Shown here: positions 1-64,000 of the stretch, piece after piece
How the letters are laid out: the number at the start of each line of letters is the position of its first letter
Position numbering within the stretch: position 1 is the stretch's first letter
Assembly (NCBI RefSeq): GCF_029227855.1
Contig: NZ_CP074356.1
Length of the DNA: 64,000 bases
Strand: one strand, 5' to 3'
Source of the DNA: Escherichia coli
GTDB taxonomy: Bacteria > Pseudomonadota > Gammaproteobacteria > Enterobacterales > Enterobacteriaceae
Translations under genes and position numbers: made by a program
The notes under the pieces: model-generated
Databases searched by the model: none
Seen by the model: the letters and a program-made list of their open reading frames with translations, nothing else
What the model was told of the DNA's origin: nothing

Positions 1-2135
1 GCCCGTTCCCAGTGCGGTTCGCTGTAGGTGCGTTTAATCAAATGCTGAGCAACTGGCTCCACCCATTCTGGATCGATGCGTGCCGCAATGCGCCCCCACA
101 GGCGGCTGGTTTCTACCAGTTCCGCCACCATTACCCATTTCGGCGGCTTTTTAAATAAGCCGGAACCGGGGAAAATGGAGAAACGCGCGTTACGTGCGCC
201 GGTATATTCTTGTTTATCGGCATCTTTCATGCCGATATGGGAAAGCAAACCCGTCAGCAACGCAATGTGAATTTCGCGATATTCCGCCGGTTCGCTGTTA
301 ACCGGAATGCCAAGTTCTTTCACCACCTGGCGCAACTGGGTGTAGATATCCTGCCATTCGCGCACGCGCAGATAGTTGAGATAATCGGTACAACACAGGC
401 GACGGAAGGCGTTGGAAGAAAGAGCCTTTTGCTGCTCGCCAAGATAATTCCACAGATTCACAAACGCGAGGAAGTCAGACTCTTTGTCGTGGAAGCGACA
501 ATGTTTTTCGTCCGATGCCTGCTGTTTGTCCATCGGTCGTTCGCGCGGATCCTGGATGGAGAGCGCGGACGTGATAATCATCGCCTCACGCACGCAGCCA
601 TGTTTTTGCGCTTCCAGCACCATACGCGCCAGACGAGGATCGACAGGCAACTGCGAGAGCTGGCGACCGAGCGGCGTCAGTTTATAGGCGCTGGCCTGTT
701 CATCCGTGGTGATCGCGCCCAGCTCTTCGAGCAGACGCACGCCATCCTGGATATTACGTTTATCCGGTGCTTCGACAAATGGGAACGCGGCGATATCGCC
801 CAACCCCAGCGCGGTCATCTGTAAAATAACCGAGGCCAGGTTGGTACGCAGAATCTCCGGATCGGTAAACTCCGGGCGCGAGAGGAAATCGTCTTCGGAA
901 TAGAGACGAATACAGATCCCTTCGGACACACGACCACAGCGGCCTTTACGCTGGTTGGCAGACGCCTGCGAAATGGGCTCAATCGGCAAACGCTGCACTT
1001 TGGTGCGATAGCTGTAGCGGCTGATACGCGCCGTACCTGGGTCGATAACGTATTTAATCCCCGGTACGGTCAGCGACGTTTCCGCGACGTTGGTCGCCAG
1101 CACAATGCGCCGTCCACTGTGCGACTGGAACACGCGGTTCTGTTCGCTGTTCGAAAGCCGCGCATAAAGCGGCAAGATTTCGGTATGGCGTAAGTTCAGC
1201 TTGTTCAGCGCATCGGCGGTATCGCGAATTTCCCGCTCACCGCTCATAAAGATCAGAATGTCGCCGGGACTTTCCTGGCTCAGTTCGTCTACGGCGTCAA
1301 AAATCGCCTGCAACTGATCGCGCTCGGTATCATCGGCTTCTTCAACAATCGGGCGATAGCGCACTTCCACCGGATAGGTCCGGCCGGAGACTTCGATAAT
1401 CGGCGCATTATTAAAGTGGCGCGAAAAGCGTTCCGGGTCGATAGTCGCGGAAGTGATAATGATTTTTAGGTCAGGACGTCGCGGCAGCAACTCTTTCAAA
1501 TAGCCGAGCAGAAAATCGATATTCAGGCTGCGTTCGTGCGCTTCGTCAATAATGATAGTGTCGTACTGCATCAGCAGGCGGTCTTGCTGGATCTCCGCCA
1601 GCAGGATACCGTCGGTCATCAGCTTGACCATCGTATTATCACTTACGTGATCGCTGAAACGCACTTTGTAACCGATGCAACCGCCCGGCTCAGTTTTCAG
1701 CTCTTCCGCAATACGGTTGGCCACCGTTCGTGCCGCCAGACGACGCGGCTGGGTATGACCGATCAGCCCTTTAATCCCGCGCCCCAGCTCCATACAGATT
1801 TTCGGTAGCTGAGTCGTTTTACCGGAACCGGTTTCCCCGGCGACGATCACCACCTGGTGATCACGAATCGCTTCGAGAATGTCCTGCTTTTTCTGACTAA
1901 CCGGTAAATTGTCAGGATAAGTAATTTCCGGACGTGCCGCTTCACGCAGCAGGACTTTCCCTGCCGCCTGGTCAATCTCTTTCGCCATCTCCTGGAAAAT
2001 GGCCTGTTGTGCATCAGGATTTTTAACCTTCTTCACACCGTGAAGACGGCGTAAAAAACGCTGTCTGTCGCGCAGCATCAGCGAATCCAGCCGCTGCTGC
2101 AAGGCCGTAAAGGTCAATTTTTGTTGTTCTGTCAT
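1..2135 (-). CDS. hrpA: ATP-dependent RNA helicase HrpA, N-terminal part (about 711 codons; gene continues beyond window start)
   Basis: Reverse-strand ATG at 2133-2135 translates MTEQQKLTFTAL...; no minus-strand stop-delimited ORF is reported between 1 and 2135, consistent with one open frame running off the window. Confidence 0.88.
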   Translation of the reverse strand, partial: MTEQQKLTFTALQQRLDSLMLRDRQRFLRRLHGVKKVKNPDAQQAIFQEMAKEIDQAAGKVLLREAARPEITYPDNLPVSQKKQDILEAIRDHQVVIVAGETGSGKTTQLPKICMELGRGIKGLIGHTQPRRLAARTVANRIAEELKTEPGGCIGYKVRFSDHVSDNTMVKLMTDGILLAEIQQDRLLMQYDTIIIDEAHERSLNIDFLLGYLKELLPRRPDLKIIITSATIDPERFSRHFNNAPIIEVSGRTYPVEVRYRPIVEEADDTERDQLQAIFDAVDELSQESPGDILIFMSGEREIRDTADALNKLNLRHTEILPLYARLSNSEQNRVFQSHSGRRIVLATNVAETSLTVPGIKYVIDPGTARISRYSYRTKVQRLPIEPISQASANQRKGRCGRVSEGICIRLYSEDDFLSRPEFTDPEILRTNLASVILQMTALGLGDIAAFPFVEAPDKRNIQDGVRLLEELGAITTDEQASAYKLTPLGRQLSQLPVDPRLARMVLEAQKHGCVREAMIITSALSIQDPRERPMDKQQASDEKHCRFHDKESDFLAFVNLWNYLGEQQKALSSNAFRRLCCTDYLNYLRVREWQDIYTQLRQVVKELGIPVNSEPAEYREIHIALLTGLLSHIGMKDADKQEYTGARNARFSIFPGSGLFKKPPKWVMVAELVETSRLWGRIAARIDPEWVEPVAQHLIKRTYSEPHWER

Positions 2136-2326
2136 AACGTTAGTGGGCAGTAGTCTGCCTGATTAATTTTCTTTTAAATGATAGATATAGAGTACCACAT
2201 CGCGGCTTTCTATGCGTTGTTCAATAAATTCGAACATAGGCTTCGATTTATTGCGCTATCTCTGTGGCAGGATTGTGAATAAAGTGTCAACAAGCAACGG
2301 GGCATCGCCCATTCAAACATCTATAA

Positions 2327-2941
<615 letters not shown>

Positions 2942-2954
2942 CCGGACACGATCT

Positions 2955-2984
2955 TGATGTGGACTGTAGATATTCAGTCCACAT
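2955..2984. terminator. 11-bp perfect inverted repeat between convergent azoR and ynbD (likely bidirectional terminator)
   Basis: gatgtggactg-tagatatt-cagtccacatc seen directly between the two stop codons. Confidence 0.5.
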
Positions 2985-2994
2985 CTCAATCCGC

Positions 2995-6049
<3,055 letters not shown>

Positions 6050-6064
6050 TTTCTCTATTTTCCT

Positions 6065-6961
6065 TCAGTAACAGCAGTAGCGAATAAAATAAAAAAATAC
6101 CGGAGCGGTGAAAATTAATGAGTCAATCCTGTCAAGGAGTCCGCCATGTCCTGGTAATAGTTTTCCACTATCTTTAACACCAATATCTCGTTTGATGGCT
6201 GACATCACTACATCGCCGCAAAAACCACTAATACCAATTAACAAACCCGCTAATAATGCCTGTAATGTATCTAGCGGTGTCAGCAACGGTCCAATAATCA
6301 GTGACGCAATCATGGTGGTGATTACGCCGCCCATCAGACCTTCCAATGTTTTTCCCGGGCTGACTTTAGGGACCACTTTTCTTCTGCCGCAGGATTTTCC
6401 CCATAAATACTGTGCAATATCGTTTGACTCGGTTAATGCCAAAAGAAATAACACCAGTAACGCCCCGCCCTGGATATTTGTGGTTGGCAACATTAATAAC
6501 CAGGCGGCATGACTCAAGGCGAAAACGGTCATTATCCAGCCACAAAAAATGGCGCTCACGGTATGCAGAAAACCGGAGGGGTCACCCACTAAAACTCGCC
6601 AGGTGGCTAATATCAGAAACCCAGCCAAAGGTATAAATAACAGAAACAGCTCAAAGCAATTAAAACCGATAAGCAAATAGTTAAGAGGAATACCCCAATA
6701 TAACCAACGCGGAAAATGTACAGATATAAGCGTACAATATTCTTTCAATGCCAGAAAACTTATCAGCGCAAAAAACGTCAACGTCATCCAGCGTGGACCT
6801 GAAATCACCATTGAAAAACAAATGACGATGCCCCACCAAGTACGAATACGTAATGTAACTTCATCCCCTTTTCTCTCCGGTAACCGCCATACCAGAAAAC
6901 GGTTTATCAGCGTTGCTAAAATTAACAACGCGAAAAGTGTTGCCAGAGATTTTTCCAGCAT
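6065..6961 (-). CDS. ynbB: CDP-diglyceride synthetase (CdsA)-family integral membrane protein
   Basis: 298-aa polytopic membrane ORF; start ATG overlaps ynbA stop (ATGA). Confidence 0.85.
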   Translation of the reverse strand: MLEKSLATLFALLILATLINRFLVWRLPERKGDEVTLRIRTWWGIVICFSMVISGPRWMTLTFFALISFLALKEYCTLISVHFPRWLYWGIPLNYLLIGFNCFELFLLFIPLAGFLILATWRVLVGDPSGFLHTVSAIFCGWIMTVFALSHAAWLLMLPTTNIQGGALLVLFLLALTESNDIAQYLWGKSCGRRKVVPKVSPGKTLEGLMGGVITTMIASLIIGPLLTPLDTLQALLAGLLIGISGFCGDVVMSAIKRDIGVKDSGKLLPGHGGLLDRIDSLIFTAPVFFYFIRYCCY

Positions 6962-7572
6962 TATCTTTCAGCGCTCATAAGAAGCACACTCCGACAACGA
7001 TTAATCGCAGTCCAGAGAAGCAGAATTGAAGCAATGCTCCATAAAAGATTATTCCATTGCATCCATTGTGGATAAATGGCAATGGCCAGACCCCACAGAC
7101 CAAATATTAACGCGCGATCGCTTTTGCCAAATGGACCGACATAACTACGAATACCGTTAATCGTCTGCGCGAGTAAACCGCAAAACTCGGTCAATATGGT
7201 GCAAAATAACATGATTATCACGAGTGATGCGTTACTTTCCGGTAAAAATAAAAACGGTAAATAGAGCGCAATATCGGAAATAACATCGCCAGTCTCATTC
7301 AAAATCGCCCCAAGACGTGTTTGCTGATTGCACTCACGCGCCAACATGCCATCCAGCGCATTGAGTGCCATACGAATAAAAAGCACAATGGGCAATAGCA
7401 AAAAGAGGATGGGTTGTGCCACCAACATCAACAGCAATCCGCTAAGAAGAGAAAGTGCCAGTGCAGCAAGAGTGATGTGATTCGCTGTAACATGGTGCTT
7501 ATTAAGCCAAAACATCGTCGGCCTTAACAGCGACTGAAAGAGCGGTTTTATCTGGTAGAGCGTCATTATCAA
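6961..7572 (-). CDS. ynbA: CDP-alcohol phosphatidyltransferase-family membrane protein
   Basis: 203-aa hydrophobic ORF, first gene of the ynbABCD operon. Confidence 0.85.
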   Translation of the reverse strand: MIMTLYQIKPLFQSLLRPTMFWLNKHHVTANHITLAALALSLLSGLLLMLVAQPILFLLLPIVLFIRMALNALDGMLARECNQQTRLGAILNETGDVISDIALYLPFLFLPESNASLVIIMLFCTILTEFCGLLAQTINGIRSYVGPFGKSDRALIFGLWGLAIAIYPQWMQWNNLLWSIASILLLWTAINRCRSVLLMSAER

Positions 7573-7734
7573 TCCTTGATAATTCTGTTTGCGCTATGGT
7601 GCATCAATTGCCCTGACAGAGATATCGCAACACGCCGCTTCAATAAAAATTCAGAATATATCAAGGTATTGGGGCTCACTGTCAGGAATGATTATCCACA
7701 ATTAATCAAATAGTTAAAAATATTACGCTGTTAT

Positions 7735-10047
7735 TCAATGCAACTCATCAAGTTTTCTCATCGCTTGTTCCCGTATTGCGCGCGTCTTATCGTTAAGCGC
7801 CAGCTGCCGAACTAAATCCAGTTCAGGGTTAACAAGCTCTAACGCCAGCAAAGGATCACGTTTCAGCCTCGCCTTTAATACATCAACTGGAAAACGGGGA
7901 TTATTCATCGCCACAATCCACCACTCGGGATCAATTTCTGCCGCCAGTACTGCAGGCGGTGTGTGGCGGTTGTTAAGTGCGCCGAACTTGAAAAATGTGA
8001 GATTGCTTTTCGCCAGTGTACTCCACCATATACGATCCGGTTGTTTTGCCAGTTTATCCAGTTGTGCTAACGCATCGGGGTCTAGTGCATAATAAACACG
8101 TAACGCTTCGTTAACCTGCGCACGGGAACTGTTTTCCTGCCTCAGAAAAAACTTCGCCCAAATATCATTGCGTGGCGTGTTTTGCTGTAATTCCTTGAGA
8201 ACAACAGCGGGTAAATTATCCCAACTAATTAATGCACTCTCTAAAAAGTCCCAGTCGTCCGAACGTATCAGAGAGGTGGCATTTAATAGCATCTGGTCAT
8301 CAACTTCACCGTAGCTGATAAGCTCAGACAAAATCATATCAGCGCTGGTTTCATATGCATCTGAATCTGCTTTGGGATTATTTTTCCGATGCGATAAAGC
8401 ACGTTGCCAAATTTTTTGTTTCATCGACGTGCTCAGATACTGATTTTTCGCCAAATTACTCCACCCCTCAGGATCGTTGAAACGTGTCAATAACCGTTGT
8501 AAAGCAGCGTCAGAGTGAATTACCTGCATATCCCGACAGCAAAAGTAGGCAGGGGATTTTTTCTCCATCTTTTTAACAAAATTAAACTGTAAGTTATCTG
8601 GCAATGCTAAAAATAACACACGTATTAGATCATCGTCATTCTCGAATTTTTGGTATAAATATACTGCTATTTTGTCACTCTCTTGTGGCGTCATCCGCAA
8701 CAATTGACCATGGTGTTTCATCTCTGCCAGCTTTGACGCTAAGCTTGTGACAACATCGTTTGATGAATCGTTCGCCAACTGCATTGCCTGATTGTAGGTG
8801 AGTTGTCCTCCAGCACCGACCTGACGAATAGAGAAATCATCACTGCGGATATAGCCATCAATAATGGATTCGGGCAATAACCACGCATCTTTATAAAGCT
8901 CCTGAATGATCATATCCCAATCTCTTTTCGCCAGAGTCATGACGATATCCAGAGGGAGATTTTCACGTAGCGCAAGATTCAACGGACCGACACCATCAGG
9001 TAGATGACTCATTCGCGTCATTATTTCGACAGAGAGCGGTTCACGGTCGAGCAACCCCAGAACAACAGGCTGGTAACCCAATTGCTGATCGGTCAACTCC
9101 AGAATCTCATTGTCAGGCATATATCTCGCCATACTTGCAATCGTTTGTCCATCATTGCTATTAATAAGTTGTTTGCGTAGGTTAGCTGAAATTCCTTTAA
9201 GCCTTGGGAGAGTTCGCATTATGGCAAGATCAAATGTCGCAATGTCTCGTCCTTCAAATGCAGCAACGTTGCCTTCATCCAGCATTTGTAATTCCTGCAC
9301 TAATTCAGGTGAAGGCTTAGGGCGAAACAGCGCTTCTTTTTTCATCTGATTACAGACATTCCCTGCTATGCGAATATTGCTTCGCTTAAAAATTTCTTTC
9401 AGAGCATCTTCATCATTTATTAGGCCCCAATAATATGCATCAGGATTTATTATCGTCAGCGCTTTTTTGACATTTTCAGTGTCATTTTTGTCACTCGCAC
9501 GGACCATGAATTCACTATTTGTCGAAGACGCAACAACAGGTGCGATTATATCATTGATAAATATCCCGCGCGCATTAATACTCCCCTTAATCGTAGACGG
9601 ATTATCGTAATATGAGTCGATAAATACCAGTCCACTTGCATTTATCGAACCGGTAATTAACAGTGGTGAATCCGTAACTATATTCGTTGCCGTCACGTTA
9701 CCGAGAATAACCCATGGATTAGAAAGAGAGAAAGTGGAAATATTACCTTTGACTGTCAAATTGCCAAGAACAATCAATTTTTGATTACTCTCTATATTAC
9801 CTTCTACCACTAAATCGCCACGATGCACTTTCCAGTCCGATGCAGATAAACCGAAGGGGACAAGATTCACGCTACTGTTGATAGCTTGTTCAACTTGTTG
9901 TTTATCTTCAGCGGTAGCCGCAGAAAAAAATGGTTCAATATCAACTGCATTTGCAACACATCGAAGTTCCGCCTGTACTGGAAGACTCAGCATAAACAGG
10001 GGAAGTAAACCTATCCAGCTGCAAATCCTGGGCTTAAACATATGCAC
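7735..10047 (-). CDS. ydbD: Uncharacterised protein YdbD with N-terminal signal peptide
   Basis: 770-aa ORF with signal-peptide-like N-terminus (MHMFKPRICSWIGLLPLFMLSLPVQA); position next to ydbC. Confidence 0.85.
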   Translation of the reverse strand: MHMFKPRICSWIGLLPLFMLSLPVQAELRCVANAVDIEPFFSAATAEDKQQVEQAINSSVNLVPFGLSASDWKVHRGDLVVEGNIESNQKLIVLGNLTVKGNISTFSLSNPWVILGNVTATNIVTDSPLLITGSINASGLVFIDSYYDNPSTIKGSINARGIFINDIIAPVVASSTNSEFMVRASDKNDTENVKKALTIINPDAYYWGLINDEDALKEIFKRSNIRIAGNVCNQMKKEALFRPKPSPELVQELQMLDEGNVAAFEGRDIATFDLAIMRTLPRLKGISANLRKQLINSNDGQTIASMARYMPDNEILELTDQQLGYQPVVLGLLDREPLSVEIMTRMSHLPDGVGPLNLALRENLPLDIVMTLAKRDWDMIIQELYKDAWLLPESIIDGYIRSDDFSIRQVGAGGQLTYNQAMQLANDSSNDVVTSLASKLAEMKHHGQLLRMTPQESDKIAVYLYQKFENDDDLIRVLFLALPDNLQFNFVKKMEKKSPAYFCCRDMQVIHSDAALQRLLTRFNDPEGWSNLAKNQYLSTSMKQKIWQRALSHRKNNPKADSDAYETSADMILSELISYGEVDDQMLLNATSLIRSDDWDFLESALISWDNLPAVVLKELQQNTPRNDIWAKFFLRQENSSRAQVNEALRVYYALDPDALAQLDKLAKQPDRIWWSTLAKSNLTFFKFGALNNRHTPPAVLAAEIDPEWWIVAMNNPRFPVDVLKARLKRDPLLALELVNPELDLVRQLALNDKTRAIREQAMRKLDELH

Positions 10048-10104
10048 TCCATGCCATTAAAAAAGAAACAAAAGGGAAATGCATCTTTCCCTTTTGTATA
10101 TTCG

Positions 10105-10965
10105 TTATTCTCGCGATATACCATCCAACGTAGACAACACTTCCTCAGAAAGATGCAATTTTTCAGCAGCCATATTCTCCCGTAAATGCGCAACAGAAGA
10201 CGTCCCTGGGATCAGCAAAATATTCGGTGAACGTTGTAACAGCCACGCCAGCGCCACCTGCATGGGTGTTGCACCCAGGCTCGCAGCAACATCCGACAGC
10301 GTAGAGGATTGCAGCGGTGTAAAGCCCCCGAGCGGGAAGAACGGCACGTAAGCAATGCCATCGTGGGCCAAAGCATCAATCATTGCATCATCAGCACGGT
10401 GCGCGATGTTGTATTCGTTTTGCACACAGACAATTTCGGCAATCTTGCGCGCCTCTGCAACCTGCGTCGGTGTGACGTTGCTCAGGCCAATATGTTTTAC
10501 CAGGCCTTGTTGTTGCATCTCTGCCAGCACGGTCAGGCTGGCCTCAATCGATCCTTCCGCTGGGCCATGACCATCCCCCATCATAACGCGCAGGTTAACC
10601 ACATCCAGTACGTCCAGGCCGAGATTACGTAGATTATCGTGCACCGCTTTTTGCAACTCTGCCGGAGAACAGGCGGGCAACCAGGAAGCGTCCTCTCCAC
10701 GCCGCGCACCAATTTTAGTGACAATTGTCAGGTCGTCAGAGTAAGGATAAAGCGCTTCGCGGATAATCTGATTGGTGACGTGCGGACCATAAAAGTCGCT
10801 GGTATCAATGTGATTGACGCCCAATGCCAGCGCCTCGCGCAGTACAGTTATAGCGACGTGGCGATCTCTTGGGGGGCCAAAAACCCCAGGACCTGCCAGT
10901 TGCATCGCGCCATAACCAAGACGGTTAACGGATTTTGTACCGAGAGTAAATGTATTGCTGCTCAT
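10105..10965 (-). CDS. ydbC: Aldo-keto reductase family oxidoreductase
   Basis: 286-aa ORF, AKR fold (GYGAMQLAG... HIDTSDFYG). Confidence 0.88.
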   Translation of the reverse strand: MSSNTFTLGTKSVNRLGYGAMQLAGPGVFGPPRDRHVAITVLREALALGVNHIDTSDFYGPHVTNQIIREALYPYSDDLTIVTKIGARRGEDASWLPACSPAELQKAVHDNLRNLGLDVLDVVNLRVMMGDGHGPAEGSIEASLTVLAEMQQQGLVKHIGLSNVTPTQVAEARKIAEIVCVQNEYNIAHRADDAMIDALAHDGIAYVPFFPLGGFTPLQSSTLSDVAASLGATPMQVALAWLLQRSPNILLIPGTSSVAHLRENMAAEKLHLSEEVLSTLDGISRE

Positions 10966-11131
10966 CGCACCCTGCCCTGTAATAAAACGGATTGAGAAAA
11001 ATCAGTATAGAAACGAAAAGAGATAAATAATGCGAAGGCGTAAACAAGATTACTGGATGAGTTGCTCTATTGTCCTGAAAGACACCAAAACAAAACGCGT
11101 AAAGCGCCGCATTCGGCAATAAAATAAATAT

Positions 11132-11155
11132 CCTCCGGCATAGCCGGAGGTTTTT
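11132..11155. terminator. GC-rich hairpin plus T-run between ydbC upstream region and the IS element
   Basis: cctccggc-ata-gccggagg followed by ttttt on the plus strand. Confidence 0.45.
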
Positions 11156-11159
11156 CAAA

Positions 11160-11880
11160 TGCGCCTATAAGGCTCTCTTACCAGCCGCGCCCTAACAGGC
11201 GCACACGATCTGACATTTGCATCCAACTTCGTTACTTACGGCCCGTAAACGGGCTGCCCGGATAGGGAATCGATAACTGCTCTCCCATTTTATCCTCTTC
11301 AAGCTGGTGCTTTATGTAATCCTGTATCTTCGCCGTGTTCTTACCCACCGTATCGACGTAGTACCCTCTGCACCAGAACTCCCTGTTCCTGTATTTGAAT
11401 TTCAAATCACCAAACTGCTCGTAAAGCATCAGACTGCTTTTCCCTTTCAGATATCCCATAAAGCCGGATACGCTCATTTTGGGCGGGATCTCCACAAGCA
11501 TATGGATATGATCTGCACAGCATTCAGCTTCCAGAATCCGTACACTTTTCCACTCACACAGCTTTCTCAAAATACTGCCTATTGCTCTACGCTTCTCTCT
11601 GTAGAACACCTGTCTTCGGTATTTTGGCGCAAAAACTATGTGATATTTACAGTTCCATCGGGTGTGCGCTAAGCTCTTTTCGTTCCCCATTGGGACCCCC
11701 TTTTGATTTCTTGTTTGACACTTGCAGTTGCCAGACCGCAAGGTGTTTTAACAAATCAAAAGGGGTTTTAATAACTGGCTTAAAGCTGAAAGCTTTCCGG
11801 AACCCCCAGCCTAGCTGGGGGTTTTCTGTGCACAAAAAACCGCAACCTGTATCAGCGTTGCGGTTTAGGTATCACATGCT
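11160..11880 (-). mobile_element. IS200-like insertion sequence (IS200/IS605 family); boundaries approximate
   Basis: Single Y1/HuH transposase gene flanked by short non-coding arms with stem-loops (cccccagc-ctag-gctggggg at 11805-11823; aaccgcaac...gttgcggtt at 11840-11866); about 0.7 kb, as expected for IS200; ends not mapped. Confidence 0.7.
11232..11690 (-). CDS. tnpA: IS200/IS605-family transposase TnpA (Y1 HuH)
   Basis: MGNEKSLAHTRWNCKYHIVFAPKYRR...HIHMLVEIPP (HuH motif)...; ATG at 11688-11690 preceded by aaaggggg RBS; the 169-aa track ORF has a spurious N-terminal extension. Confidence 0.9.
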   Translation of the reverse strand: MGNEKSLAHTRWNCKYHIVFAPKYRRQVFYREKRRAIGSILRKLCEWKSVRILEAECCADHIHMLVEIPPKMSVSGFMGYLKGKSSLMLYEQFGDLKFKYRNREFWCRGYYVDTVGKNTAKIQDYIKHQLEEDKMGEQLSIPYPGSPFTGRK

Positions 11881-11886
11881 AAAAAT

Positions 11887-11912
11887 TAGAACGTCCAGCA
11901 TCAGGACGTTAC
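11887..11912 (-). terminator. Hairpin plus T-run at the paaY stop codon
   Basis: minus strand reads TAA-cgtcctgatgctggacgtt-ctaattttt. Confidence 0.45.
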
Positions 11913-12499
11913 TGTTTCGGTCGCAGATTCTCATCAAATACCAAGCGTTTCCTGCCAGGTTCAACTTCCCGCAATGGCTCAACTTGATGTAACGTCTGCT
12001 TACAGCGTGTCACCAGCACCTGGTACTCATGCGTACCCTGCTTTTTCCATGCCAACTCCTGCTCACTGAGTTCACGAATCGCTTTCGCCGGGCTGCCGAC
12101 AATCAGGTAATTAGCAGGCATTTCTGCTTTGGCTTTCACAAATGCGGATGCACCCACAATACTGTTCTCACCAATCACCGCACCGTCCATCACTACCGCA
12201 TTCATTCCCACTAATGCATTGCGGCGGATAATGCAGCCGTGAAGGATAGCGCTATGACCAATATGCCCATCTTCTTCCACGACAGTATCCTGCTCGGGAA
12301 AACCGTGCATAACGCAATTATCCTGAATGTTCGCGCCATCTTTCACCACGATACGACCAAAATCGCCACGCAGGCTGGCATTTGGCCCAACGTACACGCC
12401 CTTGCCGAGAATAACATCGCCGATCAATACCGCTGTCGGATGGACAAAACTCTCTTCTGGCACAACCGGAGTCAGACCGTCTATCTGATAAATTGGCAT
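11909..12499 (-). CDS. paaY: Hexapeptide-repeat thioesterase/acetyltransferase of the phenylacetate pathway
   Basis: 196-aa left-handed beta-helix (hexapeptide) protein, last gene of the paa cluster. Confidence 0.9.
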
Positions 12500-13431
12500 A
12501 ACGCCTCCTGTTCAATATTCAAGCCGCCAAAACGTTGAAAATACAGGCTTCCCGGCGCAGGCAATTCACCGACCGAGGTTTCACCTTTTTCACTAACGAA
12601 CGCTAAAGCAGCAGGCGCTACGCGCTGATAAATGTTGATACACAGCTGACGCGCCGTATGCCCTGCCCAGTGTGCCGGAAGCAACTCCTCCGGCAACAAT
12701 GGGTCTTTAAGGACGACACGGCGATAAAAATGGATCAGTAAAAGCTGAATATGAAATGCCCGCTCCGGGGTTAACTCGTCTGCCGTCTCTTTTAACAGCG
12801 GCACCAGCGGGCGGAATGACTGAATAAAGGTTTCGTACATGGCATTTTGTTCAGTTAAATGCCAGCACTCTTCTACTCTGGCACGCAGTGCTGCGCGAGA
12901 AAGCGCCAGTGGTATTTGCGCTTCAAAACAAATCACGTTATCCGCCACACCCGCTTCATGCAAAAGTGTCTGTACATCGGCCAGTTTTTGCGACGGCGAT
13001 GCCATCAGGCTGGGTGCCAGTGCGCCAAAACCTTGCCAGATCAACTGCTTTTTGACATCAGCCAGCGTCGTTTTATCTAAACCTTCCGAGAGCAACAGGA
13101 GCCATTTACCATCCCATGCAGGTTGCTCTGCGCGATAAATTTTACTTTCTGCCCGTCGCGTCAGGCGCAAGCCTTTATCACTGAGGCTATAGAAACTGCG
13201 TCGCCCGATGCGGGAAACATCCAGCCAGCCTTCTTTATTAAGACGAAACAAAGCGGTGCGCACGAAACGCTCACCAAATCCCAGCCCTTCCAGCAAAGCA
13301 GCCAGACTACCCAGCCAGATTTCACCACCACGATGGGAAAGCGAATCACCATACAGAGAGGAGATCAAAGATGTGCCACTGACAGGAACAGCGTTTACAG
13401 CATGTTGGATAAAAGTATCAAGTTTACTCAT
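12481..13431 (-). CDS. paaX: Phenylacetyl-CoA-responsive transcriptional repressor PaaX
   Basis: 316-aa ORF, position and recognised sequence. Confidence 0.9.
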
Positions 13432-13531
13432 TCGATTCAGTCTGTTGTTATTGTTGTGATTTATGAATCATAGCACAGGTCGTATCGACTTCTGGCCCTG
13501 GCGGTTTACCTCACCAGGGCCAGGCGACACG

Positions 13532-14845
13532 TCAGGCACCAACAATATTGCGCAGATCAAACACCCGACACGCCTTGCCTTCTGAACGCGGGATACTGCC
13601 ACAGTTAACGATCATCACATCGGTAGAGATCCCCACCATCGACTTAATCCGATGGCGCAGCTGGTGGCACACCTGGCAACGCTGCTCATGCGTCAATGTC
13701 AGGCTACTTTCTTTCAACTCCACTTTCACAGAAAGTGAATCAAGATGCCCCCGGCGGTTCACCTCCAGTTGGTAATGCGGCGATAAATGTTCGAATTTGA
13801 CAATCTCTTCTTCCAGTTGCGACGGAAAGACATTTACACCGCGAATAATCAACATGTCATCGCTGCGTCCGCTGATGCGATCCATGCGGCGCATAGTCCG
13901 CGCCGTTCCTGGTAACAGTCGGGTTAAATCACGCGTGCGGTAACGAATGACCGGCAATGCTTCTTTGGTCAGCGTGGTGAATAACAGTTCTCCATGTTCA
14001 CCATCGGCAAGCGGTGTGCCGTCATGAGGATTAACAATTTCAGGATAGAAATGATCTTCCCAAATGGTTGGGCCGTCGGTAGTTTCCAGACACTCCATCG
14101 CCACCCCCGGCCCCATCACTTCTGACAGGCCATAAATATCCAGTGCGGTGATCCCCAGGCGACGCTCAATTTCTTTACGCATGGCCTGTGTCCACGGCTC
14201 AGCACCAAACACTCCAACCCGCAGCGAGCAACCGCTGGCATCACCGCCCAACTGCCGCTCCAGCTCTTCAATCAGGTTAAGGCAATAAGATGGCGTAACC
14301 ATGATCATATCTGGTTGAAAATCGCGGATCAGTTGCGCTTGTTTTTCCGTCTGCCCACCAGACATCGGGATCACCGTAGCGCCCAGACGTTCGGCACCAT
14401 AGTGCGCACCCAGCCCACCAGTAAACAGGCCGTAACCATAGGCAACATGAATTTTATCTTTGGGCGTGCCACCTGCCGCACGCAAGGAACGCGCTACTAT
14501 ATTGGCCCAGTTATCAATATCGTTTTGCGTATAGCCAACAACTGTCGGTTTACCTGTTGTTCCCGAAGAAGCATGAATGCGCACCACTTGTTCCATCGGC
14601 ACGGCAAAGGTGTCGAAAGGATAGTTGTCGCGCAGATCCTGTTTGGTGGTACAGGGAAATTTACGCAGGTCAGAAAGTTCCCTGAAATCATCAGGATGTA
14701 CGCCTGCTGCGTCGAATTTGCGCCGATACATCGGGACATTTTCATACGCGTGTTTGAGCGTCCATTTCAGACGCTGTGTTTGCAACGCCTGTAACTCATC
14801 TACAGACGCGGTTTCAATCGGGTCAAGCTTTGTATTGGTTATCAT
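13532..14845 (-). CDS. paaK: Phenylacetate-CoA ligase
   Basis: Adenylate-forming enzyme (SSGTTGKPT motif); start trimmed to MITNTKLDP (437 aa) from the 465-aa track ORF. Confidence 0.9.
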   Translation of the reverse strand: MITNTKLDPIETASVDELQALQTQRLKWTLKHAYENVPMYRRKFDAAGVHPDDFRELSDLRKFPCTTKQDLRDNYPFDTFAVPMEQVVRIHASSGTTGKPTVVGYTQNDIDNWANIVARSLRAAGGTPKDKIHVAYGYGLFTGGLGAHYGAERLGATVIPMSGGQTEKQAQLIRDFQPDMIMVTPSYCLNLIEELERQLGGDASGCSLRVGVFGAEPWTQAMRKEIERRLGITALDIYGLSEVMGPGVAMECLETTDGPTIWEDHFYPEIVNPHDGTPLADGEHGELLFTTLTKEALPVIRYRTRDLTRLLPGTARTMRRMDRISGRSDDMLIIRGVNVFPSQLEEEIVKFEHLSPHYQLEVNRRGHLDSLSVKVELKESSLTLTHEQRCQVCHQLRHRIKSMVGISTDVMIVNCGSIPRSEGKACRVFDLRNIVGA

Positions 14846-14871
14846 TGTAGGGTACTCGCAGGTTGATATGC

Positions 14872-16077
14872 TCAAACACGCTCCAGGATCATGGCGATGC
14901 CCTGACCGACACCGATGCACATGGTGCACAATGCGTAACGACCGTTACGCCGATGCAGCTCATGGCTGGCAGCCAGTGCCAGGCGGGCACCACTCATTCC
15001 CAACGGATGGCCTAAGGCGATAGCGCCTCCGTTGGGGTTAACATGTGGGGCATCATCAGGTAGCCCCAATTCGCGTAGTACACCCAACGCCTGGGCCGCG
15101 AACGCTTCGTTCAGTTCAATCACGTCCATATCGTGAATACTCAACCCCGCGCGTTCCAGCACCCGACGAGTTGCAGGCACCGGACCAAGCCCCATCAGGC
15201 GCGGTTCCACCCCGGCGGTTGCCATGGCTACGATACGCGCTCGCGGTGTCAGTCCTTGCGCTGCTGCCATCTGTTCACTGGCAATAATCAACGCAGCGGC
15301 TCCATCATTCACCCCGGAGGCATTGCCTGCGGTGATCACTCCATTGGCACGAAATGGTGCTTTTAGTCCACGTAACTGTTCCAGCGTCGTTTCCGGGCGC
15401 AGATGCTCGTCATGTTGTATTTCTGTTACAACACCTTTTTTGTTTTTCAACACAACCGGAACAATCTCTTCAGCTAAAATGCCTGAAGATTGCGCTTTTG
15501 CTGTACGTTGCTGACTGCGTAGCGCAAAACTATCTTGATCTTCTCGCGAGATTTTTAACAGTTCAGCTACATTCTCTGCCGTTTCCGGCATGCTGTCAGT
15601 TCCAAATTGTTGAGCCATGAGCGGGTTCACAAATCGCCAGCCAATAGTGGTATCAAACATCTCAGCCTGACGAGAAAATGCACTGGTTGCCTTGCCCATA
15701 ACAAACGGTGCCCGAGACATTGACTCCACGCCACCAGCGATCAGCAAATCGCCATCGCCCGCTTTAATCGCCCGTGCGGCGAACCCCAGTGCGTCCAGTC
15801 CGGAACCACACAAGCGGTTAATGGTTGTGCCGGAAACACTCTGCGGCAGCCCCGCCAGTAAAGTCGCCATCCGGGCTACGTTACGGTTATCTTCTCCCGC
15901 CTGATTAGCACAGCCGAGGATCACATCATCGATACATTCCGCATCGAGACGCGGGTTTCGCACCAGCAGTTCCCGCAAAGGGATAGCAGCCAGATCATCA
16001 GCCCGAACACCTGATAATGCCCCGCCGTAGCGACCAATTGGCGTACGAATTCCGTCACAGATAAAGGCTTCACGCAT
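14872..16077 (-). CDS. paaJ: 3-oxoadipyl-CoA / 3-oxo-5,6-dehydrosuberyl-CoA thiolase
   Basis: 401-aa thiolase (active-site Cys region NRLCGSGL; C-terminal CIGVGQG). Confidence 0.9.
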
Positions 16078-16499
16078 CAGGCTTCTCCTGTAATGGTGCC
16101 GCCGATGCGGTGAGATTTACCGCGAAACAGCGCAACCGTTTTTTGTTGTTGGTTAACAATTTCGATGTCGTAAACACCGGTTTGCTTGCCCTGATGACGT
16201 ACCTGCGCAGTAGCAGTTAAGGTGTCTCCGGCAAAGCCTGGACGCAAAAAATCAATCGTGCAGGCAGAAGCGACGGCTGCCAGCCCCTGGCTATTGCAGG
16301 CGTAGGCAAAGGCAGTATCAGCCAGTGAAAATAGCTGCCCGCCGTGGCAACTTTGATGACCATTAAGCATTTGTGCAGTGACGGTCATGGTCACTACAGC
16401 AAAGCCTTCATCCATTGAGATAATGTCGATGCCAAGCGCTTTGGCGCAGGCATCGTTCTCATACATTGCATGGGCATTTTGCCAGGCCTTATTACTCAT
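16077..16499 (-). CDS. paaI: Hotdog-fold acyl-CoA thioesterase PaaI
   Basis: 140 aa from MSNKAWQNAHAMYEND...; the track ORF carries an N-terminal extension. Confidence 0.88.
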   Translation of the reverse strand: MSNKAWQNAHAMYENDACAKALGIDIISMDEGFAVVTMTVTAQMLNGHQSCHGGQLFSLADTAFAYACNSQGLAAVASACTIDFLRPGFAGDTLTATAQVRHQGKQTGVYDIEIVNQQQKTVALFRGKSHRIGGTITGEA

Positions 16500-17916
16500 A
16501 ACCGCTCTCCAGAAGCGCTCGTTGGCGCAGCAATGAACATGGGCGATAGCGTTCTTCGCCATAGTGATGTTGTAGATTTTCCAGGAGCCTTAATATTCGC
16601 TGCCAGCCAAGTTGCGCTCCCCAGGCAAGCGGGCCATATGGATAATTCACCCCAAGACGCATGGCGGTATCGATATCCTGTTCAGAGGCCACGCCTTTTT
16701 GAAGCGCATCAAGGGCTTCATTGATGATCATTGCTACCGTTCGCCAAATCAGCATTCCTGGGTAATCTGCAATTTGCAGCACTGTTTTGCCCTGCTGTTG
16801 CAGGTAATAAATGGCCTTGCGGGTCGCTGAGTCCGGGTTCACCGCTGCCGCAGCAATGGTCACCACCTTGCCCGCCATTTTGTCGACCACTACCACCGGG
16901 CGTGCCAGTCGTATTGCCAGCGCCTGTGCCGTCTCGCCTTGTGTCTCAATCAATAAAACATCGTCAATTTCCGTGACACCGTCACTTTTCTTTTCTACTT
17001 TCATGGGGCTAAAACTGTCGCTTACCGCTTCCAGGCCAACAACTGCCTCACGTTCCGCGCGCCAGTCGTACACGCCCAGCCCACTTTTCTTGCCCAACCG
17101 TCCACCAATCACCAGTTCCTGTTGCACCAGCGAAGGTAAAAAACGACGCTCCTGCCAGAAAGCGTTAAACACCGAACAGGTGACAGCAAAATTGACGTCC
17201 TGACCAATCAGATCGGTTAATTCCAGCGGCCCCATCGGGAAACCAGCGCCATCGCGAAGTGCAGCGTCAATCACTTCTGGTGCAGCAACCTGCTCTTCCA
17301 GTGCCCGCCAGGCCTCGGAATAATAAGGACGCGCAACACGGTTAACGATAAATCCAGGAGTCGAATGACAGCGCACAGGCTGCTTACCCCAACTCAACGT
17401 TAGTTCACACAACTGCTCAACAACTTCCGCTGCCGTTGCCAGCCCACTGACCACCTCCACCAACTTCATCACCGGTGCCGGGTTAAAAAAATGCAGCCCC
17501 GCAACACGTTCAGGATTTTTTACCTCCGCAGCAATCGCGGTTATAGAGATTGACGAAGTGTTAGTGGTCAATAGCGTTTGTGGCGGGCAAACTTCCGCCA
17601 GCTGTGCAAAGAGCGCTTTTTTGACTTCCAGACGTTCAGACGCCGCTTCAATGACCAGGTCCGCAGCTGCCAGCGCGTGAATATCGGTCACCGGGATCAG
17701 GCGTTTCAATGTGCGTTCACAGGTTTCAGCAGTCAGTTTTCCCCGCGTCACTCGTGAATTTAGCCGCGCGTGTATCCCGTCGATTGCGCGGGTCAGCGCT
17801 TCAGCAGAAATGTCATACAGTAAAACCTGATGTCCATGACTGGCGGCAACTTCAGCAATGCCAGCCCCCATGGTGCCGCTCCCAATCACTGCCACAGTTT
17901 GCACATTTATCATCAT
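16492..17916 (-). CDS. paaH: 3-hydroxyadipyl-CoA dehydrogenase
   Basis: NAD-binding GxGxxG (VAVIGSGTMGAGIA); start trimmed to MMINVQ. Confidence 0.88.
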   Translation of the reverse strand: MMINVQTVAVIGSGTMGAGIAEVAASHGHQVLLYDISAEALTRAIDGIHARLNSRVTRGKLTAETCERTLKRLIPVTDIHALAAADLVIEAASERLEVKKALFAQLAEVCPPQTLLTTNTSSISITAIAAEVKNPERVAGLHFFNPAPVMKLVEVVSGLATAAEVVEQLCELTLSWGKQPVRCHSTPGFIVNRVARPYYSEAWRALEEQVAAPEVIDAALRDGAGFPMGPLELTDLIGQDVNFAVTCSVFNAFWQERRFLPSLVQQELVIGGRLGKKSGLGVYDWRAEREAVVGLEAVSDSFSPMKVEKKSDGVTEIDDVLLIETQGETAQALAIRLARPVVVVDKMAGKVVTIAAAAVNPDSATRKAIYYLQQQGKTVLQIADYPGMLIWRTVAMIINEALDALQKGVASEQDIDTAMRLGVNYPYGPLAWGAQLGWQRILRLLENLQHHYGEERYRPCSLLRQRALLESGYE

Positions 17917-17917
17917 G

Positions 17918-18706
17918 CTATTTCCCCGTGAACTGCGGTGAGCGTTTAGCCAGGAACGCACTGACACCTTCACGATAATCTGCGCTCCGTCCGGCAAGTC
18001 GCTGATAGTCACGTTCCAGATCCAGTTGCGTATCAAGCGTATTGGTTTCAGCGCTATTTATCGCTTGCTTGATAAGTCCAAGACCAAATGTCGGTTGTGT
18101 CGCCAGATGCCGTGCCAGCTGTTGCGCGGTATCTGCCAGCGTTTCATCATCAACAACCTGCCAGATCATCCCCCATTCGTGCGCCTGTTCAGCACTCAGT
18201 TGATTCCCCAGCAGTGCCAGCCCCATGGCGCGCGCTCGTCCGGCAACGCGTGGCAGTAACCAGGTACCACCGCAATCGGGTACCAAACCTAACTTACTAA
18301 ACGCCATGACGAATTTTGCTGAACGGGCAGCAATAACGATATCGCACCCCAGTGCCAGTGTTGCGCCTGCCCCTGCAGCCACGCCATTAACTGCACAGAT
18401 CACCGGTTTTGGCAGTTTTGCCAGGCGACGTACCAGTGGGTTATAGAAACGCTCCACTGACATACCTAAATCCGGTGCGGGGCCTGTGGGATCAACGTTA
18501 CGATCGTTAAGATCCTGACCAGCACAAAATCCACGTCCGGCACCTGTAATTAACAAGCAACGGATAGTGTCGTCGCGCTCGACCTGTTTCAGGCACTCTG
18601 CCAGTTGTGCGTGCATCTCATCATTAAAACTGTTCAGGCGTTCCGGGCGGTTGAGCGTTAGTGTCATCACGCCCTTTTCTACATGACTGAGGATGAATTC
18701 CATCAT
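17918..18706 (-). CDS. paaG: 1,2-epoxyphenylacetyl-CoA isomerase (crotonase fold)
   Basis: 262-aa enoyl-CoA hydratase/isomerase-family ORF. Confidence 0.9.
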   Translation of the reverse strand: MMEFILSHVEKGVMTLTLNRPERLNSFNDEMHAQLAECLKQVERDDTIRCLLITGAGRGFCAGQDLNDRNVDPTGPAPDLGMSVERFYNPLVRRLAKLPKPVICAVNGVAAGAGATLALGCDIVIAARSAKFVMAFSKLGLVPDCGGTWLLPRVAGRARAMGLALLGNQLSAEQAHEWGMIWQVVDDETLADTAQQLARHLATQPTFGLGLIKQAINSAETNTLDTQLDLERDYQRLAGRSADYREGVSAFLAKRSPQFTGK

Positions 18707-19473
18707 TAGCGTCCTTTAAAGTCGGGCGTGCGTTTTTGTAAGAAAGCGGAGATGCCTTCATGACGATCTTCTGTTGCCGCCAGCAAGGTGAATAACTGTC
18801 GCTCCTGGGCAAGTCCGGCTTGCAAAGCCACTTCCTGCGACTGGCGCAGCGCTTGCTTTGCCGCTTGTAAGGCCAGCGGCGAGTGACGTGCCATTTTCGA
18901 CGCCAGCTGTAAGGCGTATTCGAGGGTTAAATCGCTGGGGAAGACGTCGCTAACCAGCCCGGCCTGCTGTGCTTGCTGAGCGGTGATACTTTCTCCGCTC
19001 AGCACCATTTTGCTGGCTAACGATTTACCGACACTACGGATTAAACGTTGCGTTCCGCCTGCGCCAGGCATGATGCCGAGAGTGATTTCCGGCAACCCAA
19101 AACGCGCGTTCTCTCCGGCAACCACCACATCGCACAACAATGCCAGTTCGCAACCCGCACCAAGCGCGTAACCGTTGACGGCTGCGATGAGTGGTTTGTT
19201 AAAGGCCTGCAATCGCGCCCATAGCTGCGGACGTGTATCGTTTAAGGTGGCCGCGAGATCTTTTTCTGCCATTTCGTTGAGATCGGCCCCAGCGGCAAAA
19301 AAGCGTGCATTACCGGTAATCACACAGACCGAAATGCTGGGATCGATAGCCGCAGCTTCCAGCTCATTTACCAGTTGCGTCAGCAGGACATTATTCAGCG
19401 CATTACGTGCGGCAGGACGGTTAAGGGTCAGCAACAATACTCGTTGCTGACGGCTGACGATCAGTTCGCTCAT
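18706..19473 (-). CDS. paaF: 2,3-dehydroadipyl-CoA hydratase (crotonase fold)
   Basis: 255-aa enoyl-CoA hydratase-family ORF. Confidence 0.9.
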   Translation of the reverse strand: MSELIVSRQQRVLLLTLNRPAARNALNNVLLTQLVNELEAAAIDPSISVCVITGNARFFAAGADLNEMAEKDLAATLNDTRPQLWARLQAFNKPLIAAVNGYALGAGCELALLCDVVVAGENARFGLPEITLGIMPGAGGTQRLIRSVGKSLASKMVLSGESITAQQAQQAGLVSDVFPSDLTLEYALQLASKMARHSPLALQAAKQALRQSQEVALQAGLAQERQLFTLLAATEDRHEGISAFLQKRTPDFKGR

Positions 19474-20540
19474 GCCATCCCCTTCGCGTCAAAGTCAACC
19501 ACCACATCGCTGGTCAGCGGCAGTGCCTGGCAACTCAACACATAGCCTGCAGCCAGTTCATCCGGTTCCAGACTGTAATTGGTTTCCATCGCCACTTTGC
19601 CACGCAGCACTTTGCATTTGCAGGTCGCACAGACGCCGCCTTTGCAGGCATAGGGCAGATCAGCCCCCTGGCGCAATGCCGCATCGAGAATGCTTTCATC
19701 GTCGGCATTAAGCACGATTTCCCGATCCCGCCCATCCTGACGCACAGTCACTTTTTGTCCGTCACTTTGCACGTTAACGTTACGTTTGACGCGCGTGCCA
19801 GCCGTATTAAACCGCTCCAGATGAATCGCTTTTTCTGGCATTCCCAGTGCTTTTAAGGCAGCTTCCGCGTCATCCATCATCGCCGCCGGACCACAAATAA
19901 ACGCCTCATCATAAAGACGAAAATTAATGAGCGAGGCCCCAAGTGACTGTAATTTTTCACCGTCAATACGCCCGTGAAGCAGATCGCTGTCGAGAGTTTC
20001 CTGACTGAAAATGCACAACAACTGTAAACGCTGAGGATATTTGTCTTTCAGGTCTGCCAGTGCCTGGCGAAACATCATGCTCTGGCTGGTACGGTTACCG
20101 TAAATCAGAGTGAACTGACTTTCAGGCTCGGTTTGTAAAGTGGTGGCGATAATCGCCAGCATTGGCGTAATACCCGATCCTGCTGCAATAGCCAGATAGC
20201 GGCCCTGGCGTTCGGCCTGTGGCTGATAGCCGAAATGCCCCTGCGGCACCATGACTTCCAGCGTCATCCCCTGGCGGATGTGTTCGCGGGCATAGCGGGA
20301 GAAACGTCCGCCTTCAATGGCTTTCACCGCCACACTAATTTCGCCAGGCAGGTAGCTACGGCAAATGGAGTAACAACGGCGTAATTCTTCACCATTAAGG
20401 CTGGCTTTTAAGGTCAAATGTTGACCGGGACGAAAGCGATACGCCTCCTGCAAAGGCTGGGGTACCGCAAAGGTAATGGTTACCGCATCACGGGTTTCTG
20501 GCTCCACTTTTGCCACCGTTAAGGAATGAAACGTTGTCAT
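19470..20540 (-). CDS. paaE: Phenylacetyl-CoA epoxidase reductase subunit (FAD/NAD + 2Fe-2S ferredoxin)
   Basis: C-terminal plant-type ferredoxin cysteines (CKGGVCATCKC); start trimmed to MTTFHSLTVAKV (356 aa). Confidence 0.88.
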   Translation of the reverse strand: MTTFHSLTVAKVEPETRDAVTITFAVPQPLQEAYRFRPGQHLTLKASLNGEELRRCYSICRSYLPGEISVAVKAIEGGRFSRYAREHIRQGMTLEVMVPQGHFGYQPQAERQGRYLAIAAGSGITPMLAIIATTLQTEPESQFTLIYGNRTSQSMMFRQALADLKDKYPQRLQLLCIFSQETLDSDLLHGRIDGEKLQSLGASLINFRLYDEAFICGPAAMMDDAEAALKALGMPEKAIHLERFNTAGTRVKRNVNVQSDGQKVTVRQDGRDREIVLNADDESILDAALRQGADLPYACKGGVCATCKCKVLRGKVAMETNYSLEPDELAAGYVLSCQALPLTSDVVVDFDAKGMA

Positions 20541-20547
20541 GGCATCC

Positions 20548-21045
20548 TCAAATACATTTGAAATAATCGAAAGGTTCGCGACAGCTATCGCAGCGATACA
20601 ATGCTTTGCAGGCCGTGGAACCAAATTCACTGATAAGTGTGGTATGGACGCTGGCGCAACGCGGGCAACGTACTTCTGGCGGCAAATGGGCATGGCAACT
20701 GTGTCCGGCGGGCGGGCTAATGCCATACTGTCGCAGACGCTCACGGGCATCGGGGGTCATCCAGTCGGTGGTCCACGCCGGGTCGAGTTGCAGCACAACC
20801 TGAACGGGGGTAAACCCGTTGGTTGTCATTGCCTCACGTATCGCGCCAATCAAATGTTCCGTTGCCGGACAACCGGAATATGTCGGCGTAAAGCCGATCA
20901 CCCATCCTTCTCCCATCTGTGTCACATTACGCACCATGCCTAAATCAGTAATGGTCAGCACCGGGATCTCCGGATCCGGGATCTGGCTGAGTAGCGCCCA
21001 TATCTCATGCACCTGTGGCGGTGCAATGGTGGCCAGACGTTGCAT
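20548..21045 (-). CDS. paaD: Phenylacetyl-CoA epoxidase subunit PaaD
   Basis: 165 aa from MQRLATIAPPQVHEIWALL. Confidence 0.88.
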   Translation of the reverse strand: MQRLATIAPPQVHEIWALLSQIPDPEIPVLTITDLGMVRNVTQMGEGWVIGFTPTYSGCPATEHLIGAIREAMTTNGFTPVQVVLQLDPAWTTDWMTPDARERLRQYGISPPAGHSCHAHLPPEVRCPRCASVHTTLISEFGSTACKALYRCDSCREPFDYFKCI

Positions 21046-21059
21046 ACCCATCTCCTCTG

Positions 21060-21806
21060 TTACCATTGCTGACCGGGTAAGACACGCTGGAGATACTGCA
21101 TTTCTGCCACCATGGGTCCAAGGTGTTCGGTATGCAGTCCTTTTTTACCGCCAGTGCGATACGCCTGCTCTTGCGGTACGTTCAATGTGGCTTCGTTGAA
21201 CCCAGCAAAAACTTCGGCTTCCCACGCTGCGCGTAAAGTGCGTGGGTCAACCGCAATACCCTCTTCACTCAGTGCAATATCAATCTCGTCGGCATCGAAC
21301 AGTTCGGCGGTAAAACGCCACAACTTGTTGATGGCCTGCTGCATCTTTTGCCCTGATACGTCAGTACCATTGCCCAGTCGCTCCAGCCAGCCACGACTAA
21401 AACGCAGGTGATAGCGAGCTTCTTTAATTGCTTTGGCAGAAATCGCCGCCAGTTGCGGCTCGCGGCTTTCCATCAGACGGGTAAAGAGCGCCACATGCCA
21501 TGCATCGATGAAATACTGACGTGCAATGGTGTCGGCAAAATTGCCGTTTGGTTGTTCAACCAACAATAAGTTGCTGAACTGGCGCTCGTCTCGGGTGAAG
21601 GCCAGGGTATCTTCATCGCCTTCTCCCGCTAATTCAGCGGCATACGATAAGAAGTTGCGTGCCTGACCTAATAAATCGAGGCCAATGTTTGCCAGTGCGA
21701 GATCGATTTCCAGTTCCGGTGCGTGACCGCACCATTCACCCAACCGCTGGGAGAGCACCAGGCAGTTATCGCCCAGGCGCAAGGTGTAAGCCGTTAACTG
21801 ATTCAT
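21060..21806 (-). CDS. paaC: Phenylacetyl-CoA epoxidase subunit PaaC
   Basis: 248 aa from MNQLTAYTLRLGDN. Confidence 0.88.
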   Translation of the reverse strand: MNQLTAYTLRLGDNCLVLSQRLGEWCGHAPELEIDLALANIGLDLLGQARNFLSYAAELAGEGDEDTLAFTRDERQFSNLLLVEQPNGNFADTIARQYFIDAWHVALFTRLMESREPQLAAISAKAIKEARYHLRFSRGWLERLGNGTDVSGQKMQQAINKLWRFTAELFDADEIDIALSEEGIAVDPRTLRAAWEAEVFAGFNEATLNVPQEQAYRTGGKKGLHTEHLGPMVAEMQYLQRVLPGQQW

Positions 21807-21814
21807 TTCCGACC

Positions 21815-22102
21815 TCACATGTGCTCAATGCCATCAGGGATGGTGTAAAACGTTGGATGGCGATAGACCTTGCTTTCAGCCGGATCAAAAAATTCACCGC
21901 GTTCTTCCGGTTGCGAGGCAACAATTTCACTCGCCTTCACCACCCAAATTGAACATCCTTCGCTACGACGGGTATAAGCATCACGGGCATTTTCCAGTGC
22001 CATCCGCTCATCGGCAGCATGTAAACTGCCAACATGGCGGTGTGATAAGCCCTGTTTGCCACGCACGAAAACTTCGTATAACGGCCAGTAAACATTACTC
22101 AT
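21815..22102 (-). CDS. paaB: Phenylacetyl-CoA epoxidase subunit PaaB
   Basis: 95-aa ORF MSNVYWPLYEVF... Confidence 0.9.
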   Translation of the reverse strand: MSNVYWPLYEVFVRGKQGLSHRHVGSLHAADERMALENARDAYTRRSEGCSIWVVKASEIVASQPEERGEFFDPAESKVYRHPTFYTIPDGIEHM

Positions 22103-22113
22103 TTTGAAACTCC

Positions 22114-23043
22114 TTATGCGACCTTACAGGCATGTTGTTTTTGTGCATGGGCCAGCGCAGCTTCCCGTACCCAGGTACCTTCTTCCCAGGCTTTACGTTT
22201 GGCGTCGAGCCGCTCCTGATTACAAATTCCGCGACCGTTTATCACTTCGTTAAACTCCTGCCAGTCGATCTCACCAAAGCGGTAGTGACCGCTTTCAGTA
22301 TCAAAATGCAGATCCGGGTCAGGAACGGTCATACCGAGCATTTCAACCTGTGGAACGGTGTTATCCACGAAACGCTGGCGGAGTTCGTCGTTGGTGAAAC
22401 GTTTGATTTTCCAGGCGAGACTTCTGGCGCTGTTTGGCGAGTTATCATCGTTTGGCCCGAACATCATTAAGGCTGGCCACCAGAAACGGTTAATGGCGTC
22501 TTGCAACATCTGCTTTTGAGCTTCGCTGCCCTGCGCCAGTGCCATGCAGGCTTCAAACCCCTGACGCTGGTGAAAACTCTCTTCTTTGCAGATTTTCACC
22601 ATTGCTCTGGCATACGGGCCATAAGAAGTGCGGCATAACGCCACCTGATTGACGATCGCTGCGCCATCCACCAGCCAGCCGATAACACCGATATCAGCCC
22701 AACTCAATGTCGGATAATTAAAGATGGAGGAATATTTCATCCGTCCGTCGAGCATTTTTTGGTAGATGTCTTCTCTGGCGCAGCCCAGTGTTTCGGCGGC
22801 GCTATAGAGATACAGACCATGACCTGCTTCATCCTGCACTTTGGCCAACAGAATGGCTTTACGCCGTAAGGTTGGTGCGCGAGTGATCCAGTTACCTTCA
22901 GGCAACATACCAACAATCTCGGAGTGCGCATGCTGCCCAATCTGGCGGATCAATGTCTTTCGGTAAGCATCGGGCATCCAGTCCTGCGGCTCGATAGCCG
23001 TTTCCTGGGCTATCCGTTGCTCAAAGCGTTCTTCTTGGGTCAC
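22114..23043 (-). CDS. paaA: Phenylacetyl-CoA epoxidase catalytic subunit PaaA (di-iron)
   Basis: 309-aa ORF, first gene of paaABCDEFGHIJK. Confidence 0.9.
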
Positions 23044-23327
23044 GTCATCACCTTTACGATTCCAGTTTTCATGATTTAATTAAAAACACGAATCACGTAT
23101 TTTTATGAAAGTTACACAATGGTTAACTAAAATCACAAATTTTGTATGTTTGAACTGTGACGAATTTCGCACCCTATTTTTATAAATCATTATTTATCAG
23201 TGCATTAATGTTTTTCGCAGTTGCTATACAGATCGCATAGTTAACATTTCGTTAAAAGACCACTTGCTTTTTATGATTCGCGATTTAACTATTAGCAACA
23301 GAAATGTGAAACATCTGGAGAGTAGCG
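23044..23327. promoter_or_regulatory. Divergent paaA / paaZ promoter region
   Basis: 284-bp AT-rich spacer between divergently transcribed paaA and paaZ; individual operator sites not mapped here. Confidence 0.5.
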
Positions 23328-25373
23328 ATGCAGCAGTTAGCCAGTTTCTTATCCGGTACCTGGCAGTCTGGCCGGGGCCGTAGCCGTTTGATTCACCACG
23401 CCATTAGCGGCGAGGCGTTATGGGAAGTGACCAGTGAAGGTCTTGATATGGCGGCTGCCCGCCAGTTTGCCATTGAAAAAGGTGCCCCCGCCCTCCGCGC
23501 TATGACCTTTATCGAACGTGCGGCGATGCTTAAAGCGGTCGCTAAACATCTGCTGAGTGAAAAAGAGCGTTTCTATGCTCTTTCTGCACAAACAGGCGCA
23601 ACGCGGGCAGACAGTTGGGTTGATATTGAAGGTGGCATTGGGACGTTATTTACATACGCCAGCCTCGGTAGCCGGGAGCTGCCTGACGATACGCTGTGGC
23701 CGGAAGATGAATTGATCCCCTTATCGAAAGAAGGTGGATTTGCCGCGCGCCATGTACTGACCTCAAAGTCAGGCGTGGCAGTGCATATTAACGCCTTTAA
23801 CTTCCCCTGCTGGGGAATGCTGGAAAAGCTGGCACCAACGTGGCTGGGCGGAATGCCAGCCATCATCAAACCTGCCACCGCGACTGCCCAACTGACTCAG
23901 GCGATGGTGAAATCAATTGTCGATAGTGGTCTTGTTCCCGAAGGCGCAATTAGTCTGATCTGCGGTAGTGCGGGCGACCTTTTGGATCATCTGGACAGCC
24001 AGGATGTGGTGACTTTCACGGGGTCCGCGACGACCGGACAGATGCTGCGAGTTCAGCCAAATATCGTTGCCAAATCTATCCCCTTCACTATGGAAGCTGA
24101 TTCCCTGAACTGCTGCGTACTGGGCGAAGATGTCACCCCAGATCAACCGGAGTTTGCGCTGTTTATTCGTGAAGTTGTGCGTGAGATGACCACAAAAGCC
24201 GGGCAAAAATGTACGGCAATCCGGCGGATTATTGTGCCGCAAGTATTGGTTAATGCTGTCAGTGACGCTCTGGTTGCGCGATTACAGAAAGTCGTGGTCG
24301 GTGATCCTGCGCAGGAAGGCGTGAAAATGGGCGCACTGGTAAATGCTGAGCAGCGTGCCGATGTGCAGGAAAAAGTGAACACATTGCTGGCTGCAGGATG
24401 CGAGATTCGCCTCGGTGGTCAGGCGGATTTATCTGCTGCGGGTGCCTTCTTCCCGCCAACCTTATTGTACTGTCCGCAGCCGGATGAAACACCGGCGGTA
24501 CATGCAACAGAAGCCTTTGGCCCTGTCGCAACGCTAATGCCAGCACAAAACCAACAACATGCTCTGCAACTGGCTTGTTCAGGCGGCGGTAGCCTTGCGG
24601 GAACGCTGGTGACGGCTGATCCGCAAATAGCGCGTCAGTTTATTGCCGACGCGGCACGTACGCATGGGCGAATTCAGATCCTCAATGAAGAATCGGCAAA
24701 AGAATCCACCGGGCATGGCTCCCCACTGCCACAACTGGTACATGGTGGGCCTGGTCGCGCAGGAGGCGGTGAAGAATTAGGTGGTTTACGGACGGTGAAA
24801 CATTACATGCAGCGAACCGCTGTTCAGGGTAGTCCGACGATGCTTGCCGCTATCAGTAAACAGTGGGTGCGTGGTGCGAAAGTCGAAGAAGATCGTATTC
24901 ATCCGTTCCGCAAATATTTTGAGGAGCTGCAACCAGGCGACAGCCTGTTGACTCCCCGCCGCACAATGACAGAGGCCGATATTGTGAACTTTGCTTGCCT
25001 CAGCGGCGATCATTTCTATGCACATATGGATAAGATTGCTGCTGCCGAATCTATTTTTGGTGAGCGTGTAGTACATGGGTATTTTGTGCTTTCTGCGGCT
25101 GCGGGTCTGTTTGTCGATGCCGGAGTTGGTCCGGTCATTGCTAACTACGGGCTGGAAAACTTGCGTTTTATCGAACCCGTAAAACCAGGCGATACCATCC
25201 AGGTGCGTCTCACCTGTAAGCGCAAGACGCTGAAAAAACAGCGTAGCGCAGAAGAAAAACCAACAGGTGTAGTGGAATGGTCGGTAGAGGTATTCAATCA
25301 GCATCAAACCCCGGTGGCGCTGTATTCAATTCTGACGCTGGTGGCCAGGCAGCACGGTGATTTTGTCGATTAA
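23328..25373 (+). CDS. paaZ: Bifunctional oxepin-CoA hydrolase / aldehyde dehydrogenase
   Basis: 681-aa ORF with N-terminal ALDH domain and C-terminal MaoC-like hydratase domain. Confidence 0.9.
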
Positions 25374-25385
25374 TCGGTCAATGAA

Positions 25386-25415
25386 GGGCAACGGCGAATA
25401 GTTGCCCTTTTATTT
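25386..25415 (+). terminator. Rho-independent terminator after paaZ
   Basis: gggcaac-ggcgaatag-ttgccc followed by ttttattt. Confidence 0.6.
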
Positions 25416-25620
25416 CACCAAATTTTGTGACGTTGTCACATTATGCATGATGTGTATCTGTATTTTCAGGGCACTCACTGTATGAAAAGCTGGCACACCT
25501 GCCAAACAACCTGGCAGGTGCAGGCAATCCCCTTTACATCAGTACTGATAATGTGAACCTGACTAAACCGCCCACAGAGCGCGGTTGCTAACAAGAACAC
25601 AACATCTGACGAGGTTAATA

Positions 25621-27894
25621 ATGGGAAGCCCCTCTCTGTATTCTGCCCGTAAAACAGCCCTGGCGTTGGCAGTCGCCTTAAGTTTCGCCTGGCAAGCGCC
25701 GGTATTTGCCCACGGTGGTGAAGCGCATATGGTGCCAATGGATAAAACGCTTAAAGAATTTGGTGCCGATGTGCAGTGGGACGACTACGCCCAGATCTTT
25801 ACCCTGATTAAAGATGGCGCGTACGTGAAAGTGAAGCCTGGTGCGCAAACAGCAATTGTTAATGGTCAGCCTCTGGCACTGCAAGTCCCGGTAGTGATGA
25901 AAGACAATAAAGCCTGGGTTTCTGACACCTTTATTAACGATGTTTTCCAGTCCGGGCTGGATCAAACCTTTCAGGTAGAAAAGCGCCCTCACCCACTTAA
26001 TGCGCTAACTGCGGACGAAATTAAACAGGCCGTTGAAATTGTTAAAGCTTCCGCGGACTTCAAACCCAATACCCGTTTTACTGAGATCTCCCTGCTACCG
26101 CCAGATAAAGAAGCTGTCTGGGCGTTTGCGCTCGAAAACAAACCAGTTGACCAGCCGCGCAAAGCCGACGTCATTATGCTCGACGGCAAACATATCATCG
26201 AAGCGGTGGTGGATCTGCAAAACAACAAACTGCTCTCCTGGCAACCCATTAAAGACGCCCACGGTATGGTGTTGCTGGATGATTTCGCCAGTGTGCAGAA
26301 CATTATTAACAACAGTGAAGAATTTGCCGCTGCCGTGAAGAAGCGCGGTATTACTGATGCGAAGAAAGTGATTACCACGCCGCTGACCGTAGGTTATTTC
26401 GATGGTAAAGATGGCCTGAAACAAGATGCCCGGTTGCTCAAAGTCATCAGCTATCTTGATGTTGGTGATGGCAACTACTGGGCACATCCCATCGAAAACC
26501 TGGTGGCGGTCGTTGACTTAGAACAGAAAAAAATCGTTAAGATTGAAGAAGGTCCGGTAGTTCCGGTGCCAATGACCGCACGCCCATTTGATGGCCGTGA
26601 CCGCATTGCTCCGGCAGTTAAACCTATGCAAATCATCGAGCCTGAAGGTAAAAATTACACCATTACTGGCGATATGATTCACTGGCGTAACTGGGATTTT
26701 CACCTCAGCATGAACTCTCGCGTCGGGCCGATGATCTCCACCGTGACTTATAACGACAATGGCACCAAACGCAAAGTCATGTACGAAGGTTCTCTCGGCG
26801 GCATGATTGTGCCTTACGGTGATCCTGATATTGGCTGGTACTTTAAAGCGTATCTGGACTCTGGTGACTACGGTATGGGCACGCTAACCTCACCAATTGC
26901 TCGTGGTAAAGATGCACCGTCTAACGCAGTGCTCCTTAATGAAACCATCGCCGACTACACTGGCGTGCCGATTGAGATCCCTCGCGCTATCGCGGTATTT
27001 GAACGTTATGCCGGGCTGGAGTATAAGCATCAGGAAATGGGCCAGCCCAACGTCAGTACCGAACGCCGGGAGTTGGTGGTGCGCTGGATCAGTACAGTGG
27101 GTAACTATGACTACATTTTTGACTGGATCTTCCATGAAAACGGCACTATTGGCATTGATGCCGGTGCTACGGGCATCGAAGCGGTGAAAGGTGTTAAAGC
27201 GAAAACCATGCACGATGAGACGGCGAAAGATGACACGCGCTACGGCACGCTTATCGATCACAATATCGTGGGTACTACACACCAACATATTTATAATTTC
27301 CGCCTCGATCTGGATGTAGATGGCGAAAATAACAGCCTGGTGGCGATGGATCCGGTGGTAAAACCGAATACTGCCGGTGGCCCACGCACCAGTACCATGC
27401 AAGTTAATCAGTACAACATCGGCAATGAACAGGATGCCGCGCAGAAGTTTGATCCGGGCACGATTCGTCTGTTGAGTAACCCGAACAAAGAGAACCGCAT
27501 GGGCAATCCGGTTTCCTATCAAATTATTCCTTATGCAGGTGGTACTCACCCGGTAGCAAAAGGTGCCCAGTTCGCCCCGGACGAGTGGATCTATCATCGT
27601 TTAAGCTTTATGGACAAGCAACTTTGGGTAACGCGTTACCATCCTGGCGAGCGTTTCCCTGAAGGCAAATACCCGAACCGTTCCACTCATGACACCGGTC
27701 TTGGACAATACAGTAAGGATAACGAGTCGCTGAACAACACCGACGCCGTTGTCTGGATGACCACCGGCACCACACATGTGGCCCGTGCCGAAGAGTGGCC
27801 GATTATGCCGACCGAATGGGTACATACTCTGCTTAAACCATGGAACTTCTTTGACGAAACGCCAACGCTAGGGGCGATAAAGAAAGATAAGTGA
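25621..27894 (+). CDS. tynA: Periplasmic copper/topaquinone primary amine oxidase
   Basis: 757 aa from MGSPSLYSARKTALALAVALSFAWQAPVFA (signal peptide); copper amine oxidase fold. Confidence 0.92.
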   Translation: MGSPSLYSARKTALALAVALSFAWQAPVFAHGGEAHMVPMDKTLKEFGADVQWDDYAQIFTLIKDGAYVKVKPGAQTAIVNGQPLALQVPVVMKDNKAWVSDTFINDVFQSGLDQTFQVEKRPHPLNALTADEIKQAVEIVKASADFKPNTRFTEISLLPPDKEAVWAFALENKPVDQPRKADVIMLDGKHIIEAVVDLQNNKLLSWQPIKDAHGMVLLDDFASVQNIINNSEEFAAAVKKRGITDAKKVITTPLTVGYFDGKDGLKQDARLLKVISYLDVGDGNYWAHPIENLVAVVDLEQKKIVKIEEGPVVPVPMTARPFDGRDRIAPAVKPMQIIEPEGKNYTITGDMIHWRNWDFHLSMNSRVGPMISTVTYNDNGTKRKVMYEGSLGGMIVPYGDPDIGWYFKAYLDSGDYGMGTLTSPIARGKDAPSNAVLLNETIADYTGVPIEIPRAIAVFERYAGLEYKHQEMGQPNVSTERRELVVRWISTVGNYDYIFDWIFHENGTIGIDAGATGIEAVKGVKAKTMHDETAKDDTRYGTLIDHNIVGTTHQHIYNFRLDLDVDGENNSLVAMDPVVKPNTAGGPRTSTMQVNQYNIGNEQDAAQKFDPGTIRLLSNPNKENRMGNPVSYQIIPYAGGTHPVAKGAQFAPDEWIYHRLSFMDKQLWVTRYHPGERFPEGKYPNRSTHDTGLGQYSKDNESLNNTDAVVWMTTGTTHVARAEEWPIMPTEWVHTLLKPWNFFDETPTLGAIKKDK

Positions 27895-27905
27895 TTGTTT
27901 CAGAC

Positions 27906-27935
27906 TAAAAAAACGGCACCAGGTGCCGTTTTTTA
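27906..27935. terminator. Bidirectional rho-independent terminator between convergent tynA and feaB
   Basis: aaaaaaa-cggcacc-a-ggtgccg-tttttt: perfect hairpin flanked by A-run and T-run. Confidence 0.75.
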
Positions 27936-27952
27936 CTTATGCGCGAATCAGA

Positions 27953-29452
27953 TTAATACCGTACACACACCGATTTAGTTTCACACCAACCGTCCAGCCA
28001 GTCCGGGCCAAAATCACGGCCTGTTCCTGACTGCTTCATCCCACCAAACGGTAAGTTAGCGTCAATTAAGGTATGACTGTTTACCCACACCGTACCAGCC
28101 TGTAAGCGATCGCTATATTCCAGAGCCCGGGAGAGATTTTGCGTCCAGACGCTGGCAGTTAAGCCATATTCCGTGTCGTTTGCCAGTTGTAACGCCTCTT
28201 CTCCGTCTGCTACTCGCACCAGGTTAACCACCGGACCAAACACCTCTTCACGAGTTAAGCGCAATTTAGCATCGGGATTTACCACCAGCGTTGGCGCAAC
28301 ATAATACCCCTCTCCGGCTGGTCCATTCGACCCGCGAATCAGCTCTGCTTGCTGTGCCTGCGCATCGTCAAGGAATGAACGCACTTTGTCGCAGTGCGCA
28401 CGAGAAACCAAAGGGTTAATCTGTGCAACAGGTGACATCCCCGGTCCCACTTGCAACGATTTTACCGCCTGCTCAAATCCACTAACCATCGTGTCAAACA
28501 ACGGCGCTTCAATATAAATTCGCGAACTGGCGGCGCATACTTGTCCCTGATTCAGGAAGCTTCCGGTCATCAAGCCTTCAATAACCCATTGCGGATCAGC
28601 ATCTTTTAATACAATTGCCGGGTTTTTACCGCCCAGTTCCAGCGTTACACGCGTTAAGCGATCAGCAGCAGTTCTGGCAATACCTTTTCCCGTCGCGGTT
28701 GAACCGGTAAAACTGATTTTCGCAACATGAGGATGTGACGTCAGGGCCGCGCCGCATACAGCACCGGCCCCGGTGACGACATTAAAAACGCCATCAGGGA
28801 TACCAGCCTCGCTGGCCAGTTCCGCCACGCGCAACATCGTCAGTGGCGTGGTTTCCGAAGGCTTAATCACGATTGAACAGCCTGCTGCCAGTGCTGGCAT
28901 CACCTTCCACATGCCAATCATCAACGGAAAGTTCCATGGCACAATTCCCGCTACCACGCCAACCGGCTCTTTACGCGTCCAGGCCTGATAACGCGCCCCC
29001 TGGGGTAAGGGAATCGACAAGTCCAGCGTTTTACCCGCGATTTTGGTCGTTAACCCGGCGGTATAACGCATCCAGTTCAGCGTACAGCCAACTTCAAAAG
29101 CACGGGAAATGGCAATTGACTTGCCTTGCTCCAGGGTTTCCAGTTGCGCCAGCTCCTCACTGTGCAGCTCAACCAGATCGGCAAAACGTAGCAGGATACG
29201 TTCACGCTCTGCAGGTAATCGCCCGGCCCAGCGACGCGAGACGAAGGCGCGCCATGCAGACATGACTGCGTTATCTACATCCGCTTCGTTGGCATCAGCA
29301 GTTGACGCAATTTCTTGCCCGGTTGCTGGATCAAAGATCGCTAACCGTTTTTCACTTTGTGCGGGGCCAGGACGACCATCAATATAAAGACCGTGTTGAC
29401 GATCGAGAAACTGTTGGACCTGGCTTAATACTGCTACATGCGGCTCTGTCAT
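27953..29452 (-). CDS. feaB: Phenylacetaldehyde dehydrogenase
   Basis: 499-aa aldehyde dehydrogenase (catalytic Cys region [10 protein letters not shown]; LELGGKNP). Confidence 0.92.
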
Positions 29453-29504
29453 CACTTTTCCTTATTATTTACCCAGTGTGATTTCAGTGTACGCAGCGAC
29501 AAGA

Positions 29505-29600
29505 AAAGTCACTTTTTTCGCTGTGACATTCGCTTTGTCAGCTGTGACAAGCTCCGCAAATCGTGACAATAACCGCTTATGTCTCTATGCCTGACAAGAC
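29505..29600. promoter_or_regulatory. Cluster of TGACA-N8-AAA-like direct repeats in the feaB / feaR divergent region (candidate FeaR sites)
   Basis: Repeated gTGACAa / cTGACAa elements at about 29521, 29541, 29561, 29590, several followed 8 nt later by AAA. Confidence 0.4.
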
Positions 29601-29687
29601 TTATTTCCTATAGTCAGGCTCATTAGCTTCGTTTATTGCAACACAAATGCAACAATAAAAATACATTTCACAGAGCGAAAACGTGCC

Positions 29688-30593
29688 ATGAACCCCGCAG
29701 TGGATAATGAGTTTCAGCAATGGCTTTCCCAAATCAATCAGGTATGCGGAAATTTTACCGGACGCCTGCTGACTGAGCGTTACACGGGTGTACTGGATAC
29801 GCATTTTGCCAAAGGACTAAAGCTGAGTACCGTGACAACCAACGGGGTGAATTTATCCCGCACCTGGCAGGAAATAAAAGGCAGCGACGATGCCTGGTTT
29901 TACACCGTTTTTCAGCTTAGTGGTCAGGCAATAATGGAGCAGGATGAGCGTCAGGTGCAGATTGGCGCTGGCGATATTACGTTACTCGATGCCTCACGCC
30001 CCTGTTCGCTTTACTGGCAGGAGTCTTCTAAACAGATTTCATTACTTTTACCACGCACTCTGCTGGAACAATATTTTCCCCATCAAAAACCTGTCTGCGC
30101 AGAAAGACTGGACGCTGACTTACCCATGGTGCAACTCAGTCATCGCCTGTTACAGGAGAGCATGAATAATCCGGCACTTTCTGAAACAGAAAGTGAAGCT
30201 GCGCTACAGGCGATGGTGTGTCTGCTTCGCCCAGTACTTCATCAGCGGGAATCTGTCCAACCTCGCCGTGAACGTCAGTTTCAAAAAGTGGTTACGTTGA
30301 TAGACGATAATATTCGCGAAGAGATATTACGCCCGGAGTGGATAGCCGGAGAGACAGGTATGTCAGTACGTAGTTTGTACCGAATGTTTGCCGATAAAGG
30401 TTTGGTGGTCGCGCAATATATTCGTAACCGTCGTCTCGATTTTTGTGCTGATGCGATTCGCCATGCCGCAGATGATGAAAAACTGGCAGGTATTGGCTTT
30501 CATTGGGGATTTTCCGATCAGAGTCATTTTTCAACGGTATTTAAGCAACGCTTTGGGATGACGCCAGGCGAGTATCGACGTAAATTCCGCTAA
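29688..30593 (+). CDS. feaR: AraC-family transcriptional activator of tynA and feaB
   Basis: 301-aa ORF with C-terminal AraC-type HTH. Confidence 0.9.
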   Translation: MNPAVDNEFQQWLSQINQVCGNFTGRLLTERYTGVLDTHFAKGLKLSTVTTNGVNLSRTWQEIKGSDDAWFYTVFQLSGQAIMEQDERQVQIGAGDITLLDASRPCSLYWQESSKQISLLLPRTLLEQYFPHQKPVCAERLDADLPMVQLSHRLLQESMNNPALSETESEAALQAMVCLLRPVLHQRESVQPRRERQFQKVVTLIDDNIREEILRPEWIAGETGMSVRSLYRMFADKGLVVAQYIRNRRLDFCADAIRHAADDEKLAGIGFHWGFSDQSHFSTVFKQRFGMTPGEYRRKFR

Positions 30594-30628
30594 CTAATTC
30601 GCGTTGCATGTACAGCAACGCGAATTAG
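30594..30628. other. 14-bp perfect inverted repeat directly after the feaR stop codon
   Basis: ctaattcgcgttgc-atgtaca-gcaacgcgaattag; no clear U-tract on either side. Confidence 0.5.
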
Positions 30629-30764
30629 TTAAAACAGATATTTGACTATGCATTTTTCAGGGCGAAAGGCAATTTGACAGGAATTTTTGAATATTCACCT
30701 TGTTTCCGGAAAATAGAATAATCGCCTTCTCCTGTAGCGTTATCCCGATATTGCGGTTTTGCTA

Positions 30765-31091
30765 TTAAAATTTTCGCACCCATTTACCGTTTATCCCTTG
30801 TACATATTCCCCCGGTTTAGCCCGAGCTACGAGCTTTTGCCCGGCGAGTTTCGCGATATCATCTACCGAGACATTATTTTGCTTTGCCAGTTGTTGGTAA
30901 CTCGCTTTACGTTCGGCATTAATGTCGTTTACTAATTTCTCTGTTTCAGCATCTGTTTTCAGCGCAACCAGATAACCATAAAATGTTTCCCCTACCCGCC
31001 CCTGAGTTCTGGCTTCATCCAGAGTCAATGCCATTACATTGCTGCTTACAAGCCCAACAAGAAACGCACAAAGAAGTAATGTTTTCTTCAT
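30765..31091 (-). CDS. ydbL: Periplasmic protein YdbL
   Basis: 108 aa from MKKTLLLCAFLVGLVSSNVMA (signal peptide); the track ORF is N-terminally extended. Confidence 0.85.
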   Translation of the reverse strand: MKKTLLLCAFLVGLVSSNVMALTLDEARTQGRVGETFYGYLVALKTDAETEKLVNDINAERKASYQQLAKQNNVSVDDIAKLAGQKLVARAKPGEYVQGINGKWVRKF

Positions 31092-31098
31092 CATCGCC

Positions 31099-31284
31099 TC
31101 AGAAAAGATCGCTACGAGTCTCAAGCAGCTCTTCGACATCTTTGTCTGCCTTGATGATGATCTCATGCTCAATTTTAACGTTCATATTGATAGTGATCGG
31201 TTCCTTAGGTGCAGCGACTTCAATGCGAGGCGTACAGCCAACCAGCATAAAAGATGACGTCAACGCAGCCAGTAAAATTTTCAT
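31099..31284 (-). CDS. ynbE: Small lipoprotein YnbE
   Basis: 61-aa ORF with lipobox MLVGC; start overlaps ydbH stop. Confidence 0.85.
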   Translation of the reverse strand: MKILLAALTSSFMLVGCTPRIEVAAPKEPITINMNVKIEHEIIIKADKDVEELLETRSDLF

Positions 31285-33920
31285 TGTTTTTCCTCACACT
31301 CTTTTCCTTGCGGACAGTCATTTCCCGGCAGACGTGCGTTCTGCTCCAACCATGCCTGGAGATTATCGCCAAAGCGTAAACTGCGCCACAGCGTAAAAAT
31401 ATTCTCTTCATGATGGTAATTAAGGTTTACCGTACCGCTTTTACCATCAACGCGACTGGTACCTGTAATGTTGGCCTGCATGGTTAATAAACCGAGATTA
31501 TCTAAATTAATATTTGTCGATGAACGGCTAATTTCCATATAGCGCAACCAGTTAATTGCTGAACCCGCAGTCATATTGTCTTTCACCACCGCATCTGCGG
31601 TGTCTTTATCCAGCCGCAAGGTCATTGGCCCGCTATTTGCCAGCCAGCCATCTTTCACTATCCATTTTTCGTTGTTTAGCCATAACGGCAATGCACCACT
31701 AAATGCCCCGGACATGGCGAATTGTTTCGGATTGACGGCGCTAACCAGTTCGCTGGATGAGAGATTATTCAGCCGCAACAGCGCCGGGTCATGTTGCGGC
31801 ATACGTAATTGTTTCATCAGCACGTTACCGCCTAACACATCGACGCTAACATCAGTCAACAACAATGGTTCTTCTTCTGTCCACGGATAGCGCCCTTGCA
31901 AATCAGCCGTAATATTTTTCGCTGTCACCAGATTAATCACTTCGGCAATTCGCAACGTAACGGGGCCGCGAGTCCCCAGATGCCAGGCTCCATCGGCAAA
32001 ACGGAAAGGCAGGACAAAATCGACACCGTTAACCTGATTATCTGGCATCCAGGCACTACCGCCTTTCAACACACCGTGCCCTCCCGCGCGGAATCCTTGT
32101 TCAGGCGCAGCAGAAAATGCGACCTGAGCATACAGTTCGCCATCGCGTAAGTTCATCTTCCAGTCGGGTGGCACCAGCGGCTGGAATACGGTCAGTGATT
32201 GTTTAGGCCACCAGGCGTTACCGCGCAGGCGAATACCGTCCCAGCGACCATTTACCCGAACCGGGCCAATCTCACCAGCATGTAAATCGCCTTTAAAGAG
32301 GAAATACGTCGGATCGCGCCCATCGACGCTAAATTTTAAGGTTGATGGCGGTAACACACTGCCGCCAGTGAACAGTGTTTGCCCGGCGTCCAGTGACAGC
32401 GCGCCGCTGAAGGAGGGATGCTGTGCGTCACGTCCCCAGACGACGGGCTTGTCGAGAATTAATCGCGGCTTTTCTACCGTCATCGTACCGTATTGTAACT
32501 GGTCGAAACCGGTGGAGAGATCGGTCAGCGTAATCGTGCTGTCATGCCACTCACCCTTTCCTGCGACATCCCAGGTGGCATTCATCGGTGTAAAACTGCC
32601 TTTTCCCCAGTAGCGCCACTGCCAGCGGCCAGCGTCAGGGAGAAAATCATTCGCCAGTCCATCCATATGCAGCACGAAATCGCCCAGTTCATTTTCATGC
32701 GCCTGCAAAATGGCCTGCAAACGTCCGTCAACACCACGTTGGGTGACTTTTACACCCGCTAAAGGCCAGCGGATTTCATCGATGTCCAGCGAATCGATGA
32801 CTCTTCCCTTCGAACGTAATAACGCACCTGGCTCAAAGGCCAACGTTGGGTCAGTCAGACTTCCGCTTAGCTGCGCAGGTAAACGGGCATATAAAATGAG
32901 GTCCGCCTGTTTCGCTTCACCGGTCAGTTGCAGAGGCAGCTGGCTGTTATCCATGCTTAATTTTCCTGGGCCAAAATTAAGCACCGCGTTGCCCTTACCC
33001 GCTTGCCCCTGGGTCAGCACACTCAGTCGTCCGCTGACCAGAGCGTTCTCAAGCCCTGCCTGCCAGTTGTCGACTTTAACACCCAGTCGGCCACTCAAAG
33101 GAAAACCTGCATACGGCCAGCTCCAGCGACCATCGCTTACGGTCAATTGTTGGCGAGTAATTTGCCACGGCAAATCGAGCAACGGATCGCCGTTATCCCG
33201 TGCCAGCACAATCAATTGCCCGCTATTTTCCTGCCAGTCCAGCTCGGCATCCACCAGTGAAGGCTCCTGCGGCAAGTTTAACGTCGCAGTAGCATGACCA
33301 CTTACAGGAAGTCCATCCGGCACGAGCGGCATAGTAAATTCCCCCACCAGTTTTACCGGTGGCTGATTTTCAAACGCGGCGACATCCAGTTCGCTGACTG
33401 TAAGTTGTTGCCCTTTAAGCTGGCCTTGAAATTTAACTTTTTCGCCCTGATAACGCAGTTGCTGGATATCAGAGGTTAACGCGAGAGAGAGTTTTCCCTG
33501 CCACTCCTGCCAGGGAGAAAAAATCAGTTTATCGATATTGATCCAGGTGTTAGGCAACATGGCCTGCCACTGCGCGAGGGTTTTTGGAGCGGCAGGCGAT
33601 TGCTCCGTCTGCGGCAATTTCGCCAGACAAGCAGAATCAAGTTCTACCGTGCCGACGTTCAATAACCAGCGGCTCGGATGTGAAAGGCTGGCGTTGGTGA
33701 TATGCGCAAGCTGACAATCTCCCACCAGATAACGGAGATCGGGAATGATTAAACCTTTACGCGTAATACGTGGGCTTTCATCTAATGCAATACGTGTCCC
33801 GAGCGGTAGCCAGATGCCCGCCAGCGTGGGAACCCACAAGCCGAGCGTCATCAGCAGCGTCAACGGCACAAGAATAATCAGTAATAACAGCGCGAGAACG
33901 GCTTTATATTTACCCAGCAT
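31281..33920 (-). CDS. ydbH: AsmA-like large envelope protein YdbH
   Basis: 879-aa ORF with N-terminal membrane anchor (MLGKYKAVLALLLLIILVPLTLLMTLGLWVP). Confidence 0.88.
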   Translation of the reverse strand: MLGKYKAVLALLLLIILVPLTLLMTLGLWVPTLAGIWLPLGTRIALDESPRITRKGLIIPDLRYLVGDCQLAHITNASLSHPSRWLLNVGTVELDSACLAKLPQTEQSPAAPKTLAQWQAMLPNTWINIDKLIFSPWQEWQGKLSLALTSDIQQLRYQGEKVKFQGQLKGQQLTVSELDVAAFENQPPVKLVGEFTMPLVPDGLPVSGHATATLNLPQEPSLVDAELDWQENSGQLIVLARDNGDPLLDLPWQITRQQLTVSDGRWSWPYAGFPLSGRLGVKVDNWQAGLENALVSGRLSVLTQGQAGKGNAVLNFGPGKLSMDNSQLPLQLTGEAKQADLILYARLPAQLSGSLTDPTLAFEPGALLRSKGRVIDSLDIDEIRWPLAGVKVTQRGVDGRLQAILQAHENELGDFVLHMDGLANDFLPDAGRWQWRYWGKGSFTPMNATWDVAGKGEWHDSTITLTDLSTGFDQLQYGTMTVEKPRLILDKPVVWGRDAQHPSFSGALSLDAGQTLFTGGSVLPPSTLKFSVDGRDPTYFLFKGDLHAGEIGPVRVNGRWDGIRLRGNAWWPKQSLTVFQPLVPPDWKMNLRDGELYAQVAFSAAPEQGFRAGGHGVLKGGSAWMPDNQVNGVDFVLPFRFADGAWHLGTRGPVTLRIAEVINLVTAKNITADLQGRYPWTEEEPLLLTDVSVDVLGGNVLMKQLRMPQHDPALLRLNNLSSSELVSAVNPKQFAMSGAFSGALPLWLNNEKWIVKDGWLANSGPMTLRLDKDTADAVVKDNMTAGSAINWLRYMEISRSSTNINLDNLGLLTMQANITGTSRVDGKSGTVNLNYHHEENIFTLWRSLRFGDNLQAWLEQNARLPGNDCPQGKECEEKQ

Positions 33921-34127
33921 GGGTAGTTAATATCCTGATTTAGCGAAAAATTAAGCATTCAATACGGGTATTGTGGCATGTTTAACCGTTCAGTTGAAGG
34001 TTGCGCCTACACTAAGCATAGTTGTTGATGAATTTTTCAATATCGCCATAGCTTTCAATTATATTTGAAATTTTGTAAAATATTTTTAGTAGCTTAAATG
34101 TGATTCAACATCACTGGAGAAAGTCTT

Positions 34128-35117
34128 ATGAAACTCGCCGTTTATAGCACAAAACAGTACGACAAGAAGTACCTGCAACAGGTGAACGAGTCCTTTGGCT
34201 TTGAGCTGGAATTTTTTGACTTTCTGCTGACGGAAAAAACCGCTAAAACTGCCAATGGCTGCGAAGCGGTATGTATTTTCGTAAACGATGACGGCAGCCG
34301 CCCGGTGCTGGAAGAGCTGAAAAAGCACGGCGTTAAATATATCGCCCTGCGCTGTGCCGGTTTTAATAACGTCGACCTTGACGCGGCAAAAGAACTGGGG
34401 CTGAAAGTAGTCCGTGTTCCAGCCTATGATCCAGAAGCCGTTGCTGAACACGCCATCGGTATGATGATGACGCTGAACCGCCGTATTCATCGCGCATATC
34501 AGCGTACTCGTGACGCCAACTTCTCTTTGGAAGGTCTGACCGGCTTTACTATGTATGGCAAAACGGCAGGCGTTATCGGTACCGGTAAAATCGGTGTGGC
34601 GATGCTGCGCATTCTGAAAGGTTTTGGTATGCGTCTGCTGGCGTTCGATCCGTATCCAAGTGCGGCGGCGCTGGAACTCGGTGTGGAGTATGTCGATCTG
34701 CCAACCCTGTTCTCTGAATCAGACGTTATCTCTCTGCACTGCCCGCTGACACCGGAAAACTACCATCTGTTGAACGAAGCCGCCTTCGATCAGATGAAAA
34801 ATGGCGTGATGATCGTCAATACCAGTCGCGGTGCATTGATTGATTCTCAGGCGGCAATTGAAGCGCTGAAAAATCAGAAAATTGGTTCGTTGGGTATGGA
34901 CGTGTATGAGAACGAACGCGATCTGTTCTTTGAAGACAAATCCAACGACGTGATCCAGGATGACGTATTCCGTCGTCTGTCTGCCTGCCACAACGTGCTG
35001 TTTACCGGGCACCAGGCATTCCTGACAGCAGAAGCACTGACCAGTATTTCTCAGACTACGCTGCAAAACTTAAGCAATCTGGAAAAAGGCGAAACCTGCC
35101 CGAACGAACTGGTTTAA
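34128..35117 (+). CDS. ldhA: Fermentative D-lactate dehydrogenase (NAD-dependent)
   Basis: 329-aa D-isomer 2-hydroxyacid dehydrogenase with GVIGTGKIG NAD-binding motif. Confidence 0.93.
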   Translation: MKLAVYSTKQYDKKYLQQVNESFGFELEFFDFLLTEKTAKTANGCEAVCIFVNDDGSRPVLEELKKHGVKYIALRCAGFNNVDLDAAKELGLKVVRVPAYDPEAVAEHAIGMMMTLNRRIHRAYQRTRDANFSLEGLTGFTMYGKTAGVIGTGKIGVAMLRILKGFGMRLLAFDPYPSAAALELGVEYVDLPTLFSESDVISLHCPLTPENYHLLNEAAFDQMKNGVMIVNTSRGALIDSQAAIEALKNQKIGSLGMDVYENERDLFFEDKSNDVIQDDVFRRLSACHNVLFTGHQAFLTAEALTSISQTTLQNLSNLEKGETCPNELV

Positions 35118-35227
35118 TCTTGCCGCTCCCCTGCATTCCAGGGGAGCTGATTCAGATAATCCCCAATGACCTTTCATCCTCTATTCTTAAAATAGTCCTG
35201 AGTCAGAAACTGTAATTGAGAACCACA

Positions 35228-35650
35228 ATGAAGAAAGTAGCCGCGTTTGTTGCGCTAAGCCTGCTGATGGCGGGATGTGTAAGTAATGACAAAATTGCTG
35301 TAACCCCAGAACAGCTACAGCATCATCGCTTTGTGCTGGAAAGCGTAAACGGTAAGCCCGTGACCAGCGATAAAAATCCGCCAGAAATCAGCTTTGGTGA
35401 AAAGATGATGATTTCCGGCAGCATGTGTAACCGCTTTAGCGGTGAAGGCAAACTGTCTAATGGTGAACTGATAGCCAAAGGGCTGGCAATGACCCGTATG
35501 ATGTGCGCTAACCCGCAGCTTAATGAACTCGATAACACCATTAGCGAAATGCTGAAAGAAGGTGCACAAGTGGATCTGACCGCGAACCAGTTAACGCTGG
35601 CGACCGCGAAACAGACATTAACTTATAAGCTGGCGGATTTAATGAATTAA
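35228..35650 (+). CDS. hslJ: Heat-shock lipoprotein HslJ
   Basis: 140 aa from MKKVAAFVALSLLMAGC (lipobox). Confidence 0.88.
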   Translation: MKKVAAFVALSLLMAGCVSNDKIAVTPEQLQHHRFVLESVNGKPVTSDKNPPEISFGEKMMISGSMCNRFSGEGKLSNGELIAKGLAMTRMMCANPQLNELDNTISEMLKEGAQVDLTANQLTLATAKQTLTYKLADLMN

Positions 35651-35913
35651 TAGCTGCCACAGCTCCCGGCGGCAAGTGACTGTTCACTACAGCGTTTGCC
35701 GTTGGGTAATGCACACATCCCAATCGCCGTACCATCCAGTTGACGGGCAACAGAAAGCGAACCGCCGATCATTGCACAATTTGCTTCTCCACTACTGGAC
35801 ATCGACGCTTTTAAACCTGGCGCTACGTGCGCCGCAGTCGCCTGCTGAACAGGTTCACTACTACACGCCGACAATAATAAAGCGGCACACCCTACCCAAA
35901 ACGCTGCTCGCAT
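35647..35913 (-). CDS. ydbJ: Small lipoprotein YdbJ
   Basis: 88-aa ORF with lipobox LLSAC. Confidence 0.8.
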   Translation of the reverse strand: MRAAFWVGCAALLLSACSSEPVQQATAAHVAPGLKASMSSSGEANCAMIGGSLSVARQLDGTAIGMCALPNGKRCSEQSLAAGSCGSY

Positions 35914-36186
35914 CTTTTCTTCCTCTGATCTTCAAGCCAAACGACACCGCCATAAATAATAGGCAGCACAGAGGGCGGCGTCGAGAGCTATCCTGCGCGT
36001 TGCCCCGCATTTTTACTTTTTTATGGCTATTTTTTTGCCCTCTGTTTGATCAAAACATTCATTACGCTGATGAGGGGGACACAAAAGCGAAAATGCAGAA
36101 GAAAGCCATTTGCTAAAATTGAAGGATTACTACTGGGCGCGCAGCAATTTCGTGCGCCCCTCATTTGCGCAATGTAAGGGTGTCAT

Positions 36187-39100
36187 ATGATTACTATTGA
36201 CGGTAATGGCGCGGTTGCTTCGGTGGCGTTTCGCACCAGTGAAGTTATCGCCATCTACCCTATTACCCCCAGTTCCACGATGGCAGAACAGGCTGATGCC
36301 TGGGCCGGAAACGGCTTGAAGAACGTTTGGGGAGACACACCACGCGTGGTTGAAATGCAGTCGGAAGCGGGTGCTATCGCTACCGTGCATGGCGCTTTGC
36401 AGACGGGTGCCCTTTCAACATCGTTTACGTCATCGCAGGGTTTGCTGCTGATGATCCCGACGCTGTACAAACTGGCAGGCGAACTCACACCGTTTGTCCT
36501 GCATGTAGCGGCACGTACCGTTGCCACACATGCACTCTCTATTTTTGGCGATCATTCCGACGTCATGGCGGTGCGCCAGACGGGTTGCGCGATGTTGTGT
36601 GCGGCAAACGTCCAGGAAGCGCAAGACTTTGCTCTCATTTCGCACATCGCGACGCTGAAAAGCCGCGTGCCATTTATTCATTTCTTTGATGGTTTCCGCA
36701 CGTCCCACGAAATCAATAAAATTGTCCCGTTGGCCGATGACACGATTCTTGAACTGATGCCGCAGGCCGAAATTGATGCTCATCGCGCCCGGGCGCTCAA
36801 CCCGGAACATCCGGTGATCCGCGGTACGTCCGCCAATCCTGACACTTATTTCCAGTCTCGCGAAGCCACCAACCCCTGGTACAACGCGGTCTATGACCAT
36901 GTTGAACAGGCGATGAATGATTTCGCTGCCGCGACAGGTCGTCAGTATCAGCCGTTTGAGTATTACGGGCATCCGCAAGCGGAACGGGTGATTATCCTGA
37001 TGGGCTCTGCCATTGGCACATGTGAAGAAGTGGTTGATGAATTGCTGACCCGTGGCGAAAAAGTCGGCGTGCTGAAAGTTCGCCTGTACCGCCCCTTCTC
37101 CGCCAAACACTTGCTGCAAGCTCTGCCGGGATCCGTGCGCAACGTGGCGGTACTGGACAGAACCAAAGAACCCGGTGCCCAGGCAGAACCGCTCTATCTG
37201 GATGTGATGACTGCACTGGCAGAAGCCTTTAATAATGGCGAGCGCGAAACCCTGCCCCGTGTCATTGGTGGGCGCTATGGTCTTTCATCCAAAGAATTTG
37301 GCCCGGACTGTGTACTGGCGGTATTTGCCGAGCTCAACGCGGCTAAACCGAAAGCGCGCTTTACGGTTGGTATTTACGATGATGTGACCAATCTGTCACT
37401 GCCGTTGCCGGAAAACACCCTGCCAAACTCGGCGAAACTGGAAGCCTTGTTTTATGGCCTTGGTAGTGATGGCAGCGTTTCCGCGACCAAAAACAATATC
37501 AAGATTATCGGTAATTCCACGCCGTGGTACGCACAGGGCTATTTTGTTTACGACTCCAAAAAGGCGGGCGGCCTGACAGTTTCTCACCTTCGCGTGAGCG
37601 AACAGCCGATTCGTTCCGCTTATCTCATTTCCCAGGCTGATTTTGTTGGCTGCCACCAGTTGCAGTTTATCGACAAATATCAGATGGTTGAGCGTTTAAA
37701 ACCTGGCGGCATTTTCCTGCTCAACACGCCGTACAGCGCAGATGAAGTGTGGTCGCGCTTGCCGCAGGAAGTTCAGGCCGTGCTAAACCAGAAAACAGCG
37801 CGCTTCTATGTGATTAACGCAGCGAAAATCGCCCGCGAATGTGGCCTGGCGGCCCGTATTAATACCGTCATGCAGATGGCTTTTTTCCATCTGACGCAAA
37901 TTCTGCCTGGCGATAGCGCCCTCGCAGAATTGCAGGGTGCGATTGCCAAAAGTTACAGTAGCAAAGGTCAGGATCTGGTGGAGCGCAACTGGCAGGCTCT
38001 GGCGCTGGCGCGTGAATCCGTAGAAGAAGTTCCGTTGCAGCCGGTTAATCCGCACAGCGCCAATCGACCGCCTGTGGTTTCCGATGCCGCTCCTGATTTC
38101 GTGAAAACCGTTACCGCGGCGATGCTCGCCGGGCTTGGTGATGCCCTCCCCGTTTCGGCGCTGCCGCCAGACGGCACCTGGCCGATGGGCACCACGCGCT
38201 GGGAAAAACGCAATATCGCCGAAGAGATCCCCATCTGGAAAGAGGAACTCTGTACCCAATGTAACCACTGCGTCGCCGCTTGCCCACACTCAGCTATTCG
38301 CGCAAAAGTGGTACCGCCTGAAGCGATGGAAAACGCCCCTGCCAGCCTGCATTCGCTGGATGTGAAATCGCGTGATATGCGCGGGCAGAAATATGTCTTG
38401 CAGGTGGCACCGGAAGATTGCACCGGCTGTAACCTGTGCGTCGAAGTTTGCCCGGCGAAAGACCGTCAGAATCCAGAGATTAAAGCCATCAATATGATGT
38501 CGCGCCTGGAACATGTCGAAGAAGAAAAAATCAATTACGATTTCTTCCTCAACCTGCCAGAAATCGACCGTAGCAAACTGGAACGTATTGATATTCGTAC
38601 ATCGCAGCTGATTACACCGCTGTTTGAATATTCCGGTGCTTGCTCCGGTTGTGGCGAGACGCCGTATATTAAATTGCTGACTCAGCTCTATGGCGACCGG
38701 ATGTTGATCGCTAACGCCACCGGCTGTTCTTCAATTTATGGCGGTAACCTGCCCTCTACACCGTATACTACCGATGCCAACGGTCGTGGACCGGCATGGG
38801 CGAACTCGCTGTTTGAAGATAACGCCGAATTTGGCCTTGGTTTCCGCCTGACAGTCGATCAACACCGTGTCCGCGTGCTGCGTCTGCTGGATCAATTTGC
38901 CGATAAAATCCCGGCGGAATTACTGACTGCGTTGAAATCAGACGCCACGCCAGAGGTTCGTCGAGAACAGGTCGCAGCTTTACGCCAGCAACTCAACGAT
39001 GTTGCCGAAGCACATGAACTGATGCGTGACGCAGATGCACTGGTGGAAAAATCAATCTGGCTGATTGGTGGCGACGGCTGGGCTTACGATATCGGCTTTG

Positions 39101-39711
39101 GCGGTCTGGATCATGTATTGAGTTTGACGGAAAACGTCAACATTCTGGTGCTGGATACGCAATGCTATTCCAATACCGGTGGTCAGGCGTCAAAAGCGAC
39201 ACCGCTGGGTGCAGTAACTAAGTTTGGCGAGCACGGCAAACGTAAAGCGCGTAAAGATCTTGGCGTCAGTATGATGATGTACGGCCATGTTTATGTGGCG
39301 CAGATTTCTCTCGGCGCGCAGCTGAACCAGACGGTGAAAGCAATTCAGGAAGCGGAAGCGTATCCGGGACCATCGCTGATCATCGCTTATAGCCCGTGTG
39401 AAGAGCATGGTTACGATCTGGCTCTCAGCCACGACCAGATGCGCCAACTCACTGCTACCGGCTTCTGGCCGCTATATCGCTTCGATCCTCGTCGTGCCGA
39501 TGAAGGCAAACTGCCGCTGGCGCTGGATTCACGCCCGCCGTCAGAAGCACTGGAAGAAACGTTACTTCATGAGCAGCGTTTCCGTCGTCTGAATTCGCAG
39601 CAGCCAGAAGTGGCAGAACAGTTATGGAAAGATGCTGCAGCTGATTTGCAAAAACGCTATGACTTCCTGGCACAAATGGCCGGAAAAGCGGAAAAAAGCA
39701 ACACCGATTAA
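36187..39711 (+). CDS. ydbK: Pyruvate:flavodoxin/ferredoxin oxidoreductase
   Basis: 1174-aa ORF with two 4Fe-4S ferredoxin motifs (CTQCNHCVAACP, CTGCNLCVEVCP) and TPP-binding region. Confidence 0.92.
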   Translation: MITIDGNGAVASVAFRTSEVIAIYPITPSSTMAEQADAWAGNGLKNVWGDTPRVVEMQSEAGAIATVHGALQTGALSTSFTSSQGLLLMIPTLYKLAGELTPFVLHVAARTVATHALSIFGDHSDVMAVRQTGCAMLCAANVQEAQDFALISHIATLKSRVPFIHFFDGFRTSHEINKIVPLADDTILELMPQAEIDAHRARALNPEHPVIRGTSANPDTYFQSREATNPWYNAVYDHVEQAMNDFAAATGRQYQPFEYYGHPQAERVIILMGSAIGTCEEVVDELLTRGEKVGVLKVRLYRPFSAKHLLQALPGSVRNVAVLDRTKEPGAQAEPLYLDVMTALAEAFNNGERETLPRVIGGRYGLSSKEFGPDCVLAVFAELNAAKPKARFTVGIYDDVTNLSLPLPENTLPNSAKLEALFYGLGSDGSVSATKNNIKIIGNSTPWYAQGYFVYDSKKAGGLTVSHLRVSEQPIRSAYLISQADFVGCHQLQFIDKYQMVERLKPGGIFLLNTPYSADEVWSRLPQEVQAVLNQKTARFYVINAAKIARECGLAARINTVMQMAFFHLTQILPGDSALAELQGAIAKSYSSKGQDLVERNWQALALARESVEEVPLQPVNPHSANRPPVVSDAAPDFVKTVTAAMLAGLGDALPVSALPPDGTWPMGTTRWEKRNIAEEIPIWKEELCTQCNHCVAACPHSAIRAKVVPPEAMENAPASLHSLDVKSRDMRGQKYVLQVAPEDCTGCNLCVEVCPAKDRQNPEIKAINMMSRLEHVEEEKINYDFFLNLPEIDRSKLERIDIRTSQLITPLFEYSGACSGCGETPYIKLLTQLYGDRMLIANATGCSSIYGGNLPSTPYTTDANGRGPAWANSLFEDNAEFGLGFRLTVDQHRVRVLRLLDQFADKIPAELLTALKSDATPEVRREQVAALRQQLNDVAEAHELMRDADALVEKSIWLIGGDGWAYDIGFGGLDHVLSLTENVNILVLDTQCYSNTGGQASKATPLGAVTKFGEHGKRKARKDLGVSMMMYGHVYVAQISLGAQLNQTVKAIQEAEAYPGPSLIIAYSPCEEHGYDLALSHDQMRQLTATGFWPLYRFDPRRADEGKLPLALDSRPPSEALEETLLHEQRFRRLNSQQPEVAEQLWKDAAADLQKRYDFLAQMAGKAEKSNTD

Positions 39712-39738
39712 ATGCACTGGATAAGGATTATCCAATTC

Positions 39739-39844
39739 TAAAAAAAAGCCCGGACGACTGTTCGGGCTTGTCTCATTATTTGTTGGATAAACAGTAACAA
39801 GGGTCCAACAGAAAATAATCTTTGTGACAATAAAGGCATATAAC
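39739..39844 (-). ncRNA. micC: MicC small regulatory RNA
   Basis: Minus strand reads GTTATATGCCTTTATTGTCACA... ending in hairpin gcccgaacagtcgtccgggc plus U-tract; divergent from ompN; recognised from memory. Confidence 0.65.
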
Positions 39845-40072
39845 CCGCGAAGAATAACGCATCACTATTTAAATGTATAATTTTTATTTTGTATATGTCG
39901 CCAACAATATATTCACCAAACTTATCATCATTTCCGTAGAATTATTTGATTAAGGTTTTACTTAAGGCGTAACAAATGATATTTATCGGCTAACGGAACT
40001 TCTCCTTTAGGATGTTTTCACTCCCCAAAATGGGGATGAAAAGGCAAATAAAATAACTAAAGGATTTATTCA

Positions 40073-41191
40073 ATGAAAAGCAAAGTACTGGCATTTTTAA
40101 TTCCTGCCCTGCTCGCCGCAGGTGCTGCACATGCAGCCGAAGTTTATAATAAAGACGGCAACAAATTAGATCTGTATGGCAAAGTTGATGGCCTACATTA
40201 TTTTTCTGATAATACCAATAGTGATGGTGATCAAACTTATGTGCGTTTTGGTTTTAAGGGTGAAACGCAAATCACGGATCAACTGGTTGGGTATGGCCAG
40301 TGGGAATATAACGTGCAGGCTAATGGCTCTGAAGGTGATAAAGGTGATTCCTGGACTCGTCTTGCTTTTGCCGGTCTGAAATTTGGTGACCTGGGTTCAT
40401 TCGACTATGGTCGTAATTATGGCGTAATGTACGACATCGAAGGCTGGACCGATATGCTACCGGAATTCGGTGGTGACTCTTATACCAAAGCCGATAACTA
40501 TATGACCGGTCGAGCCAATGGCGTAGCAACCTATCGTAATACTGATTTCTTCGGTCTGGTTGATGGTCTGAATTTTGCGTTACAGTACCAGGGTGCGAAT
40601 GAAAACCAGGTCACCCATGAGCAAGAAGGTACCGCAAACGGTGGTGATCGAAACATTAAGAACGCCAATGGCGACGGTCTTGGCATCTCTACTACCTACG
40701 ACTTAGGTATGGGCATGAGTTTTGGTGCCGCCTATACCAGTTCCGATCGCACTAACCAGCAGGCTGAATTCTCTACCGCAAAAGGCGATAAGGCTGATGC
40801 CTGGACTGCCGGGGCAAAATACGATGCTAACAATATCTACCTGGCGACCATGTATTCTGAAACGCGTAACATGACACCTTACGGTGATTCAACAAATACG
40901 ATTGCCAACAAAACCCAGAACTTTGAAGTTACTGCGCAGTATCAGTTCGATTTTGGGCTGCGTCCGGCAGTCTCTTTCCTGATGTCTAAAGGCAAGGATT
41001 TGGTCGGTACCGACGGTGATAAAGATCTGGTTAAATACGCCGATGTTGGCGCGACTTACTATTTCAACAAAAATATGTCCACCTACGTTGACTATAAAAT
41101 CAACCTGTTGGATGAAGATGACAGCTTCTACGCTGCCAATGGCATCTCTACCGATGATATTGTCGCTTTAGGTCTGGTTTATCAGTTCTAA
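40073..41191 (+). CDS. ompN: Outer-membrane general porin OmpN
   Basis: 372-aa ORF with signal peptide, porin beta-barrel signature and C-terminal YQF. Confidence 0.9.
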
Positions 41192-41198
41192 ATCCTCC

Positions 41199-41226
41199 TG
41201 CCCGCTGTTATGGCGGGCTTTTTCTG
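41199..41226 (+). terminator. Rho-independent terminator after ompN
   Basis: cccgc-tgttatg-gcggg followed by cttttttc. Confidence 0.65.
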
Positions 41227-41250
41227 CTTATTCTTCCTCCTTTGATCTAA

Positions 41251-41766
<516 letters not shown>

Positions 41767-41773
41767 CACTAAC

Positions 41774-41799
41774 GCCCGCACATTGCTGCGGGCTTTTTG
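41774..41799 (+). terminator. Rho-independent terminator after uspF
   Basis: gcccgca-cattgc-tgcgggc followed by ttttt. Confidence 0.65.
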
Positions 41800-41941
41800 A
41801 TTCATTTCGCAAATGTGCTGACATTTTCCCCTCTAATCCGTACCATACACGCCACAGTTTTTATATCAGATTTCTTATGCTGGGCGTTCCGGCATGACGC
41901 ATACTCTTCTGATGCCATATAACGAATTGAGTCGCTTTTAA

Positions 41942-42877
41942 ATGTCGCAAAATCAAGAAATTAGTAAGAAAGAACAATACAACCTGAACAAATTACAAAA
42001 ACGTCTGCGTCGTAACGTGGGCGAAGCCATTGCTGACTTCAATATGATTGAAGAAGGCGATCGCATCATGGTTTGCCTCTCCGGGGGTAAAGATAGCTAT
42101 ACCATGCTGGAAATTCTGCGCAATTTGCAGCAAAGCGCGCCAATCAATTTTTCGCTGGTGGCTGTCAACCTCGATCAAAAACAACCGGGCTTCCCGGAAC
42201 ACGTTCTGCCCGAGTATCTTGAAAAGCTGGGCGTTGAGTACAAGATTGTGGAAGAGAACACTTACGGTATCGTGAAAGAGAAGATTCCGGAGGGCAAAAC
42301 CACTTGCTCACTGTGTTCTCGTCTTCGTCGCGGAATTCTTTACCGTACCGCAACGGAACTGGGAGCGACGAAGATCGCGCTGGGTCACCATCGTGACGAT
42401 ATCCTGCAAACGTTGTTCTTAAATATGTTCTACGGCGGCAAGATGAAAGGTATGCCTCCGAAACTGATGAGCGATGATGGCAAACATATCGTGATTCGCC
42501 CGCTGGCCTACTGCCGCGAGAAAGATATTCAGCGCTTTGCCGATGCAAAAGCGTTCCCGATTATTCCGTGCAACCTGTGCGGTTCACAGCCTAACCTGCA
42601 ACGTCAGGTGATTGCTGACATGTTGCGTGACTGGGATAAACGTTATCCGGGGCGTATCGAGACGATGTTCAGCGCGATGCAGAATGTGGTGCCGTCGCAT
42701 CTGTGCGATACCAACCTGTTCGATTTCAAAGGCATTACCCACGGTTCTGAAGTGGTTAACGGGGGTGATCTGGCGTTTGATCGCGAAGAGATCCCTCTAC
42801 AACCGGCGGGTTGGCAGCCTGAAGAAGATGAAAATCAGTTGGATGAGTTACGGCTGAATGTGGTTGAAGTGAAATAA
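41942..42877 (+). CDS. ttcA: tRNA 2-thiocytidine(32) synthetase
   Basis: 311-aa ORF with PP-loop SGGKDS. Confidence 0.9.
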
Positions 42878-42914
42878 CCCGGATAGCGCCCGATGCGCAA
42901 GCTTACCGGGCTAC

Positions 42915-42965
42915 TCTTATGGAGGCCGGATAAGACGCGGCCAGCGTCGCATCCGGCAATCCCGA
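42915..42965. repeat. REP/BIME-like extragenic palindrome between convergent ttcA and dbpA
   Basis: ggccggataagacgcggccagcgtcgcatccggca resembles the GCCGGATG...CATCCGGC REP family. Confidence 0.5.
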
Positions 42966-43005
42966 AGAAGATGTTTACTCTTGCCCCCTGCGATTCAACA
43001 TTTCA

Positions 43006-44379
43006 TTATTTTAATAACCGCACCCGGCACGTTTTTCCTTTAATCTTCCCGCCCTGTAACTGTTTCCATGCTTTATGAGCAACAGCCTGACGCACCGCGA
43101 TATAGACATGCGCCGGATGCACGGCGATTTTGCCAATATCTGCGCCATCAAGCCCAATATCTCCTGTCAGCGCACCTAATACATCACCCGGGCGCATTTT
43201 GGCTTTTTTCCCGCCATCGATACATAACGTTGCCATTTCGGCTTCCAGCGGCACAATGGAACTATTAACTGGCGGCGTTTGCCAGTTAAGTTTTATCTGC
43301 AACATGTCAGAAATGATATTGGCCCGCTGTGCTTCTTCCGGGGCACAGAAACTGATCGCCAGACCGCTATTTCCTGCACGCGCTGTACGACCGATGCGAT
43401 GTACATGAACTTCAGGGTCCCACGCCAGCTCAAAGTTCACCACCAGCTCAAGCGATTTAATATCCAGACCTCGCGCAGCAACATCAGTCGCAACCAGTAC
43501 ACGGGCGCTACCGTTAGCAAAACGTACCAGGGTCTGATCGCGATCACGTTGCTCCAGATCGCCGTGTAACGACATTGCACTTTGCCCTACTTCATTCAGC
43601 GCGTCGCAGACAGCCTGGCAATCTTTTTTGGTATTGCAAAACACCACGCAAGAGGATGGCTGATGCAAACTTAATAACCGTTGCAACAGAGGAATTTTGC
43701 CTTTGCTGGATGTCTCATAAAATTGTTGTTCAATAGGTGGCAGAGCATCTGTTGAGTCAATTTCAATCGCTAAAGGATCGCGTTGCACTCGTCCGCTGAT
43801 TGCGGCGATGGCTTCCGGCCAGGTTGCCGAAAACAGAAGCGTCTGTCGAGATGCTGGCGCAAAACGGATGACATCATCAATAGCGTCGCTAAATCCCATA
43901 TCCAGCATGCGGTCGGCCTCATCCATCACCAGCGTATTCAACGCATCCAGTGATACCGTGCCTTTTTGCAGATGATCCAACAAACGGCCCGGCGTTGCCA
44001 CGATAATATGCGGCGCATGTTGCAACGAATCACGCTGCATACCGAACGGTTGACCACCGCACAACGTCAAAATTTTGGTATTTGGCAGAAAACGCGCCAG
44101 CCGACGCAATTCACCTGCCACCTGATCCGCCAGTTCACGCGTAGGACACAGCACTAAAGCCTGGGTTTGAAATAGCGACGCATCAATTTGCTGTAACAAG
44201 CCGAGGCCAAAAGCCGCCGTTTTGCCGCTGCCGGTTTTCGCCTGCACGCGAACATCTTTTCCGGCAAGGATCGCCGGAAGCGCGGCGGCCTGCACCGGCG
44301 TCATGGTTAAATAACCCAACTCATTAAGGTTCGTGAGTTGGGCGGGAGGCAAAACATTCAGGGTAGAAAAAGCGGTCAC
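43006..44379 (-). CDS. dbpA: ATP-dependent DEAD-box RNA helicase (23S rRNA-dependent)
   Basis: 457-aa ORF with AKTGSGKT Walker A and DEAD box; GTG start giving MTAFSTLNVLPP. Confidence 0.92.
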   Translation of the reverse strand: MTAFSTLNVLPPAQLTNLNELGYLTMTPVQAAALPAILAGKDVRVQAKTGSGKTAAFGLGLLQQIDASLFQTQALVLCPTRELADQVAGELRRLARFLPNTKILTLCGGQPFGMQRDSLQHAPHIIVATPGRLLDHLQKGTVSLDALNTLVMDEADRMLDMGFSDAIDDVIRFAPASRQTLLFSATWPEAIAAISGRVQRDPLAIEIDSTDALPPIEQQFYETSSKGKIPLLQRLLSLHQPSSCVVFCNTKKDCQAVCDALNEVGQSAMSLHGDLEQRDRDQTLVRFANGSARVLVATDVAARGLDIKSLELVVNFELAWDPEVHVHRIGRTARAGNSGLAISFCAPEEAQRANIISDMLQIKLNWQTPPVNSSIVPLEAEMATLCIDGGKKAKMRPGDVLGALTGDIGLDGADIGKIAVHPAHVYIAVRQAVAHKAWKQLQGGKIKGKTCRVRLLK

Positions 44380-44408
44380 AATCTATTCTCGTGGTCATCG
44401 ACGCAAAG

Positions 44409-44582
44409 TTAGCAGGCGCGTATCCTCGCAGATCTACGCTCACGATGCGACAATTTAATCGGTTCTTCATCGGGTGGTGGGTCAGGCATGGGTTGCGGAC
44501 GAGGGATCGGATCGGGCACTGGAACAGGATCGCCAGGAATCGGTTCAGGGACAGGAATTTGCAAATAAATAAGTGTCGTCAT
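44409..44582 (-). CDS. Candidate small proline-rich ORF (57 aa) just upstream of dbpA; hypothetical
   Basis: ATG at 44580-44582 with ggaggg RBS 4-5 nt upstream; translation MTTLIYLQIPVPEPIPGDPVPVPDPIPRPQPMPDPPPDEEPIKLSHRERRSARIRAC; below the 60-aa cutoff of the ORF track. Confidence 0.35.
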   Translation of the reverse strand: MTTLIYLQIPVPEPIPGDPVPVPDPIPRPQPMPDPPPDEEPIKLSHRERRSARIRAC

Positions 44583-44639
44583 ATTTCCCTCCGGTCATTG
44601 GGTGGACTCTTAAAGGGTAGACGCTGATAAATAACAGGC

Positions 44640-44761
44640 AAAAAAAAGCCGACTCATCAAAGTCGGCGTCGTACGAATCAATTGTGCTATGCAGTAATTC
44701 AAAAAAGGAAGTAAGACAATATGGAGCGCAACGCCCATCGCTTGACGTTGCATTCACCTGC
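44640..44761 (-). ncRNA. fnrS: FnrS small regulatory RNA
   Basis: Minus strand reads GCAGGTGAATGCAACGTCAAGCGATGGGCG... ending in hairpin gccgactttgatgagtcggc plus T8; recognised from memory. Confidence 0.7.
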
Positions 44762-44796
44762 AAGAGAGATATTGCCCTGAATGGGTAGAGAGTTTA

Positions 44797-44810
44797 TTGA
44801 CTTCGCTCAA
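44797..44810. promoter_or_regulatory. FNR-type box (TTGAC-N4-CTCAA) centred about 42 bp upstream of the fnrS 5' end
   Basis: ttgacttcgctcaa matches the FNR TTGAT-N4-ATCAA consensus at class II spacing. Confidence 0.6.
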
Positions 44811-44856
44811 ACTTTACGGCGTTTTTGTATACAGACCGCCGGAAAAATTGCTTTTG

Positions 44857-45861
<1,005 letters not shown>

Positions 45862-46094
45862 TTATTTTGTAGTCTAGCCTTCTGGCCCTGTTACGCAACA
45901 TCTCATCACCCCATTACCCTGAAATGATTAATAAAATTCTGTCTAAATTGAATACAAAAAGCAAAATGCTTTTCCGTATACAAATCGTGTGAAGTGTTAA
46001 ATAGCGTCTATCATTATCAGAATTATCTGATCATATGACGTGGCTTTTTTGCGATCGGATAGCAACAAAAATTGATAAAAATAACGGGATCTCA

Positions 46095-47327
46095 ATGATT
46101 ACGCACAACTTCAATACCCTGGACTTACTCACCAGTCCTGTCTGGATCGTTTCGCCATTTGAGGAACAGTTAATTTATGCCAATAGCGCGGCGCGACTGT
46201 TGATGCAAGACCTCACGTTTAGTCAGCTACGAACCGGTCCCTATTCCGTCTCCTCACAAAAAGAACTGCCAAAATACCTCTCCGATCTGCAAAACCAACA
46301 CGATATTATCGAAATCCTCACCGTTCAACGTAAAGAAGAGGAAACAGCATTAAGCTGTCGGCTTGTTTTGCGAAAGCTGACAGAAGCAGAACCGGTGATT
46401 ATTTTCGAAGGTATCGAAGCACCGGCAACGCTGGGTTTAAAAGCCAGTCGCTCGGCAAATTATCAGCGCAAAAAACAAGGTTTTTATGCGCGCTTTTTTC
46501 TGACTAACTCTGCACCAATGTTGTTGATTGACCCCTCACGAGATGGCCAAATCGTTGATGCTAACCTCGCCGCGCTCAATTTCTATGGCTATAACCATGA
46601 AACGATGTGCCAGAAACATACCTGGGAAATAAATATGCTCGGGCGACGCGTCATGCCTATCATGCATGAAATTTCGCATTTACCCGGTGGCCATAAGCCT
46701 TTGAATTTTGTTCATAAACTGGCGGATGGTTCGACTCGTCATGTGCAGACCTATGCCGGTCCGATTGAAATTTATGGCGACAAGCTCATGTTATGTATTG
46801 TGCATGATATTACTGAGCAAAAACGGCTGGAGGAGCAGCTGGAACATGCTGCCCACCATGACGCGATGACCGGATTACTGAATCGGCGACAGTTTTATCA
46901 CATTACCGAGCCAGGCCAAATGCAGCACCTCGCCATCGCTCAGGATTACAGCTTATTGCTCATCGACACAGATCGTTTTAAACACATTAACGATCTCTAT
47001 GGGCATTCTAAAGGTGATGAGGTGTTATGCGCCCTCGCCCGCACTCTCGAAAGTTGCGCTCGCAAAGGCGATTTGGTGTTTCGTTGGGGAGGCGAAGAGT
47101 TTGTCTTATTGCTACCAAGAACCCCACTGGATACCGCGCTTTCGCTGGCTGAAACTATCCGCGTAAGCGTGGCAAAAGTGAGTATTTCGGGCTTACCACG
47201 CTTTACCGTCAGCATTGGTGTGGCGCATCACGAAGGAAATGAAAGCATCGATGAACTGTTTAAACGCGTTGATGATGCTTTGTATCGGGCGAAAAATGAT
47301 GGACGCAACCGCGTGCTGGCGGCATAA
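46095..47327 (+). CDS. dgcM: Diguanylate cyclase with PAS domains
   Basis: 410 aa from MITHNFNTLD; GGDEF domain with RWGGEEF active-site motif. Confidence 0.9.
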   Translation: MITHNFNTLDLLTSPVWIVSPFEEQLIYANSAARLLMQDLTFSQLRTGPYSVSSQKELPKYLSDLQNQHDIIEILTVQRKEEETALSCRLVLRKLTEAEPVIIFEGIEAPATLGLKASRSANYQRKKQGFYARFFLTNSAPMLLIDPSRDGQIVDANLAALNFYGYNHETMCQKHTWEINMLGRRVMPIMHEISHLPGGHKPLNFVHKLADGSTRHVQTYAGPIEIYGDKLMLCIVHDITEQKRLEEQLEHAAHHDAMTGLLNRRQFYHITEPGQMQHLAIAQDYSLLLIDTDRFKHINDLYGHSKGDEVLCALARTLESCARKGDLVFRWGGEEFVLLLPRTPLDTALSLAETIRVSVAKVSISGLPRFTVSIGVAHHEGNESIDELFKRVDDALYRAKNDGRNRVLAA

Positions 47328-47347
47328 GCCGCGGATGCGTCTCGAGA

Positions 47348-47911
47348 TCAACGGCTGCGCTTAGCGTGGCGCTCCCAGTTTTCTTGCTTCGCCTGCGCCG
47401 TTTTACGTAGTGCGACGTAACACGCCCCGCTGCCGCCATGATGCGGTAGCGCGGTGCAATATGCCTGAACATCATCAAATTCGGTCAGCCAGCGCGCCAC
47501 ATAGCTGCGGACAATATTGGCATGCGATTTATCTTCCCGCCCTTTACCATGAATAATCAGCACATTACGCAAACCATCCGCCAGGGCTTGTTGAATGAAA
47601 CTGAACACCATTTTGCGGCACTCTTCCACCGGCTGGCGCAAAAGATTCAGGCTCGCCTGTTGCGGATATTTACCACTGCGCAGCTTATCCAGCACCCCAT
47701 GTTGCAACCCTTCCCGCCGAAACTCCAGCGGCTGACTTAGCGGGATGATGTCGAGAAATCCGGTGGTGAGGAAATTATCAAGTTGCAGCGTGTCGATACG
47801 CTGCGGCGCACGTTGGTTACGCGTTGGATGCCAGTGGACATCTGTAGCACGTTTCAGCGGCTGGACATCTTCCATGGCGTCAAGAAACAGCGATTTGTCG
47901 TCAAGGTTCAT
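47348..47911 (-). CDS. smrA: Smr-domain DNA endonuclease-like protein
   Basis: 187-aa ORF with C-terminal Smr domain (LIIHGKG). Confidence 0.85.
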   Translation of the reverse strand: MNLDDKSLFLDAMEDVQPLKRATDVHWHPTRNQRAPQRIDTLQLDNFLTTGFLDIIPLSQPLEFRREGLQHGVLDKLRSGKYPQQASLNLLRQPVEECRKMVFSFIQQALADGLRNVLIIHGKGREDKSHANIVRSYVARWLTEFDDVQAYCTALPHHGGSGACYVALRKTAQAKQENWERHAKRSR

Positions 47912-48138
47912 GTTACATCCTCCCGCAATTAAGAGCGCGATATGATAACCAGACCGGGTCGGTCCAACAACGTATTACCCAAATTTCCAGTAATAAGTTC
48001 CAAATGTTGCCGATATTTTAAGCAAAATGCTTATGCATGATTATTCATTCACGATATTAATAATGTAACTTATATTTTCGTGAAATCTGTCACTGAAGAA
48101 AATTGGCAACTAAAGGTTAAAACCGTTATAACACAGTC

Positions 48139-48233
48139 ACCGGCACAGAGGAGACCAGGCCGGATTTAAGACGAGGATGCACTGCTGTGTGTACTGTAGA
48201 GTCTGGCGGATGTCGACAGGCTCTATTTTTTTA
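48139..48233 (+). ncRNA. mcaS: McaS (IsrA) small regulatory RNA
   Basis: ACCGGCACAGAGGAGACCAGGCCGGATTTAAGACG...GTCGACAGGCTCTATTTTTTT between smrA and abgR; recognised from memory. Confidence 0.6.
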
Positions 48234-48240
48234 TGCAGTT

Positions 48241-49149
48241 TTAACTTTGCAGATAGCCGCATTCTCGCCGAAATTGCGTGATTAATGACGCGGTCAGTGG
48301 TGTCTGGCGACTATCACGCCGCTGAATCAAATAATAGGTCGCTTTCGGTAAAATTTCGCTAACCGGCAACATCACCAGCCCCTGTCCGTGCAAGGGATCG
48401 CAGCCCATTTCTTCAGGTAGTATGCTGAGAAAATCGCTTTTTGCCACCAGACTGATACAGGCTGAGAACGTCTCGCAGACTACGCCGACCTGTGGCGTTT
48501 GCGCCTGATCGTCAAGCAATTCACTCAACTGTTTGTAGTAGCTGCCGTGTGGCGTCGGCATTGTCCAGCTGTAGTCCAGTAACTGTTTGATCGAACGGGC
48601 ACCAATGGCGGGATGTCCCGGGCGGCAAAAGATCGCGAATTGCTTTTCCAGTAATTTCTCAAAAGTAAATTCGTGGTCGTACGGTCCCTGATAATAGGTA
48701 TTGATGGTGAAATCCAATTCTCCCTGACGCAATTCATTAATCATCGACACCAGTTGCCCTTCCATAATGCGTACTTTTACCTGCGGATGCTGCTGATGAA
48801 AACGAGATATGACAGCTGGCATCAGACTGCGGGAAATACTGGCCCCCATGCCGATATTAATTTGCCCTGCCAGTTGCCCTTGTCGTTGGCGAATATCCTC
48901 TTGCGCTGCGCGCAGCTCTTCAAGAATAAGACTGGCGTGCTGATAAAAACTTTCACCGGCATCAGTTAACGTCACGCCTTTACTACGGCGAAAAAAGAGT
49001 TGTGCCGCCAACCCTTCTTCCAGCTCCTGAATAGATTTACTCAGTGCCGGTTGCGACATATTCAACATTCGGCTCGCTCCGCGAATGCTGCCCTGACGAG
49101 CCACTTCAACAAAAGCCCGAATTTGATGAATTTTTACCTGAAAAGCCAT
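48241..49149 (-). CDS. abgR: LysR-family transcriptional regulator of the abg operon
   Basis: 302-aa ORF with N-terminal LysR HTH; divergent from abgA. Confidence 0.9.
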   Translation of the reverse strand: MAFQVKIHQIRAFVEVARQGSIRGASRMLNMSQPALSKSIQELEEGLAAQLFFRRSKGVTLTDAGESFYQHASLILEELRAAQEDIRQRQGQLAGQINIGMGASISRSLMPAVISRFHQQHPQVKVRIMEGQLVSMINELRQGELDFTINTYYQGPYDHEFTFEKLLEKQFAIFCRPGHPAIGARSIKQLLDYSWTMPTPHGSYYKQLSELLDDQAQTPQVGVVCETFSACISLVAKSDFLSILPEEMGCDPLHGQGLVMLPVSEILPKATYYLIQRRDSRQTPLTASLITQFRRECGYLQS

Positions 49150-49324
49150 GACGCCACCGATAACCGTTATTTATCAGACCAAAGAAACTGGCATCTACTT
49201 TAATGCAGATGATTGTGTCAGGGTAATTCATGAACGGTTAAAACTGTGAAAAATCAGTTAGTGATAAGTAAAAACTATCGCTACGTGAACCGGGTCACAC
49301 TTTTTACTGATGACGGGAAAGGTT

Positions 49325-50635
49325 ATGGAGTCTTTGAATCAATTTATTAATTCGCTTGCCCCAAAATTATCGCACTGGCGACGTGATTTTCACCACTATG
49401 CAGAGTCTGGCTGGGTGGAATTCCGCACTGCCACCGTTGTTGCGGAAGAATTGCACCAGCTCGGTTATTCACTGGCGCTGGGCCGCGAAGTAGTTAATGA
49501 AAGTAGCCGGATGGGATTACCTGATGAATTCACTCTACAACGCGAATTCGAGCGCGCTCGTCAACAGGGGGCGCTAGAACAATGGATTGCGGCTTTTGAA
49601 GGCGGTTTCACTGGTATCGTCGCCACCCTGGATACCGGTCGCCCCGGTCCGGTGATGGCTTTCCGTGTCGATATGGACGCGCTGGATCTCAGTGAAGAGC
49701 AGGATGTCAGCCATCGCCCCTACCGCGACGGTTTTGCGTCATGTAACGCCGGAATGATGCATGCCTGTGGTCATGATGGACATACCACCATTGGGCTTGG
49801 GCTGGCGCATACCCTTAAACAGTTCGAGTCCGGACTACATGGCGTCATCAAACTGATTTTTCAACCTGCAGAAGAAGGTACGCGTGGCGCGCGGGCGATG
49901 GTCGATGCAGGTGTAGTGGATGATGTTGATTATTTTACTGCCGTGCACATTGGCACTGGCGTACCTGCGGGCACCGTGGTGTGCGGCAGTGATAATTTTA
50001 TGGCAACCACCAAATTTGACGCGCACTTCACCGGGACCGCCGCTCACGCAGGCGCAAAACCAGAAGACGGTCACAATGCCTTGTTGGCGGCAGCACAAGC
50101 AACTCTTGCACTGCATGCAATCGCCCCGCACAGCGAAGGCGCTTCCAGAGTAAACGTGGGCGTTATGCAGGCAGGAAGCGGTCGTAATGTTGTTCCCGCC
50201 TCAGCGTTGCTGAAAGTGGAAACACGCGGGGCCAGCGACGTCATTAATCAATATGTTTTTGACCGTGCACAACAAGCGATTCAGGGCGCAGCAACCATGT
50301 ATGGTGTCGGCGTTGAAACTCGTCTGATGGGTGCAGCTACCGCCAGTTCTCCTTCGCCGCAATGGGTCGCATGGTTGCAAAGTCAGGCAGCTCAGGTCGC
50401 GGGGGTCAATCAGGCCATTGAACGTGTTGAAGCGCCTGCGGGTTCCGAAGATGCCACATTAATGATGGCCCGCGTGCAGCAACATCAAGGGCAAGCCTCC
50501 TATATGGTGTTTGGCACACAGCTGGCGGCAGGTCATCACAACGAAAAATTCGATTTTGACGAGCAGGTTCTCGCTATTGCCGTCGAAACGCTGGCGCGCA
50601 CCGCGCTCAATTTTCCCTGGACGCGAGGTATCTGA
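49325..50635 (+). CDS. abgA: p-aminobenzoyl-glutamate hydrolase subunit A (M20 peptidase)
   Basis: 436 aa from MESLNQFINSLAPK; M20 amidohydrolase. Confidence 0.9.
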   Translation: MESLNQFINSLAPKLSHWRRDFHHYAESGWVEFRTATVVAEELHQLGYSLALGREVVNESSRMGLPDEFTLQREFERARQQGALEQWIAAFEGGFTGIVATLDTGRPGPVMAFRVDMDALDLSEEQDVSHRPYRDGFASCNAGMMHACGHDGHTTIGLGLAHTLKQFESGLHGVIKLIFQPAEEGTRGARAMVDAGVVDDVDYFTAVHIGTGVPAGTVVCGSDNFMATTKFDAHFTGTAAHAGAKPEDGHNALLAAAQATLALHAIAPHSEGASRVNVGVMQAGSGRNVVPASALLKVETRGASDVINQYVFDRAQQAIQGAATMYGVGVETRLMGAATASSPSPQWVAWLQSQAAQVAGVNQAIERVEAPAGSEDATLMMARVQQHQGQASYMVFGTQLAAGHHNEKFDFDEQVLAIAVETLARTALNFPWTRGI

Positions 50636-52080
50636 TGCAGGAAATCTATCGTTTTATCGACGATGCGATTGAAGCCGATCGCCAACGTTATACCGATATT
50701 GCCGATCAAATCTGGGATCATCCAGAAACACGTTTTGAAGAGTTCTGGTCAGCGGAGCATCTGGCTTCGGCGCTGGAGTCTGCAGGCTTCACCGTTACCC
50801 GCAACGTAGGCAATATCCCAAATGCCTTTATTGCTTCGTTTGGTCAAGGCAAACCGGTTATCGCCCTGCTGGGGGAATATGACGCCCTGGCAGGTTTAAG
50901 TCAGCAAGCAGGTTGCGCGCAACCTACATCCGCGACGCCCGGTGAAAATGGTCACGGTTGCGGACACAATTTGCTGGGAACCGCCGCCTTTGCCGCAGCA
51001 ATAGCCGTCAAGAAATGGCTGGAACAATATGGGCAAGGCGGCACGGTGCGCTTTTATGGTTGTCCTGGCGAAGAAGGCGGCTCGGGTAAAACGTTCATGG
51101 TCCGCGAGGGGGTATTTGATGATGTGGATGCGGCACTCACCTGGCACCCGGAAGCCTTTGCCGGTATGTTCAATACCCGCACGCTGGCAAACATTCAGGC
51201 ATCATGGCGCTTTAAAGGGATCGCAGCACATGCCGCGAATTCCCCTCATTTGGGACGCAGCGCCCTTGATGCCGTAACGTTGATGACCACTGGCACCAAC
51301 TTCCTCAACGAACATATTATTGAAAAAGCGCGCGTACACTATGCCATCACAGATAGCGGCGGGATCTCGCCCAACGTGGTCCAGGCGCAGGCAGAAGTGC
51401 TTTATCTTATCCGCGCCCCCGAAATGACCGATGTGCAGCATATTTATGATCGGGTCGCCAAAATCGCCGAAGGTGCGGCATTGATGACCGAAACCACGGT
51501 TGAATGCCGCTTCGACAAAGCCTGTTCCAGTTATCTCCCGAATCGCACCTTAGAAAATGCCATGTACCGAGCCCTATCCCATTTTGGTACCCCGGAATGG
51601 AACTGCGAAGAACTGGCTTTTGCGAAACAAATTCAGGCTACGCTCACCCCCAACGATCGGCAAAACAGTCTGAATAATATCGCTGCAACCGGTGGCGAAA
51701 ACGGCAAGGCTTTTGCACTACGTCATCGTGAAACGGTACTGGCGAATGAAGTCGCTCCATATGCCGCCACCGATAACGTGCTTGCGGCATCAACTGATGT
51801 CGGCGACGTCAGTTGGAAACTGCCTGTTGCCCAGTGTTTCAGCCCCTGCTTTGCCGTCGGTACCCCGCTACATACGTGGCAACTGGTTAGCCAGGGGCGA
51901 ACATCTATTGCTCATAAAGGAATGCTGCTGGCGGCGAAAACTATGGCAGCAACCACACTTAATCTCTTCATTGATTCAGGGCTATTGCAAGAATGCCAAC
52001 AAGAGCATCAGCAAGTTACGGACACGCAACCGTATCACTGCCCTATCCCGAAAAACGTGACACCGTCACCTTTAAAATAA
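50635..52080 (+). CDS. abgB: p-aminobenzoyl-glutamate hydrolase subunit B (M20 peptidase)
   Basis: 481-aa ORF; start overlaps abgA stop. Confidence 0.9.
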   Translation: MQEIYRFIDDAIEADRQRYTDIADQIWDHPETRFEEFWSAEHLASALESAGFTVTRNVGNIPNAFIASFGQGKPVIALLGEYDALAGLSQQAGCAQPTSATPGENGHGCGHNLLGTAAFAAAIAVKKWLEQYGQGGTVRFYGCPGEEGGSGKTFMVREGVFDDVDAALTWHPEAFAGMFNTRTLANIQASWRFKGIAAHAANSPHLGRSALDAVTLMTTGTNFLNEHIIEKARVHYAITDSGGISPNVVQAQAEVLYLIRAPEMTDVQHIYDRVAKIAEGAALMTETTVECRFDKACSSYLPNRTLENAMYRALSHFGTPEWNCEELAFAKQIQATLTPNDRQNSLNNIAATGGENGKAFALRHRETVLANEVAPYAATDNVLAASTDVGDVSWKLPVAQCFSPCFAVGTPLHTWQLVSQGRTSIAHKGMLLAAKTMAATTLNLFIDSGLLQECQQEHQQVTDTQPYHCPIPKNVTPSPLK

Positions 52081-52116
52081 CAACAACAACGCAAACACAA
52101 CAAACGAGGAATGCCC

Positions 52117-53643
52117 ATGAGTATGTCATCCATACCGTCGTCCTCCCAATCCGGGAAGCTCTATGGCTGGGTCGAAAGAATTGGTAACAAGGTTCCCCAT
52201 CCTTTTTTGCTCTTTATCTATTTGATTATCGTACTCATGGTTACGACGGCAATTTTGTCGGCCTTTGGCGTCAGTGCAAAAAACCCGACCGATGGTACGC
52301 CGGTGGTGGTGAAAAACCTGCTCAGTGTGGAAGGATTACACTGGTTTTTACCCAATGTTATTAAAAACTTTAGCGGTTTTGCTCCACTTGGTGCGATCCT
52401 GGCGCTGGTTTTAGGTGCCGGTCTGGCGGAGCGCGTCGGCTTACTACCAGCGCTAATGGTTAAAATGGCATCGCATGTTAATGCCCGCTACGCCAGTTAT
52501 ATGGTGCTGTTTATTGCTTTTTTCAGCCACATTTCTTCCGATGCGGCGTTAGTGATCATGCCACCGATGGGTGCGCTAATTTTTCTGGCGGTGGGCAGGC
52601 ATCCAGTTGCAGGTTTACTGGCTGCCATTGCAGGCGTAGGTTGCGGCTTTACGGCTAATTTACTGATTGTCACAACCGACGTGTTGCTGTCGGGGATCAG
52701 CACGGAAGCGGCGGCTGCGTTCAATCCGCAAATGCACGTCAGTGTAATTGATAACTGGTATTTTATGGCCAGCTCCGTAGTCGTACTGACGATTGTTGGC
52801 GGCCTGATAACCGACAAAATCATCGAGCCACGGTTAGGTCAATGGCAGGGAAACAGCGATGAGAAACTGCAGACATTGACCGAAAGTCAACGTTTTGGTT
52901 TACGCATAGCAGGTGTCGTATCGCTACTTTTTATTGCTGCGATTGCGCTGATGGTGATCCCGGAAAACGGGATATTGCGCGATCCGATTAATCACACCGT
53001 GATGCCATCACCCTTTATTAAAGGTATCGTGCCACTGATCATTCTTTTTTTCTTTGTGGTCTCGCTGGCTTATGGCATCGCTACCCGCACAATTCGACGT
53101 CAGGCGGATTTACCGCAATTAATGATTGAACCGATGAAAGAGATGGCGGGATTTATCGTGATGGTTTTTCCCCTCGCCCAGTTTGTCGCCATGTTTAACT
53201 GGAGCAACATGGGGAAATTCATCGCCGTGGGGCTGACCGATATACTGGAAAGTTCAGGGCTTAGCGGCATCCCGGCGTTTGTCGGTCTGGCGTTGCTTTC
53301 CTCTTTCTTATGCATGTTTATCGCCAGCGGTTCCGCAATCTGGTCGATTCTGGCCCCCATTTTCGTACCGATGTTTATGCTACTTGGCTTTCACCCGGCA
53401 TTTGCGCAAATCCTCTTTCGTATTGCCGACTCATCCGTATTGCCTTTAGCGCCGGTATCTCCTTTTGTTCCACTGTTTCTTGGATTCCTGCAACGCTACA
53501 AACCAGACGCGAAACTGGGTACTTACTATTCGTTAGTTTTGCCCTATCCACTTATCTTTTTGGTGGTATGGCTGCTGATGTTGCTGGCGTGGTATCTTGT
53601 CGGTCTGCCGATAGGTCCGGGGATTTACCCACGTTTGTCTTAA
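52117..53643 (+). CDS. abgT: p-aminobenzoyl-glutamate transporter (AbgT family)
   Basis: 508-aa polytopic membrane protein. Confidence 0.9.
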
Positions 53644-53653
53644 GAGAGAACGG

Positions 53654-54169
53654 ATGCTGAGATTACTTGAAGAAAAAATTGTCACGCCACTGGGTCCACT
53701 GTGGGTGATTTGCGATGAGCAATTTCGCCTGCGGGCGGTTGAATGGGAAGAGTACAGCGAACGCATGGTGCAGCTGCTGGACATCCATTACCGCAAAGAA
53801 GGCTATGAACGCATTTCTGCCACCAACCCAGGTGGTTTAAGCGACAAGCTTCGTGAATATTTTGCCGGTAATCTTAGCATTATTGATACGCTTCCCACTG
53901 CCACGGGGGGGACGCCATTTCAGCGCGAAGTCTGGAAAACACTACGTACTATCCCCTGCGGGCAGGTAATGCATTACGGTCAACTGGCCGAACAATTGGG
54001 TCGCCCTGGCGCGGCGCGTGCCGTTGGTGCGGCTAACGGATCGAATCCCATCAGCATTGTTGTGCCTTGTCATCGGGTCATTGGCAGAAACGGTACCATG
54101 ACCGGATATGCAGGCGGAGTTCAGCGAAAAGAGTGGTTATTACGCCACGAAGGTTATCTTTTGCTGTAA
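53654..54169 (+). CDS. ogt: O6-methylguanine-DNA methyltransferase
   Basis: 171-aa ORF with active-site PCHRV motif. Confidence 0.93.
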
Positions 54170-54330
54170 ACATTAAACAATTTGTGCCAGCTTGTTCACA
54201 CTTTTATGTAAAGTTACCCTTAACAACTTAAGGGTTTTCAAATAGATAGACATATATTTACATCTAATATCGGAATTCTCTGCTGTTAAGGTTTGCTTAG
54301 ACTTACTTGCTCCCTAAAAAGATGTTAAAA

Positions 54331-54344
54331 TTGACAAATATCAA
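54331..54344. promoter_or_regulatory. FNR box at the fnr promoter (autoregulation site)
   Basis: ttgacaaatatcaa, near-perfect TTGAT-N4-ATCAA dyad 20 bp upstream of the fnr start codon. Confidence 0.65.
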
Positions 54345-54363
54345 TTACGGCTTGAGCAGACCT

Positions 54364-55116
54364 ATGATCCCGGAAAAGCGAATTATACGGCGCATTCAGT
54401 CTGGCGGTTGTGCTATCCATTGCCAGGATTGCAGCATCAGCCAGCTTTGCATCCCGTTCACACTCAACGAACATGAGCTTGATCAGCTTGATAATATCAT
54501 TGAGCGGAAGAAGCCTATTCAGAAAGGCCAGACGCTGTTTAAGGCTGGTGATGAACTTAAATCGCTTTATGCCATCCGCTCCGGTACGATTAAAAGTTAT
54601 ACCATCACTGAGCAAGGCGACGAGCAAATTACTGGTTTCCATTTAGCAGGCGATCTGGTGGGATTTGACGCTATCGGCAGCGGTCATCACCCGAGCTTCG
54701 CGCAGGCGCTGGAAACCTCGATGGTATGTGAAATCCCGTTCGAAACGCTGGACGATTTGTCTGGTAAAATGCCGAATCTGCGTCAGCAGATGATGCGTCT
54801 GATGAGCGGTGAAATCAAAGGCGATCAGGACATGATCCTGCTGTTGTCGAAGAAAAATGCCGAGGAACGTCTGGCTGCATTCATCTACAACCTGTCCCGT
54901 CGTTTTGCCCAACGCGGCTTCTCCCCTCGTGAATTCCGCCTGACGATGACTCGTGGCGATATCGGTAACTATCTGGGCCTGACGGTAGAAACCATCAGCC
55001 GTCTGCTGGGTCGCTTCCAGAAAAGCGGTATGCTGGCAGTCAAAGGTAAATACATCACCATCGAAAATAACGATGCGCTGGCCCAGCTTGCTGGTCATAC
55101 GCGTAACGTTGCCTGA
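54364..55116 (+). CDS. fnr: Global anaerobic regulator FNR (CRP/FNR family, 4Fe-4S)
   Basis: 250 aa from [29 protein letters not shown] (N-terminal Cys cluster); C-terminal HTH. Confidence 0.95.
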
Positions 55117-55267
55117 TTTTTCCGCATAACTCACTATCCTTCTGTCATATCATTAAATTTTTCTGATTTATTGATCTGACAGAAGGTTCATCACTGTTTC
55201 ATTCACCAGATATGGGTTAATCTTTTAATTACAAACTGCGTTGACAGTTGTTGTAAGGAGACCCTGT

Positions 55268-56218
55268 ATGGCTATGTATCAGAACATGCTCGTTGTTATC
55301 GATCCTAACCAGGACGACCAACCAGCATTGCGGCGAGCTGTTTATTTACATCAACGGATTGGTGGCAAAATTAAAGCCTTTTTGCCGATCTATGACTTCT
55401 CATACGAAATGACCACCCTGCTCTCTCCGGACGAACGTACCGCTATGCGTCAGGGCGTCATCAGCCAGCGTACAGCCTGGATCCACGAGCAGGCAAAATA
55501 TTATCTCAATGCTGGCGTTCCCATTGAAATTAAAGTGGTCTGGCATAACCGTCCTTTCGAAGCCATCATTCAGGAAGTGATCAGCGGCGGGCACGATTTG
55601 GTGCTAAAAATGGCGCACCAACATGACCGTCTGGAAGCGGTGATTTTTACGCCAACGGACTGGCATCTGTTACGCAAATGCCCAAGCCCGGTGTGGATGG
55701 TGAAAGACCAGCCGTGGCCGGAAGGGGGTAAGGCGCTGGTGGCGGTGAATCTCGCCAGTGAAGAGCCGTACCATAATGCGCTCAATGAAAAACTGGTCAA
55801 AGAGACGATCGAACTGGCGGAACAAGTCAACCATACCGAAGTTCATCTGGTTGGCGCTTATCCGGTAACGCCAATTAATATCGCGATTGAACTGCCGGAA
55901 TTTGATCCGAGCGTTTATAACGATGCCATTCGTGGGCAACATTTGCTGGCAATGAAAGCCCTGCGGCAGAAATTCGGCATTAATGAAAACATGACGCACG
56001 TAGAAAAAGGTCTGCCAGAAGAGGTGATTCCTGATTTGGCGGAGCATTTACAGGCGGGGATTGTGGTTCTGGGCACGGTAGGACGCACCGGTATTTCAGC
56101 AGCATTCCTCGGCAACACGGCAGAACAGGTGATTGATCATCTTCGCTGCGACCTGCTGGTCATTAAACCTGACCAGTATCAGACACCCGTTGAACTGGAT
56201 GACGAAGAAGACGATTAA
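55268..56218 (+). CDS. uspE: Tandem-domain universal stress protein E
   Basis: 316 aa from [17 protein letters not shown]. Confidence 0.9.
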
Positions 56219-56267
56219 CGACTCTTCAATAACTGACAAGGCCCGAGTTATCGGGCCTATTTTTTAC

Positions 56268-56525
56268 TTACTGCTCTTCGCCGCCAAGGAAATAAATTCC
56301 CAACGGGATTGCCAGCAACACAGTAAAGACCAGGCTATAAACAAAAATCATTGATGACTGAATCACATACATTGATGTCGTCCACTCAGACAGCGGAATA
56401 TTGTACTGTTCTATCACGCCGCCGATGGTCGCGCGAGTCACAACCGACGCCGCAATAATGAAAACCGCCAACAAACCAAAGAGAAATTTCTTCCCTTTCG
56501 CTGACTTCAGTTTCGCCATAATCAT
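56268..56525 (-). CDS. ynaJ: Small inner-membrane protein YnaJ
   Basis: 85-aa ORF with two predicted TM helices. Confidence 0.8.
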   Translation of the reverse strand: MIMAKLKSAKGKKFLFGLLAVFIIAASVVTRATIGGVIEQYNIPLSEWTTSMYVIQSSMIFVYSLVFTVLLAIPLGIYFLGGEEQ

Positions 56526-56768
56526 GATGTAATCCTTGTGCAGACAAATTTCTTGTTACCTAAACGCAACAATACCATGACATTTCACCGTTGTCTGCTC
56601 TGAAAACCTCACCTCTTAGCTGGATTTACAATCAACGCATTGATTAGTTAGCTAATGTTGCTACTTCCTTCCCTGACTATTGATGATCTGAATGAATTGT
56701 CGCGGTAAAATAGCCCCGCCAGGGGTTTCCGGCATGACGACAATTATCTGGAGGAGCCTGATAAAACA

Positions 56769-57800
56769 ATGATCGCTGAACTGTTTACAAATAATGCGCT
56801 TAATCTGGTCATTATTTTCGGTAGCTGCGCAGCATTGATTCTGATGAGCTTTTGGTTTCGCCGCGGAAATCGTAAAAGAAAAGGTTTTTTATTCCATGCG
56901 GTGCAATTTTTAATCTACACCATAATTATCAGTGCTGTTGGTAGCATCATTAATTATGTTATAGAAAACTATAAACTCAAATTTATCACCCCAGGCGTTA
57001 TCGATTTTATCTGTACGTCCCTGATTGCGGTTATTCTGACGATTAAGCTATTTCTGCTGATTAATCAGTTTGAAAAACAGCAGATTAAAAAAGGTCGCGA
57101 TATCACCAGTGCGCGGATTATGTCGCGTATCATCAAAATCACCATTATTGTGGTGCTTGTTCTGCTTTATGGCGAACATTTCGGCATGAGCCTTTCTGGC
57201 TTGTTGACCTTTGGTGGTATTGGTGGTCTGGCTGTCGGTATGGCCGGTAAAGATATTCTGAGTAACTTCTTTTCCGGGATTATGCTCTATTTCGACCGTC
57301 CTTTTAGTATTGGCGACTGGATCCGTTCACCGGACAGAAATATCGAAGGTACAGTATCGGAAATTGGCTGGCGAATTACCAAGATTACGACTTTTGATAA
57401 TCGTCCGTTGTACGTACCGAACTCGCTGTTTTCGTCAATCAGCGTAGAAAACCCAGGACGAATGACCAACCGGCGCATTACCACGACCATTGGTTTACGT
57501 TATGAGGATGCGGCAAAAGTGGGCGTTATTGTCGAAGCCGTACGTGAGATGCTGAAAAATCACCCGGCCATTGACCAGCGACAAACCTTACTGGTTTATT
57601 TCAACCAGTTTGCTGACTCCTCATTGAATATTATGGTTTATTGCTTTACCAAAACCACGGTATGGGCTGAATGGCTTGCTGCACAGCAAGACGTTTATTT
57701 GAAGATTATCGATATTGTACAGTCACACGGCGCGGACTTTGCCTTCCCCAGCCAGACGCTGTATATGGATAACATTACACCGCCGGACCAGGGTCGCTAA
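56769..57800 (+). CDS. ynaI: MscS-family low-conductance mechanosensitive channel
   Basis: 343-aa ORF with N-terminal TM helices and MscS-like core. Confidence 0.88.
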
Positions 57801-57850
57801 ATCAGACATCACTGGCGTTATCCACAAGGGTAACGCCAATTCCCATCACA

Positions 57851-59464
57851 TCAATGCTTCACAATATACATAGTCCGACTGTACGCCACATCTTCCGGGT
57901 TATTAATGGGATAACCTTTCAGCCACGGCTTGATTAATCGTCCATTGGTATATTGATAAATTGGTGCAATCGGTGCTTGCTCCATGAGGATTTTTTCTGC
58001 CGCATTGTAATCGGCATTACGCGCTTTAACGGTATTTTCCGTTGATGCCTGGGCCAGTACTTTGTCGTATGCCGGATTGTTAAAGCGTGAAATATTCCCT
58101 GAATGCGTTGACGTTAACAACGTAAGGAAAGTGGAGGGTTCATTATAATCCCCTACCCATGAGGCGCGGATAACATCAAAATTGCCGGTGTTACGGCTAT
58201 CGATATAGGTTTTCCATTCCTGATTCTGCAATTTAACATCTACGCCAAGGTTCTTTTTCCACATCGATGCTACAGCAATCGCAATTTTTTGATGGTTTTC
58301 TGAAGTGTTATACAAAAGCGTCAGCTTCAGCGGTTTTTGCGGACCATAACCAGCTGCGCTCAACAAAGTTTTTGCCTGCGCATTCAGTTCTTCCTGACTC
58401 ATTTGTTCAAACGGCGAAGGCTCCGGCGTAAAACCGGCAGTAACATCTGGTGTAAAATGCCACGCTGGCTTTTCCCCCGTCCCCAACACTTTTTCGGTCA
58501 TCAGGCGGCGATCTATCGTCATACTTAATGCCAGGCGAACACGCTGATCGGCCGTCGGCCCTTTTTGCGTGTTAAACGCATAATAATAGGTCCCGAGCTG
58601 CGGCGGCGTATAAACCTGCCCCGGAATATCCTTCAACAGCTTCTGATACATATTTTTCGGGAAGGATTCGGTGATATCAATATCCCCCGCGAGATAACGC
58701 TTAGTGGCTGCGGATTCCTGATTAATTGGCAGGAAGGTCACTTTTTGCAGCACCGTTTTGGCGTTATCCCAATAATGGGTATTCGGTACCACGACCAGTT
58801 TTTCATTGACTACGCGCTCTTTAAGAACATAAGCGCCATTACCGATCAGTTTTCCGGGTTTCGTCCACTCTTTACTACTTTCTACGTTGGCTTTTTGCAC
58901 CGGGAAGAAGGCAAAGTTAGCGGTTAAATTCACAAACCACGGCAACGGTTTATCAAGCTGGATTTTCAAAGTATGGGCATCAACTGCGGTGACGCCAAGC
59001 TGGTCAGGCGTGGCTTTACCATCAATAATCGCCTGTGCGTTGTTGATTCCCGCCAGCGCGGCAAACCATGCAAATGGCGACAATGTTTTTGGGTCCACCA
59101 GACGTTGCCAGCTGTAGACAAAATCTTGCGCCGTTACCGGTGTGCCATCCGCCCATTTTGCGTTATCGCGCAAGGTAAAAGTCCAGATACGGTTGTCATT
59201 ACTTTTCCACTGAGTCGCAACGCCGGGGACAATCTCCCCTTTCTCGTTCTGATTCACCAGTCCTTCAAACAGATCGCGAATGACCTGAATCTCCGGCAGG
59301 CCCACGGCTTTAGCGGGATCCAGCGACGCTGGCTCATCTTTAATGTGGCGCACCAGCTCCTGCTTCTCTGCCAGTACTGTGCCGCTCGGAACTTCAGCAG
59401 CATACGAAAGAGAAATGCTGCTGACCAACAGCGCACAACACGTGACTGAAACAGAGTGCTTCAT
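57851..59464 (-). CDS. mppA: Periplasmic murein tripeptide-binding protein
   Basis: 537 aa from MKHSVSVTCCALLVSSISLSYA (signal peptide); OppA-like solute-binding protein family 5. Confidence 0.9.
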   Translation of the reverse strand: MKHSVSVTCCALLVSSISLSYAAEVPSGTVLAEKQELVRHIKDEPASLDPAKAVGLPEIQVIRDLFEGLVNQNEKGEIVPGVATQWKSNDNRIWTFTLRDNAKWADGTPVTAQDFVYSWQRLVDPKTLSPFAWFAALAGINNAQAIIDGKATPDQLGVTAVDAHTLKIQLDKPLPWFVNLTANFAFFPVQKANVESSKEWTKPGKLIGNGAYVLKERVVNEKLVVVPNTHYWDNAKTVLQKVTFLPINQESAATKRYLAGDIDITESFPKNMYQKLLKDIPGQVYTPPQLGTYYYAFNTQKGPTADQRVRLALSMTIDRRLMTEKVLGTGEKPAWHFTPDVTAGFTPEPSPFEQMSQEELNAQAKTLLSAAGYGPQKPLKLTLLYNTSENHQKIAIAVASMWKKNLGVDVKLQNQEWKTYIDSRNTGNFDVIRASWVGDYNEPSTFLTLLTSTHSGNISRFNNPAYDKVLAQASTENTVKARNADYNAAEKILMEQAPIAPIYQYTNGRLIKPWLKGYPINNPEDVAYSRTMYIVKH

Positions 59465-59521
59465 AAGTTTCCCTCTAACCGACATTAAAATTGATGCGTA
59501 ATTATTTGTTTCGCCTTAAAG

Positions 59522-59551
59522 AAATGCAAACAACTTCCATCAAAAAAGTGA
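59522..59551. repeat. 30-bp motif, copy 1 (aaatgcaaacaacttccatcaaaaaagtga), in the pgrR-mppA spacer
   Basis: 28 of 30 identical to copy 2 at 62633-62662. Confidence 0.7.
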
Positions 59552-59800
59552 CAAAGGAAGCATCAAATGTTTTAAGTATCAATATATCAAATCAGATTTA
59601 GTGTAAATAATAGTCTCCAAAATGCGGTAAAGCACATAGAACTCCGAACACTACGTTCGGGCTTCGCACGTTCAAACCCGTTTTCGGTATCATAATCAGC
59701 ATCTGTCGCCATTGTACGAAGAATAAAAAATGACCAAAACGTTGAAAGGAACTGAGAATACGTTAAGAGAAGAATTAAATTAATGTATCAGCAAGTAGTG

Positions 59801-60700
59801 CTAAACAGCACCTTTATACTTCAGCCTATCTATAAATAATGAGAATGCCGAGCCAGCATGTCGACGGTGTGGATAGTACAGGTGATAACCGGGTAAATCT
59901 GGTGTGAATTTATCCAAAACACGTATCAGTTTTTTTTCTTTAATAGCCCGCTCAACCTGATCATAAGGTAGATACGCCAATCCATGCCCATCAATTGCAG
60001 CATCAATGATCAGGTCTATCGTATTCAGTAAAAGCTGACCTTCCATGCGAACACGAACTTCACGTCCACCGCGTATTAATCTCCAGCGATTTGCTGTACC
60101 CGATGTGGGAAGATACAAATTAATTGCCTGATGATCTATTAATTGTGACACTGACGTTGGAGCACTTCGACGAGAAAAATAATCCGGTGAACCAACAATA
60201 GCCATTGGTATATCTGGCCCGATTCGAATGGCGATCATATCTTTATCCATCTCCCCACCCAGACGGACGCCTGCATCAAAACGTTCAGAAACGACATCGG
60301 TCAAACCATAATCAATGGTAAGCTGGATATCAATTTCAGGATGCGATTTCAGGAATGTGCGCATAGCTGGTAACAATATCGTTTTTGCTGCATGTTCTAC
60401 AGTAGTAATACGTATTGTCCCGGATGGGCGGTTCTGCAGATCGCTCAGGGATGTCAGGGCAGAATCTATGTCATGCAACATAGGGCCAAGAACAGACAAA
60501 AGATGCTCGCCCGCTTCAGTGGGTACAACGCTGCGCGTGGTTCGCGTCAGAAGCCGCAATCCCAATCGTTCTTCTATACGGCGCACTATCTGGCTTAAAG
60601 CTGACTGCGCCATGCTCAGGCGGGCTGCTGCGCGAGTGAAGCTACGCTCCTCTGCAACGACGACAAACGCCATCAGATCAGCGATTTCTTCACGCTTCAT
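59801..60700 (-). CDS. pgrR: LysR-family regulator of murein peptide degradation
   Basis: 299-aa ORF with N-terminal LysR HTH; divergent from ycjY. Confidence 0.88.
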   Translation of the reverse strand: MKREEIADLMAFVVVAEERSFTRAAARLSMAQSALSQIVRRIEERLGLRLLTRTTRSVVPTEAGEHLLSVLGPMLHDIDSALTSLSDLQNRPSGTIRITTVEHAAKTILLPAMRTFLKSHPEIDIQLTIDYGLTDVVSERFDAGVRLGGEMDKDMIAIRIGPDIPMAIVGSPDYFSRRSAPTSVSQLIDHQAINLYLPTSGTANRWRLIRGGREVRVRMEGQLLLNTIDLIIDAAIDGHGLAYLPYDQVERAIKEKKLIRVLDKFTPDLPGYHLYYPHRRHAGSAFSLFIDRLKYKGAV

Positions 60701-60724
60701 TCAGTATCTCCATACAATCTATTA

Positions 60725-60738
60725 ATCATTTAAATGAT
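60725..60738. promoter_or_regulatory. Perfect 14-bp palindrome ATCATTTAAATGAT in the pgrR / ycjY divergent promoter region (candidate LysR-type operator)
   Basis: Palindrome of LysR T-N11-A type 25-40 bp upstream of the pgrR start; direct repeat GGTCTAATCA x2 immediately adjacent. Confidence 0.4.
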
Positions 60739-60837
60739 AGGTCTAATCATAATTTAGGGTCTAATCAACTTAATGATCAATATCTATAGTGATATCACCA
60801 ACCGCCAAAACGAACCGACAACTCCATGAGGAACGGA

Positions 60838-61758
60838 ATGATGAATAATAAAGTCAGCTTCACTAACAGCAATAATCCAACCATCTCTTTGTCTGCAGTG
60901 ATCTATTTCCCTCCAAAATTTGATGAAACCCGTCAGTATCCGGCAATTGTGGTATCTCACCCAGGTGGGGGCGTTAAAGAGCAAACGGCCGGAACCTATG
61001 CCGAAAAACTGGCGGAAAAGGGATTTGTCACTATTGCTTATGACGCATCTTATCAAGGTGAAAGCGGCGGCGAGCCGCGTCAGTTAGAAAACCCATACAT
61101 TCGTACTGAAGACGTCAGTGCCGTGATTGATTACCTGACAACGCTTTCTTATGTCGACAATACCCGAATTGGTGCGATGGGAATTTGTGCCGGTGCAGGA
61201 TATACAGCCAATGCTGCAATTCAGGATCGCCGCATCAAGGCCATCGGTACTGTTAGTGCGGTCAATATTGGTTCGATGTTCCGTAATGGTTGGGAAAACA
61301 ATGTGAAATCTATTGATGCCCTACCATACGTTGACGCGGGTTCAAACGCCCGAACCAGCGATATTAGTAGCGGAGAATACGCCACTATGCCACTGGCACC
61401 AATGAAGGAGTCCGATGCGCCGAACGAAGAACTGCGTCAGGCCTGGGAGTATTACCACACCCCTCGCGCGCAGTATCCAACAGCACCGGGTTACGCTACT
61501 TTGCGCAGCCTTAACCAGATTATTACCTATGATGCTTACCATATGGCGGAAGTGTACCTGACTCAGCCGATACAGATTGTGGCGGGCAGCCAGGCAGGGA
61601 GCAAATGGATGAGTGACGACCTGTACGATCGAGCATCAAGCCAGGATAAACGCTATCACATTGTTGAAGGCGCAAACCATATGGATCTTTATGACGGCAA
61701 AGTCTATGTGGCTGAAGCAATTTCAGTATTAGCTCCGTTCTTTGAGGAAACTCTGTAA
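60838..61758 (+). CDS. ycjY: Alpha/beta-hydrolase (dienelactone hydrolase-like) protein
   Basis: ORF 60826-61758 (310 aa); start at MMNNKVSFTNS chosen to give about 306 aa, uncertain by a few codons. Confidence 0.85.
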   Translation: MMNNKVSFTNSNNPTISLSAVIYFPPKFDETRQYPAIVVSHPGGGVKEQTAGTYAEKLAEKGFVTIAYDASYQGESGGEPRQLENPYIRTEDVSAVIDYLTTLSYVDNTRIGAMGICAGAGYTANAAIQDRRIKAIGTVSAVNIGSMFRNGWENNVKSIDALPYVDAGSNARTSDISSGEYATMPLAPMKESDAPNEELRQAWEYYHTPRAQYPTAPGYATLRSLNQIITYDAYHMAEVYLTQPIQIVAGSQAGSKWMSDDLYDRASSQDKRYHIVEGANHMDLYDGKVYVAEAISVLAPFFEETL

Positions 61759-61828
61759 TGAAACATATTCAAATCCGTAATAGTGATATGGCCTGGCATA
61801 TTGCTGCCAATAATCTGGGAAAAGTTTC

Positions 61829-62467
61829 ATGAAAAATGTACTGATTCTTGGTGCTGGCGGTCAGATAGCCCGCCATGTGATTAATCAACTGGCAGATAAA
61901 CAAACCATTAAACAAACTTTATTTGCCCGTCAGCCAGCAAAAATCCACAAACCCTATCCCACTAATAGCAAGATTATTATGGGGGATGTACTGAATCATG
62001 CAGCACTGAAGCAGGCCATGCAGGGACAGGATGTTGTGTATGCCAACCTTACGGGGGAAGATTTAGATATTCAGGCAAATTCAGTGATCGCTGCGATGAA
62101 AGCCTGTGATGTTAAACGTCTGATCTTTGTTCTTTCCCTCGGTATTTATGATGAAGTTCCAGGAAAATTTGGCGAATGGAATAATGCAGTTATTGGTGAG
62201 CCCCTAAAACCATTCCGCAGGGCTGCGGATGCAATTGAGGCTTCTGGACTGGAATATACAATTCTTCGCCCTGCCTGGCTGACTGATGAAGATATTATTG
62301 ATTATGAGCTTACCTCACGCAATGAACCATTCAAAGGTACGATCGTATCACGTAAGAGTGTCGCAGCATTAATCACAGATATCATCGATAAACCTGAGAA
62401 ACACATTGGTGAGAATATAGGCATCAATCAACCCGGGACTGATGGTGATAAGCCCTTCTTCATGTAA
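61829..62467 (+). CDS. NAD(P)-binding Rossmann-fold protein (NmrA/atypical SDR-like), intact 212 aa
   Basis: MKNVLILGAGGQIARHV (GxGxxG/A NAD-binding motif); lies between ycjY and mpaA where K-12 is annotated with ymjC/ymjD fragments (from memory). Confidence 0.8.
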   Translation: MKNVLILGAGGQIARHVINQLADKQTIKQTLFARQPAKIHKPYPTNSKIIMGDVLNHAALKQAMQGQDVVYANLTGEDLDIQANSVIAAMKACDVKRLIFVLSLGIYDEVPGKFGEWNNAVIGEPLKPFRRAADAIEASGLEYTILRPAWLTDEDIIDYELTSRNEPFKGTIVSRKSVAALITDIIDKPEKHIGENIGINQPGTDGDKPFFM

Positions 62468-62632
62468 ATCAATTATATAGCTACCATCGTACTGTACTAT
62501 GTGCAGTACGATTTATTAAACTTATTAAGGTGAACTGATCAATCAGATGCGATTAACATGTGTAGAACCAGTAAGAATAAAATACGCCATGTATATAACA
62601 TTACGACAATTCTAATATCTGCACATCAATGA

Positions 62633-62662
62633 AAATGCAAACAACTTCCGGCAAAAAAGTGA
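62633..62662. repeat. 30-bp motif, copy 2 (aaatgcaaacaacttccggcaaaaaagtga), about 100 bp upstream of mpaA
   Basis: 28 of 30 identical to copy 1 at 59522-59551. Confidence 0.7.
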
Positions 62663-62757
62663 TACAAGATAGATGACATAGCGTTGAAGAAAAGGATTTG
62701 ATAATCCGCAAAATTTGCACAACACTGCCTGTAATACTTCCTGAACCAGAGACGATC

Positions 62758-63486
62758 ATGACCGTAACTCGCCCACGCGCCGAACGCGGCGCATTTCCGC
62801 CCGGAACAGAACATTACGGACGTTCATTATTGGGCGCGCCGTTAATCTGGTTTCCTGCCCCTGCAGCCAGCCGCGAAAGTGGTTTGATTCTGGCTGGCAC
62901 TCACGGTGATGAAAACTCTTCGGTCGTCACGCTCTCCTGTGCTCTGCGAACGTTGACACCTCCTTTGCGCCGTCATCATGTGGTGCTGTGTGTGAATCCT
63001 GACGGCTGCCAGTTGGGGTTACGGGCCAATGCTAATGGTGTGGATTTAAACAGAAACTTTCCGGCGGCGAACTGGAAGGAAGGTGAAACCGTTTATCGCT
63101 GGAACAGCGCCGCTGAAGAACGTGATGTCGTATTGCTGACAGGTGACAAACCTGGCTCCGAACCTGAAACCCAGGCGCTGTGCCAGCTTATACACCGCAT
63201 TCAACCTGCCTGGGTGGTCTCATTCCACGATCCGCTGGCCTGTATTGAAGATCCCAGACACAGCGAATTAGGCGAATGGCTGGCCCAGGCGTTTGAATTG
63301 CCTCTGGTAACCAGCGTCGGTTATGAAACACCTGGCTCTTTCGGTAGTTGGTGTGCAGATCTCAACTTGCATTGCATCACCGCAGAGTTTCCACCCATCT
63401 CCTCCGACGAAGCCAGCGAAAAATATCTCTTTGCGATGGCAAACTTGCTGCGCTGGCATCCTAAAGATGCAATTCGCCCGTCGTGA
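62758..63486 (+). CDS. mpaA: Murein peptide amidase A (gamma-D-Glu-meso-DAP amidase, M14 family)
   Basis: 242 aa from MTVTRPRAERGAFPPG; zinc carboxypeptidase-like HGDE motif (GTHGDENSS). Confidence 0.88.
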   Translation: MTVTRPRAERGAFPPGTEHYGRSLLGAPLIWFPAPAASRESGLILAGTHGDENSSVVTLSCALRTLTPPLRRHHVVLCVNPDGCQLGLRANANGVDLNRNFPAANWKEGETVYRWNSAAEERDVVLLTGDKPGSEPETQALCQLIHRIQPAWVVSFHDPLACIEDPRHSELGEWLAQAFELPLVTSVGYETPGSFGSWCADLNLHCITAEFPPISSDEASEKYLFAMANLLRWHPKDAIRPS

Positions 63487-64000
63487 ACTGAAGCGCCGGT
63501 TCCACATCTACCGCCAGCCATGTCGGTCCGTCAAGATCGGCGAAACTGACCTGCGGCACCAGCGGTAAAGCGGCGCTAATGGCCCGAGAGGTACACAACA
63601 TGCAGCCCAGCATCAGACGAAAACCTTGTGCACGCGCTTCAGTCGCCAGCGCCAGCGCTTCCGTCAGACCACCGGTTTTATCAAGCTTAATGTTAACCAT
63701 CTCATAGCGCCCTTTCAGCGCCTTAAGATTGCTACGAGTATGACAACTTTCATCAGCACAAATCGGTAACGGATGAATAAAATTCTCCAGCGCCGCATCG
63801 TCCTGCGCAGGAAGCGGTTGTTCAAGCATCGCAACGCCTAAATCTGCCAATAGCTGGCAACGCGCCGCCAACCCTTCTGCACGCCAGGATTCATTTGCAT
63901 CAACGATCAGCGTCGCATCGGGCACAGCTGTGCGAATTGCCACCATCCGCTCACTGATAAGATGGTTATCCAGCTTCACTTTCAGTAATTTCGCGCCTGC
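63461..64000 (-). CDS. ycjG: L-Ala-D/L-Glu epimerase (enolase superfamily), C-terminal part; gene continues beyond window end
   Basis: Open minus-strand frame from the window edge reading ...AGAKLLKVKLDNHLISERMVAIRTAV...FTTGELHL; 26-bp convergent overlap with mpaA. Confidence 0.85.
   Translation of the reverse strand, partial: AGAKLLKVKLDNHLISERMVAIRTAVPDATLIVDANESWRAEGLAARCQLLADLGVAMLEQPLPAQDDAALENFIHPLPICADESCHTRSNLKALKGRYEMVNIKLDKTGGLTEALALATEARAQGFRLMLGCMLCTSRAISAALPLVPQVSFADLDGPTWLAVDVEPALQFTTGELHL

Follow-up and report, generated by a model that had tools for sequence, protein, structure and literature searches.

The locus examined here raises the question of whether a 57-codon, proline-rich open reading frame (ORF) immediately upstream of dbpA is a genuine gene, and whether it serves as a translated leader coupling dbpA expression to translation capacity, as had been proposed from the sequence alone. 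Positions refer to the window, the stretch of 64,000 nucleotides of Escherichia coli contig NZ_CP074356.1 that was analyzed. The ORF occupies 44409-44582 on the minus strand, with an ATG at 44580-44582, a TAA stop codon at 44409-44411 and the product MTTLIYLQIPVPEPIPGDPVPVPDPIPRPQPMPDPPPDEEPIKLSHRERRSARIRAC. A GGAGGG Shine-Dalgarno sequence (44587-44592, minus strand) precedes the ATG by 4 nt, and an equally spaced GGAG-type Shine-Dalgarno was present in nearly all orthologues. The stop codon is separated by 29 nt (44380-44408) from the GTG start codon (44377-44379) of dbpA, which encodes a 457-aa DEAD-box helicase (43006-44379, minus strand) and carries a weak GAGAA Shine-Dalgarno. The coordinates, strand, ATG, GGAGGG, 57-aa translation and 29-nt gap given in the original prediction were all correct when checked against the sequence. 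The surrounding 4.5 kb contained 52 ORFs of at least 30 aa and the size of this one is by itself unremarkable; since its length is common by chance, the case for a gene rests on comparative and published evidence.

A 601-nt region of the locus was compared by megablast with 5,426 complete E. coli genomes, 5,392 of which were matched at 95-100% identity. Both ynaL and dbpA were annotated under the match in 30 of the 30 matches listed (of 5,392), and zntB in 29 of these 30. The best match, at 100% identity over all 601 nt, was to an O169:H41 pig isolate. In MG1655 ynaL is b4743 (1409308-1409481), flanked by fnrS (b4699) and dbpA (b1343). The ORF of the window and YnaL of E. coli K-12 are the same gene: the 57-aa sequences are identical, both genes are flanked by fnrS and dbpA, and the protein matches the Pfam family PF23677.1, 'Protein YnaL-like', over its full length (E = 2.2e-40; 136.8 bits; residues 1-57 aligned to model positions 1-57 of 57). 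PF23677 was present in all 120 of the YnaL homologues listed (of 164 found). The gene lies between fnrS/zntB and dbpA on the dbpA strand, an arrangement found alike in ∼68 other species. Two bases of this gene region distinguish the window from MG1655: a synonymous change in the ORF, at 44499 (codon 28), and the first Shine-Dalgarno base (44592), which is G in the window and A in MG1655.

The identical 57-aa protein, encoded at the same coordinates, has been detected by immunoblot using a chromosomal SPA tag (VanOrsdel et al. 2018, PMC6001520), and ynaL was also positive in a tetracycline ribosome-profiling screen (cited in PMC6001520). The 57-codon ORF is therefore ynaL, an already known gene that is named, included in Pfam and RefSeq, and experimentally detected. 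Its description as unlisted held for the 60-aa ORF track alone, as RefSeq annotates it as 'proline-rich small protein YnaL'. Likewise, the suggestion of an unannotated small protein without a gene name was borne out insofar as the gene is genuinely translated and was wrong insofar as ynaL/b4743 and PF23677 already existed.

The comparative set consisted of 80 dbpA loci fetched from different Enterobacteriaceae species. A proline-rich ORF with a GGAG-type Shine-Dalgarno lay directly upstream of dbpA in ∼68 of the 80, and 64 species bore the proline-rich core, codons 19-40 (44463-44528, minus strand; PVPVPDPIPRPQPMPDPPPDEE). Substitution rates were calculated across the 64 core-bearing species by the Nei-Gojobori method. 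The core gave a dS of 1.37 and a dN/dS of 0.064, compared with a dN/dS of 0.047 for dbpA in the same species, and when these core nucleotides were translated in the two alternative frames the ratios were 2.9 and 6.8. The core consensus, P-x-P-x-P-D-P-I-P-R-P-Q-P-M-P-D-P-P-P-D-E-E, was near-invariant as a peptide while its codons were scrambled: the 12 core proline codons were invariant or nearly so at positions 1 and 2, with a position-3 identity of 0.36-0.81. The PPP was kept in 62 of the 64 species.

Codons 1-18 (44529-44582, minus strand) are hypervariable between genera, the first ∼18-20 residues differing completely in both sequence and length, and include in E. coli one in-frame copy of a PxP repeat. 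Length variants of YnaL within E. coli and Salmonella arose from in-frame repeat gains or losses of 10-15 aa. The polymorphisms of the PxP repeat region were +11, -15 and -11 aa in E. coli (P0001, P0112 and L004, respectively) and +10 aa in Salmonella (P0053); their pattern points to repeat slippage in which both the reading frame and the terminal DPPPDEE of the core have always been kept. Tandem Repeats Finder returned nothing on the ynaL ORF, although these in-frame repeat-length variants exist. Frame-breaking variants were rare, mostly singletons, and all fell after the core. The frame-breaking changes in orthologues that would have spoken against the prediction were thus confined to these rare cases, all other length changes being in frame, and the proposed comparison of synonymous and non-synonymous change gave purifying selection in the annotated frame only. 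The outcome of this check favours a genuine protein-coding sequence. At the level of codon comparison, the core is shown to be maintained by purifying selection on the peptide. Its presence in ∼68 of 80 species, with a core dN/dS of 0.064 in the annotated frame only, places the ynaL ORF above chance. Selection on the peptide applies to ∼22 codons of ynaL alone.

From codon 41 (PIKLSH...) to the stop codon, conservation was instead at the nucleotide level, with all codon positions frozen. This stretch comprises two blocks and a gap, numbered here relative to the dbpA transcription start site (TSS) described below. Block 1 (CCGATTAAATTGTCGCATC; 44444-44462, minus strand, -49 to -31) also encodes YnaL residues P41-H46, and its third positions were fixed, the codons ATT and TCG each being found in 64 of 64 species. 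Block 2 (AGATCTGCGAGGATACGCGCC; 44415-44435, minus strand, -22 to -2) also encodes the YnaL tail RSARIRA and had no mismatches in 52 of 68 species. The blocks are separated by a variable spacer (44436-44443, minus strand, -30 to -23) that was exactly 8 nt long in 68 of 68 species. For comparison, third-position identity in dbpA of the same species averaged 0.64, and no stretch of dbpA at or above 95% identity was longer than 8 nt. A stop codon (TAG, TAA or TGA) has arisen within the 8-nt gap in at least 12 species, which belong to several lineages; the protein is then a short form, and block 2 is unchanged there though untranslated. Kluyvera has no proline core, yet both blocks and FnrS are kept. 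In five loci from Kluyvera and a relative (L070, L073, L074, L077 and L078; ∼1380-1500) FnrS, a TACCCT element and both blocks were retained and ∼150 nt, comprising the ynaL 5′ UTR and proline core, were absent, probably through a clean secondary deletion of ynaL. Because the tail is conserved even where it is untranslated, and also in the ORF-less Kluyvera, conservation of RSARIRAC belongs to the DNA or RNA and not to the peptide.

The function of the frozen stretch was identified from published TSS data. Kim et al. 2012 list exactly one TSS for dbpA, at 1407501 (+) of NC_000913.2, with 126 reads and a 34-nt 5′ UTR (PMC3415461). The 51-mer given for -50 to +1 of this TSS, ACCGATTAAATTGTCGCATCGTGAGCGTAGATCTGCGAGGATACGCGCCTG (PMC3415461), maps to window positions 44463-44413 and so covers both blocks and the 8-nt spacer between them, which identifies the frozen element as the dbpA promoter. 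The TSS itself is 44413 (minus strand), the G of the penultimate ynaL codon, Cys57, and the 5′ UTR of dbpA is 44380-44413. Outgroups without ynaL (Dryocola, Cedecea, Atlantibacter and Siccibacter) carry at the homologous site ATGACC-17 nt-TGcTAGAAT or similar, an extended -10 promoter that was called by a consensus scan, whereas the E. coli clade has the extended -10 TGcGAGGAT (44422-44430) followed by GC-rich ACGCGCC. From this comparison a TSS near 44415 had been predicted before the TSS data were found, within 2 nt of the mapped position. When the E. coli region was scanned for sigma-70 consensus sites, no dbpA promoter was called, both the -10 (GAGGAT) and the -35 being poor; the promoter is thus non-consensus and was recognized only through conservation, outgroups and TSS data. 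TSS and 3′-end data in four further sources (PMC4782308, PMC11092163, 10.1101/2020.07.18.207399 and PMC10301672) contained nothing for dbpA, ynaL or fnrS, and a TSS for the Klebsiella gene KPN_01374 was not found in the accessible portion of the supplementary data.

Except for its last two sense codons, the whole of ynaL lies upstream of the mapped TSS. As this start falls inside the penultimate codon, the mapped dbpA mRNA excludes ynaL, and the idea of a translated leader is unsupported for that mRNA. Most dbpA transcription begins at the gene's own start, 34 nt upstream of the GTG; ynaL is an upstream neighbour of that mRNA and not its leader. The basic tail RSARIRAC is dispensable, a by-product of reading through the dbpA promoter.

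Several other functions of the frozen block were considered and rejected. A structured RNA was not supported, as RNAalifold predicted 0 pairs (30 species) and the minimum free energy of the E. coli sequence was no better than that of shuffles (z = -0.05). A mimic of 23S rRNA or hairpin 92 for DbpA autoregulation gave a best local alignment score of 19 between the leader and rrlH, against a shuffle mean of 21 ± 2. A CsrA-type GGA hairpin (GCG-AGGAUA-CGC) was set aside in favor of the -10 reading, since outgroups retain the element without the GGA. No convincing match to sigma-E, sigma-32, sigma-28 or sigma-54 sites was seen by eye. A 48-codon ATG ORF in another frame (MKNRLNCRIVSVDLRGYAPA...; 44324-44470, minus strand) spans the dbpA promoter and start, and rare E. 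coli frameshift variants of YnaL (P0003 and P0007) run into it. It appears conserved only because the underlying DNA is frozen and is probably no gene.

Apart from 8 nt, positions -49 to -2 of the dbpA promoter (44415-44462, minus strand) are nearly invariant in ∼68 species, which far exceeds what an extended -10 and discriminator need. The extreme conservation of -49 to -31 is left unexplained by a plain sigma-70 promoter and was counted against the explanation preferred below; block 1 may be a site for some binding factor. The GC-rich discriminator suggests stringent or growth-rate control. Taken together with the enrichment of DbpA in exponential phase (PMC13393375), the 8-nt discriminator suggests growth-rate control of the dbpA promoter, which it would itself confer.

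FnrS is an FNR-activated small RNA, and its gene upstream of ynaL was absent from the original prediction. The gene lies directly upstream of ynaL at 44640-44761 on the minus strand (Rfam RF01796, 134.8 bits, placed by Rfam at 44644-44761; also annotated in MG1655), with an intrinsic terminator at 44648-44667 (minus strand) located by a terminator scan. A candidate ynaL promoter, TTGCCT-16 nt-TACCCT (44614-44641, minus strand), overlaps the U-tract of this terminator; both hexamers and their spacing were kept across genera with a variable spacer sequence. The element was below the threshold of the consensus scan, and the table of Kim et al. 2012 (PMC3415461) contains no TSS between the starts of FnrS and dbpA; ynaL has no mapped TSS. 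Given that no TSS is listed at this element, ynaL may instead be transcribed by read-through of the FnrS terminator, which would be FNR-dependent. The terminator scan found none between ynaL and dbpA, so transcripts starting upstream would continue into dbpA, and a minor bicistronic ynaL-dbpA transcript is possible. VanOrsdel et al. 2018 remarked that ynaL may share an operon with dbpA (PMC6001520). Another tiny annotated ORF below the 60-aa track, the 15-codon 'protein YnaN' of RefSeq, lies directly upstream of zntB (∼45854-45901, minus strand; L001 1500-1547).

The demonstrated gene identity, translation, peptide-level selection, promoter overlap and TSS position are best brought together by a composite gene. 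With high confidence, ynaL is a known, independently translated small-protein gene between FnrS and dbpA that consists of a peptide core and a dbpA-promoter tail. Codons ∼19-40 encode a core of alternating X-Pro, acidic in character and with DPPPDEE at its end, which selection on the peptide maintains, and codons 41-57 read through the dbpA promoter, where the DNA is frozen as promoter and not for the peptide. Transcription of ynaL would start at the weak conserved promoter overlapping the FnrS terminator, arise by FnrS read-through, or both. The mature protein, which is probably disordered, might act in trans as an extended ligand of polyproline-II type, perhaps in connection with the ribosome or RNA on which DbpA works; its close linkage to dbpA points towards a partner of ribosomal or RNA-related kind. 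This analysis adds to the known gene its three-zone anatomy, the assignment of the conserved C-terminal tail to promoter DNA, and a dbpA promoter conserved far beyond sigma-70 needs.

The proline codons 35-37 (44472-44480, minus strand) have Asp on either side (DPPPD) and form the predicted EF-P-dependent stall site. Among EF-P-dependent stall sites, polyproline with Asp before and after it ranks in the strongest class (PMC4176338), and by its motif the sequence is of the ribosome-stalling kind that the original prediction had taken it to be. As D-PPP-D is of this class and is present in 62 of 64 species, YnaL synthesis is likely to depend on EF-P at DPPPD. An EF-P/EfpL ribosome-profiling supplement had no ynaL entry, and a literature search linked neither ynaL nor dbpA to EF-P, nor ynaL to dbpA regulation. 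YnaL is a strongly conserved small protein, with a dN/dS as low as that of its helicase neighbour and an EF-P motif of the strongest class, and is a reasonable candidate for studies of EF-P targets or of DbpA regulation.

Against this explanation, the strict synteny with dbpA, the fixed 15-nt distance between PPP and promoter block and the hypervariable N terminus would also fit a cis-acting arrest peptide. On transcripts from farther upstream, whether from the ynaL promoter or from FnrS read-through, a shortage of EF-P or Pro-tRNA would pause ribosomes at DPPPD and alter dbpA expression via Rho, through lost transcription-translation coupling, or through lost translational coupling; the 50S-assembly helicase DbpA would then be tied to translation capacity. 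The strong EF-P motif, the invariable position of ynaL directly before dbpA, the lack of an intervening terminator, and an arrest-peptide-like order of variable N terminus, conserved pre-stall segment and dispensable C terminus are in keeping with such a leader, as is the fixed PPP-to-promoter distance. Precedents exist in the role of EF-P in maintaining transcription-translation coupling (PMC5021804) and in the proline-codon leaders mgtP and mgtL (PMC3641672, PMC5299641). We nevertheless consider it unlikely, as the mapped dbpA TSS at 44413, inside the last ynaL codons, leaves the ORF out of the dbpA mRNA, and PMC3415461 holds no dbpA TSS upstream of it. RNAalifold found no conserved structure from the proline codons to the dbpA start, and the absence of pairs and the z-score given above weigh in the same direction. 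The stall site is ∼60 nt from the dbpA promoter, which would leave too little free RNA for Rho loading. Selection acts on the peptide over at least 22 residues, and full-length tagged YnaL accumulates. Genera without ynaL retain a similar dbpA Shine-Dalgarno and GTG region, with GAGAG or GAGAA before the GTG, although part of the leader is missing in Atlantibacter. The outgroups and Kluyvera, which have no ynaL, express dbpA from the same promoter region. A narrower form, in which a minority of dbpA transcripts from TTGCCT-16-TACCCT or FnrS read-through is affected and DPPPD pausing or a ribosome-acting YnaL tunes DbpA, is improbable to a similar degree; ribosome biogenesis would thereby be tied to anaerobiosis or to the capacity for polyproline translation.

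It is very improbable that YnaL, nascent or released, acts on the ribosome exit tunnel or peptidyl-transferase centre in the manner of a proline-rich antimicrobial peptide (PrAMP), cooperating with DbpA. DbpA remodels the 23S rRNA region around hairpin 92, and ynaL is strictly linked to dbpA; the composition of YnaL and its PIPRPQPMP stretch presumably recall the PRP motifs of apidaecin- and oncocin-type peptides. Its core is acidic (D/E-rich), however, whereas PrAMPs are basic, and a sequence search against PDB chains up to E = 10 gave no match, ribosome-bound PrAMPs included. Matches to NCBIfam were compositional only (TonB proline-rich region, 20.8 bits against a cutoff of 315), beyond PF23677 the only Pfam match was TonB_N (E = 0.75), and the PDB and NCBIfam searches yielded no structural or sequence homologue. 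Least credible is a chance or pervasively translated frame without selected function, conserved as a side effect of the FnrS-dbpA regulatory DNA. The 3′ third of the ORF is truly conserved as DNA and not as peptide, as this would predict, but the core combines a saturated dS with a low dN/dS in the annotated frame only, the start codon and Shine-Dalgarno are conserved, the indels are in frame and the protein has been detected; the core dN/dS result effectively refutes this reading.

Among known systems, the composite gene ynaL resembles the EF-P- and Pro-tRNA-sensing attenuators mgtP and mgtL of Salmonella mgtCBR and mgtA, in which consecutive proline codons in a short upstream ORF act in an EF-P-dependent manner (PMC3641672, PMC5299641, PMC6460261), in being a short upstream ORF with consecutive proline codons (the Asp-flanked PPP 35-37). 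In the Salmonella systems the ORF lies inside the leader of the regulated mRNA, whereas the only listed dbpA TSS (126 reads) is downstream of all of ynaL except its last codons. The Salmonella leaders also work through alternative stem-loops, and between ynaL and dbpA neither conserved structure (0 RNAalifold pairs, 30 species) nor an intervening terminator was found. The mgtP and mgtL peptides are otherwise unconstrained, while the YnaL core is under strong selection. With arrest peptides such as SecM, TnaC and MifM, YnaL shares a conserved segment of roughly tunnel length that ends at a hard-to-translate site and follows a variable N terminus. The 22-codon core is conserved as a peptide up to and including PPPD, a pattern that fits a functional mature peptide equally; unlike the arrest peptides, ynaL has no downstream RNA rearrangement element, full-length tagged YnaL accumulates, and dbpA has its own promoter. 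Tunnel-binding PrAMPs differ from YnaL in lacking sequence similarity to it and in being basic and PRP-rich where its core is acidic. Compared with TonB, YnaL scores 20.8 against 315 bits, has no membrane anchor or C-terminal domain and is 57 aa only; with the proline-rich rod of TonB (EP/KP repeats) and with X-Pro spacers, it shares the alternating X-Pro pattern and is expected to form an extended polyproline-II rod.

Follow-up and report, generated by a model that had tools for sequence, protein, structure and literature searches.

The FNR-activated promoters of class II, exemplified by narK, nrfA and ydhY, do without a -35 hexamer, have a modest -10 element and carry their FNR site at -41.5 +/- 4 (Myers, 2013). 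For the promoter of the small RNA gene fnrS in Escherichia coli K-12, the same study gives as the FNR site a sequence identical to the one described here, with a PatSer score and a ChIP-seq peak at -42.5, and reports that sigma-70 occupancy at fnrS goes from 54 to 11803 without oxygen. The site had earlier been found to be bound by FNR in both ChIP-chip and EMSA experiments (Grainger et al., 2007), where it was credited to "dbpA", fnrS being then undiscovered. As described in the passages on FnrS in Myers (2013), citing Durand and Storz (2010) and Boysen et al. (2010), the K-12 RNA, of the same sequence as ours, accumulates anaerobically in an FNR-dependent manner and represses its targets in an Hfq-dependent manner. 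A precedent of another kind is offered by ChiZ-chiP and IspZ-ispU, in which the sRNA comes from the 5' part of an mRNA and expression of the gene behind it depends on terminator read-through (Adams et al., 2021); these systems resemble the present one in that the terminator of an sRNA lies upstream of a co-directional gene.

Here we describe the corresponding locus in what we call the window, the whole 64,000-nucleotide stretch of E. coli DNA that was analysed, which runs in the reverse of the K-12 orientation (Table 1). We propose that fnrS and ynaL, the latter with dbpA behind it, form two separate transcription units, one directly after the other, and that dbpA lies outside FNR control, a reading that we hold to be highly probable. 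The region itself is an ordinary E. coli locus, with the gene order zntB - fnrS - ynaL - dbpA on the minus strand. Over the 601 bases around fnrS, identity is 100% with an O169:H41 isolate and 99.3% with K-12, and the same 601-base stretch is present in 5392 of 5426 complete genomes. From the FNR box onwards to the promoter-like motifs that lie behind the fnrS terminator, the window and K-12 are completely identical; the four SNPs found in 481 nt all fall outside fnrS and the FNR box, of which two precede the box, one affects the Shine-Dalgarno sequence of ynaL and one is a synonymous change within ynaL. The original prediction had placed FnrS at these positions, with an FNR box about 42 bp upstream in class II geometry, fnr about 10 kb away, and the fnrS terminator about 60 bp ahead of a small ORF that shares its strand with fnrS and dbpA. 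These placements are borne out, with measured distances of 9.6 kb from fnr to fnrS and 57 nt from the end of the terminator to the ynaL ATG. The product of ttcA, a gene that becomes relevant in other species, was also confirmed in the window with an NCBIfam model.

Table 1. Features of the fnrS region and of the fnr gene, with positions in the 64-kb window; an arrow marks features given in their direction of transcription.
Feature	Position	Strand	Basis or remark
fnr gene with its own FNR box	54331..55116 (CDS 54364-55116)	+	NCBIfam NF008365 Fnr, 529.9 bits
FNR box upstream of fnr, TTGACAAATATCAA	54331-54344	+	consensus scan; just 5' of the fnr CDS
zntB (zinc transporter) CDS	44857..45840	-	ORF; NCBIfam NF007092 ZntB, 645 bits
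FNR binding site TTGAGCGAAGTCAA (plus-strand string ttgacttcgctcaa)	44810->44797	-	centre at -42.5, class II position
Probable fnrS -10 hexamer CAATAT, -13 to -8	44774->44769	-	sequence; probable assignment
fnrS small RNA, 122 nt, 5' end G at 44761	44640..44761	-	Rfam RF01796; 100% identical to K-12
fnrS intrinsic terminator/Hfq-binding module, hairpin GCCGACTT-TGAT-GAGTCGGC (44667->44648) and U8 (44647->44640)	44640..44667	-	
TTGCCT, -35-like hexamer of a putative promoter for ynaL	44641->44636	-	its TT is also the end of the fnrS U-tract
-10-like element TCTACCCTTTA (TACCCT 44619->44614, C at -13)	44611..44621	-	sigma-S-like; putative function
ynaL, Shine-Dalgarno GGAGGG (44592->44587) and CDS (44582->44409)	44409..44592	-	57 aa, proline-rich
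Conserved nucleotide-level block upstream of dbpA (CCGATTAAATTGTCGCATCG ... AGATCTGCGAGGATACGCGCCTGCT)	44411..44462	-	overlaps the ynaL 3' end
dbpA (DEAD-box RNA helicase) CDS, GTG start at 44379	43006..44379	-	ORF; NCBIfam NF008744 DbpA, 768 bits

The small RNA is identified without difficulty. The Rfam covariance model RF01796 (frnS/FnrS) matches the minus strand from 44761 to 44644 over model positions 1-119 of 119, with a score of 134.8 bits (gathering score 60; E = 4.4e-24), and with the U-tail the RNA reaches from 44761 to 44640. It lies directly downstream of zntB (alias ydaN), as is usual for the family, and ends in a rho-independent terminator with a long U-tail, the family's Hfq-binding 3' module. 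Compared with K-12 FnrS there is no difference of substance: the FNR box, promoter, RNA and terminator are 100% identical, the site sits at the same -42.5, and the flanking genes are zntB, ynaL and dbpA in both. We conclude that this locus is FnrS itself and not a mere look-alike. For comparison across species, one genome per species was scanned with a pattern drawn from the conserved fnrS core, which returned 120 loci; two chance matches and one truncated locus were left out, giving 117 species-level loci, all from the Enterobacterales. The spacing to the upstream gene is nearly constant in this set, with zntB ending near -99 from the fnrS +1 in nearly all of the 117; in the window 96 nt separate the zntB stop from the start of fnrS.

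The FNR box is centred on the junction of 44803 and 44804, at -42.5 when counted from the 5' G that the Rfam model defines. All eight core bases (TTGA/TCAA) are present in TTGAGCGAAGTCAA, which matches TTGAT-N4-ATCAA at 8 of 10 positions overall. Within the 64-kb window such a match is common: the consensus TTGATNNNNATCAA, with two mismatches allowed, is found 47 times against 39 expected, and the exact core TTGA-N6-TCAA four times against 1.7 expected, a count of four being reached in 12 of 100 shuffles. By window counts alone, the box is statistically unremarkable and occurs at about chance frequency. We take it to be real because of its position and its conservation across species, not because of those counts: in 115 of the 117 Enterobacterales species a YTGN-N6-TCAA sequence is found upstream of fnrS no more than 2 nt away from the -42.5 register, and at 112 of the 117 loci the right half-site TCAA keeps its register exactly. 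As in other class II FNR promoters, a TTGA-N6-TCAA inverted repeat centred at -42.5 is found where no -35 element exists, the FNR site sitting in its place, and the position is the same as that of the ydhY site in Table 1 of Myers (2013). The columns of GCAATAT at the fnrS -10 are 60-90% conserved over the 117 species. The fnrS promoter differs from its class in two respects, its half-sites deviating at the fifth position (TTGAG...GTCAA as against TTGAT/ATCAA) and its product being a non-coding RNA. The box in front of fnr, in reverse complement, is likewise tabulated for that gene by Myers (2013). All of this, that is fnrS, its FNR promoter and the position of the box, is already known, having been published for the identical K-12 sequence.

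The terminator at the 3' end of fnrS, as given by a terminator scan and a minimum free energy fold, consists of an 8-bp stem with five G-C pairs, a 4-nt loop and a run of eight U. Its hairpin has a predicted free energy of -12.7 kcal/mol, with a median of -11.5 kcal/mol over the 117 species, and the U-run is 8 or 9 long in 98 of the 117 and 7-9 in 115. In Hfq-dependent sRNAs the U-tail is the Hfq-binding 3' end. The fnrS terminator is thus canonical, strong and conserved. We note that it is no weaker where a co-directional gene follows: across the species loci, in a comparison uncorrected for phylogeny, the hairpin energy is -11.5 kcal/mol with ynaL downstream and -11.2 kcal/mol without it (p = 0.68), with the U-run slightly longer, if anything, at loci that have ynaL (8.2 vs 7.7). 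Since hairpin stability is equal with or without ynaL, there is no sign of selection for leakiness.

Immediately beyond this terminator lies what appears to be a conserved promoter belonging to ynaL. When the stretch from the terminator to the ynaL ATG was aligned in 62 species, a variable spacer was seen to contain conserved islands, namely the terminator itself, TTGCC at the end of the U-tract, CTAnnCTTTAA, GGAG and the ATG. The TTGCC columns are at least 80-90% conserved, and those of CTAnnCT at least 90%, against 20-60% in the adjoining spacer; the columns of at least 90% conservation include C-13, T-12, A-11, C-8 and T-7, which are the key bases of a -10 element together with the sigma-S-specific C-13 and C-8. 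In 35 species exactly 16 nt separate TTGCCT from the TAnnCT hexamer that follows it, and the distance from this -10-like hexamer to the ATG is 25-34 nt in 58 of the 62. A start site would be predicted near 44607-44608 in the window, at about 1,409,282-3 in K-12 U00096.3. At one Pantoea locus (L035), a promoter scan calls TTGCCA-18-TATGCT, a 9/12 match to the sigma-70 consensus and the only promoter-like site in 500 nt, at precisely the conserved position, and other loci of Pantoea and Erwinia have a TTGCCA-like hexamer at the matching place in the alignment. The motifs also go with the gene: GCC follows the U-tract at 45 of 61 loci with ynaL and at 12 of 47 without, and CTAnnCTT is present at 44 of 61 and 5 of 47, respectively, which indicates that the promoter-like motifs track ynaL and not fnrS. 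In Kluyvera, where ynaL is deleted and dbpA comes directly next, the CTACC element is retained.

As to the sigma factor, the signature points to sigma-S/sigma-70 as the probable reader of this putative promoter. The element TCTACCCTTTA agrees at 9 of 11 positions with KCTAYRCTTAA, which is given as the sigma-S extended -10 consensus (Weber et al., 2005, as quoted in PMC5650638); in most Enterobacteriaceae the agreement rises to 10/11, and some species reach 11/11. With sigma-S promoters of the extended -10 type it shares the C at -13 and the C at -8, and it differs from them at -9, where the E. coli motif carries a C in place of the consensus purine. Matches of 9/11 are about as frequent within the 64-kb window as chance would give, and this one is not significant alone. 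A promoter scan of 44200-45000 called no sigma-70-like promoter, TTGCCT/TACCCT being a weak match to sigma-70, and the parts of the Cappable-seq, SMRT-Cappable-seq and Adams 2021 Term-seq tables that were searched hold no match to a ynaL start site or promoter; one supplementary file of the RpoS ChIP-seq study of Peano (2015) has no entry for dbpA/b1343.

The small ORF had been put forward as a candidate leader of dbpA. It is indeed a gene, ynaL: its RefSeq annotation reads "proline-rich small protein YnaL", it matches Pfam PF23677 with 136.9 bits, and a report on SPA-tagged YnaL in K-12 records the protein in LB in both exponential and stationary phase. A 19-codon core compared across 52 species gives 0.108 pairwise differences per site at the first codon position, 0.082 at the second and 0.598 at the third; ynaL is, by this codon pattern, a real protein gene with a core under purifying selection. 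The other half of the suggestion, that it simply serves as a leader for dbpA, does not stand. Counted from the fnrS 5' end, the start of a YnaL-like proline-rich ORF with a strong Shine-Dalgarno sequence falls between +172 and +190 in nearly all of the 62 species, and ynaL is kept in Pantoea, Erwinia, Pluralibacter, Cedecea, Mixta, Siccibacter and Trabulsiella, where dbpA is missing from the locus. Because ynaL accompanies fnrS even in genomes of this kind, it is not simply a dbpA leader, and we judge from gene order that it is linked in evolution to fnrS and not to dbpA. This linkage, independent of dbpA, is new and argues against a plain dbpA leader peptide. We found one paper that discusses ynaL.

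The neighborhood of fnrS on its downstream side varies between species. The next known gene after fnrS could be scored in 107 informative species: it is dbpA, on the same strand, in 35; ttcA, convergent, in 60 (in three of them more than 1.5 kb away); ttcA, on the same strand, in six; and zntB, convergent, in six, these being Rahnella and Rouxiella. The order fnrS to dbpA, found in only 35 of the 107, is therefore a later, clade-restricted state.

Evidence on dbpA expression comes from the literature. In Grainger et al. (2007) the "dbpA" fragment was fused to lacZ in pRW50 and assayed in anaerobic LB-glucose in the wild type and an fnr deletion. The primers map to window positions 45000->44979 and 44377-44400, and the resulting fragment, 45000->44377, takes in the zntB 3' end, the FNR box, fnrS, its terminator, ynaL and the dbpA start codon. 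Because it spans everything from the FNR box to the start of dbpA, this fusion is in effect the read-through experiment; according to the verbal description in the paper, anaerobic activity was low and the effect of the fnr deletion marginal. Table 2 of the same paper enters "No" for dbpA under identification by the transcriptome study of Constantinidou et al. (2006), and dbpA/b1343 is absent from 15 supplementary files of Myers (2013), which is weak negative evidence. RNA-seq data exist for Shigella flexneri M90T, a close relative and not the strain of the window, and there dbpA falls 3.6-fold when oxygen is absent (anaerobic/aerobic log2FC -1.86), and neither RNA-seq nor FRT-seq shows a significant effect of fnr; rhlE and deaD drop alongside dbpA. 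The tagged YnaL mentioned above also bears on this point: if the LB cultures were aerated, as we assume, YnaL was made while the fnrS promoter was essentially off. It is in these respects that the locus departs from ChiZ-chiP and IspZ-ispU. Unlike the downstream genes of those systems, the one here has what looks like a conserved promoter element of its own, is expressed with the sRNA promoter off (again assuming aerobic LB), and is not co-regulated with the sRNA. Of the three defining marks of a read-through operon, then, none is seen: a leaky or conditional terminator is lacking, the downstream gene appears to have a promoter of its own, and published data show no anaerobic, FNR-dependent co-regulation with the sRNA.

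The alternative raised by the original prediction is that polymerases activated by FNR at fnrS partly pass the terminator and so induce ynaL and dbpA without oxygen. The layout lends itself to the idea, in that the genes share a strand, the gap to ynaL is short and no further terminator precedes dbpA; the fnrS promoter is extremely active anaerobically, by the sigma-70 ChIP values quoted at the outset; and intrinsic terminators are seldom 100% efficient. However, the terminator is strong, canonical and not weakened before co-directional genes, a conserved promoter-like block stands behind it, the whole-region lacZ fusion is described as low and marginally fnr-dependent under anaerobiosis, and dbpA is outside the FNR regulons of Constantinidou (2006) and Myers (2013) as far as the material from those studies extends. 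The anaerobic change of dbpA in Shigella is moreover a decrease and FNR-independent, and the requisite gene order is confined to a third or so of the informative species, most of the others having a convergent ttcA. We consider a read-through link very unlikely and already largely refuted; it was the sole new element in what had been predicted, and the outcome was negative both in what was in effect its test in 2007 and again by RNA-seq. Given the great strength of the induced fnrS promoter, even read-through of 1-2% could give a few transcripts; a residual leak of a percent or two is without detectable regulatory consequence in the available data. Coupling might also arise without read-through, if heavy anaerobic transcription of fnrS occluded the ynaL promoter, a negative coupling, or if polymerase terminated at fnrS were handed on to it for re-initiation, a positive one. 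TTGCCT does share two T with the U-tract, at a 16-nt spacing fixed in 35 species, and dbpA is lower anaerobically in Shigella, as occlusion predicts. Yet that decrease is not relieved in the fnr mutant, where fnrS transcription should be lost, and the parallel fall of rhlE and deaD suggests a general effect of ribosome biogenesis or growth; the lacZ fusion, as described, changes marginally with or without fnr, and the Pantoea and Erwinia loci have their -35-like hexamer apart from the U-tract, which means that the overlap is no conserved requirement. To coupling of this sort we attach the least credence, and regard it as extremely improbable.

One might also doubt that the conserved block is a promoter at all. 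CTAnnCTTTAA and TTGCC could be a protein-binding site or an RNA element, with transcription of ynaL arriving through the terminator from zntB or fnrS; the 96-nt gap between zntB and fnrS contains no convincing terminator for zntB, the scan of the region called nothing sigma-70-like, and the ynaL start site rests on prediction. On the other hand, the two motifs are spaced as in a promoter, 16-18 nt apart, and their distance from the ATG is constrained, the conserved bases are T-12, A-11 and T-7 of a -10 element plus the C-13 and C-8 specific to sigma-S, the Pantoea match to sigma-70 falls at this very place, and transcripts from upstream would still face a strong terminator. This explanation seems to us highly improbable. 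Rather less improbable, though still unlikely, is the notion that fnrS and ynaL make up an old two-gene module, coupled functionally or mechanistically, in which the ynaL promoter was built onto the fnrS terminator. If that were true, the arrangement would have been kept in the Enterobacteriaceae and Erwiniaceae by the coupling and not just as inherited gene order, and the coupling itself would consist either in polymerase hand-off or occlusion at the overlap of terminator and promoter, or in a shared physiological role.

Under the reading that we prefer, that of two independent units back to back, events at the locus would run as follows. Without oxygen, FNR bound to its site at -42.5 would activate the class II fnrS promoter, as the literature on the identical sequence indicates. 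The resulting 122-nt RNA would stop at the strong intrinsic terminator, with the U8 tail doubling as the Hfq-binding end, and transcription from the fnrS promoter would end there with no measurable feed into dbpA. Right after the terminator a second unit would begin, with TTGCCT, 16 nt and TCTACCCTTTA as its putative promoter, which would drive ynaL and, in genomes that have dbpA at this place, probably dbpA too. What is new here at the level of annotation is this candidate sigma-S-like ynaL promoter set on the fnrS terminator, and a conserved block upstream of dbpA.

The latter block came out of the alignment of the 35 dbpA-linked species. It encodes the dbpA-linked tail of YnaL: with dbpA at the locus the protein ends in ...DEEPIKLSHRxRRSARIRAC, in place of ...DPDPHPIIDPPPH. 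The possibility that the block mimics the 23S rRNA target of DbpA (the helix 92 region), as a means of autoregulation, was considered and rejected, a local alignment to a 342-nt 23S segment scoring 14 against a shuffle mean of 15.8; RNAalifold detected no conserved RNA structure in it over the 35 species (-3.8 kcal/mol). The block is nevertheless conserved at the nucleotide level, being retained both where the ynaL frame stops earlier and where, as in Kluyvera, ynaL has been deleted.

In some 62-69 species of the Enterobacteriaceae and Erwiniaceae (fnrS loci L002-L121, one genome per species), a proline-rich ORF resembling ynaL, the 57-aa reading frame between fnrS and dbpA, starts 50-68 nt 3' of the fnrS terminator. 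These ORFs share the core DPxPxPDPIPRPQPxPDPP and are found at fnrS both with and without dbpA downstream; the fnrS loci of Yersinia, Serratia, Pectobacterium, Dickeya, Edwardsiella, Rahnella and others in the same set lack them. The YnaL C-terminus reads ...DPDPHPIIDPPPH where dbpA is absent, whereas it reads ...DEEPIKLSHRxRRSARIRAC where dbpA is present.

Upstream of dbpA, the block CCGATTAAATTGTCGCATCG ... AGATCTGCGAGGATACGCGCCTGCT hardly varies in nucleotide sequence across an alignment of 35 loci, and it is kept both where the ynaL frame ends earlier and in Kluyvera, where ynaL is deleted. We found neither a conserved RNA structure for this block in that alignment nor similarity to the helix-92 region of 23S rRNA, and it may act as a promoter or operator specific to dbpA.

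In E. coli E69 (L095, CP089930.1), ynaL (+180..+320) has lost one of its repeated PxP units through an in-frame 33-nt deletion, leaving 46 aa as against 57. In the Kluyvera spp. (L037, L081, L106) most of ynaL is gone, and the start of dbpA lies at +236 to +239, just ~115 nt past the fnrS terminator; these loci keep the CTACC(C/T) motif together with the dbpA-proximal conserved block. The ynaL Shine-Dalgarno sequence carries a SNP at window position 44591, with A in K-12 (AGAGGG) as opposed to G in the window (GGAGGG), and GGAGG is the form of most other species in the alignment of the ynaL upstream region.

On the other side of fnrS, the zntB stop lies at about -99 relative to fnrS +1 in nearly all species. 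In the gap, 5' of the FNR box, an AAAAC block at about -64 to -60 is 70-90% conserved across 117 species. This block could be an UP-like element, the site of another regulator (an IHF ChIP-chip signal is flagged at fnrS in Myers 2013) or a part of zntB 3'-end formation. No convincing intrinsic terminator for zntB was found in the 96 nt before fnrS, which include window 44811-44856 (-) between zntB and the FNR box; the gap offers only a 5-bp stem closing a 15-nt loop, with a poor T-run. The zntB transcripts may pass through the fnrS promoter to end at the fnrS terminator.

Two more FNR boxes in the window match ChIP-validated K-12 sites (Myers 2013), and the coordinates of all these features are collected in the table.

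Features of the window (window coordinates)
Feature	Position	Strand	Remark
FNR box TTGACAAATATCAA	54331-54344	+	directly 5' of fnr start codon
FNR box TTGATCTAAATTAA	41242-41255	+	reverse complement of uspF site in Myers 2013
AAAAC block	44820-44826	-	
ynaL	44409-44582	-	
CCGATTAAATTGTCGCATCG ... AGATCTGCGAGGATACGCGCCTGCT block	44411-44462	-	
STnc490	11700-11823	-	Rfam, 146 bits
McaS/IsrA	48139-48234	+	Rfam, 111.6 bits
MicC	39847->39732		Rfam, 105.7 bits
ttcA	41942-42877		
YnaN ORF	~45850-45900	-	expected position; L001 500-547 in K-12

MicC and ttcA lie only ~2 kb apart in the window. In K-12 the two are separated by the Rac prophage, which, given this short distance, the window's strain seems to lack. 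For K-12, RefSeq has YnaN, an ORF of 15 codons, directly 5' of zntB.

Follow-up and report, generated by a model that had tools for sequence, protein, structure and literature searches.

The region between ynaJ and ynaI in the 64-kb stretch of Escherichia coli DNA analysed here (the window) is empty of the IS5 element that K-12 carries at the same place. We regard it as almost certain that this is the uninterrupted, most likely ancestral form of the divergent ynaJ–ynaI region, in a different E. coli lineage that never had the K-12 insertion. The evidence comes from the exact insertion point and target duplication of the K-12 copy, from the frequencies of the two states in the population and from the divergence of the surrounding sequence from K-12. 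The window was also found to differ from K-12 at three other sites of mobile or variable DNA, and candidate control elements were identified on both sides of the point at which the K-12 element lies.

The ynaJ–ynaI spacer and the IS5 target site

Two divergent genes bound the spacer with their 5' ends. On one side, ynaJ (56268–56525, minus strand) is an 85-aa open reading frame (ORF) for a small membrane protein of the Pfam family DUF2534 (PF10749, E = 4.5e-41); on the other, ynaI (56769–57800, plus strand) encodes a 343-aa low-conductance mechanosensitive channel of the MscS family in which the first, second and third MS_channel domains of Pfam were recognized. Both genes have the lengths of their K-12 counterparts, ynaJ corresponding to b1332, and both ynaJ and ynaI are annotated in RefSeq genomes under matches to the 801-bp interval that covers this region. 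Divergent transcription of the pair has also been stated in the literature (PMC11677980). From start codon to start codon the spacer measures exactly 243 bp (56526–56768), and with a G+C content of 0.424, against 0.497 for the whole window, it is relatively AT-rich. The wider neighbourhood comprises fnr (54307–55116, plus strand), uspE (55241–56218, plus strand) and, beyond ynaI, mppA (57851–59485, minus strand). A G+C-rich hairpin terminator, with a T-run after the hairpin on the plus strand, lies between the convergent uspE and ynaJ genes (56239–56258); this bidirectional ynaJ–uspE terminator has been used as a model in single-molecule studies of RNA polymerase collision (bioRxiv 10.1101/2022.10.23.513370).

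An earlier note on this DNA had described a 243-bp spacer free of any transposase-like ORF, and this was confirmed. The longest ORF touching the spacer has 53 aa, none of the touching ORFs is transposase-like, and the two that lie wholly inside have 30–31 aa. A blastn search of the whole 64-kb window with IS5F of K-12 as query (E ≤ 1e-3) returned no IS5 homology.

The same note had put an IS5 copy between ynaI and ynaJ in K-12, and the RefSeq record of MG1655 indeed places IS5F/insH4 (b1331) at 1396044–1397238, between ynaI (b1330) and ynaJ (b1332). The absence of an element makes no statistical claim; what counts is how the window compares with K-12. That comparison is exact, and alignment of the interval found the K-12 IS5 in place. 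The K-12 ynaI–ynaJ interval (NC_000913.3, 1395923–1397364) is 1442 bp long, including the 1195-bp IS5. Once the IS5 and 4 bp, that is one CTAA, are taken out, what remains differs from the window spacer, read in reverse complement, at 1 of 243 positions, and equal length is reached only by taking out exactly 4 bp besides the element. K-12 and the window thus share the flanking genes, their orientation and 242 of 243 spacer positions, whereas the 1195-bp IS5 and the CTAA duplication are present in K-12 and missing from the window.

At the junction itself, K-12 reads TTAGCTAA, then the 1195 bp of IS5, then CTAACTAATC; its left side ends in AGCTAA, CTAA being the target that was duplicated. In reverse complement, the window has AGCTAACTAATC, where the target occurs once, at 56648–56651, written TTAG on the plus strand and CTAA on the K-12 strand; it is this tetranucleotide that flanks IS5F on both sides in K-12. 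In a megablast comparison, K-12 blocks 1391000–1396043 and 1397239–1400999 corresponded to window positions 61691–56648 and 56651–52891, overlapping at 56648–56651 with nothing between them, and K-12 derivatives break at positions 381–384 of the 801-bp interval, which is the same place. The window sequence is therefore that of an empty site: it is continuous, has one copy of the 4-bp target and is free of IS5 terminal repeats and transposase remnants.

YTAR is the established target preference of IS5, and a pattern count found five such sites in the spacer, three of them adjacent (TTAG TTAG CTAA, 56644–56655), the middle one being that used by the K-12 IS5. CTAA and CTAG have both been named as IS5 insertion sites (PMC11677980). 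Among the laboratory strains of K-12, an IS5 entered the middle tetramer and duplicated it, and the remaining stubs of the spacer measure 121 bp on the ynaI side and 126 bp on the ynaJ side.

Genome assemblies are well known to fail at IS elements, and a repeated IS5 copy might have been collapsed or skipped here. The usual trace of a collapse is a broken contig or a truncated IS end, however, whereas this junction is seamless with a single target copy; the same seamless junction recurs in thousands of independent complete genomes, and the 64 kb hold not one fragment of IS5. The probability of an artefact of this kind appears negligible to us, and assembly collapse was rejected on the grounds of the seamless single-target junction common to these thousands of genomes.

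Frequency of the empty and the interrupted site

The distribution of the two states was examined among 5426 complete RefSeq genomes of E. coli, with the 801-bp interval 56268–57068 as query. The interval was present in 5422 of the 5426 genomes and lay in one piece in 5055 of these 5422 (~93%), at 95–100% identity. Any single place with a query coverage of at least 80% was counted as one piece, and pieces up to 900 bp apart were joined, so that short insertions would escape notice. All 28 of the full-coverage matches listed consisted of a single piece. Most natural isolates, for example strains 042, EDL933 and EC958, share the uninterrupted spacer at 98.8–99.5% identity.

By comparison, the K-12-type IS5 junction on the ynaI side (240-bp probe) was found whole in 353 genomes and that on the ynaJ side (246-bp probe) in 346. 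The 60 matches listed for the ynaJ-side junction were almost all recognisable K-12 laboratory strains, including MG1655 and its derivatives, C600, J53, DH5alpha, DH1, NCM3722, RR1, HST04 and BLK9/16; WCHEC035053S1G0, also among the matches listed, carries this junction and is not recognisable as K-12 by name. The four carriers of the ynaI-side junction among the matches listed were ER1709, NEB10-beta, HB101 and THB42-F5. The last of these is labelled as coming from a dog; it is K-12-like, with a genome of 4.60 Mb and 11 matching places, and carries the K-12-type junction. These strain identities cover ~64 of the ~350 junction-bearing records and were assigned by name. About 14 of the 5422 genomes fell outside both groups, lacking an unbroken interval as well as the K-12-type junction on the ynaI side; at least one of them, a C600 assembly, keeps the ynaJ half only. 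The slight difference between the two junction counts (353 and 346) would fit one-sided IS5-mediated deletions in some K-12 stocks.

The species as a rule has the empty site; K-12, with its insertion, is exceptional, and the IS5 copy serves as a mark of the laboratory strains descended from K-12. Strains are already known to be polymorphic here, and no new biology is involved. The empty state is most likely also the ancestral one. Since 5055 of 5422 genomes have the empty spacer, its presence excludes K-12 yet singles out no particular lineage.

Lineage of the window and its other mobile-element sites

Positions 1–61691 of the window were compared with K-12 and are colinear with it save for four differences, namely IS5F, the Rac prophage, the ynbG–ydbA segment and an IS200 copy. 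Identity to K-12 is ~98.3% overall and 98.2–98.7% per block. The block ompN–micC–ydbK (35971–41991) stands apart at 94.1% (up to 5.9% divergence), against 98.2–98.7% in the adjoining blocks, and its low identity may reflect recombination or a diversifying porin sequence. The porin of this block is named ompC by RefSeq in other strains. Three small RNA genes scored above their Rfam gathering thresholds at their K-12 positions: FnrS (44644–44761, minus strand), McaS (48139–48234, plus strand) and MicC (39732–39847, minus strand).

The best match to the window was JNEC-KY178, a Japanese clinical isolate, at 100.0% identity over 22 kb and also over the IS200 locus. Its ynaJ–ynaI interval (NZ_AP045174.1, 2753619–2754419) has the same uninterrupted spacer and is 100% identical to that of the window. 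Strain 042 is ~99.2% identical to the window, and SMS-3-5 ~99.0% identical at the ttcA junction; we take these two strains to belong to phylogroups D and F. The assignment of the window to a non-K-12 lineage, which the earlier note had proposed, is borne out by this contrast between flanks at 98.2–98.7% identity to K-12 and at 100.0% to JNEC-KY178. None of four features of the K-12 lineage was found in the window, be it IS5F/insH4, Rac at ttcA, ydbA::IS2D::IS30C or near-identical flanks. JNEC-KY178 is the closest strain to the lineage of the window, followed by strains like 042 and SMS-3-5, and the IS5 insertion almost certainly never took place in this lineage.

That note had supported its lineage claim with the absence of Rac and ydbA and the presence of IS200, each of which was found as described. 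K-12 positions 1411942–1434958, which make up nearly all of the annotated Rac prophage (1411899–1434958), had no match in the window. In their place we found an unoccupied attachment site with a single attB overlap at 41949–41991, seen as a 43-bp overlap of K-12 blocks 1401001–1411941 and 1434959–1441000 and situated at the 5' end of the ttcA ORF (41942–42877, plus strand). Such an empty ttcA–uspF junction is common, occurring in 2487 of 5413 genomes. The 8.9-kb K-12 segment 1465063–1474004, which contains ynbG and ydbA::IS2D::IS30C, was likewise unmatched, the window having 13 bp (11895–11907) instead.

The IS200 copy (~11129–11833, minus strand) corresponds to a 705-bp window-specific segment at the junction of paaY and pdxI (ydbC), the only stretch of window 1–61691 without a K-12 counterpart apart from the 13-bp remnant. 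Its size of ~0.7 kb, an ORF for a Y1 (HUH) transposase (11232–11741, minus strand; Pfam Y1_Tnp, E = 5e-38) and the structured 5' leader RNA STnc490 (11700–11823, minus strand; Rfam, 146 bits) are those of the IS200/IS605 family, and the annotation of JNEC-KY178 at this locus is IS200C tnpA. The configuration with IS200 in the place of ydbA was found in 66 genomes (at least 80% of a 3-kb query).

JNEC-KY178 differs from the window in having a prophage at ttcA with Rac-type genes (intR, recE, recT, racR, trkG and others). At this locus the window matches JNEC-KY178 only from 41949 onward, and the offset of the coordinates suggests a prophage of ~53 kb. Present in JNEC-KY178 and absent from the window, it was gained or lost recently inside a single lineage. 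The window thus belongs to a strain closely related to JNEC-KY178 and was not taken from the JNEC-KY178 assembly itself. JNEC-KY178 also has 24 places that match the IS200-containing query. The earlier view that this lineage has a cleaner complement of mobile elements therefore holds for the IS5, Rac and ydbA sites of the window and fails for the lineage as a whole, because its closest relative has both this prophage, of an estimated ~53 kb, and these 24 IS200-query places.

The window sequence is also the exact product expected from removing IS5 together with one target copy, which is what would be seen if the element had once been present and then lost, whether it excised precisely or was engineered out, as in reduced-genome derivatives of K-12 freed of IS elements. 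Deletion mutants of this kind exist: BW25113 has 11 copies of IS5, and strains have been built from it in which the copy at ynaI/ynaJ is deleted (PMC11677980). Against such a loss, the flanks are 1.3–1.8% off K-12, and up to 5.9% off in ompN–ydbK, yet match a clinical isolate at 100% identity; 93% of complete genomes share this empty sequence; and Rac and ydbA::IS2::IS30 are missing too, while the window has an IS200 that is absent from K-12. We consider loss of a former IS5 extremely improbable, and the divergence from K-12 leaves practically no room for an engineered, IS-free K-12 origin.

Candidate control elements in the spacer

As a native divergent control region that never received the IS5, the spacer should hold the core promoters and leaders of both genes. 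A strict sigma-70 consensus scan of 56200–56900 found no promoter. The same scan gave two terminator-like sites, one of them the uspE/ynaJ terminator and the other at 56734–56717 on the minus strand, within chance expectation. A relaxed scan gave one promoter candidate per gene, each matching at only 8 of 12 positions. For ynaI, the candidate −10 element TAAAAT (5 of 6 positions; 56706–56711, plus strand) lies 58 bp upstream of the ATG and is preceded by a poor −35 element, ATGATC, at 56683–56688. For ynaJ, the candidate reads CAGACA, 17 nt, TG-n-TATTGT, with an extended −10 element (56569–56597, minus strand), and lies 44 bp upstream of the ATG.

Relative to the IS5 target, each candidate falls on the side of its own gene. 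Judged from these predicted positions, both core promoters would lie inside the stubs that K-12 retains. Both genes are expressed in K-12: ynaI mRNA has been measured by qRT-PCR (Edwards et al. 2012; PMC3508906), in a study that makes no mention of IS5, and ynaJ has been described as highly expressed (bioRxiv 10.1101/2024.03.27.586983). The placement of each candidate between the IS5 target and its own gene would explain this expression, which, occurring as it does despite the IS5, fits core promoters within the retained stubs.

A small RNA, a small protein or an operator common to the two genes, AATCAACGCATTGATT for instance, could in addition be hidden in the spacer. In K-12 the IS5 would cut such an element off from one of the two genes, and ynaI/ynaJ regulation would then differ from that in other E. 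coli; overall we think this unlikely. One candidate is AATCAACGCATTGATT itself, a palindrome (AATCAA-CGCA-TTGATT, 6-bp arms; 56630–56645), which was read from the sequence and abuts the IS5 target. By a rough estimate ~0.06 such palindromes would be expected by chance per 243 bp, and it is a possible operator, although only suggestively so. Two perfect 8-nt inverted repeats were also noted within 300 bp, slightly above a rough estimate of chance. One, AATTGTCG/CGACAATT (56695–56745, plus strand), encloses a hairpin, GCCCC..GGGGU, in what is presumably the ynaI leader; the other, GCAGACAA/TTGTCTGC (56540–56598, minus strand), spans the presumed ynaJ promoter and leader. Read on the minus strand, the first of these structures was the one scored as terminator-like, at a level that chance would give. 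These repeats are, like the palindrome, suggestive only.

RNA folding gave a similarly modest signal. The presumed ynaJ leader folds with z = −2.2 (6 of 200 shuffles fold equally well), whereas the presumed ynaI leader (−23.6 kcal/mol, z = −1.6) is not significant and folds of the whole spacer on the two strands are unremarkable (z = −0.2 and −0.7); these scores are not enough to claim a structured RNA. An Rfam scan of 55800–57400 at E ≤ 1 returned zero matches, and at gathering thresholds the whole window yielded FnrS, McaS, MicC and the IS200 leader STnc490 only, none of them in the spacer. The ORFs inside the spacer, of at most 31 aa, bear no obvious sign of being genes, and the expression of both ynaI and ynaJ in K-12 with the IS5 in place also speaks against a hidden element that K-12 has disrupted.

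IS5 insertions in intergenic control regions are known to alter the expression of neighbouring genes, as at bglGFB, flhDC, fucAO and glpFK. The K-12 ynaI/ynaJ copy shares with these insertions a YTAR target and AT-rich DNA and is situated in a divergent promoter region, whereas the window represents the uninserted state. For K-12, the consequence might be that IS5 splits upstream control elements shared by the ynaJ and ynaI promoters, such as the palindrome AATCAACGCATTGATT, which we consider improbable; a literature search found no report of the ynaI/ynaJ copy affecting the expression of either gene. If it were true, all published data on the expression and physiology of YnaI and YnaJ, which come from K-12, would describe a promoter region that has been rewired and is not typical of the species.

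The finding has little importance beyond bookkeeping, and the empty spacer shows only that the DNA is not that of K-12. The locus is nevertheless a convenient marker separating K-12-derived DNA from that of other E. coli, because the IS5 junction occurs in ~350 of 5422 genomes and nearly all of those inspected are K-12 laboratory strains. The practical effect of the K-12 copy is the ynaJ–uspE–fnr deletion in some MG1655 and W3110 stocks: in W3110 stocks of the CGSC it arose by recombination between the ynaI/ynaJ IS5 and a second IS5 next to ogt, and fnr deletions have been noted in MG1655 stocks too (PMC2072959). No IS5 copy is available for such recombination in the 64 kb of the window. For the control region of ynaI and ynaJ, it is the K-12 form that is the atypical one.

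Follow-up and report, generated by a model that had tools for sequence, protein, structure and literature searches.

A 30-bp direct repeat flanking the pgrR cassette of Escherichia coli is probably a duplicated target within the mppA/mpaA control region

Introduction

Bacterial transposases generate target duplications of 2–14 bp, far shorter than 30 bp. Homology-facilitated illegitimate recombination is described as leaving joints with microhomology, often accompanied by deletion, rather than a clean duplication of 30 bp. Here, we describe a pair of 30-bp direct repeats within a 64-kb stretch of Escherichia coli DNA (hereafter the window), which lie between mppA and mpaA and enclose pgrR, ycjY and an SDR oxidoreductase gene. 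The locus has its genes in common with the PgrR regulon of K-12, in which pgrR is divergent from ycjY-ymjDC-mpaA (Shimada et al. 2013, as cited in PMC5934670), and a PgrR SELEX site of E. coli K-12 is attributed to the same study in the ycjY/pgrR spacer. The initial annotation of the window had offered three readings of the repeat, namely a shared regulatory site, the remnant of a short duplication, or the start of two tiny open reading frames.

Results

Two direct copies of a 30-mer bracket the pgrR-ycjY-SDR segment

The features of the locus are collected in Table 1 and are based on the list of open reading frames and on the PGAP annotation of the 100% identical record NZ_AP045174.1, both of which agree with the gene context initially given for the repeat (mppA, pgrR, ycjY, SDR gene and mpaA). 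Copy 1 (AAATGCAAACAACTTCCATCAAAAAAGTGA) and copy 2 (AAATGCAAACAACTTCCGGCAAAAAAGTGA) lie in the same orientation on the plus strand, start 3,111 bp apart and directly bracket the insert. Reading of the sequence and a pattern search allowing up to 3 mismatches bore out the reported pair: these are the only matches in the window, and they are identical at 28 of 30 positions, with mismatches only at positions 18–19 (AT in copy 1 and GG in copy 2). A chance origin had been discounted by the initial annotation, and no match is expected at random, since 0/100 dinucleotide-preserving shuffles contained one. The flanks are indeed unrelated, as no significant similarity outside the 30 bp was detected on either side by local alignment against shuffles (p ~0.9 and ~0.7). 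A repeat finder extended the pair to 37 nt at 86%, the 7 added nucleotides agreeing at 4/7 positions only.

The 30-mer was then counted with two queries containing it, which returned 10,666 and 10,656 places in 5,418 E. coli genomes and hence near-exact copies at about two places per cassette-bearing genome and about one per empty-site genome. An Rfam search of positions 57000–64000 (E ≤ 1) found no family at either copy. These counts, the two matches within the window, and the lack of both an Rfam match and hairpin potential all argue against a dispersed repeat family (REP-, ERIC- or MITE-like), the counter-reading raised at the outset; nothing favours such a family beyond the existence of two copies, and we consider its probability negligible. 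The sole Rfam match in the searched interval was a sub-threshold RAGATH-10 within pgrR.

Table 1. Coordinates of genes, segments and predicted signals at the mppA-mpaA locus of the window
Feature	Position	Strand	Basis or remark
mppA, murein tripeptide binding protein	57851-59464	-	Left flank of ancestral site; ORF list, PGAP
Predicted sigma-70 promoter-like site for mppA	59501-59530	-	Consensus scan and conservation
Copy 1 of the 30-mer, AT variant	59522-59551	+	Left junction of insertion
Left 'orphan' insert end, 248 bp, 36% GC	59552-59800	.	Without homology to other cassette copies
Putative queH pseudogene fragment	~59614-59706		PGAP call in two other records
Terminator-like hairpin downstream of pgrR	59644-59660	-	Hairpin scan; within left orphan end
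pgrR, LysR-type regulator, cassette gene	59801-60700	-	Annotation; homologous modules at other loci
ycjY, alpha/beta hydrolase 1, cassette gene	60838-61758	+	Annotation
Stub of second alpha/beta hydrolase, ~54 bp	61758-61812	+	Gene intact in O111:H8, deleted in this allele
SDR/NmrA-like oxidoreductase, cassette gene; ymjD/ymjC remnants in K-12	61829-62467	+	
Spacer homologous to other cassette copies	62468-62526	.	blastn boundaries
Right 'orphan' insert end, 106 bp, AT-rich	62527-62632	.	Beyond blastn homology boundary
Copy 2 of the 30-mer, GG variant (outgroup state)	62633-62662	+	Right junction of insertion
Remaining ancestral mpaA upstream region, conserved blocks GAAAAGGATTTGATAATCC and TTTGCACAACACTG	62663-62757	+	Interspecies alignment
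mpaA, murein tripeptide amidase	62758-63486	+	Right flank of ancestral site

The unoccupied site carries a single copy

In E. coli NRZ105822, the gap between mppA and mpaA measures 182 bp and holds a single 30-mer, whose outer flanks correspond to the left flank of copy 1 and to the right flank of copy 2 in the window. Such an empty site with one copy was present in 174 of 5,426 complete E. coli genomes (~3%). The two genes are likewise adjacent and divergent, ~180 bp apart, in ~70 other Enterobacteriaceae species, which include E. albertii, E. whittamii and members of Citrobacter, Enterobacter, Leclercia, Kluyvera, Kosakonia and Pluralibacter. None of these ~70 species has pgrR, ycjY or the SDR gene between mppA and mpaA, and each has at most one (degenerate) copy of the 30-mer, at the equivalent position. 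At positions 18–19 of the 30-mer the outgroup state is GG, which copy 2 keeps. Judged from these sequences, the ancestral state was a compact divergent mppA/mpaA unit with a ~180-bp spacer and one 30-mer. Since a single copy is found in the ~70 other species and two copies surround the cassette in E. coli, we interpret the 30-mer as a target duplication; of the initial readings, the remnant of a short duplication is therefore correct, the duplicated sequence being the target that flanks the inserted pgrR-ycjY-SDR cassette.

The inserted segment is foreign to the mppA/mpaA site

The pgrR-ycjY-SDR segment is foreign to the site in which it lies. Relatives of YcjY and of the SDR protein are encoded in LysR (minus strand)/hydrolase/hydrolase/SDR modules at unrelated sites in other bacteria, and we found related modules in Serratia marcescens, C. 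koseri, Klebsiella/Salmonella, Pluralibacter and metagenomes. Nucleotide homology to these modules (~79%) runs exactly from the pgrR stop codon to 77 bp past the SDR stop codon, and ends where the start codon of a fifth gene (adh_short) lies in six-gene versions of the cassette (blastn boundaries). Relatives of YcjY that are 82–89% identical occur in Rhizobium, Sphingobium and Burkholderia, and the GC content of the insert is 44%, compared to 50% for the window. The insert is 3,081 bp long here, other alleles being ~880–900 bp longer and the fullest reaching ~3.98 kb.

No recombinase, transposase, integrase or tRNA is annotated in or beside the cassette, and the insert ends carry no terminal inverted repeats. 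We also inspected 13 loci with related cassettes (12–15 kb each): a 30-mer-like sequence (≤9 mismatches) was absent from all of them, the homology boundaries of these other cassette copies differ from the ends of the E. coli insert, and none of the 13 cassettes carries orphan ends of the E. coli type, so that the immediate donor was not found among them. In carrying a truncated fifth gene, a possible relic of queH and ends of orphan DNA, the insert has the look of a chromosomal fragment taken at random from another bacterium. The 31–41-aa translation of the queH fragment had no NCBIfam or Pfam support.

The cassette has been excised precisely and its two flanking copies have exchanged sequence

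The empty site of strain CP131_Sichuan has the same flanks as the filled AT/GG allele of K-12 (0/922 and 0/1338 differences, hence 0/2,260 overall), and its scar is a chimera in which the AT of copy 1 is joined to the right flank of copy 2. Identical flanks combined with a chimeric scar show a recent and precise excision by recombination between copy 1 and copy 2, an argument that holds for CP131_Sichuan only, because it is there that the flanks are identical to those of the K-12 AT/GG allele. The right flanks of the empty strains SCU-172 and MS21-1 showed 0/1338 differences from that of the filled strain SMS-3-5. Empty sites were found on at least five flank haplotypes among E. coli, and the crossovers that produced the scars occurred on either side of positions 18–19. 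These comparisons show that recombination between the two copies has removed the cassette precisely and repeatedly in E. coli. Both copies read AT in O145:H28, SMS-3-5 and O139:H1, lineages in which sequence has passed from one copy to the other.

An AT scar alone was rejected as proof of excision: the diagnostic 36-mer was present in 107 genomes, and the three of these that were inspected all carried filled AT/AT alleles. For the GG-type empty allele, which is common and ST648-like, the database has no near-identical filled partner, the nearest one being ~1.1% different, so that this allele could be either an old deletion or a survivor that was never filled. Separately, the left edge of copy 2 lies no more than 1 nt from the end of an independent 666-bp deletion of the K-12 type.

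Precise insertion with a 30-bp repeat on each side and precise, recurrent excision could also be expected of attL/attR-like sites, at which a site-specific system would mobilise cassettes devoid of mobility genes by enzyme-catalysed integration and excision, as in Xer-dependent dif-flanked modules. The occurrence of the LysR-hydrolase module at many unrelated loci without mobility genes and the end point of the 666-bp deletion would agree with this idea. We nevertheless consider it very unlikely, given the absence of a recombinase gene in or beside the cassette, the absence of 30-mer-like sequences from the 13 related-cassette loci, and the differing homology boundaries. Furthermore, the 30-mer lacks dyad symmetry and matches E. 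coli dif at 9–10 of 28 positions, the insert ends consist of orphan DNA and a truncated neighbour gene, as for a random fragment, and crossovers on either side of positions 18–19 fit homology-driven exchange. It is just as improbable that the 30-mer is the recognition or breakage site of a hitherto unrecognised, host-encoded recombination activity that inserts and excises LysR-hydrolase cassettes devoid of mobility genes. If true, such an activity would be the chromosomal counterpart of cassette exchange by dif modules or integron-like systems, and it would explain the long clean duplication, the recurrent precise excision, the copy-to-copy conversion and the end of the 666-bp deletion.

The 30-mer contains conserved blocks of the ancestral control region

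Two blocks of the 30-mer, AAATGCAAA and AAAnTGAT, are conserved across genera in an interspecies alignment. On the mppA strand, AAATGCAAA reads TTGCAT/TTTGCA and lies 17–18 nt from a conserved AATAAT. In the window, the -35 hexamer TTTGCA is at 59530–59525, inside copy 1, and is separated by an 18-nt spacer from the -10 hexamer AATAAT at 59506–59501; in the alignment, both hexamers fall in blocks (GTAATTATTTGTTTC and AAATGCAAA) that are nearly invariant across 29 species/strains. This arrangement suggests that the -35-like hexamer in copy 1 belongs to a putative mppA promoter. A consensus scan found no sigma-70 consensus promoter upstream of mpaA. Copy 1 was unchanged in 11/11 distinct filled E. 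coli alleles sampled, and substitutions in copy 2 within block AAATGCAAA were G5A (A33, ECO20) and A9T (GF131).

Could the 30-mer be an operator, bound by PgrR or another factor and kept by selection at both sites to co-regulate uptake by MppA and degradation by MpaA? Both copies lie upstream of peptidoglycan-recycling genes, a second TTGAT-containing block is found nearer mpaA, and the cross-genus conservation of parts of the 30-mer probably reflects contact with a protein (RNA polymerase, possibly a regulator). Even so, a shared operator appears unlikely to us. The presence of two copies is accounted for by descent, with one copy in empty-site strains and in all outgroups, and copy 2 gathers substitutions in its most conserved block. 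Moreover, pgrR is missing from the locus in all other genera examined, yet the 30-mer sequence is conserved there. Dyad symmetry, a trait of LysR-type sites, is not beyond chance in the 30-mer, whose best arm of 4 nt was equalled or exceeded by 26% of shuffles. Lastly, the PgrR SELEX targets as listed in PMC5934670 comprise the ycjY/ycjZ spacer, and neither the mppA spacer nor the mpaA-proximal one is among those listed. The initial proposal of a shared regulatory site is thus right in that the 30-mer is a piece of the ancestral mppA/mpaA control region with conserved blocks, but the copies are alike by descent and not through selection by a common factor.

As for the tiny open reading frames, each copy would mark the beginning of a small protein gene (MQTTSIKKV..., 25 codons, and MQTTSGKKVIQDR, 13 codons). 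In favour of this reading, conserved block AAATGCAAA does include an ATG, and Escherichia preserves the 13-codon frame. Across genera, however, the peptide varies from 4 to >44 residues, frame-shifting indels occur, and the ATG is missing in Enterobacter genomosp. O, Trabulsiella, Kluyvera and Citrobacter sp. NCU1. There is no Shine-Dalgarno sequence, conservation tracks DNA blocks rather than codons, and neither K-12 nor the PGAP records have a gene annotated there. This part of the initial annotation can be set aside, as we see hardly any chance of its being correct.

Discussion

The locus displays what is expected of flanking direct repeats derived from an insertion: copies of the same orientation that bracket the insert, a one-copy site in relatives that lack the insert, and an insert that is foreign. 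The data show the site both empty and filled, establish that the insert is foreign and delimit the duplication exactly. We conclude that the 30-mers are very probably a target sequence that was duplicated when a foreign cassette entered the old shared control region of mppA and mpaA, and that recurrent precise excision followed.

We propose the following scenario. In the ancestor, mppA and mpaA would have been transcribed divergently from a shared ~180-bp spacer holding one 30-mer. In the Escherichia lineage, a fragment encoding a LysR regulator (pgrR), two alpha/beta hydrolases and an SDR oxidoreductase, apparently cut from a larger module and with unrelated DNA at each end, would then have entered this spacer, and 30 bp of target would have been duplicated, leaving one copy per side. 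The duplication may have given mppA and mpaA each a piece of the old common control region, with copy 1 contributing to the mppA promoter its -35 region and the T-tract upstream, and copy 2 retaining the distal conserved block ahead of mpaA. The direct repeats have since served as a recombination substrate, crossing-over or slippage between them causing precise loss of the cassette and restoring the ancestral layout. Rather than through the action of an integrase or transposase, the duplication itself might have originated from a staggered break with fill-in, or from another illegitimate end-joining or template-switch event. Given that the immediate donor was not found, integration of the Campbell type across 30 bp of homology is another possible source.

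In Escherichia sp. E1V33, the cassette lies on flanks that are 10–13% diverged from those of E. coli, with a left junction that is ~7% diverged. Based on this finding, the insertion may predate E. coli and have been followed by many losses, or the cassette may have crossed species by homologous recombination.

These results bear on how the locus is to be read. pgrR, whose name marks it as regulating peptidoglycan recycling, is part of a LysR-hydrolase-SDR cassette acquired by horizontal transfer, and its link to mpaA may therefore reflect the landing place of that cassette rather than ancient regulatory design. As candidates for what really regulates murein-tripeptide salvage, the conserved blocks of the ancestral mppA/mpaA unit are the better choice. 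In addition, the repeats turn the cassette into a reversible presence/absence polymorphism, a point of relevance wherever ymjC, ycjY or pgrR is scored in pan-genome association studies. Finally, it is unusual for illegitimate insertion to leave as its footprint 30 bp that are cleanly duplicated in the absence of mobile-element machinery.

Among known systems, the repeat resembles target-site duplications and other flanking direct repeats in that foreign DNA is enclosed by two direct copies of sequence from the recipient, relatives carry an unoccupied one-copy site, and precise loss leaves one copy. It differs from the target-site duplications of transposons and IS elements in being 30 bp long and in lacking terminal inverted repeats and a transposase. 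As in attL/attR islets (integrase islands and Xer-dependent IMEX/dif modules), the repeats measure tens of bp, integration and excision are both precise, and the cargo consists of accessory metabolic genes; unlike in those islets, integrase and tRNA are both missing, the site has neither a dyad nor any likeness to dif, and the 30-mer does not bound other cassette copies. The resemblance of the insert to a random foreign chromosomal fragment is in turn reminiscent of homology-facilitated illegitimate recombination. Compared to the PgrR regulon view, our data indicate a late entry of the pgrR cassette, which divided a mppA/mpaA control region that is older and conserved widely; at this locus, the cassette is absent from ~3% of E. 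coli and from every other genus examined. The flanking-repeat structure is hence of a known kind, and its history at this locus is well resolved.

Two 30-mers bound an insertion between mppA and mpaA

The initial annotation had reported a 30-bp motif shared by the mppA and mpaA neighbourhoods, and this pair was borne out. The 64-kb window holds exactly two copies, both on the plus strand and identical at 28 of 30 positions, with no chance match in 100 shuffles and with flanks outside the 30 bp that are unrelated between the copies on the left as well as on the right. The region was found in 5,418 of 5,426 complete E. coli genomes, and strain JNEC-KY178 is 100% identical to the window across the mppA-mpaA stretch. 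Per E. coli genome search, 6–12 of the matches to this chromosomal region sit on records typed as plasmids.

Features of the mppA-mpaA region (window coordinates)
Feature	Position	Strand	Remark
mppA	57851-59464	-	left of copy 1
copy 1	59522-59551	+	…TTCCATCAAA… (64-kb window)
pgrR	59801-60700	-	between copies
ycjY	60838-61758	+	between copies
second-hydrolase stub	61758-61812		~54 bp of gene start left
SDR	61829-62467	+	between copies
copy 2	62633-62662	+	…TTCCGGCAAA… (64-kb window)
mpaA	62758-63486	+	right of copy 2

A dispersed high-copy repeat family, the finding that the annotation had said would overturn its reading, is ruled out by near-exact matches to the motif in only about two places per filled genome (cassette between two 30-mers). 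Its suggestion that the copies start tiny ORFs fails as well, given a peptide whose length ranges between genera from 4 to over 44 residues, four genera without the ATG, and no ribosome-binding site. Neither copy carries an annotated gene in K-12 or in PGAP records, an Rfam search returned no family at either, and our literature search found no paper on the mppA-mpaA indel or its repeats.

Sampling of the weakest E. coli matches to the region yielded the empty strain NRZ105822, in which mppA adjoins mpaA across a 182-bp spacer with a single 30-mer. The left side of this 30-mer corresponds to the left flank of copy 1 and its right side to the right flank of copy 2, so that the two copies are direct repeats bounding an indel of 3,111 bp, i.e., one repeat plus 3,081 bp. 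This empty-site junction occurs in 174 of the 5,426 complete genomes. In E. coli MFDS1019527 (L004 1621-3066), a prophage with a tyrosine integrase and NinB replaces most of mppA, so that only a 66-bp stub of the gene borders a spacer of the empty type; the short surviving left flank is nearer to Escherichia sp. MOD1-EC7003 than to E. coli.

The polarity of the change was assessed by searching MpaA against one genome per bacterial species, which gave 80 loci. Nearly all of them have mppA (minus strand) adjoining mpaA (plus strand) at a spacing of about 180–200 bp, including those of E. albertii, E. whittamii, several unnamed Escherichia, many Citrobacter and Enterobacter, as well as Leclercia, Lelliottia, Kluyvera, Kosakonia, Pluralibacter, Trabulsiella and Yokenella. 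None of these adjacent-type spacers contains pgrR, ycjY or the SDR gene (an SDR/NmrA-like oxidoreductase), and each has at most one recognisable 30-mer, about 97 bp upstream of mpaA; outside E. coli, Escherichia sp. E1V33 alone among these loci showed the filled structure. The ancestral state is therefore the single copy, from which the E. coli arrangement arose by an insertion that duplicated 30 bp of target. The annotation's option of a remnant of a short duplication was thus right, with one 30-mer at empty sites and in outgroups and the target duplicated around the insert. In Salmonella enterica subsp. arizonae and diarizonae (L027 ~3850-6990, L028), the mppA-proximal conserved blocks are replaced by another AT-rich island, some 3.1 kb long, which has three lipoprotein-like ORFs (191, 217 and 270 aa) and junctions unlike those of the E. 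coli insert, and the same spacer has therefore been hit independently.

Origin, history and decay of the cassette

Relatives of YcjY with 82–89% amino-acid identity occur in Pluralibacter, Rhizobium, Agrobacterium, Mesorhizobium, Sphingobium and Burkholderia, and relatives of the SDR protein (79–85%) in Serratia, Klebsiella, Raoultella, Citrobacter, Kluyvera and Enterobacter. Their contigs share a LysR(-)/hydrolase/hydrolase(/SDR(/adh_short/OYE)) module in unrelated neighbourhoods, with no mobility genes beside it on the contigs examined. The YcjY identity, unusually high for alpha- and beta-proteobacteria, suggests a wide horizontal spread of this LysR-hydrolase module. The fullest E. coli allele, that of O111:H8 with four genes, shares about 79% nucleotide identity with the modules of Klebsiella/Salmonella and C. 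koseri over a stretch delimited exactly by the pgrR stop codon and a point 77 bp beyond the SDR stop, where a fifth gene has its start codon in those modules. The insert DNA beyond the aligned stretch, 248 bp on the left and 106 bp on the right, is orphan. In the left part, PGAP calls a partial queH (epoxyqueuosine reductase) pseudogene (59614-59706, minus strand; NZ_CP077585.1 and NZ_CP006027.1), whose 31–41 aa translation had no NCBIfam or Pfam match. The insert has a GC content of 44% versus 50% for the window. Given the orphan ends, the absence of terminal inverted repeats and the absence of 30-mer-like sequence at the related loci examined, the insert looks like a random piece of another bacterium's chromosome and not a mobile element.

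Positions 18–20 of the 30-mer read GGC in the closest outgroups (Escherichia sp. MOD1-EC7003, strain E69 and E. albertii) and GGT in E. whittamii, and are variable in more distant genera; copy 1 of E1V33 has GG plus a T10 variant of its own clade. The simplest history would be GG in both copies at insertion, a change of copy 1 to AT (positions 18-19) in E. coli and then, in some lineages, conversion of copy 2 to AT as well. In E1V33, a non-coli Escherichia (L008 4431-6906), the flanks lie closest to those of the empty E. whittamii and diverge by 10–13% from E. coli, and the left junction differs by about 7%, whereas the interior of the cassette matches K-12 at about 98% identity. This mosaic points to interspecies recombination at the mppA-mpaA locus; either the insertion is older than E. 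coli, with many losses, or it moved between species via homologous recombination.

Many lineages show decay of the cassette. The second alpha/beta hydrolase gene, intact in O111:H8 (L086 4759-5691), is lost from the window allele and has an internal stop in O145:H28; ECO20 has an internal deletion in pgrR/ycjY, and some strains carry IS5 or IS30 in the cassette. A K-12-type 666-bp deletion (window 61967 / 62632-62633; L001) converts the SDR gene to the ymjD/ymjC remnants, and ymjC was scored as a variable gene in one pan-genome study (PMC9602453). Its junction, which fuses CTAATA directly to AAATGC with 1 nt of microhomology only, is also present in E1V33 (L008 ~6862-6877). The right end of this independent deletion lies at most 1 nt from the left edge of copy 2, a puzzling coincidence.

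Recurrent excision between the repeats

A hypothetical chimeric junction, composed of the left flank, copy 1 (AT) and the right flank of copy 2, matched 14 genomes at ≥98.7%; the GG version accounted for the remainder of the 174. The four AT-type empty strains read have four different MppA alleles. A 36-mer diagnostic for AT plus the right flank occurs in 107 genomes, at least 14 of them empty sites, and the three AT/AT alleles inspected among them (O145:H28, L106; SMS-3-5, L107; O139:H1, L108) are filled, with AT in both copies and perfect 30/30 repeats. This suggests gene conversion between the two copies, and the AT scar alone is thus no proof of a chimera.

The empty AT strain CP131_Sichuan does not differ from filled K-12 (AT in copy 1, GG in copy 2) at any of 922 left-flank or 1,338 right-flank positions, stretches over which unrelated alleles differ at 5–32 positions. 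By its flanks, CP131_Sichuan is a K-12-type allele that has lost the cassette through recombination within the final 11 bp of the repeat. Empty SCU-172 and MS21-1 have a right flank identical to that of filled SMS-3-5, and PT62, AR_0077 and NRZ105822 represent further distinct empty haplotypes; cassette loss has therefore been recurrent, and the 30-mer repeats are recombination substrates. The abundant ST648-like GG empty type differs by about 1.1% from its closest filled allele and may thus descend from an old deletion or be an unfilled allele that has survived; relative to E. coli diversity its flanks are nested, not basal.

Predicted regulatory content of the 30-mer

An alignment of 29 single-copy spacers revealed nearly invariant blocks: GTAATTATTTGTTTC, AAATGCAAA (the first third of the 30-mer), AAAnTGAT (its end) and, nearer to mpaA, GAAAAC-ATTTGATTA and TTTTGCACAACACTG (window 62690-62735; homologous positions in L006-L085). 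No sigma-70 consensus promoter was found at the latter two, which are a candidate site for an unknown regulator. On the mppA strand, GTAATTATTTGTTTC and AAATGCAAA give TTTGCA/TTGCAT followed, after 17–18 nt, by AATAAT, exactly the site picked by a consensus scan, suggesting that copy 1 retains the predicted mppA -35 and the upstream T-tract. Copy 1 is unchanged in 11/11 distinct filled E. coli alleles read. The -35-containing block would be redundant in copy 2, where some lineages carry G5A and A9T, and copy 2 probably retains the distal conserved block upstream of mpaA. According to PMC5934670, the PgrR SELEX target here is the ycjY/pgrR spacer and neither 30-mer copy; promoters there are also listed in PMC3946193.

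Comparison with known systems

An att or dif-like site was rejected on the grounds of no recombinase, no dyad symmetry, only 9–10/28 dif matches and absence from the other cassette copies examined. Unlike integrase or Xer islands, the E. coli cassette has no recombinase and its 30-mer no symmetric core, and compared with transposon target duplications the repeat is longer (30 bp) and lacks any transposition machinery. Insertion with a flanking target duplication, followed by deletion between short direct repeats, as seen here, is a well-known kind of event.

Follow-up and report, generated by a model that had tools for sequence, protein, structure and literature searches.

Which bases of the short spacer between pgrR and the divergent gene ycjY does the PgrR regulator read, and do they serve one promoter or both? 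An earlier note on this DNA had proposed that a perfect palindrome in the spacer is a PgrR operator controlling both pgrR and a ycjY-mpaA operon. We analysed the whole 64,000-nucleotide stretch of Escherichia coli DNA in which the locus lies (hereafter the window), and compared the spacer with its counterparts in other genomes and with published binding, expression and transcription start data. The binding of PgrR to this region and its regulation there are already published, so the novelty is low, and the map of three boxes described below adds detail rather than a discovery.

The pgrR/ycjY locus and its common spacer

The region at 59700–62600 has a 100% identical counterpart in E. coli JNEC-KY178, and 5243 of the 5426 complete genomes of this species match it. 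The RefSeq gene order is mppA (−), pgrR (−), ycjY (+), a gene for an SDR oxidoreductase (+), mpaA (+) and ycjG (−). The product of pgrR (also called ycjZ; 59801–60700, − strand; an open reading frame annotated in RefSeq) is a member of the LysR family: it matches the Pfam families PF00126 (HTH_1) in its N-terminal part (E = 1.6e-21) and PF03466 (LysR_substrate) in its C-terminal part (E = 1.5e-35), and the solved chains closest to it are LysR regulators. On the + strand, ycjY (60838–61758) encodes an alpha/beta hydrolase according to RefSeq/PGAP annotation and matches to Pfam hydrolase families. It is followed by the second gene of the ycjY unit, an intact gene for an SDR-family oxidoreductase (61829–62467, + strand; annotation and Pfam) that is represented in K-12 by the ymjD/ymjC remnants, and then by mpaA (62758–63486, + strand; RefSeq annotation).

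The two genes pgrR and ycjY diverge from a short common spacer, an arrangement also present in 10 other genomes and on one plasmid. The spacer, which has a G+C content of 34%, had been given a length of 125 bp; it is 137 bp long (60701–60837), because ycjY begins at 60838 (MMNNK...) in both the PGAP and the K-12 annotation. The longest ycjY reading frame opens at an upstream in-frame ATG at 60826, but Serratia proteamaculans has ATA at this position and the codon lies partly over the invariant Shine-Dalgarno sequence GAGGA, and the real start is the one at 60838. That Shine-Dalgarno sequence (60828–60832, + strand), where AGGAA is invariant, lies 5 nt 5′ of the annotated ATG. At the other end of the spacer is the pgrR leader (60701–60720, − strand) with a Shine-Dalgarno sequence of its own (GGAG on the − strand), which is not conserved. 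A comparison of the spacer leader with curated RNA families returned a chance match only (21 bits against a threshold of 66, E = 0.72) and no RNA element.

Dyads and repeats within the spacer

The perfect 14-bp palindrome ATCATTTAAATGAT is indeed present at 60725–60738, as is the second, 10-bp palindrome GTGATATCAC at 60789–60798, where it overlaps the −10/start region of ycjY. The two copies of the decamer GGTCTAATCA, at 60740–60749 (copy 1, + strand) and 60758–60767 (copy 2), are also exact as the earlier note had it, but they are separated by a gap of 8 bp, with a period of 18 bp, and not by 10 bp. Its description of the palindrome as a T-N11-A type was inexact: the dyad is ATC-N8-GAT, in which the symmetric pair T60726 and A60737 forms T-N10-A, and since the palindrome is of even length a symmetric T-N11-A is impossible. 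The dyad is nonetheless perfect, ATCA-N6-TGAT. Members of the LysR family tolerate variation in the spacing of the recognition dyad, and the missing T-N11-A core lowers the literal claim while leaving the operator claim intact.

The palindrome lies within an invariant block, ATTAATCATTTAAATGATA (60721–60739), which we call box 1. Two further boxes were absent from the earlier note. Box 2 (60746–60759) is a degenerate dyad, ATCA-N6-(T/A)GGG, centred 21 bp from box 1; its left half-site is the AATCA of decamer copy 1, and for its right arm most orthologues, like K-12, have TGGG where this strain has AGGG. Box 3, ATCAACTTAATGAT (60764–60777), is a second ATCA-N6-TGAT, centred 39 bp from box 1.

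The frequency with which such features arise by chance was estimated from 5000 dinucleotide shuffles of the 137-bp spacer. A palindrome of at least 14 bp appeared in 75 shuffles, a direct repeat of at least 10 bp in 65, and the two together in a single one. The spacer holds 8 ATCA/TGAT 4-mers against 3.4 in the shuffles, of which 26 reach 8, and these half-sites repeat about every 10 bp across about 57 bp. Over the whole window ATCA-N6-TGAT occurs 7 times against 1.5 expected, two of the occurrences being those 39 bp apart in the spacer. Perfect 14-bp palindromes are not unusual at this scale (3 observed, 4.9 expected from shuffles), and palindromes of at least 10 bp arise in 17.6% of the spacer shuffles, so that GTGATATCAC is unremarkable. 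We regard the functional case as one decided by conservation, to which the shuffle counts are secondary.

Similar elements occur elsewhere in the window. The other perfect 14-bp palindromes, GGTAACGCGTTACC and GGTTGCGCGCAACC, lie at 27627–27640 and 50911–50924. A pair of ATCA-N6-TGAT matches 81 bp apart (3665–3678 and 3746–3759) falls inside an open reading frame on the − strand (3611–3955) and probably consists of chance matches in coding sequence. The divergent ynaJ/ynaI spacer, about 4 kb from pgrR, contains CAATCAACGCATTGATTA (56629–56646), with an ATCA-N6-TGAT dyad that resembles box 3; this spacer is not among the published SELEX targets of PgrR (PMC5934670).

Conservation of the spacer across genera

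A genome scan with PgrR recovered the divergent pgrR/ycjY pair at 85–88% protein identity in Citrobacter, Kluyvera, Pseudocitrobacter, Serratia and Shimwellia, and at 99% in an Escherichia species. The E. coli spacer was aligned with nine orthologous spacers from outside Escherichia, drawn from Citrobacter, Kluyvera, Serratia, Shimwellia and a Klebsiella plasmid. Between E. coli and the other genera the fourfold-degenerate sites of pgrR are 32–40% identical, which amounts to saturation. Read from the pgrR side, identity within the spacer is 21% in the pgrR leader (60701–60720), 99% in box 1 (60721–60739), 77% in decamer copy 1 and the gap behind it (60740–60757), 98% in decamer copy 2 (60758–60767), 76% in the right part of box 3 (60768–60783), 100% in CTATAGT (60784–60790; 11 sequences) and 57% in the ycjY leader (60791–60825). 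The conserved core has a sharp left edge at 60721, 10.5 bp from the axis of the dyad, and the sole substitution within the palindrome falls in its central spacer.

The other elements are kept to differing degrees. In box 3 the left arm and the TTAAT that accompanies it are invariant, and the right arm varies among genera (TGAT, TAAT or TGGT). In other genera decamer copy 1 reads AGTCCAATCA (8 of 10), so only Escherichia has the decamer as an exact repeat. Of copy 1 only G..C.AATCA is conserved, G.C.AATCA persists in both copies, and the decamers are better read as AATCA half-sites combined with −35 hexamers. The short palindrome GTGATATCAC is not conserved, the corresponding sequence being GTTATCCCAT, GTGTGATCAC or GTGGTATCAC in other genera. 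When AATCA-N6-TNAT was searched for in the orthologous loci of about 5.9 kb, the matches were essentially boxes 1 and 3 alone. Within E. coli, spacer polymorphisms among the strains sampled are confined to 60714, 60751, 60756, 60806–60807 and 60818, with none in box 1; the K-12 locus for which PgrR regulation is published has the same genes, and its spacer differs at five bases, all outside the conserved blocks.

Three more distant homologues (L020, L010 and L026, with 65%, 58% and 50% identity, respectively) keep a divergent alpha/beta hydrolase gene, and their spacers cannot be aligned with that of E. coli. The recognition helix QSALSQIVRR is almost invariant in the distant PgrR homologues, and a looser box, TnATCA-N6-TnATA, stands beside the ATG of the regulator in two of the three; the spacer of L026 contains no such box. 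L010 also has a perfect 14-bp palindrome of different sequence, located 36 bp beyond the box. As support for a PgrR-type site, these boxes are suggestive only. The neighbouring genes differ in relatives of 53% and 49% identity, and a word-index search for intermediate orthologues that might carry compensatory changes in the dyad gave only relatives of at least 87% identity.

Predicted promoters of pgrR and ycjY

Consensus scans place a pgrR promoter on the − strand, with TAGACC (60763–60758) and TATCAT (60739–60734) separated by 18 bp and a start at about 60727, inside box 1. The identical pair of hexamers was predicted in PMC3946193. The best match on the + strand, TAATCA (60762–60767) and TATAGT (60785–60790) separated by 17 bp, is the predicted ycjY promoter, with a start at about 60797. 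The two predicted −35 hexamers share 2 bp within decamer copy 2, and the ycjY −10 hexamer sits in the invariant CTATAGT. A different ycjY promoter, ATGATA-19-TCTAAT, was given in PMC3946193; its −10 has C in place of the key A at position 2, and we count its spacing as 20 bp. On sequence grounds TAATCA-17-TATAGT appears to fit ycjY better, and it is invariant. Both start points are predictions from consensus matches. The Cappable-seq, SMRT-Cappable-seq and Kim 2012 data contain no transcription start in the spacer, and box positions of −65, −45 and −27 relative to ycjY therefore derive from these same matches.

The starts near here in the Kim 2012 data, with coordinates converted to those of the window, lie inside pgrR and at mpaA only. 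One of those inside pgrR, at window position 60159 (+), is antisense to the gene and is assigned to ycjY, 667 nt upstream of it; the other, at 59953 (−), is in the sense direction and is assigned to mppA, 489 nt upstream.

These predictions bring up a reading in which the conserved blocks are simply −10 and −35 hexamers, the symmetry of box 1 is incidental and PgrR makes its contacts elsewhere, for example at GTCYAATCA units. The hexamers do fit: TAATCA and TATAGT on the + strand, and TATCAT and TAGACC on the − strand (ATGATA and GGTCTA when read on the + strand), stand at correct spacings, promoter hexamers rank among the most conserved positions, and a 14-bp palindrome is no rarity at the scale of the window. 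What makes the reading unlikely in our view is the left arm of the palindrome, TTAATCATTT, which the conserved block takes in (60724–60728) and which is invariant although it lies downstream of the predicted pgrR −10, where change is tolerated; the next 20 bp are 21% identical. In addition, ATCA-N6-TGAT recurs 39 bp away, and related boxes accompany the distant homologues.

Binding and regulation by PgrR

The ycjY/ycjZ spacer is a genomic SELEX target of PgrR, whose regulon is listed as ycjY-ymjDC-mpaA (PMC5934670). Shimada, Yamazaki & Ishihama 2013 (Genes Cells 18:123), as related in PMC10505187, place a PgrR site on the pgrR promoter region, and footprinting of PgrR on the spacer is reported. 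The DAP-seq peak of PgrR at the pgrR promoter stands 5632-fold over background, comparable to LacI at lac. Knock-down of pgrR raised the activity of the pgrR promoter (log2 +0.97), and negative autoregulation was borne out by titration (PMC10505187). PgrR is likewise reported to repress the ycjY operon; on pgrR knock-down the ycjY promoter rose weakly (log2 +0.60, +0.28 and +0.34), with none of these changes called significant. Upstream of ycjG, a reported PgrR target, there is no box with at least 7 of 8 matches. The central proposal of the earlier note, a PgrR operator for both genes, is upheld by the LysR identity of the protein, by the published binding and regulation at the spacer and by the invariance of the palindrome; what we infer is that PgrR protects the palindrome itself.

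It is very unlikely that the main reader of the palindrome is some other factor, be it H-NS or another nucleoid protein acting on such A+T-rich DNA, UlaR, or RNA polymerase carrying sigma-E. Knock-down of hns raises the ycjY promoter (log2 +0.88), and one binding flag comes from a source other than DAP-seq or SELEX; UlaR gives a 57-fold DAP-seq peak, and knock-down of ulaR raises the ycjY promoter in LB; the RpoE holoenzyme produces a strong SELEX peak on the spacer (intensity 17.2; PMC5493296). PgrR, however, gives a DAP-seq signal about 100 times as strong as UlaR does, pgrR is accompanied by the motif on a Klebsiella plasmid and in distant genera, and nucleoid proteins need no base-perfect conservation. 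A sigma-E promoter was rejected despite the SELEX peak, as its consensus, GGAACTT-N15-17-TCnnA, finds no match on either strand of the spacer, even at 4/7 in the −35. That the features are functionless accidents of AT-rich intergenic DNA is scarcely credible, for although 14-bp palindromes number 3 against 4.9 in window-wide shuffles and 10-bp ones are common, near-perfect conservation at a divergence where synonymous sites are saturated contradicts it, as does the joint occurrence of palindrome and decamer repeat in only 1 of 5000 shuffles, and it would hold for GTGATATCAC only.

Several other regulators were compared with the spacer by eye and set aside. CRP requires TGTGA-N6-TCACA, and the spacing found here is wrong for it; the arms of a Fur box, TGAT-A-ATCA, have the opposite order and spacing; and the FNR site, TTGAT-N4-ATCAA, is the reverse arrangement. 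E. coli alone has a box 3 that fits the IHF sequence WATCAANNNNTTR with a single mismatch, the match being lost in other genera.

A three-box operator model

The palindrome is very probably the main PgrR site between pgrR and ycjY, serving both promoters. We also consider it likely, with somewhat less assurance, that 60721–60790 is a shared control region run by PgrR, in which box 1 is the primary site and boxes 2 and 3 are secondary. In this model the 70-bp core would be the common control region of two back-to-back sigma-70 promoters with PgrR as the repressor. Box 1, with its perfect ATCA-N6-TGAT, would be the high-affinity recognition site, and because it covers the predicted pgrR −10 (TATCAT) and the start near 60727, bound PgrR would shut off its own promoter. 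Boxes 2 and 3, which share the AATCA left arm and appear weaker, would be the distal and the promoter-proximal secondary contacts of a PgrR tetramer. Together with decamer copy 2, box 3 would lie across the two overlapping −35 hexamers, and its occupation may keep RNA polymerase off the ycjY promoter. The decamer repeats would be by-products of half-sites and −35 hexamers and not a separate element, while the second palindrome, GTGATATCAC, seems to have no conserved role and is probably due to chance. We infer from sequence the exact bases contacted by PgrR, both start points and the tetramer contacts at boxes 2 and 3.

In classical LysR-type promoters the recognition site lies near −65, and the activation sites are found at about −45 to −25. 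Measured from the predicted starts, the centres of the three boxes lie at −65.5, −44.5 and −26.5 of ycjY, and box 1 extends from −11 to +3 of pgrR, so that the positions would correspond to the usual arrangement of recognition and activation sites. The region resembles the classical divergent promoters of BenM/CatM, CbnR, OccR and AtzR in having a divergently transcribed regulator, a strong dyad over the regulator's own promoter and weaker sites that reach the −35 of the target; the total span of about 57 bp and the half-sites about 10 bp apart are also alike, as judged from the predicted starts. By this analogy the pgrR/ycjY region appears to have a standard LysR-type layout. It differs from the classical cases in that its dyad is T-N10-A rather than T-N11-A, and in that PgrR is reported only as a repressor. 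The nod-box motif of LysR regulators, ATC-N9-GAT, has the same inverted ATC...GAT arms, whereas the PgrR dyad is one base shorter in its spacing and the regulator is unrelated.

Some observations weigh against the operator model. Promoter hexamers alone would also account for the high conservation seen in the right half of box 1 and in decamer copy 2, and the dyad is one base short of the canonical T-N11-A. The weak response of ycjY, the boxless upstream region of ycjG, the drifting right arm of box 3 and the boxless spacer of L026 point in the same direction.

The ycjY unit, mpaA and a possible mobile cassette

The operon of ycjY and mpaA assumed in the earlier note is doubtful in this strain, where the two genes are separated by the intact SDR gene, a hairpin and a promoter belonging to mpaA. 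The hairpin (62486–62512, + strand), a 12-bp stem followed by UUUAUU (−16.2 kcal/mol, z −3.96), is a likely terminator of the ycjY-SDR unit, and the 290-bp spacer before mpaA holds that gene's own promoter, with a start mapped in K-12 (Kim 2012). In K-12 the hairpin is missing because of a deletion of about 665 bp that begins within the SDR gene and reaches as far as the mpaA promoter; here, in contrast to K-12, both the intact SDR gene and the hairpin are kept. Of the 5426 complete E. coli genomes, 2942 contain the deleted segment (about 0.63 kb, holding the 3′ part of the SDR gene and the hairpin), and the operon structure is therefore polymorphic. The spacer is found in 5224 of the 5426, and about 44% of the spacer-carrying genomes, K-12 among them, are without the SDR/hairpin segment.

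A 37-nt direct repeat, 86% identical between its copies (AAATGCAAACAACTTCC.. and CAAAAAAGTGA..), lies at 59522–59558 and 62633–62669, upstream of mppA and mpaA, the two murein-tripeptide genes. The mpaA copy corresponds to the promoter region mapped in K-12 (Kim 2012). In the mppA copy, which faces away from mppA and toward the 3′ end of pgrR, the −10 has been lost. The repeat may be a shared regulator site or the relic of a duplication.

The E. coli cassette of pgrR, ycjY and the SDR gene lies between mppA and mpaA. A homologous cassette with about 78% nucleotide identity is carried by conjugative IncF plasmids such as the Klebsiella pneumoniae plasmid pKp_SB61170_1 (3202–7877), where a LysR regulator, two alpha/beta hydrolases and an SDR adjoin an IS110-family transposase gene, without mpaA and with the same operator core. 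Homologues of about 88% protein identity are distributed patchily across many enterobacterial genera, and this distribution, together with the plasmid copy, suggests a mobile unit. It can be taken further, though only tentatively and to our minds with a fair amount of doubt: pgrR-ycjY-SDR might be a self-contained, horizontally mobile cassette whose three-box operator responds to a small molecule by switching between boxes 3 and 2, the connection with peptidoglycan recycling might be largely secondary, and strong control of mpaA might occur only in strains without the segment of the SDR 3′ part and hairpin.

Implications

The three-box operator model provides a map that can be tested at the level of single bases, as it specifies which 14 bp to mutate, two weaker boxes and the probable hexamers of both promoters; the second palindrome can be ignored. 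The current understanding of LysR regulators is unchanged by it. The ycjY-ymjDC-mpaA operon of the textbooks applies to genomes without the SDR/hairpin segment and not to the strain analysed here, and this polymorphism bears on how PgrR is to be linked to the recycling of murein peptides.

Follow-up and report, generated by a model that had tools for sequence, protein, structure and literature searches.

Between ycjY and mpaA, this Escherichia coli genome carries an open reading frame that K-12 does not share, which raises two questions: is it the intact form of a gene broken in K-12, and what does its position beside a murein tripeptide amidase gene mean? An earlier note on the window (the whole stretch of 64,000 nucleotides analysed here, from contig NZ_CP074356.1) described a complete 212-aa Rossmann-fold ORF on the same strand as both neighbours, took K-12 ymjD and ymjC to be two fragments of it within a PgrR-regulated operon, and regarded the window as carrying the undamaged ancestral gene of an oxidoreductase co-transcribed with mpaA. 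The gene order at the locus is pgrR (minus strand), ycjY, the reductase gene (hereafter the SDR gene) and mpaA (all plus strand), then ycjG, with the following features:

59522-59551, no strand: left 30-bp direct repeat AAATGCAAACAACTTCCATCAAAAAAGTGA, identical to 62633-62662 at 28 of 30 positions
59552-59800, no strand: left tail of the inserted block, running from the repeat to the pgrR stop codon; homology to the Citrobacter flank stops at 59551
59801-60700, minus strand: pgrR (ycjZ), LysR-family, 299 aa, with Pfam HTH_1 and LysR_substrate matches; annotated pgrR in an identical strain
60838-61758, plus strand: ycjY, alpha/beta hydrolase 1, 306 aa, with Pfam Peptidase_S15, DLH and Hydrolase_4 matches
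61758-61832, plus strand: hyd2 remnant (the equivalent of the ymjD stub), 24 codons; MKHIQIRNSDMAWHIAAN corresponds to Hyd2 residues 1-18 of O157 and SC475
61829-62467, plus strand: SDR gene (NAD_binding_10), 212 codons from ATG to TAA; product identical to WP_000800177.1
61968-62632, no strand: segment missing from K-12, from blastn and the junction sequence, with a 1-nt ambiguity of its ends
62468-62538, plus strand: spacer common to the Citrobacter cassette, ending at the ribosome-binding site (RBS) region and start codon of a classical SDR gene absent from E. coli
62486-62512, plus strand: hairpin with a 12-bp stem and a 3-nt loop, 19 nt past the SDR stop codon, followed by TTATTAAAC
62539-62632, no strand: right tail of the inserted block, 94 bp, AT-rich
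62633-62662, no strand: right 30-bp direct repeat AAATGCAAACAACTTCCGGCAAAAAAGTGA; the K-12 deletion ends immediately to its left
62633-62757, plus strand: native mpaA upstream region, 125 bp, homologous to the Citrobacter mppA-mpaA spacer and kept in all architectures including K-12
62758-63486, plus strand: mpaA (murein tripeptide amidase), NCBIfam NF007897 (MpaA) at 478 bits against a cutoff of 157; a resident gene, outside the cassette

The description of the ORF itself was borne out. Its translation, which starts MKNVLILGAGGQIARHV, matches Pfam NAD_binding_10 (PF13460) over the full length of the profile (residues 8-189 on profile positions 1-184 of 184; 184.1 bits against a cutoff of 27.2, E=3e-54) and is identical to the protein of PDB entry 3qvo at 209 of 212 positions (98.6%; full length, E=3e-138); it is no chance ORF. 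The gene is real, intact and ordinary, and it can no longer be presented as a new observation, being annotated in thousands of genomes and having a near-identical structure solved. In strain JNEC-KY178, which is 100% identical, RefSeq labels this ORF 'SDR family oxidoreductase' (WP_000800177.1), and an identical protein sequence is known from at least 1,000 contigs.

The classical SDR motifs TGxxxGxG and YxxxK are absent from the protein, which has LGAGGQIA instead and is therefore an atypical SDR; a Pfam profile search returned no match to adh_short. The glycine-rich, dinucleotide-binding N-terminal motif G8-A-G-G11-Q-I-A14 is invariant or nearly so across 31 homologues, and the window protein keeps all 41 invariant and 29 near-invariant residues of the family (including G8-A9-x-G11 and R34). 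The signature SLGIYDEVPGKFGEWNN is likewise kept, with the invariant Y107 and K113 spaced as Y-x5-K inside SLGIYDEVPGK. A match to the NmrA-like family (PF05368; 41.8 bits, cutoff 27) covers only residues 2-100, on positions 3-104 of the 298 in the profile, and this partial similarity is apparently what the name 'NmrA family protein', given to 3qvo by its depositors, reflects. The gene has a GC content of 43% (GC3 37%), the gap between it and mpaA 34%, mpaA 55% and the whole window 49.7%. Its dN/dS amounts to 0.04 in comparison with the copies from Citrobacter and plasmids and to at most 0.08 within E. coli; the low dN/dS and the retention of invariant residues suggest that the gene is functional in this genome. 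Against function stand the loss of its conserved partner Hyd2 and the fact that the species is clearly shedding the gene, both of which are taken up below.

As the earlier note stated, K-12 MG1655 does have ymjD (21 aa, b4673) and ymjC (60 aa, b4525) annotated between ycjY and mpaA. A blastn alignment of MG1655 with the window maps the K-12 lesion: the two are colinear except for 61968-62632, a clean deletion of 664-665 bp, and K-12 has no intact ORF at this place. What K-12 has lost comprises SDR codons 47-212, the hairpin and all remaining sequence of the inserted block; on the right, the deletion stops no more than one base from the edge of the insert, where the right repeat begins. YmjC accordingly consists of SDR residues 1-46, with a shared start codon, and 14 out-of-frame residues KMQTTSGKKVIQDR encoded by DNA normally found upstream of mpaA; PGAP labels this remnant 'NAD-dependent dehydratase, missing C-terminus'. 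The reading of the two K-12 genes as fragments of the reductase thus holds for ymjC, which has its first 46 codons, and fails for ymjD. The latter had to be rejected as an SDR fragment, since YmjD (MKHIQIRNSDMDWHIAAN-NLG*) is residues 1-18 of a separate alpha/beta hydrolase, Hyd2, joined in frame to the final codons of Hyd2 by an internal deletion of 867 nt.

The gene hyd2 was recognised from O157:H7-type loci (also L003 and L098), which have ~880 bp more between ycjY and the SDR gene, with an annotation as a second alpha/beta hydrolase. It is intact in SC475 (310 aa), frameshifted in O157:H7 and present in 1,272 of 5,426 complete E. coli genomes. We considered whether the extra O157-type hydrolase could be a tandem duplication or an insertion and rejected both: YcjY and Hyd2 are paralogous hydrolases with 42% identity, the pair is conserved in distant bacteria, and the window keeps both ends of hyd2 in frame. 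Indeed, the window carries the same 867-nt in-frame deletion as K-12, with an identical junction, and the K-12 state is therefore derived from the window state. A separate deletion of 12 bp between ATGA repeats lies just 5' of the SDR start codon, and a T-to-A change in the window removes the stop codon of the stub, giving the 24-codon ORF at 61758-61832. The ATG of this stub overlaps the ycjY stop codon (TAATG), and its TGA overlaps the SDR start codon (ATGA). In this window the reductase is thus left without Hyd2, its most conserved partner, and may no longer serve its original pathway.

Comparison with related bacteria indicates how the reductase came to lie beside mpaA. In three relatives, namely Citrobacter, a lineage of the Klebsiella oxytoca type and a further enteric lineage, the divergent genes mppA and mpaA directly adjoin each other, ~185 bp apart, with ycjG, tpx and tyrR coming after mpaA; pgrR, ycjY and the SDR gene are absent from the mppA-mpaA locus of all three. 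Segments 58002-59551 and 62633-63997 of the window align to the Citrobacter locus (the latter to L090 5875-7240) with an overlap of 30 bp. This overlap is the 30-bp direct repeat of the window, of which Citrobacter has a single copy (L090 5875-5904), and the inserted block is therefore 59552-62632. The four-gene block, with an intact SDR gene, also occupies this site in Escherichia sp. E4742, between the same two repeats; this strain, reached via the protein-cluster route, has a nucleotide identity of 90.6-95% to the window in this region. The insertion is therefore older than E. coli, and the ancestral form of the block is that with four genes. What the window holds is consequently an undamaged ancestral gene in the sense that the SDR gene predates the K-12 lesion and is intact at the same site in E4742, but the locus around it is damaged, hyd2 being deleted just as in K-12.

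The block holds only pgrR, ycjY, the hyd2 stub and the SDR gene, with no integrase or transposase, and a search for terminal inverted repeats at its ends found none. Blastn revealed no homology between its tails (59552-59800 and 62539-62632) and other copies of the cassette, and a duplication of 30 bp at the target is not accounted for by any standard mechanism of transposition. We propose that, before E. coli diversified, a cassette would have entered the spacer that separates mppA from mpaA, two divergent genes for murein tripeptides, with a duplication of 30 bp of target sequence. The uninterrupted target in relatives, the target-derived direct repeats, the low GC content of the SDR gene and of the gap after it, and the unrelated contexts of other copies together characterise what, judged from these alignments, is in all probability a horizontally acquired insertion.

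Those other copies are sporadic. SDR homologues of ~83% identity occur in Citrobacter koseri, Klebsiella aerogenes, Raoultella, Enterobacter, Kluyvera and Serratia. Contigs of the C. koseri type have the order LysR, Hyd1, Hyd2, SDR, classical SDR and OYE flavoreductase, with amino acid identities in the range of 80-93% (LysR 88% to PgrR, Hyd1 93% to YcjY, Hyd2 88%, SDR 83%), and are found in two unrelated contexts, one with AlpA/replicase genes and one with ars/AKR, neither of them with mpaA. Nucleotide homology between the window and one such copy (L085) runs from 59802, at the pgrR stop codon, to 62538; window positions 61819-62538 correspond to L085 6003-6722, and the adh_short gene starts at L085 6724, exactly where homology stops. 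A tblastn search of the gap between the SDR gene and mpaA for adh_short and OYE remnants found none. The four-gene core is also carried by conjugative Klebsiella plasmids.

A scan of species-representative genomes, from which the best 80 of 105 loci were obtained, extends the picture well beyond enteric bacteria. Of these 80 loci, 29 place a Hyd2 orthologue (55-86% identity) next to the SDR gene, in Bacteroidota as well as in Alpha-, Beta- and Gammaproteobacteria. Afipia, Mesorhizobium and Hyphomicrobium possess the complete PgrR|YcjY-Hyd2-SDR arrangement. By contrast with Escherichia, mpaA, mppA and ycjG do not accompany the cassette in any of the other copies examined (C. koseri-type, plasmids and the best 80 of 105 loci). 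The cassette may accordingly be pictured as PgrR (LysR) divergent from YcjY, Hyd2 and the reductase, with a classical SDR and an OYE flavoreductase coming next in some hosts. On gene neighbourhood, the conserved partners of the SDR are Hyd2, YcjY and PgrR, and its link to mpaA is a secondary one, resulting from the insertion. The association with mpaA in the earlier note is accordingly overstated: the block was inserted into the mppA-mpaA spacer, and the cassette was not accompanied by mpaA in any copy examined elsewhere.

The subsequent fate of the block was followed in 5,426 complete E. coli genomes, 2,900 of which (~53%) have the SDR segment at a coverage of at least 80%. The K-12 deletion junction was found in 2,294. 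Approximate numbers for five states are as follows:

Four-gene block: 1,272 genomes (23%); ancestral, also in Escherichia sp. E4742
hyd2 deleted (window state): about 1,630 genomes (30%)
hyd2 and SDR deleted (K-12 state): 2,294 genomes (42%)
Block precisely excised: 173 genomes (3%)
Other lesions: the remainder (about 1%), including an IS1 insertion (H83) and SDR alleles of 162 aa and 171 aa

Empty sites were recognised with a synthetic query made of the left flank, one repeat and the right flank, which was matched whole in 173 genomes, where mppA is annotated and then mpaA. In one of these, CP131_Sichuan, the remaining repeat is a hybrid, with the diagnostic 'AT' of the left copy and the flank of the right copy, and the flanks are 100% and 99.8% identical to those of the K-12 derivative DH1; excision by recombination between the repeats is therefore indicated. 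For this genome, one of the 173, the same two observations speak against regarding the empty site as ancestral.

Decay would have proceeded in up to three steps. The 867-nt in-frame deletion in hyd2 would have produced the window state, leaving the 24-codon stub; a second deletion (664-665 bp), beginning at SDR codon 47 and reaching the right-hand limit of the insert, would then have produced the K-12 state, with ymjD and ymjC as scars; and in some strains the whole block would have been precisely excised via the two 30-bp repeats. The independently disrupted SDR alleles, together with a K-12 deletion present in 42% of genomes, argue that the SDR gene is dispensable.

It could then be asked whether the SDR gene of the window is intact merely for lack of time, a functionless relic of a broken cassette drifting towards the K-12 state. 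The deletion of hyd2, the repeated independent lesions in SDR, the proportions of genomes with the K-12 deletion (42%) or without the whole block (3%) and the absence from E. coli of the adh_short and OYE genes with which the fuller cassette continues would all agree with this. Nevertheless, we consider it unlikely: the gene differs from that of SC475 by 5 synonymous and 0 nonsynonymous changes and from that of O157 by 10 synonymous and 3 nonsynonymous changes, every family-invariant residue is kept, the exact protein recurs on at least 1,000 contigs, and ~30% of complete genomes keep the architecture of the window. Moreover, the in-frame hyd2 deletion leaves overlapping stop and start codons, through which translation of the SDR gene could still be coupled to that of ycjY. 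We favour a reductase gene that would still be functional in strains of the window type.

For K-12, the PgrR regulon is listed in the literature as ycjY-ymjDC-mpaA, ycjG and ycjXF-tyrR (PMC5934670; PMC3946193). The operon of this regulon that the earlier note named agrees with the listing of ycjY-ymjDC-mpaA in both papers (PMC5934670, PMC3946193). Overexpression of YcjY leads to filamentation (PMC3614548), and the protein has been labelled 'putative peptidoglycan degradation' (PMC12711010), a label that rests on the K-12 ycjY-ymjDC-mpaA operon listing.

In the window, the architecture downstream of the reductase is a different one. The SDR stop codon and the mpaA start codon are separated by 290 bp, which contain the hairpin, the RBS remnant of the missing classical SDR gene, the 94-bp AT-rich tail and the 125-bp native mpaA upstream region. 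The hairpin region (62460-62560) folds at -24.7 kcal/mol (z=-3.4), and two outer pairs of the stem co-vary, from A-U/U-A in E. coli to C-G/C-G in the Citrobacter copy. A simple consensus scan for promoters and terminators over 60600-62900 called no plus-strand terminator in the SDR-mpaA gap, nor the hairpin itself; the same scan found fewer promoter-like sites in 60600-62900 than in shuffled sequences and no promoter in the gap. The K-12 deletion has taken the whole of the gap as far as the native 125-bp region. Co-transcription of the SDR gene and mpaA in this genome would be plausible, but the earlier note overstated it, and the operon known from K-12 should not serve as a model for the architecture of the window.

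These observations bear on the possibility that the reductase is a genuine step of murein-tripeptide recycling, acting on a product of MpaA or YcjG and transcribed jointly with mpaA under the PgrR-repressed ycjY promoter, a step that K-12 would have lost. The SDR gene indeed has the same strand and order as mpaA, the block sits exactly within the mppA/mpaA/ycjG murein-peptide locus, and both the K-12 regulon listing (PMC5934670, PMC3946193) and the filamentation caused by excess YcjY (PMC3614548) could be read in this way. We nonetheless regard such a role as highly improbable. In every copy examined elsewhere, on plasmids and in many bacteria, the cassette has none of mpaA, mppA and ycjG beside it, and enteric relatives have mppA-mpaA-ycjG without the cassette; 173 E. 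coli genomes have excised the block precisely and 2,294 have destroyed the SDR gene; and the two genes are kept apart by a 290-bp gap in which lie the conserved hairpin and the native region upstream of mpaA. We infer that the link to peptidoglycan recycling is positional and not ancestral. As experiments reported for K-12 put mpaA and ycjG under the control of PgrR, a functional tie to murein-peptide metabolism may nonetheless exist.

A broader interpretation is put forward tentatively, at somewhat less than even confidence: PgrR-YcjY-Hyd2-SDR would be a self-contained mobile cassette for esters or lactones, unrelated to peptidoglycan; the K-12 regulon would in part be an accident of insertion; the K-12 deletion would have fused mpaA to the ycjY transcription unit; and PgrR control of mpaA would depend on the strain. 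If this is true, the K-12 deletion joined mpaA to the ycjY transcription unit by removing the hairpin-containing spacer, and PgrR control of mpaA should be strong in the 42% of genomes of the K-12 type, weak or absent in window-type and four-gene strains, and gone in the 3% from which pgrR has been excised. The reference strain for the PgrR 'peptidoglycan recycling' regulon, K-12, has a locus more eroded than any other common version, among the four or more states found in the species. As pgrR and ycjY belong to the inserted cassette, whose conserved partners are hydrolases and reductases and not murein enzymes, labels carried over from the K-12 context may represent guilt by accidental association, and the regulation of mpaA may vary between strains. 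The locus also offers a clean natural series for the stepwise decay of a gene cluster, ending in precise, repeat-mediated excision. The added value is modest: the locus is reread as an old inserted cassette with its states of decay, ymjD is reassigned to hyd2, and the link to mpaA becomes secondary.

What the reductase might do has to be approached through its relatives. Its product is, with good confidence, an NADP(H)-dependent reductase of the atypical SDR group (NAD_binding_10), encoded by the last gene of a mobile cassette that is decaying in E. coli; this assignment draws on sequence comparison, and the preference for NADP(H) in particular is suggested by the invariant Arg34 after beta-2 and by homology to the 3r6d/4hng group. 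YcjY matches PDB 5xb6 'YcjY' (E=4e-201), and a literature search for ycjY found no paper giving a biochemical function. NCBIfam models matched the SDR, YcjY, Hyd2, the classical SDR and the OYE below threshold only, the best being a UilS-type lactonase (75-87 bits for both hydrolases, against a cutoff of 400). In the pathway that we envisage, PgrR would control the ycjY promoter, the esterase/lactonase-like hydrolases YcjY and Hyd2 would open an ester or lactone substrate, and the reductase would spend NADPH on a carbonyl, a quinone or an activated double bond of the hydrolase product. The hydrolases would presumably act first and the reductase second. Of this putative NADP(H)-dependent reduction after ester or lactone hydrolysis, the evidence covers the parts concerning the fold and the cofactor motif.

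Among proteins of solved structure, that of PDB 3qvo, presumably a structural-genomics entry from Shigella flexneri, is practically the same protein as the SDR of the window, from which it differs by K48Q, V69I and G115V (window residue first); in the library searched, no paper cites the 3qvo entry. The nearest solved relatives after it are the 3r6d/4hng group, then ChuY/ShuY and BVR-B. The former (3r6d, 4hng, 4hnh and 4ipt, structural-genomics entries named 'NAD-dependent epimerase/dehydratase') aligns over SDR residues 2-211 and shares with the SDR GxxGQIA, Arg-Gln after beta-2, RPxWL and the C-terminal PGTxxDKP, but it is distant (E=2e-19 as against 3e-138 for 3qvo) and itself uncharacterised. 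BVR-B/flavin reductase (biliverdin-IX-beta reductase, 1hdo) and ChuY/ShuY (5guy, 5ffq) have the same single-domain Rossmann fold of the NAD_binding_10 type and, at ~205-215 residues, a similar length. Sequence similarity over SDR residues 2-189 is distant, weak but significant (E=4.5e-6 to ShuY/ChuY and 2.5e-5 to BVR-B), whereas the context of these proteins, the eukaryotic cytosol or a haem operon, is unlike that of the SDR. As a gene cluster, the cassette of E. coli differs from the Citrobacter-type copies in having neither the OYE nor the classical SDR gene, and no cassette enzyme reaches an equivalog cutoff (the NemA model gives 145 bits with the cassette OYE, against a cutoff of 403). The Citrobacter-type and Burkholderiales copies, in which a divergent LysR regulator is combined with a downstream classical SDR and an Oxidored_FMN (OYE) enzyme, resemble the LysR-controlled clusters for detoxification of xenobiotics and electrophiles that include an OYE of the NemA type.

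Two short features border the intact SDR gene, which encodes an atypical NAD_binding_10 reductase:

61756-61832: remnant of hyd2 (the second alpha/beta-hydrolase gene), a 24-codon ORF whose start and stop codons overlap both neighbouring genes
62486-62538: hairpin with a 12-bp stem, plus spacer, shortly after the SDR stop codon

The ATG of the hyd2 remnant overlaps the ycjY stop codon (TAATG), and its TGA overlaps the ATG of the SDR gene (ATGA). Judging from this arrangement of codons, the in-frame deletion within hyd2 may have kept translation of the SDR gene coupled to that of ycjY. The K-12 counterpart of the remnant stops at a TAA three codons earlier, yielding the 21-aa YmjD. Among the four-gene strains, in which hyd2 is present, the gene is frameshifted in O157:H7 genomes (E. 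coli O157:H7 Balcarce_14.2, locus L003, 2559-3489; 893 versus 892 bases in the compared segment) and intact in others, such as SC475. The O157:H7 frameshift is a further independent lesion of the cassette.

The SDR gene itself is also found in additional disrupted forms in E. coli (sequence match H83, NZ_CP122679.1; proteins P0041 and P0042): an allele carrying an IS1 insertion, a 171-aa form that diverges after residue 159 (388 member sequences) and one of 162 aa that begins at Met51 (332 member sequences). The junctions of the K-12 deletion lie at 61967/61968 and 62632/62633; on the right, the deletion stops within 1 nt of where the inserted block ends and the right-hand 30-bp repeat begins. 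The same 30-bp repeats are used by the precise-excision allele, in which the whole block is gone; the endpoint shared by deletion and excision may be a coincidence or may mark a recombination-prone site.

Downstream of the SDR gene, the 12-bp-stem hairpin is kept in the cassette copies of Citrobacter and Klebsiella plasmids, with two compensatory pair changes in the stem between copies. Next in the window comes AAGGTGAACTGA; in the alignment it falls on the ribosome-binding region of a classical SDR gene absent from E. coli. As a separate observation on the cassette, a 501-bp internal fragment of its OYE flavoreductase gene (7783-8283 of the Citrobacter koseri-type locus L085) occurs, mostly unannotated, on dozens of Klebsiella/Raoultella plasmids at 94.8% identity (matches H173-H185), and appears to be a gene fragment in wide circulation.

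Comparison with the close relative R13 suggests that recombination mosaicism surrounds the inserted block, because mismatches cluster in mppA (57783-59173; ~2.7%) and in the 5' half of mpaA (62856-63135; ~5%), while the block differs by only ~0.7%. Likewise, mpaA of the window reaches 99% identity or more in only 2 of 5,414 genomes, against 1,587 genomes for the SDR region. At its other end, mpaA overlaps the 3' end of the convergent ycjG by 26 bp (63461-63486), an overlap identical in the K-12 and Citrobacter annotations.

In a published pan-genome study, 'ymjC, putative oxidoreductase', a cluster name that could refer to any of the gene's alleles, was variably present, differing in prevalence by phylogroup (A 90%, B1 41%) and over-represented among lactic-acid-resistant meat-plant E. 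coli (PMC9602453).
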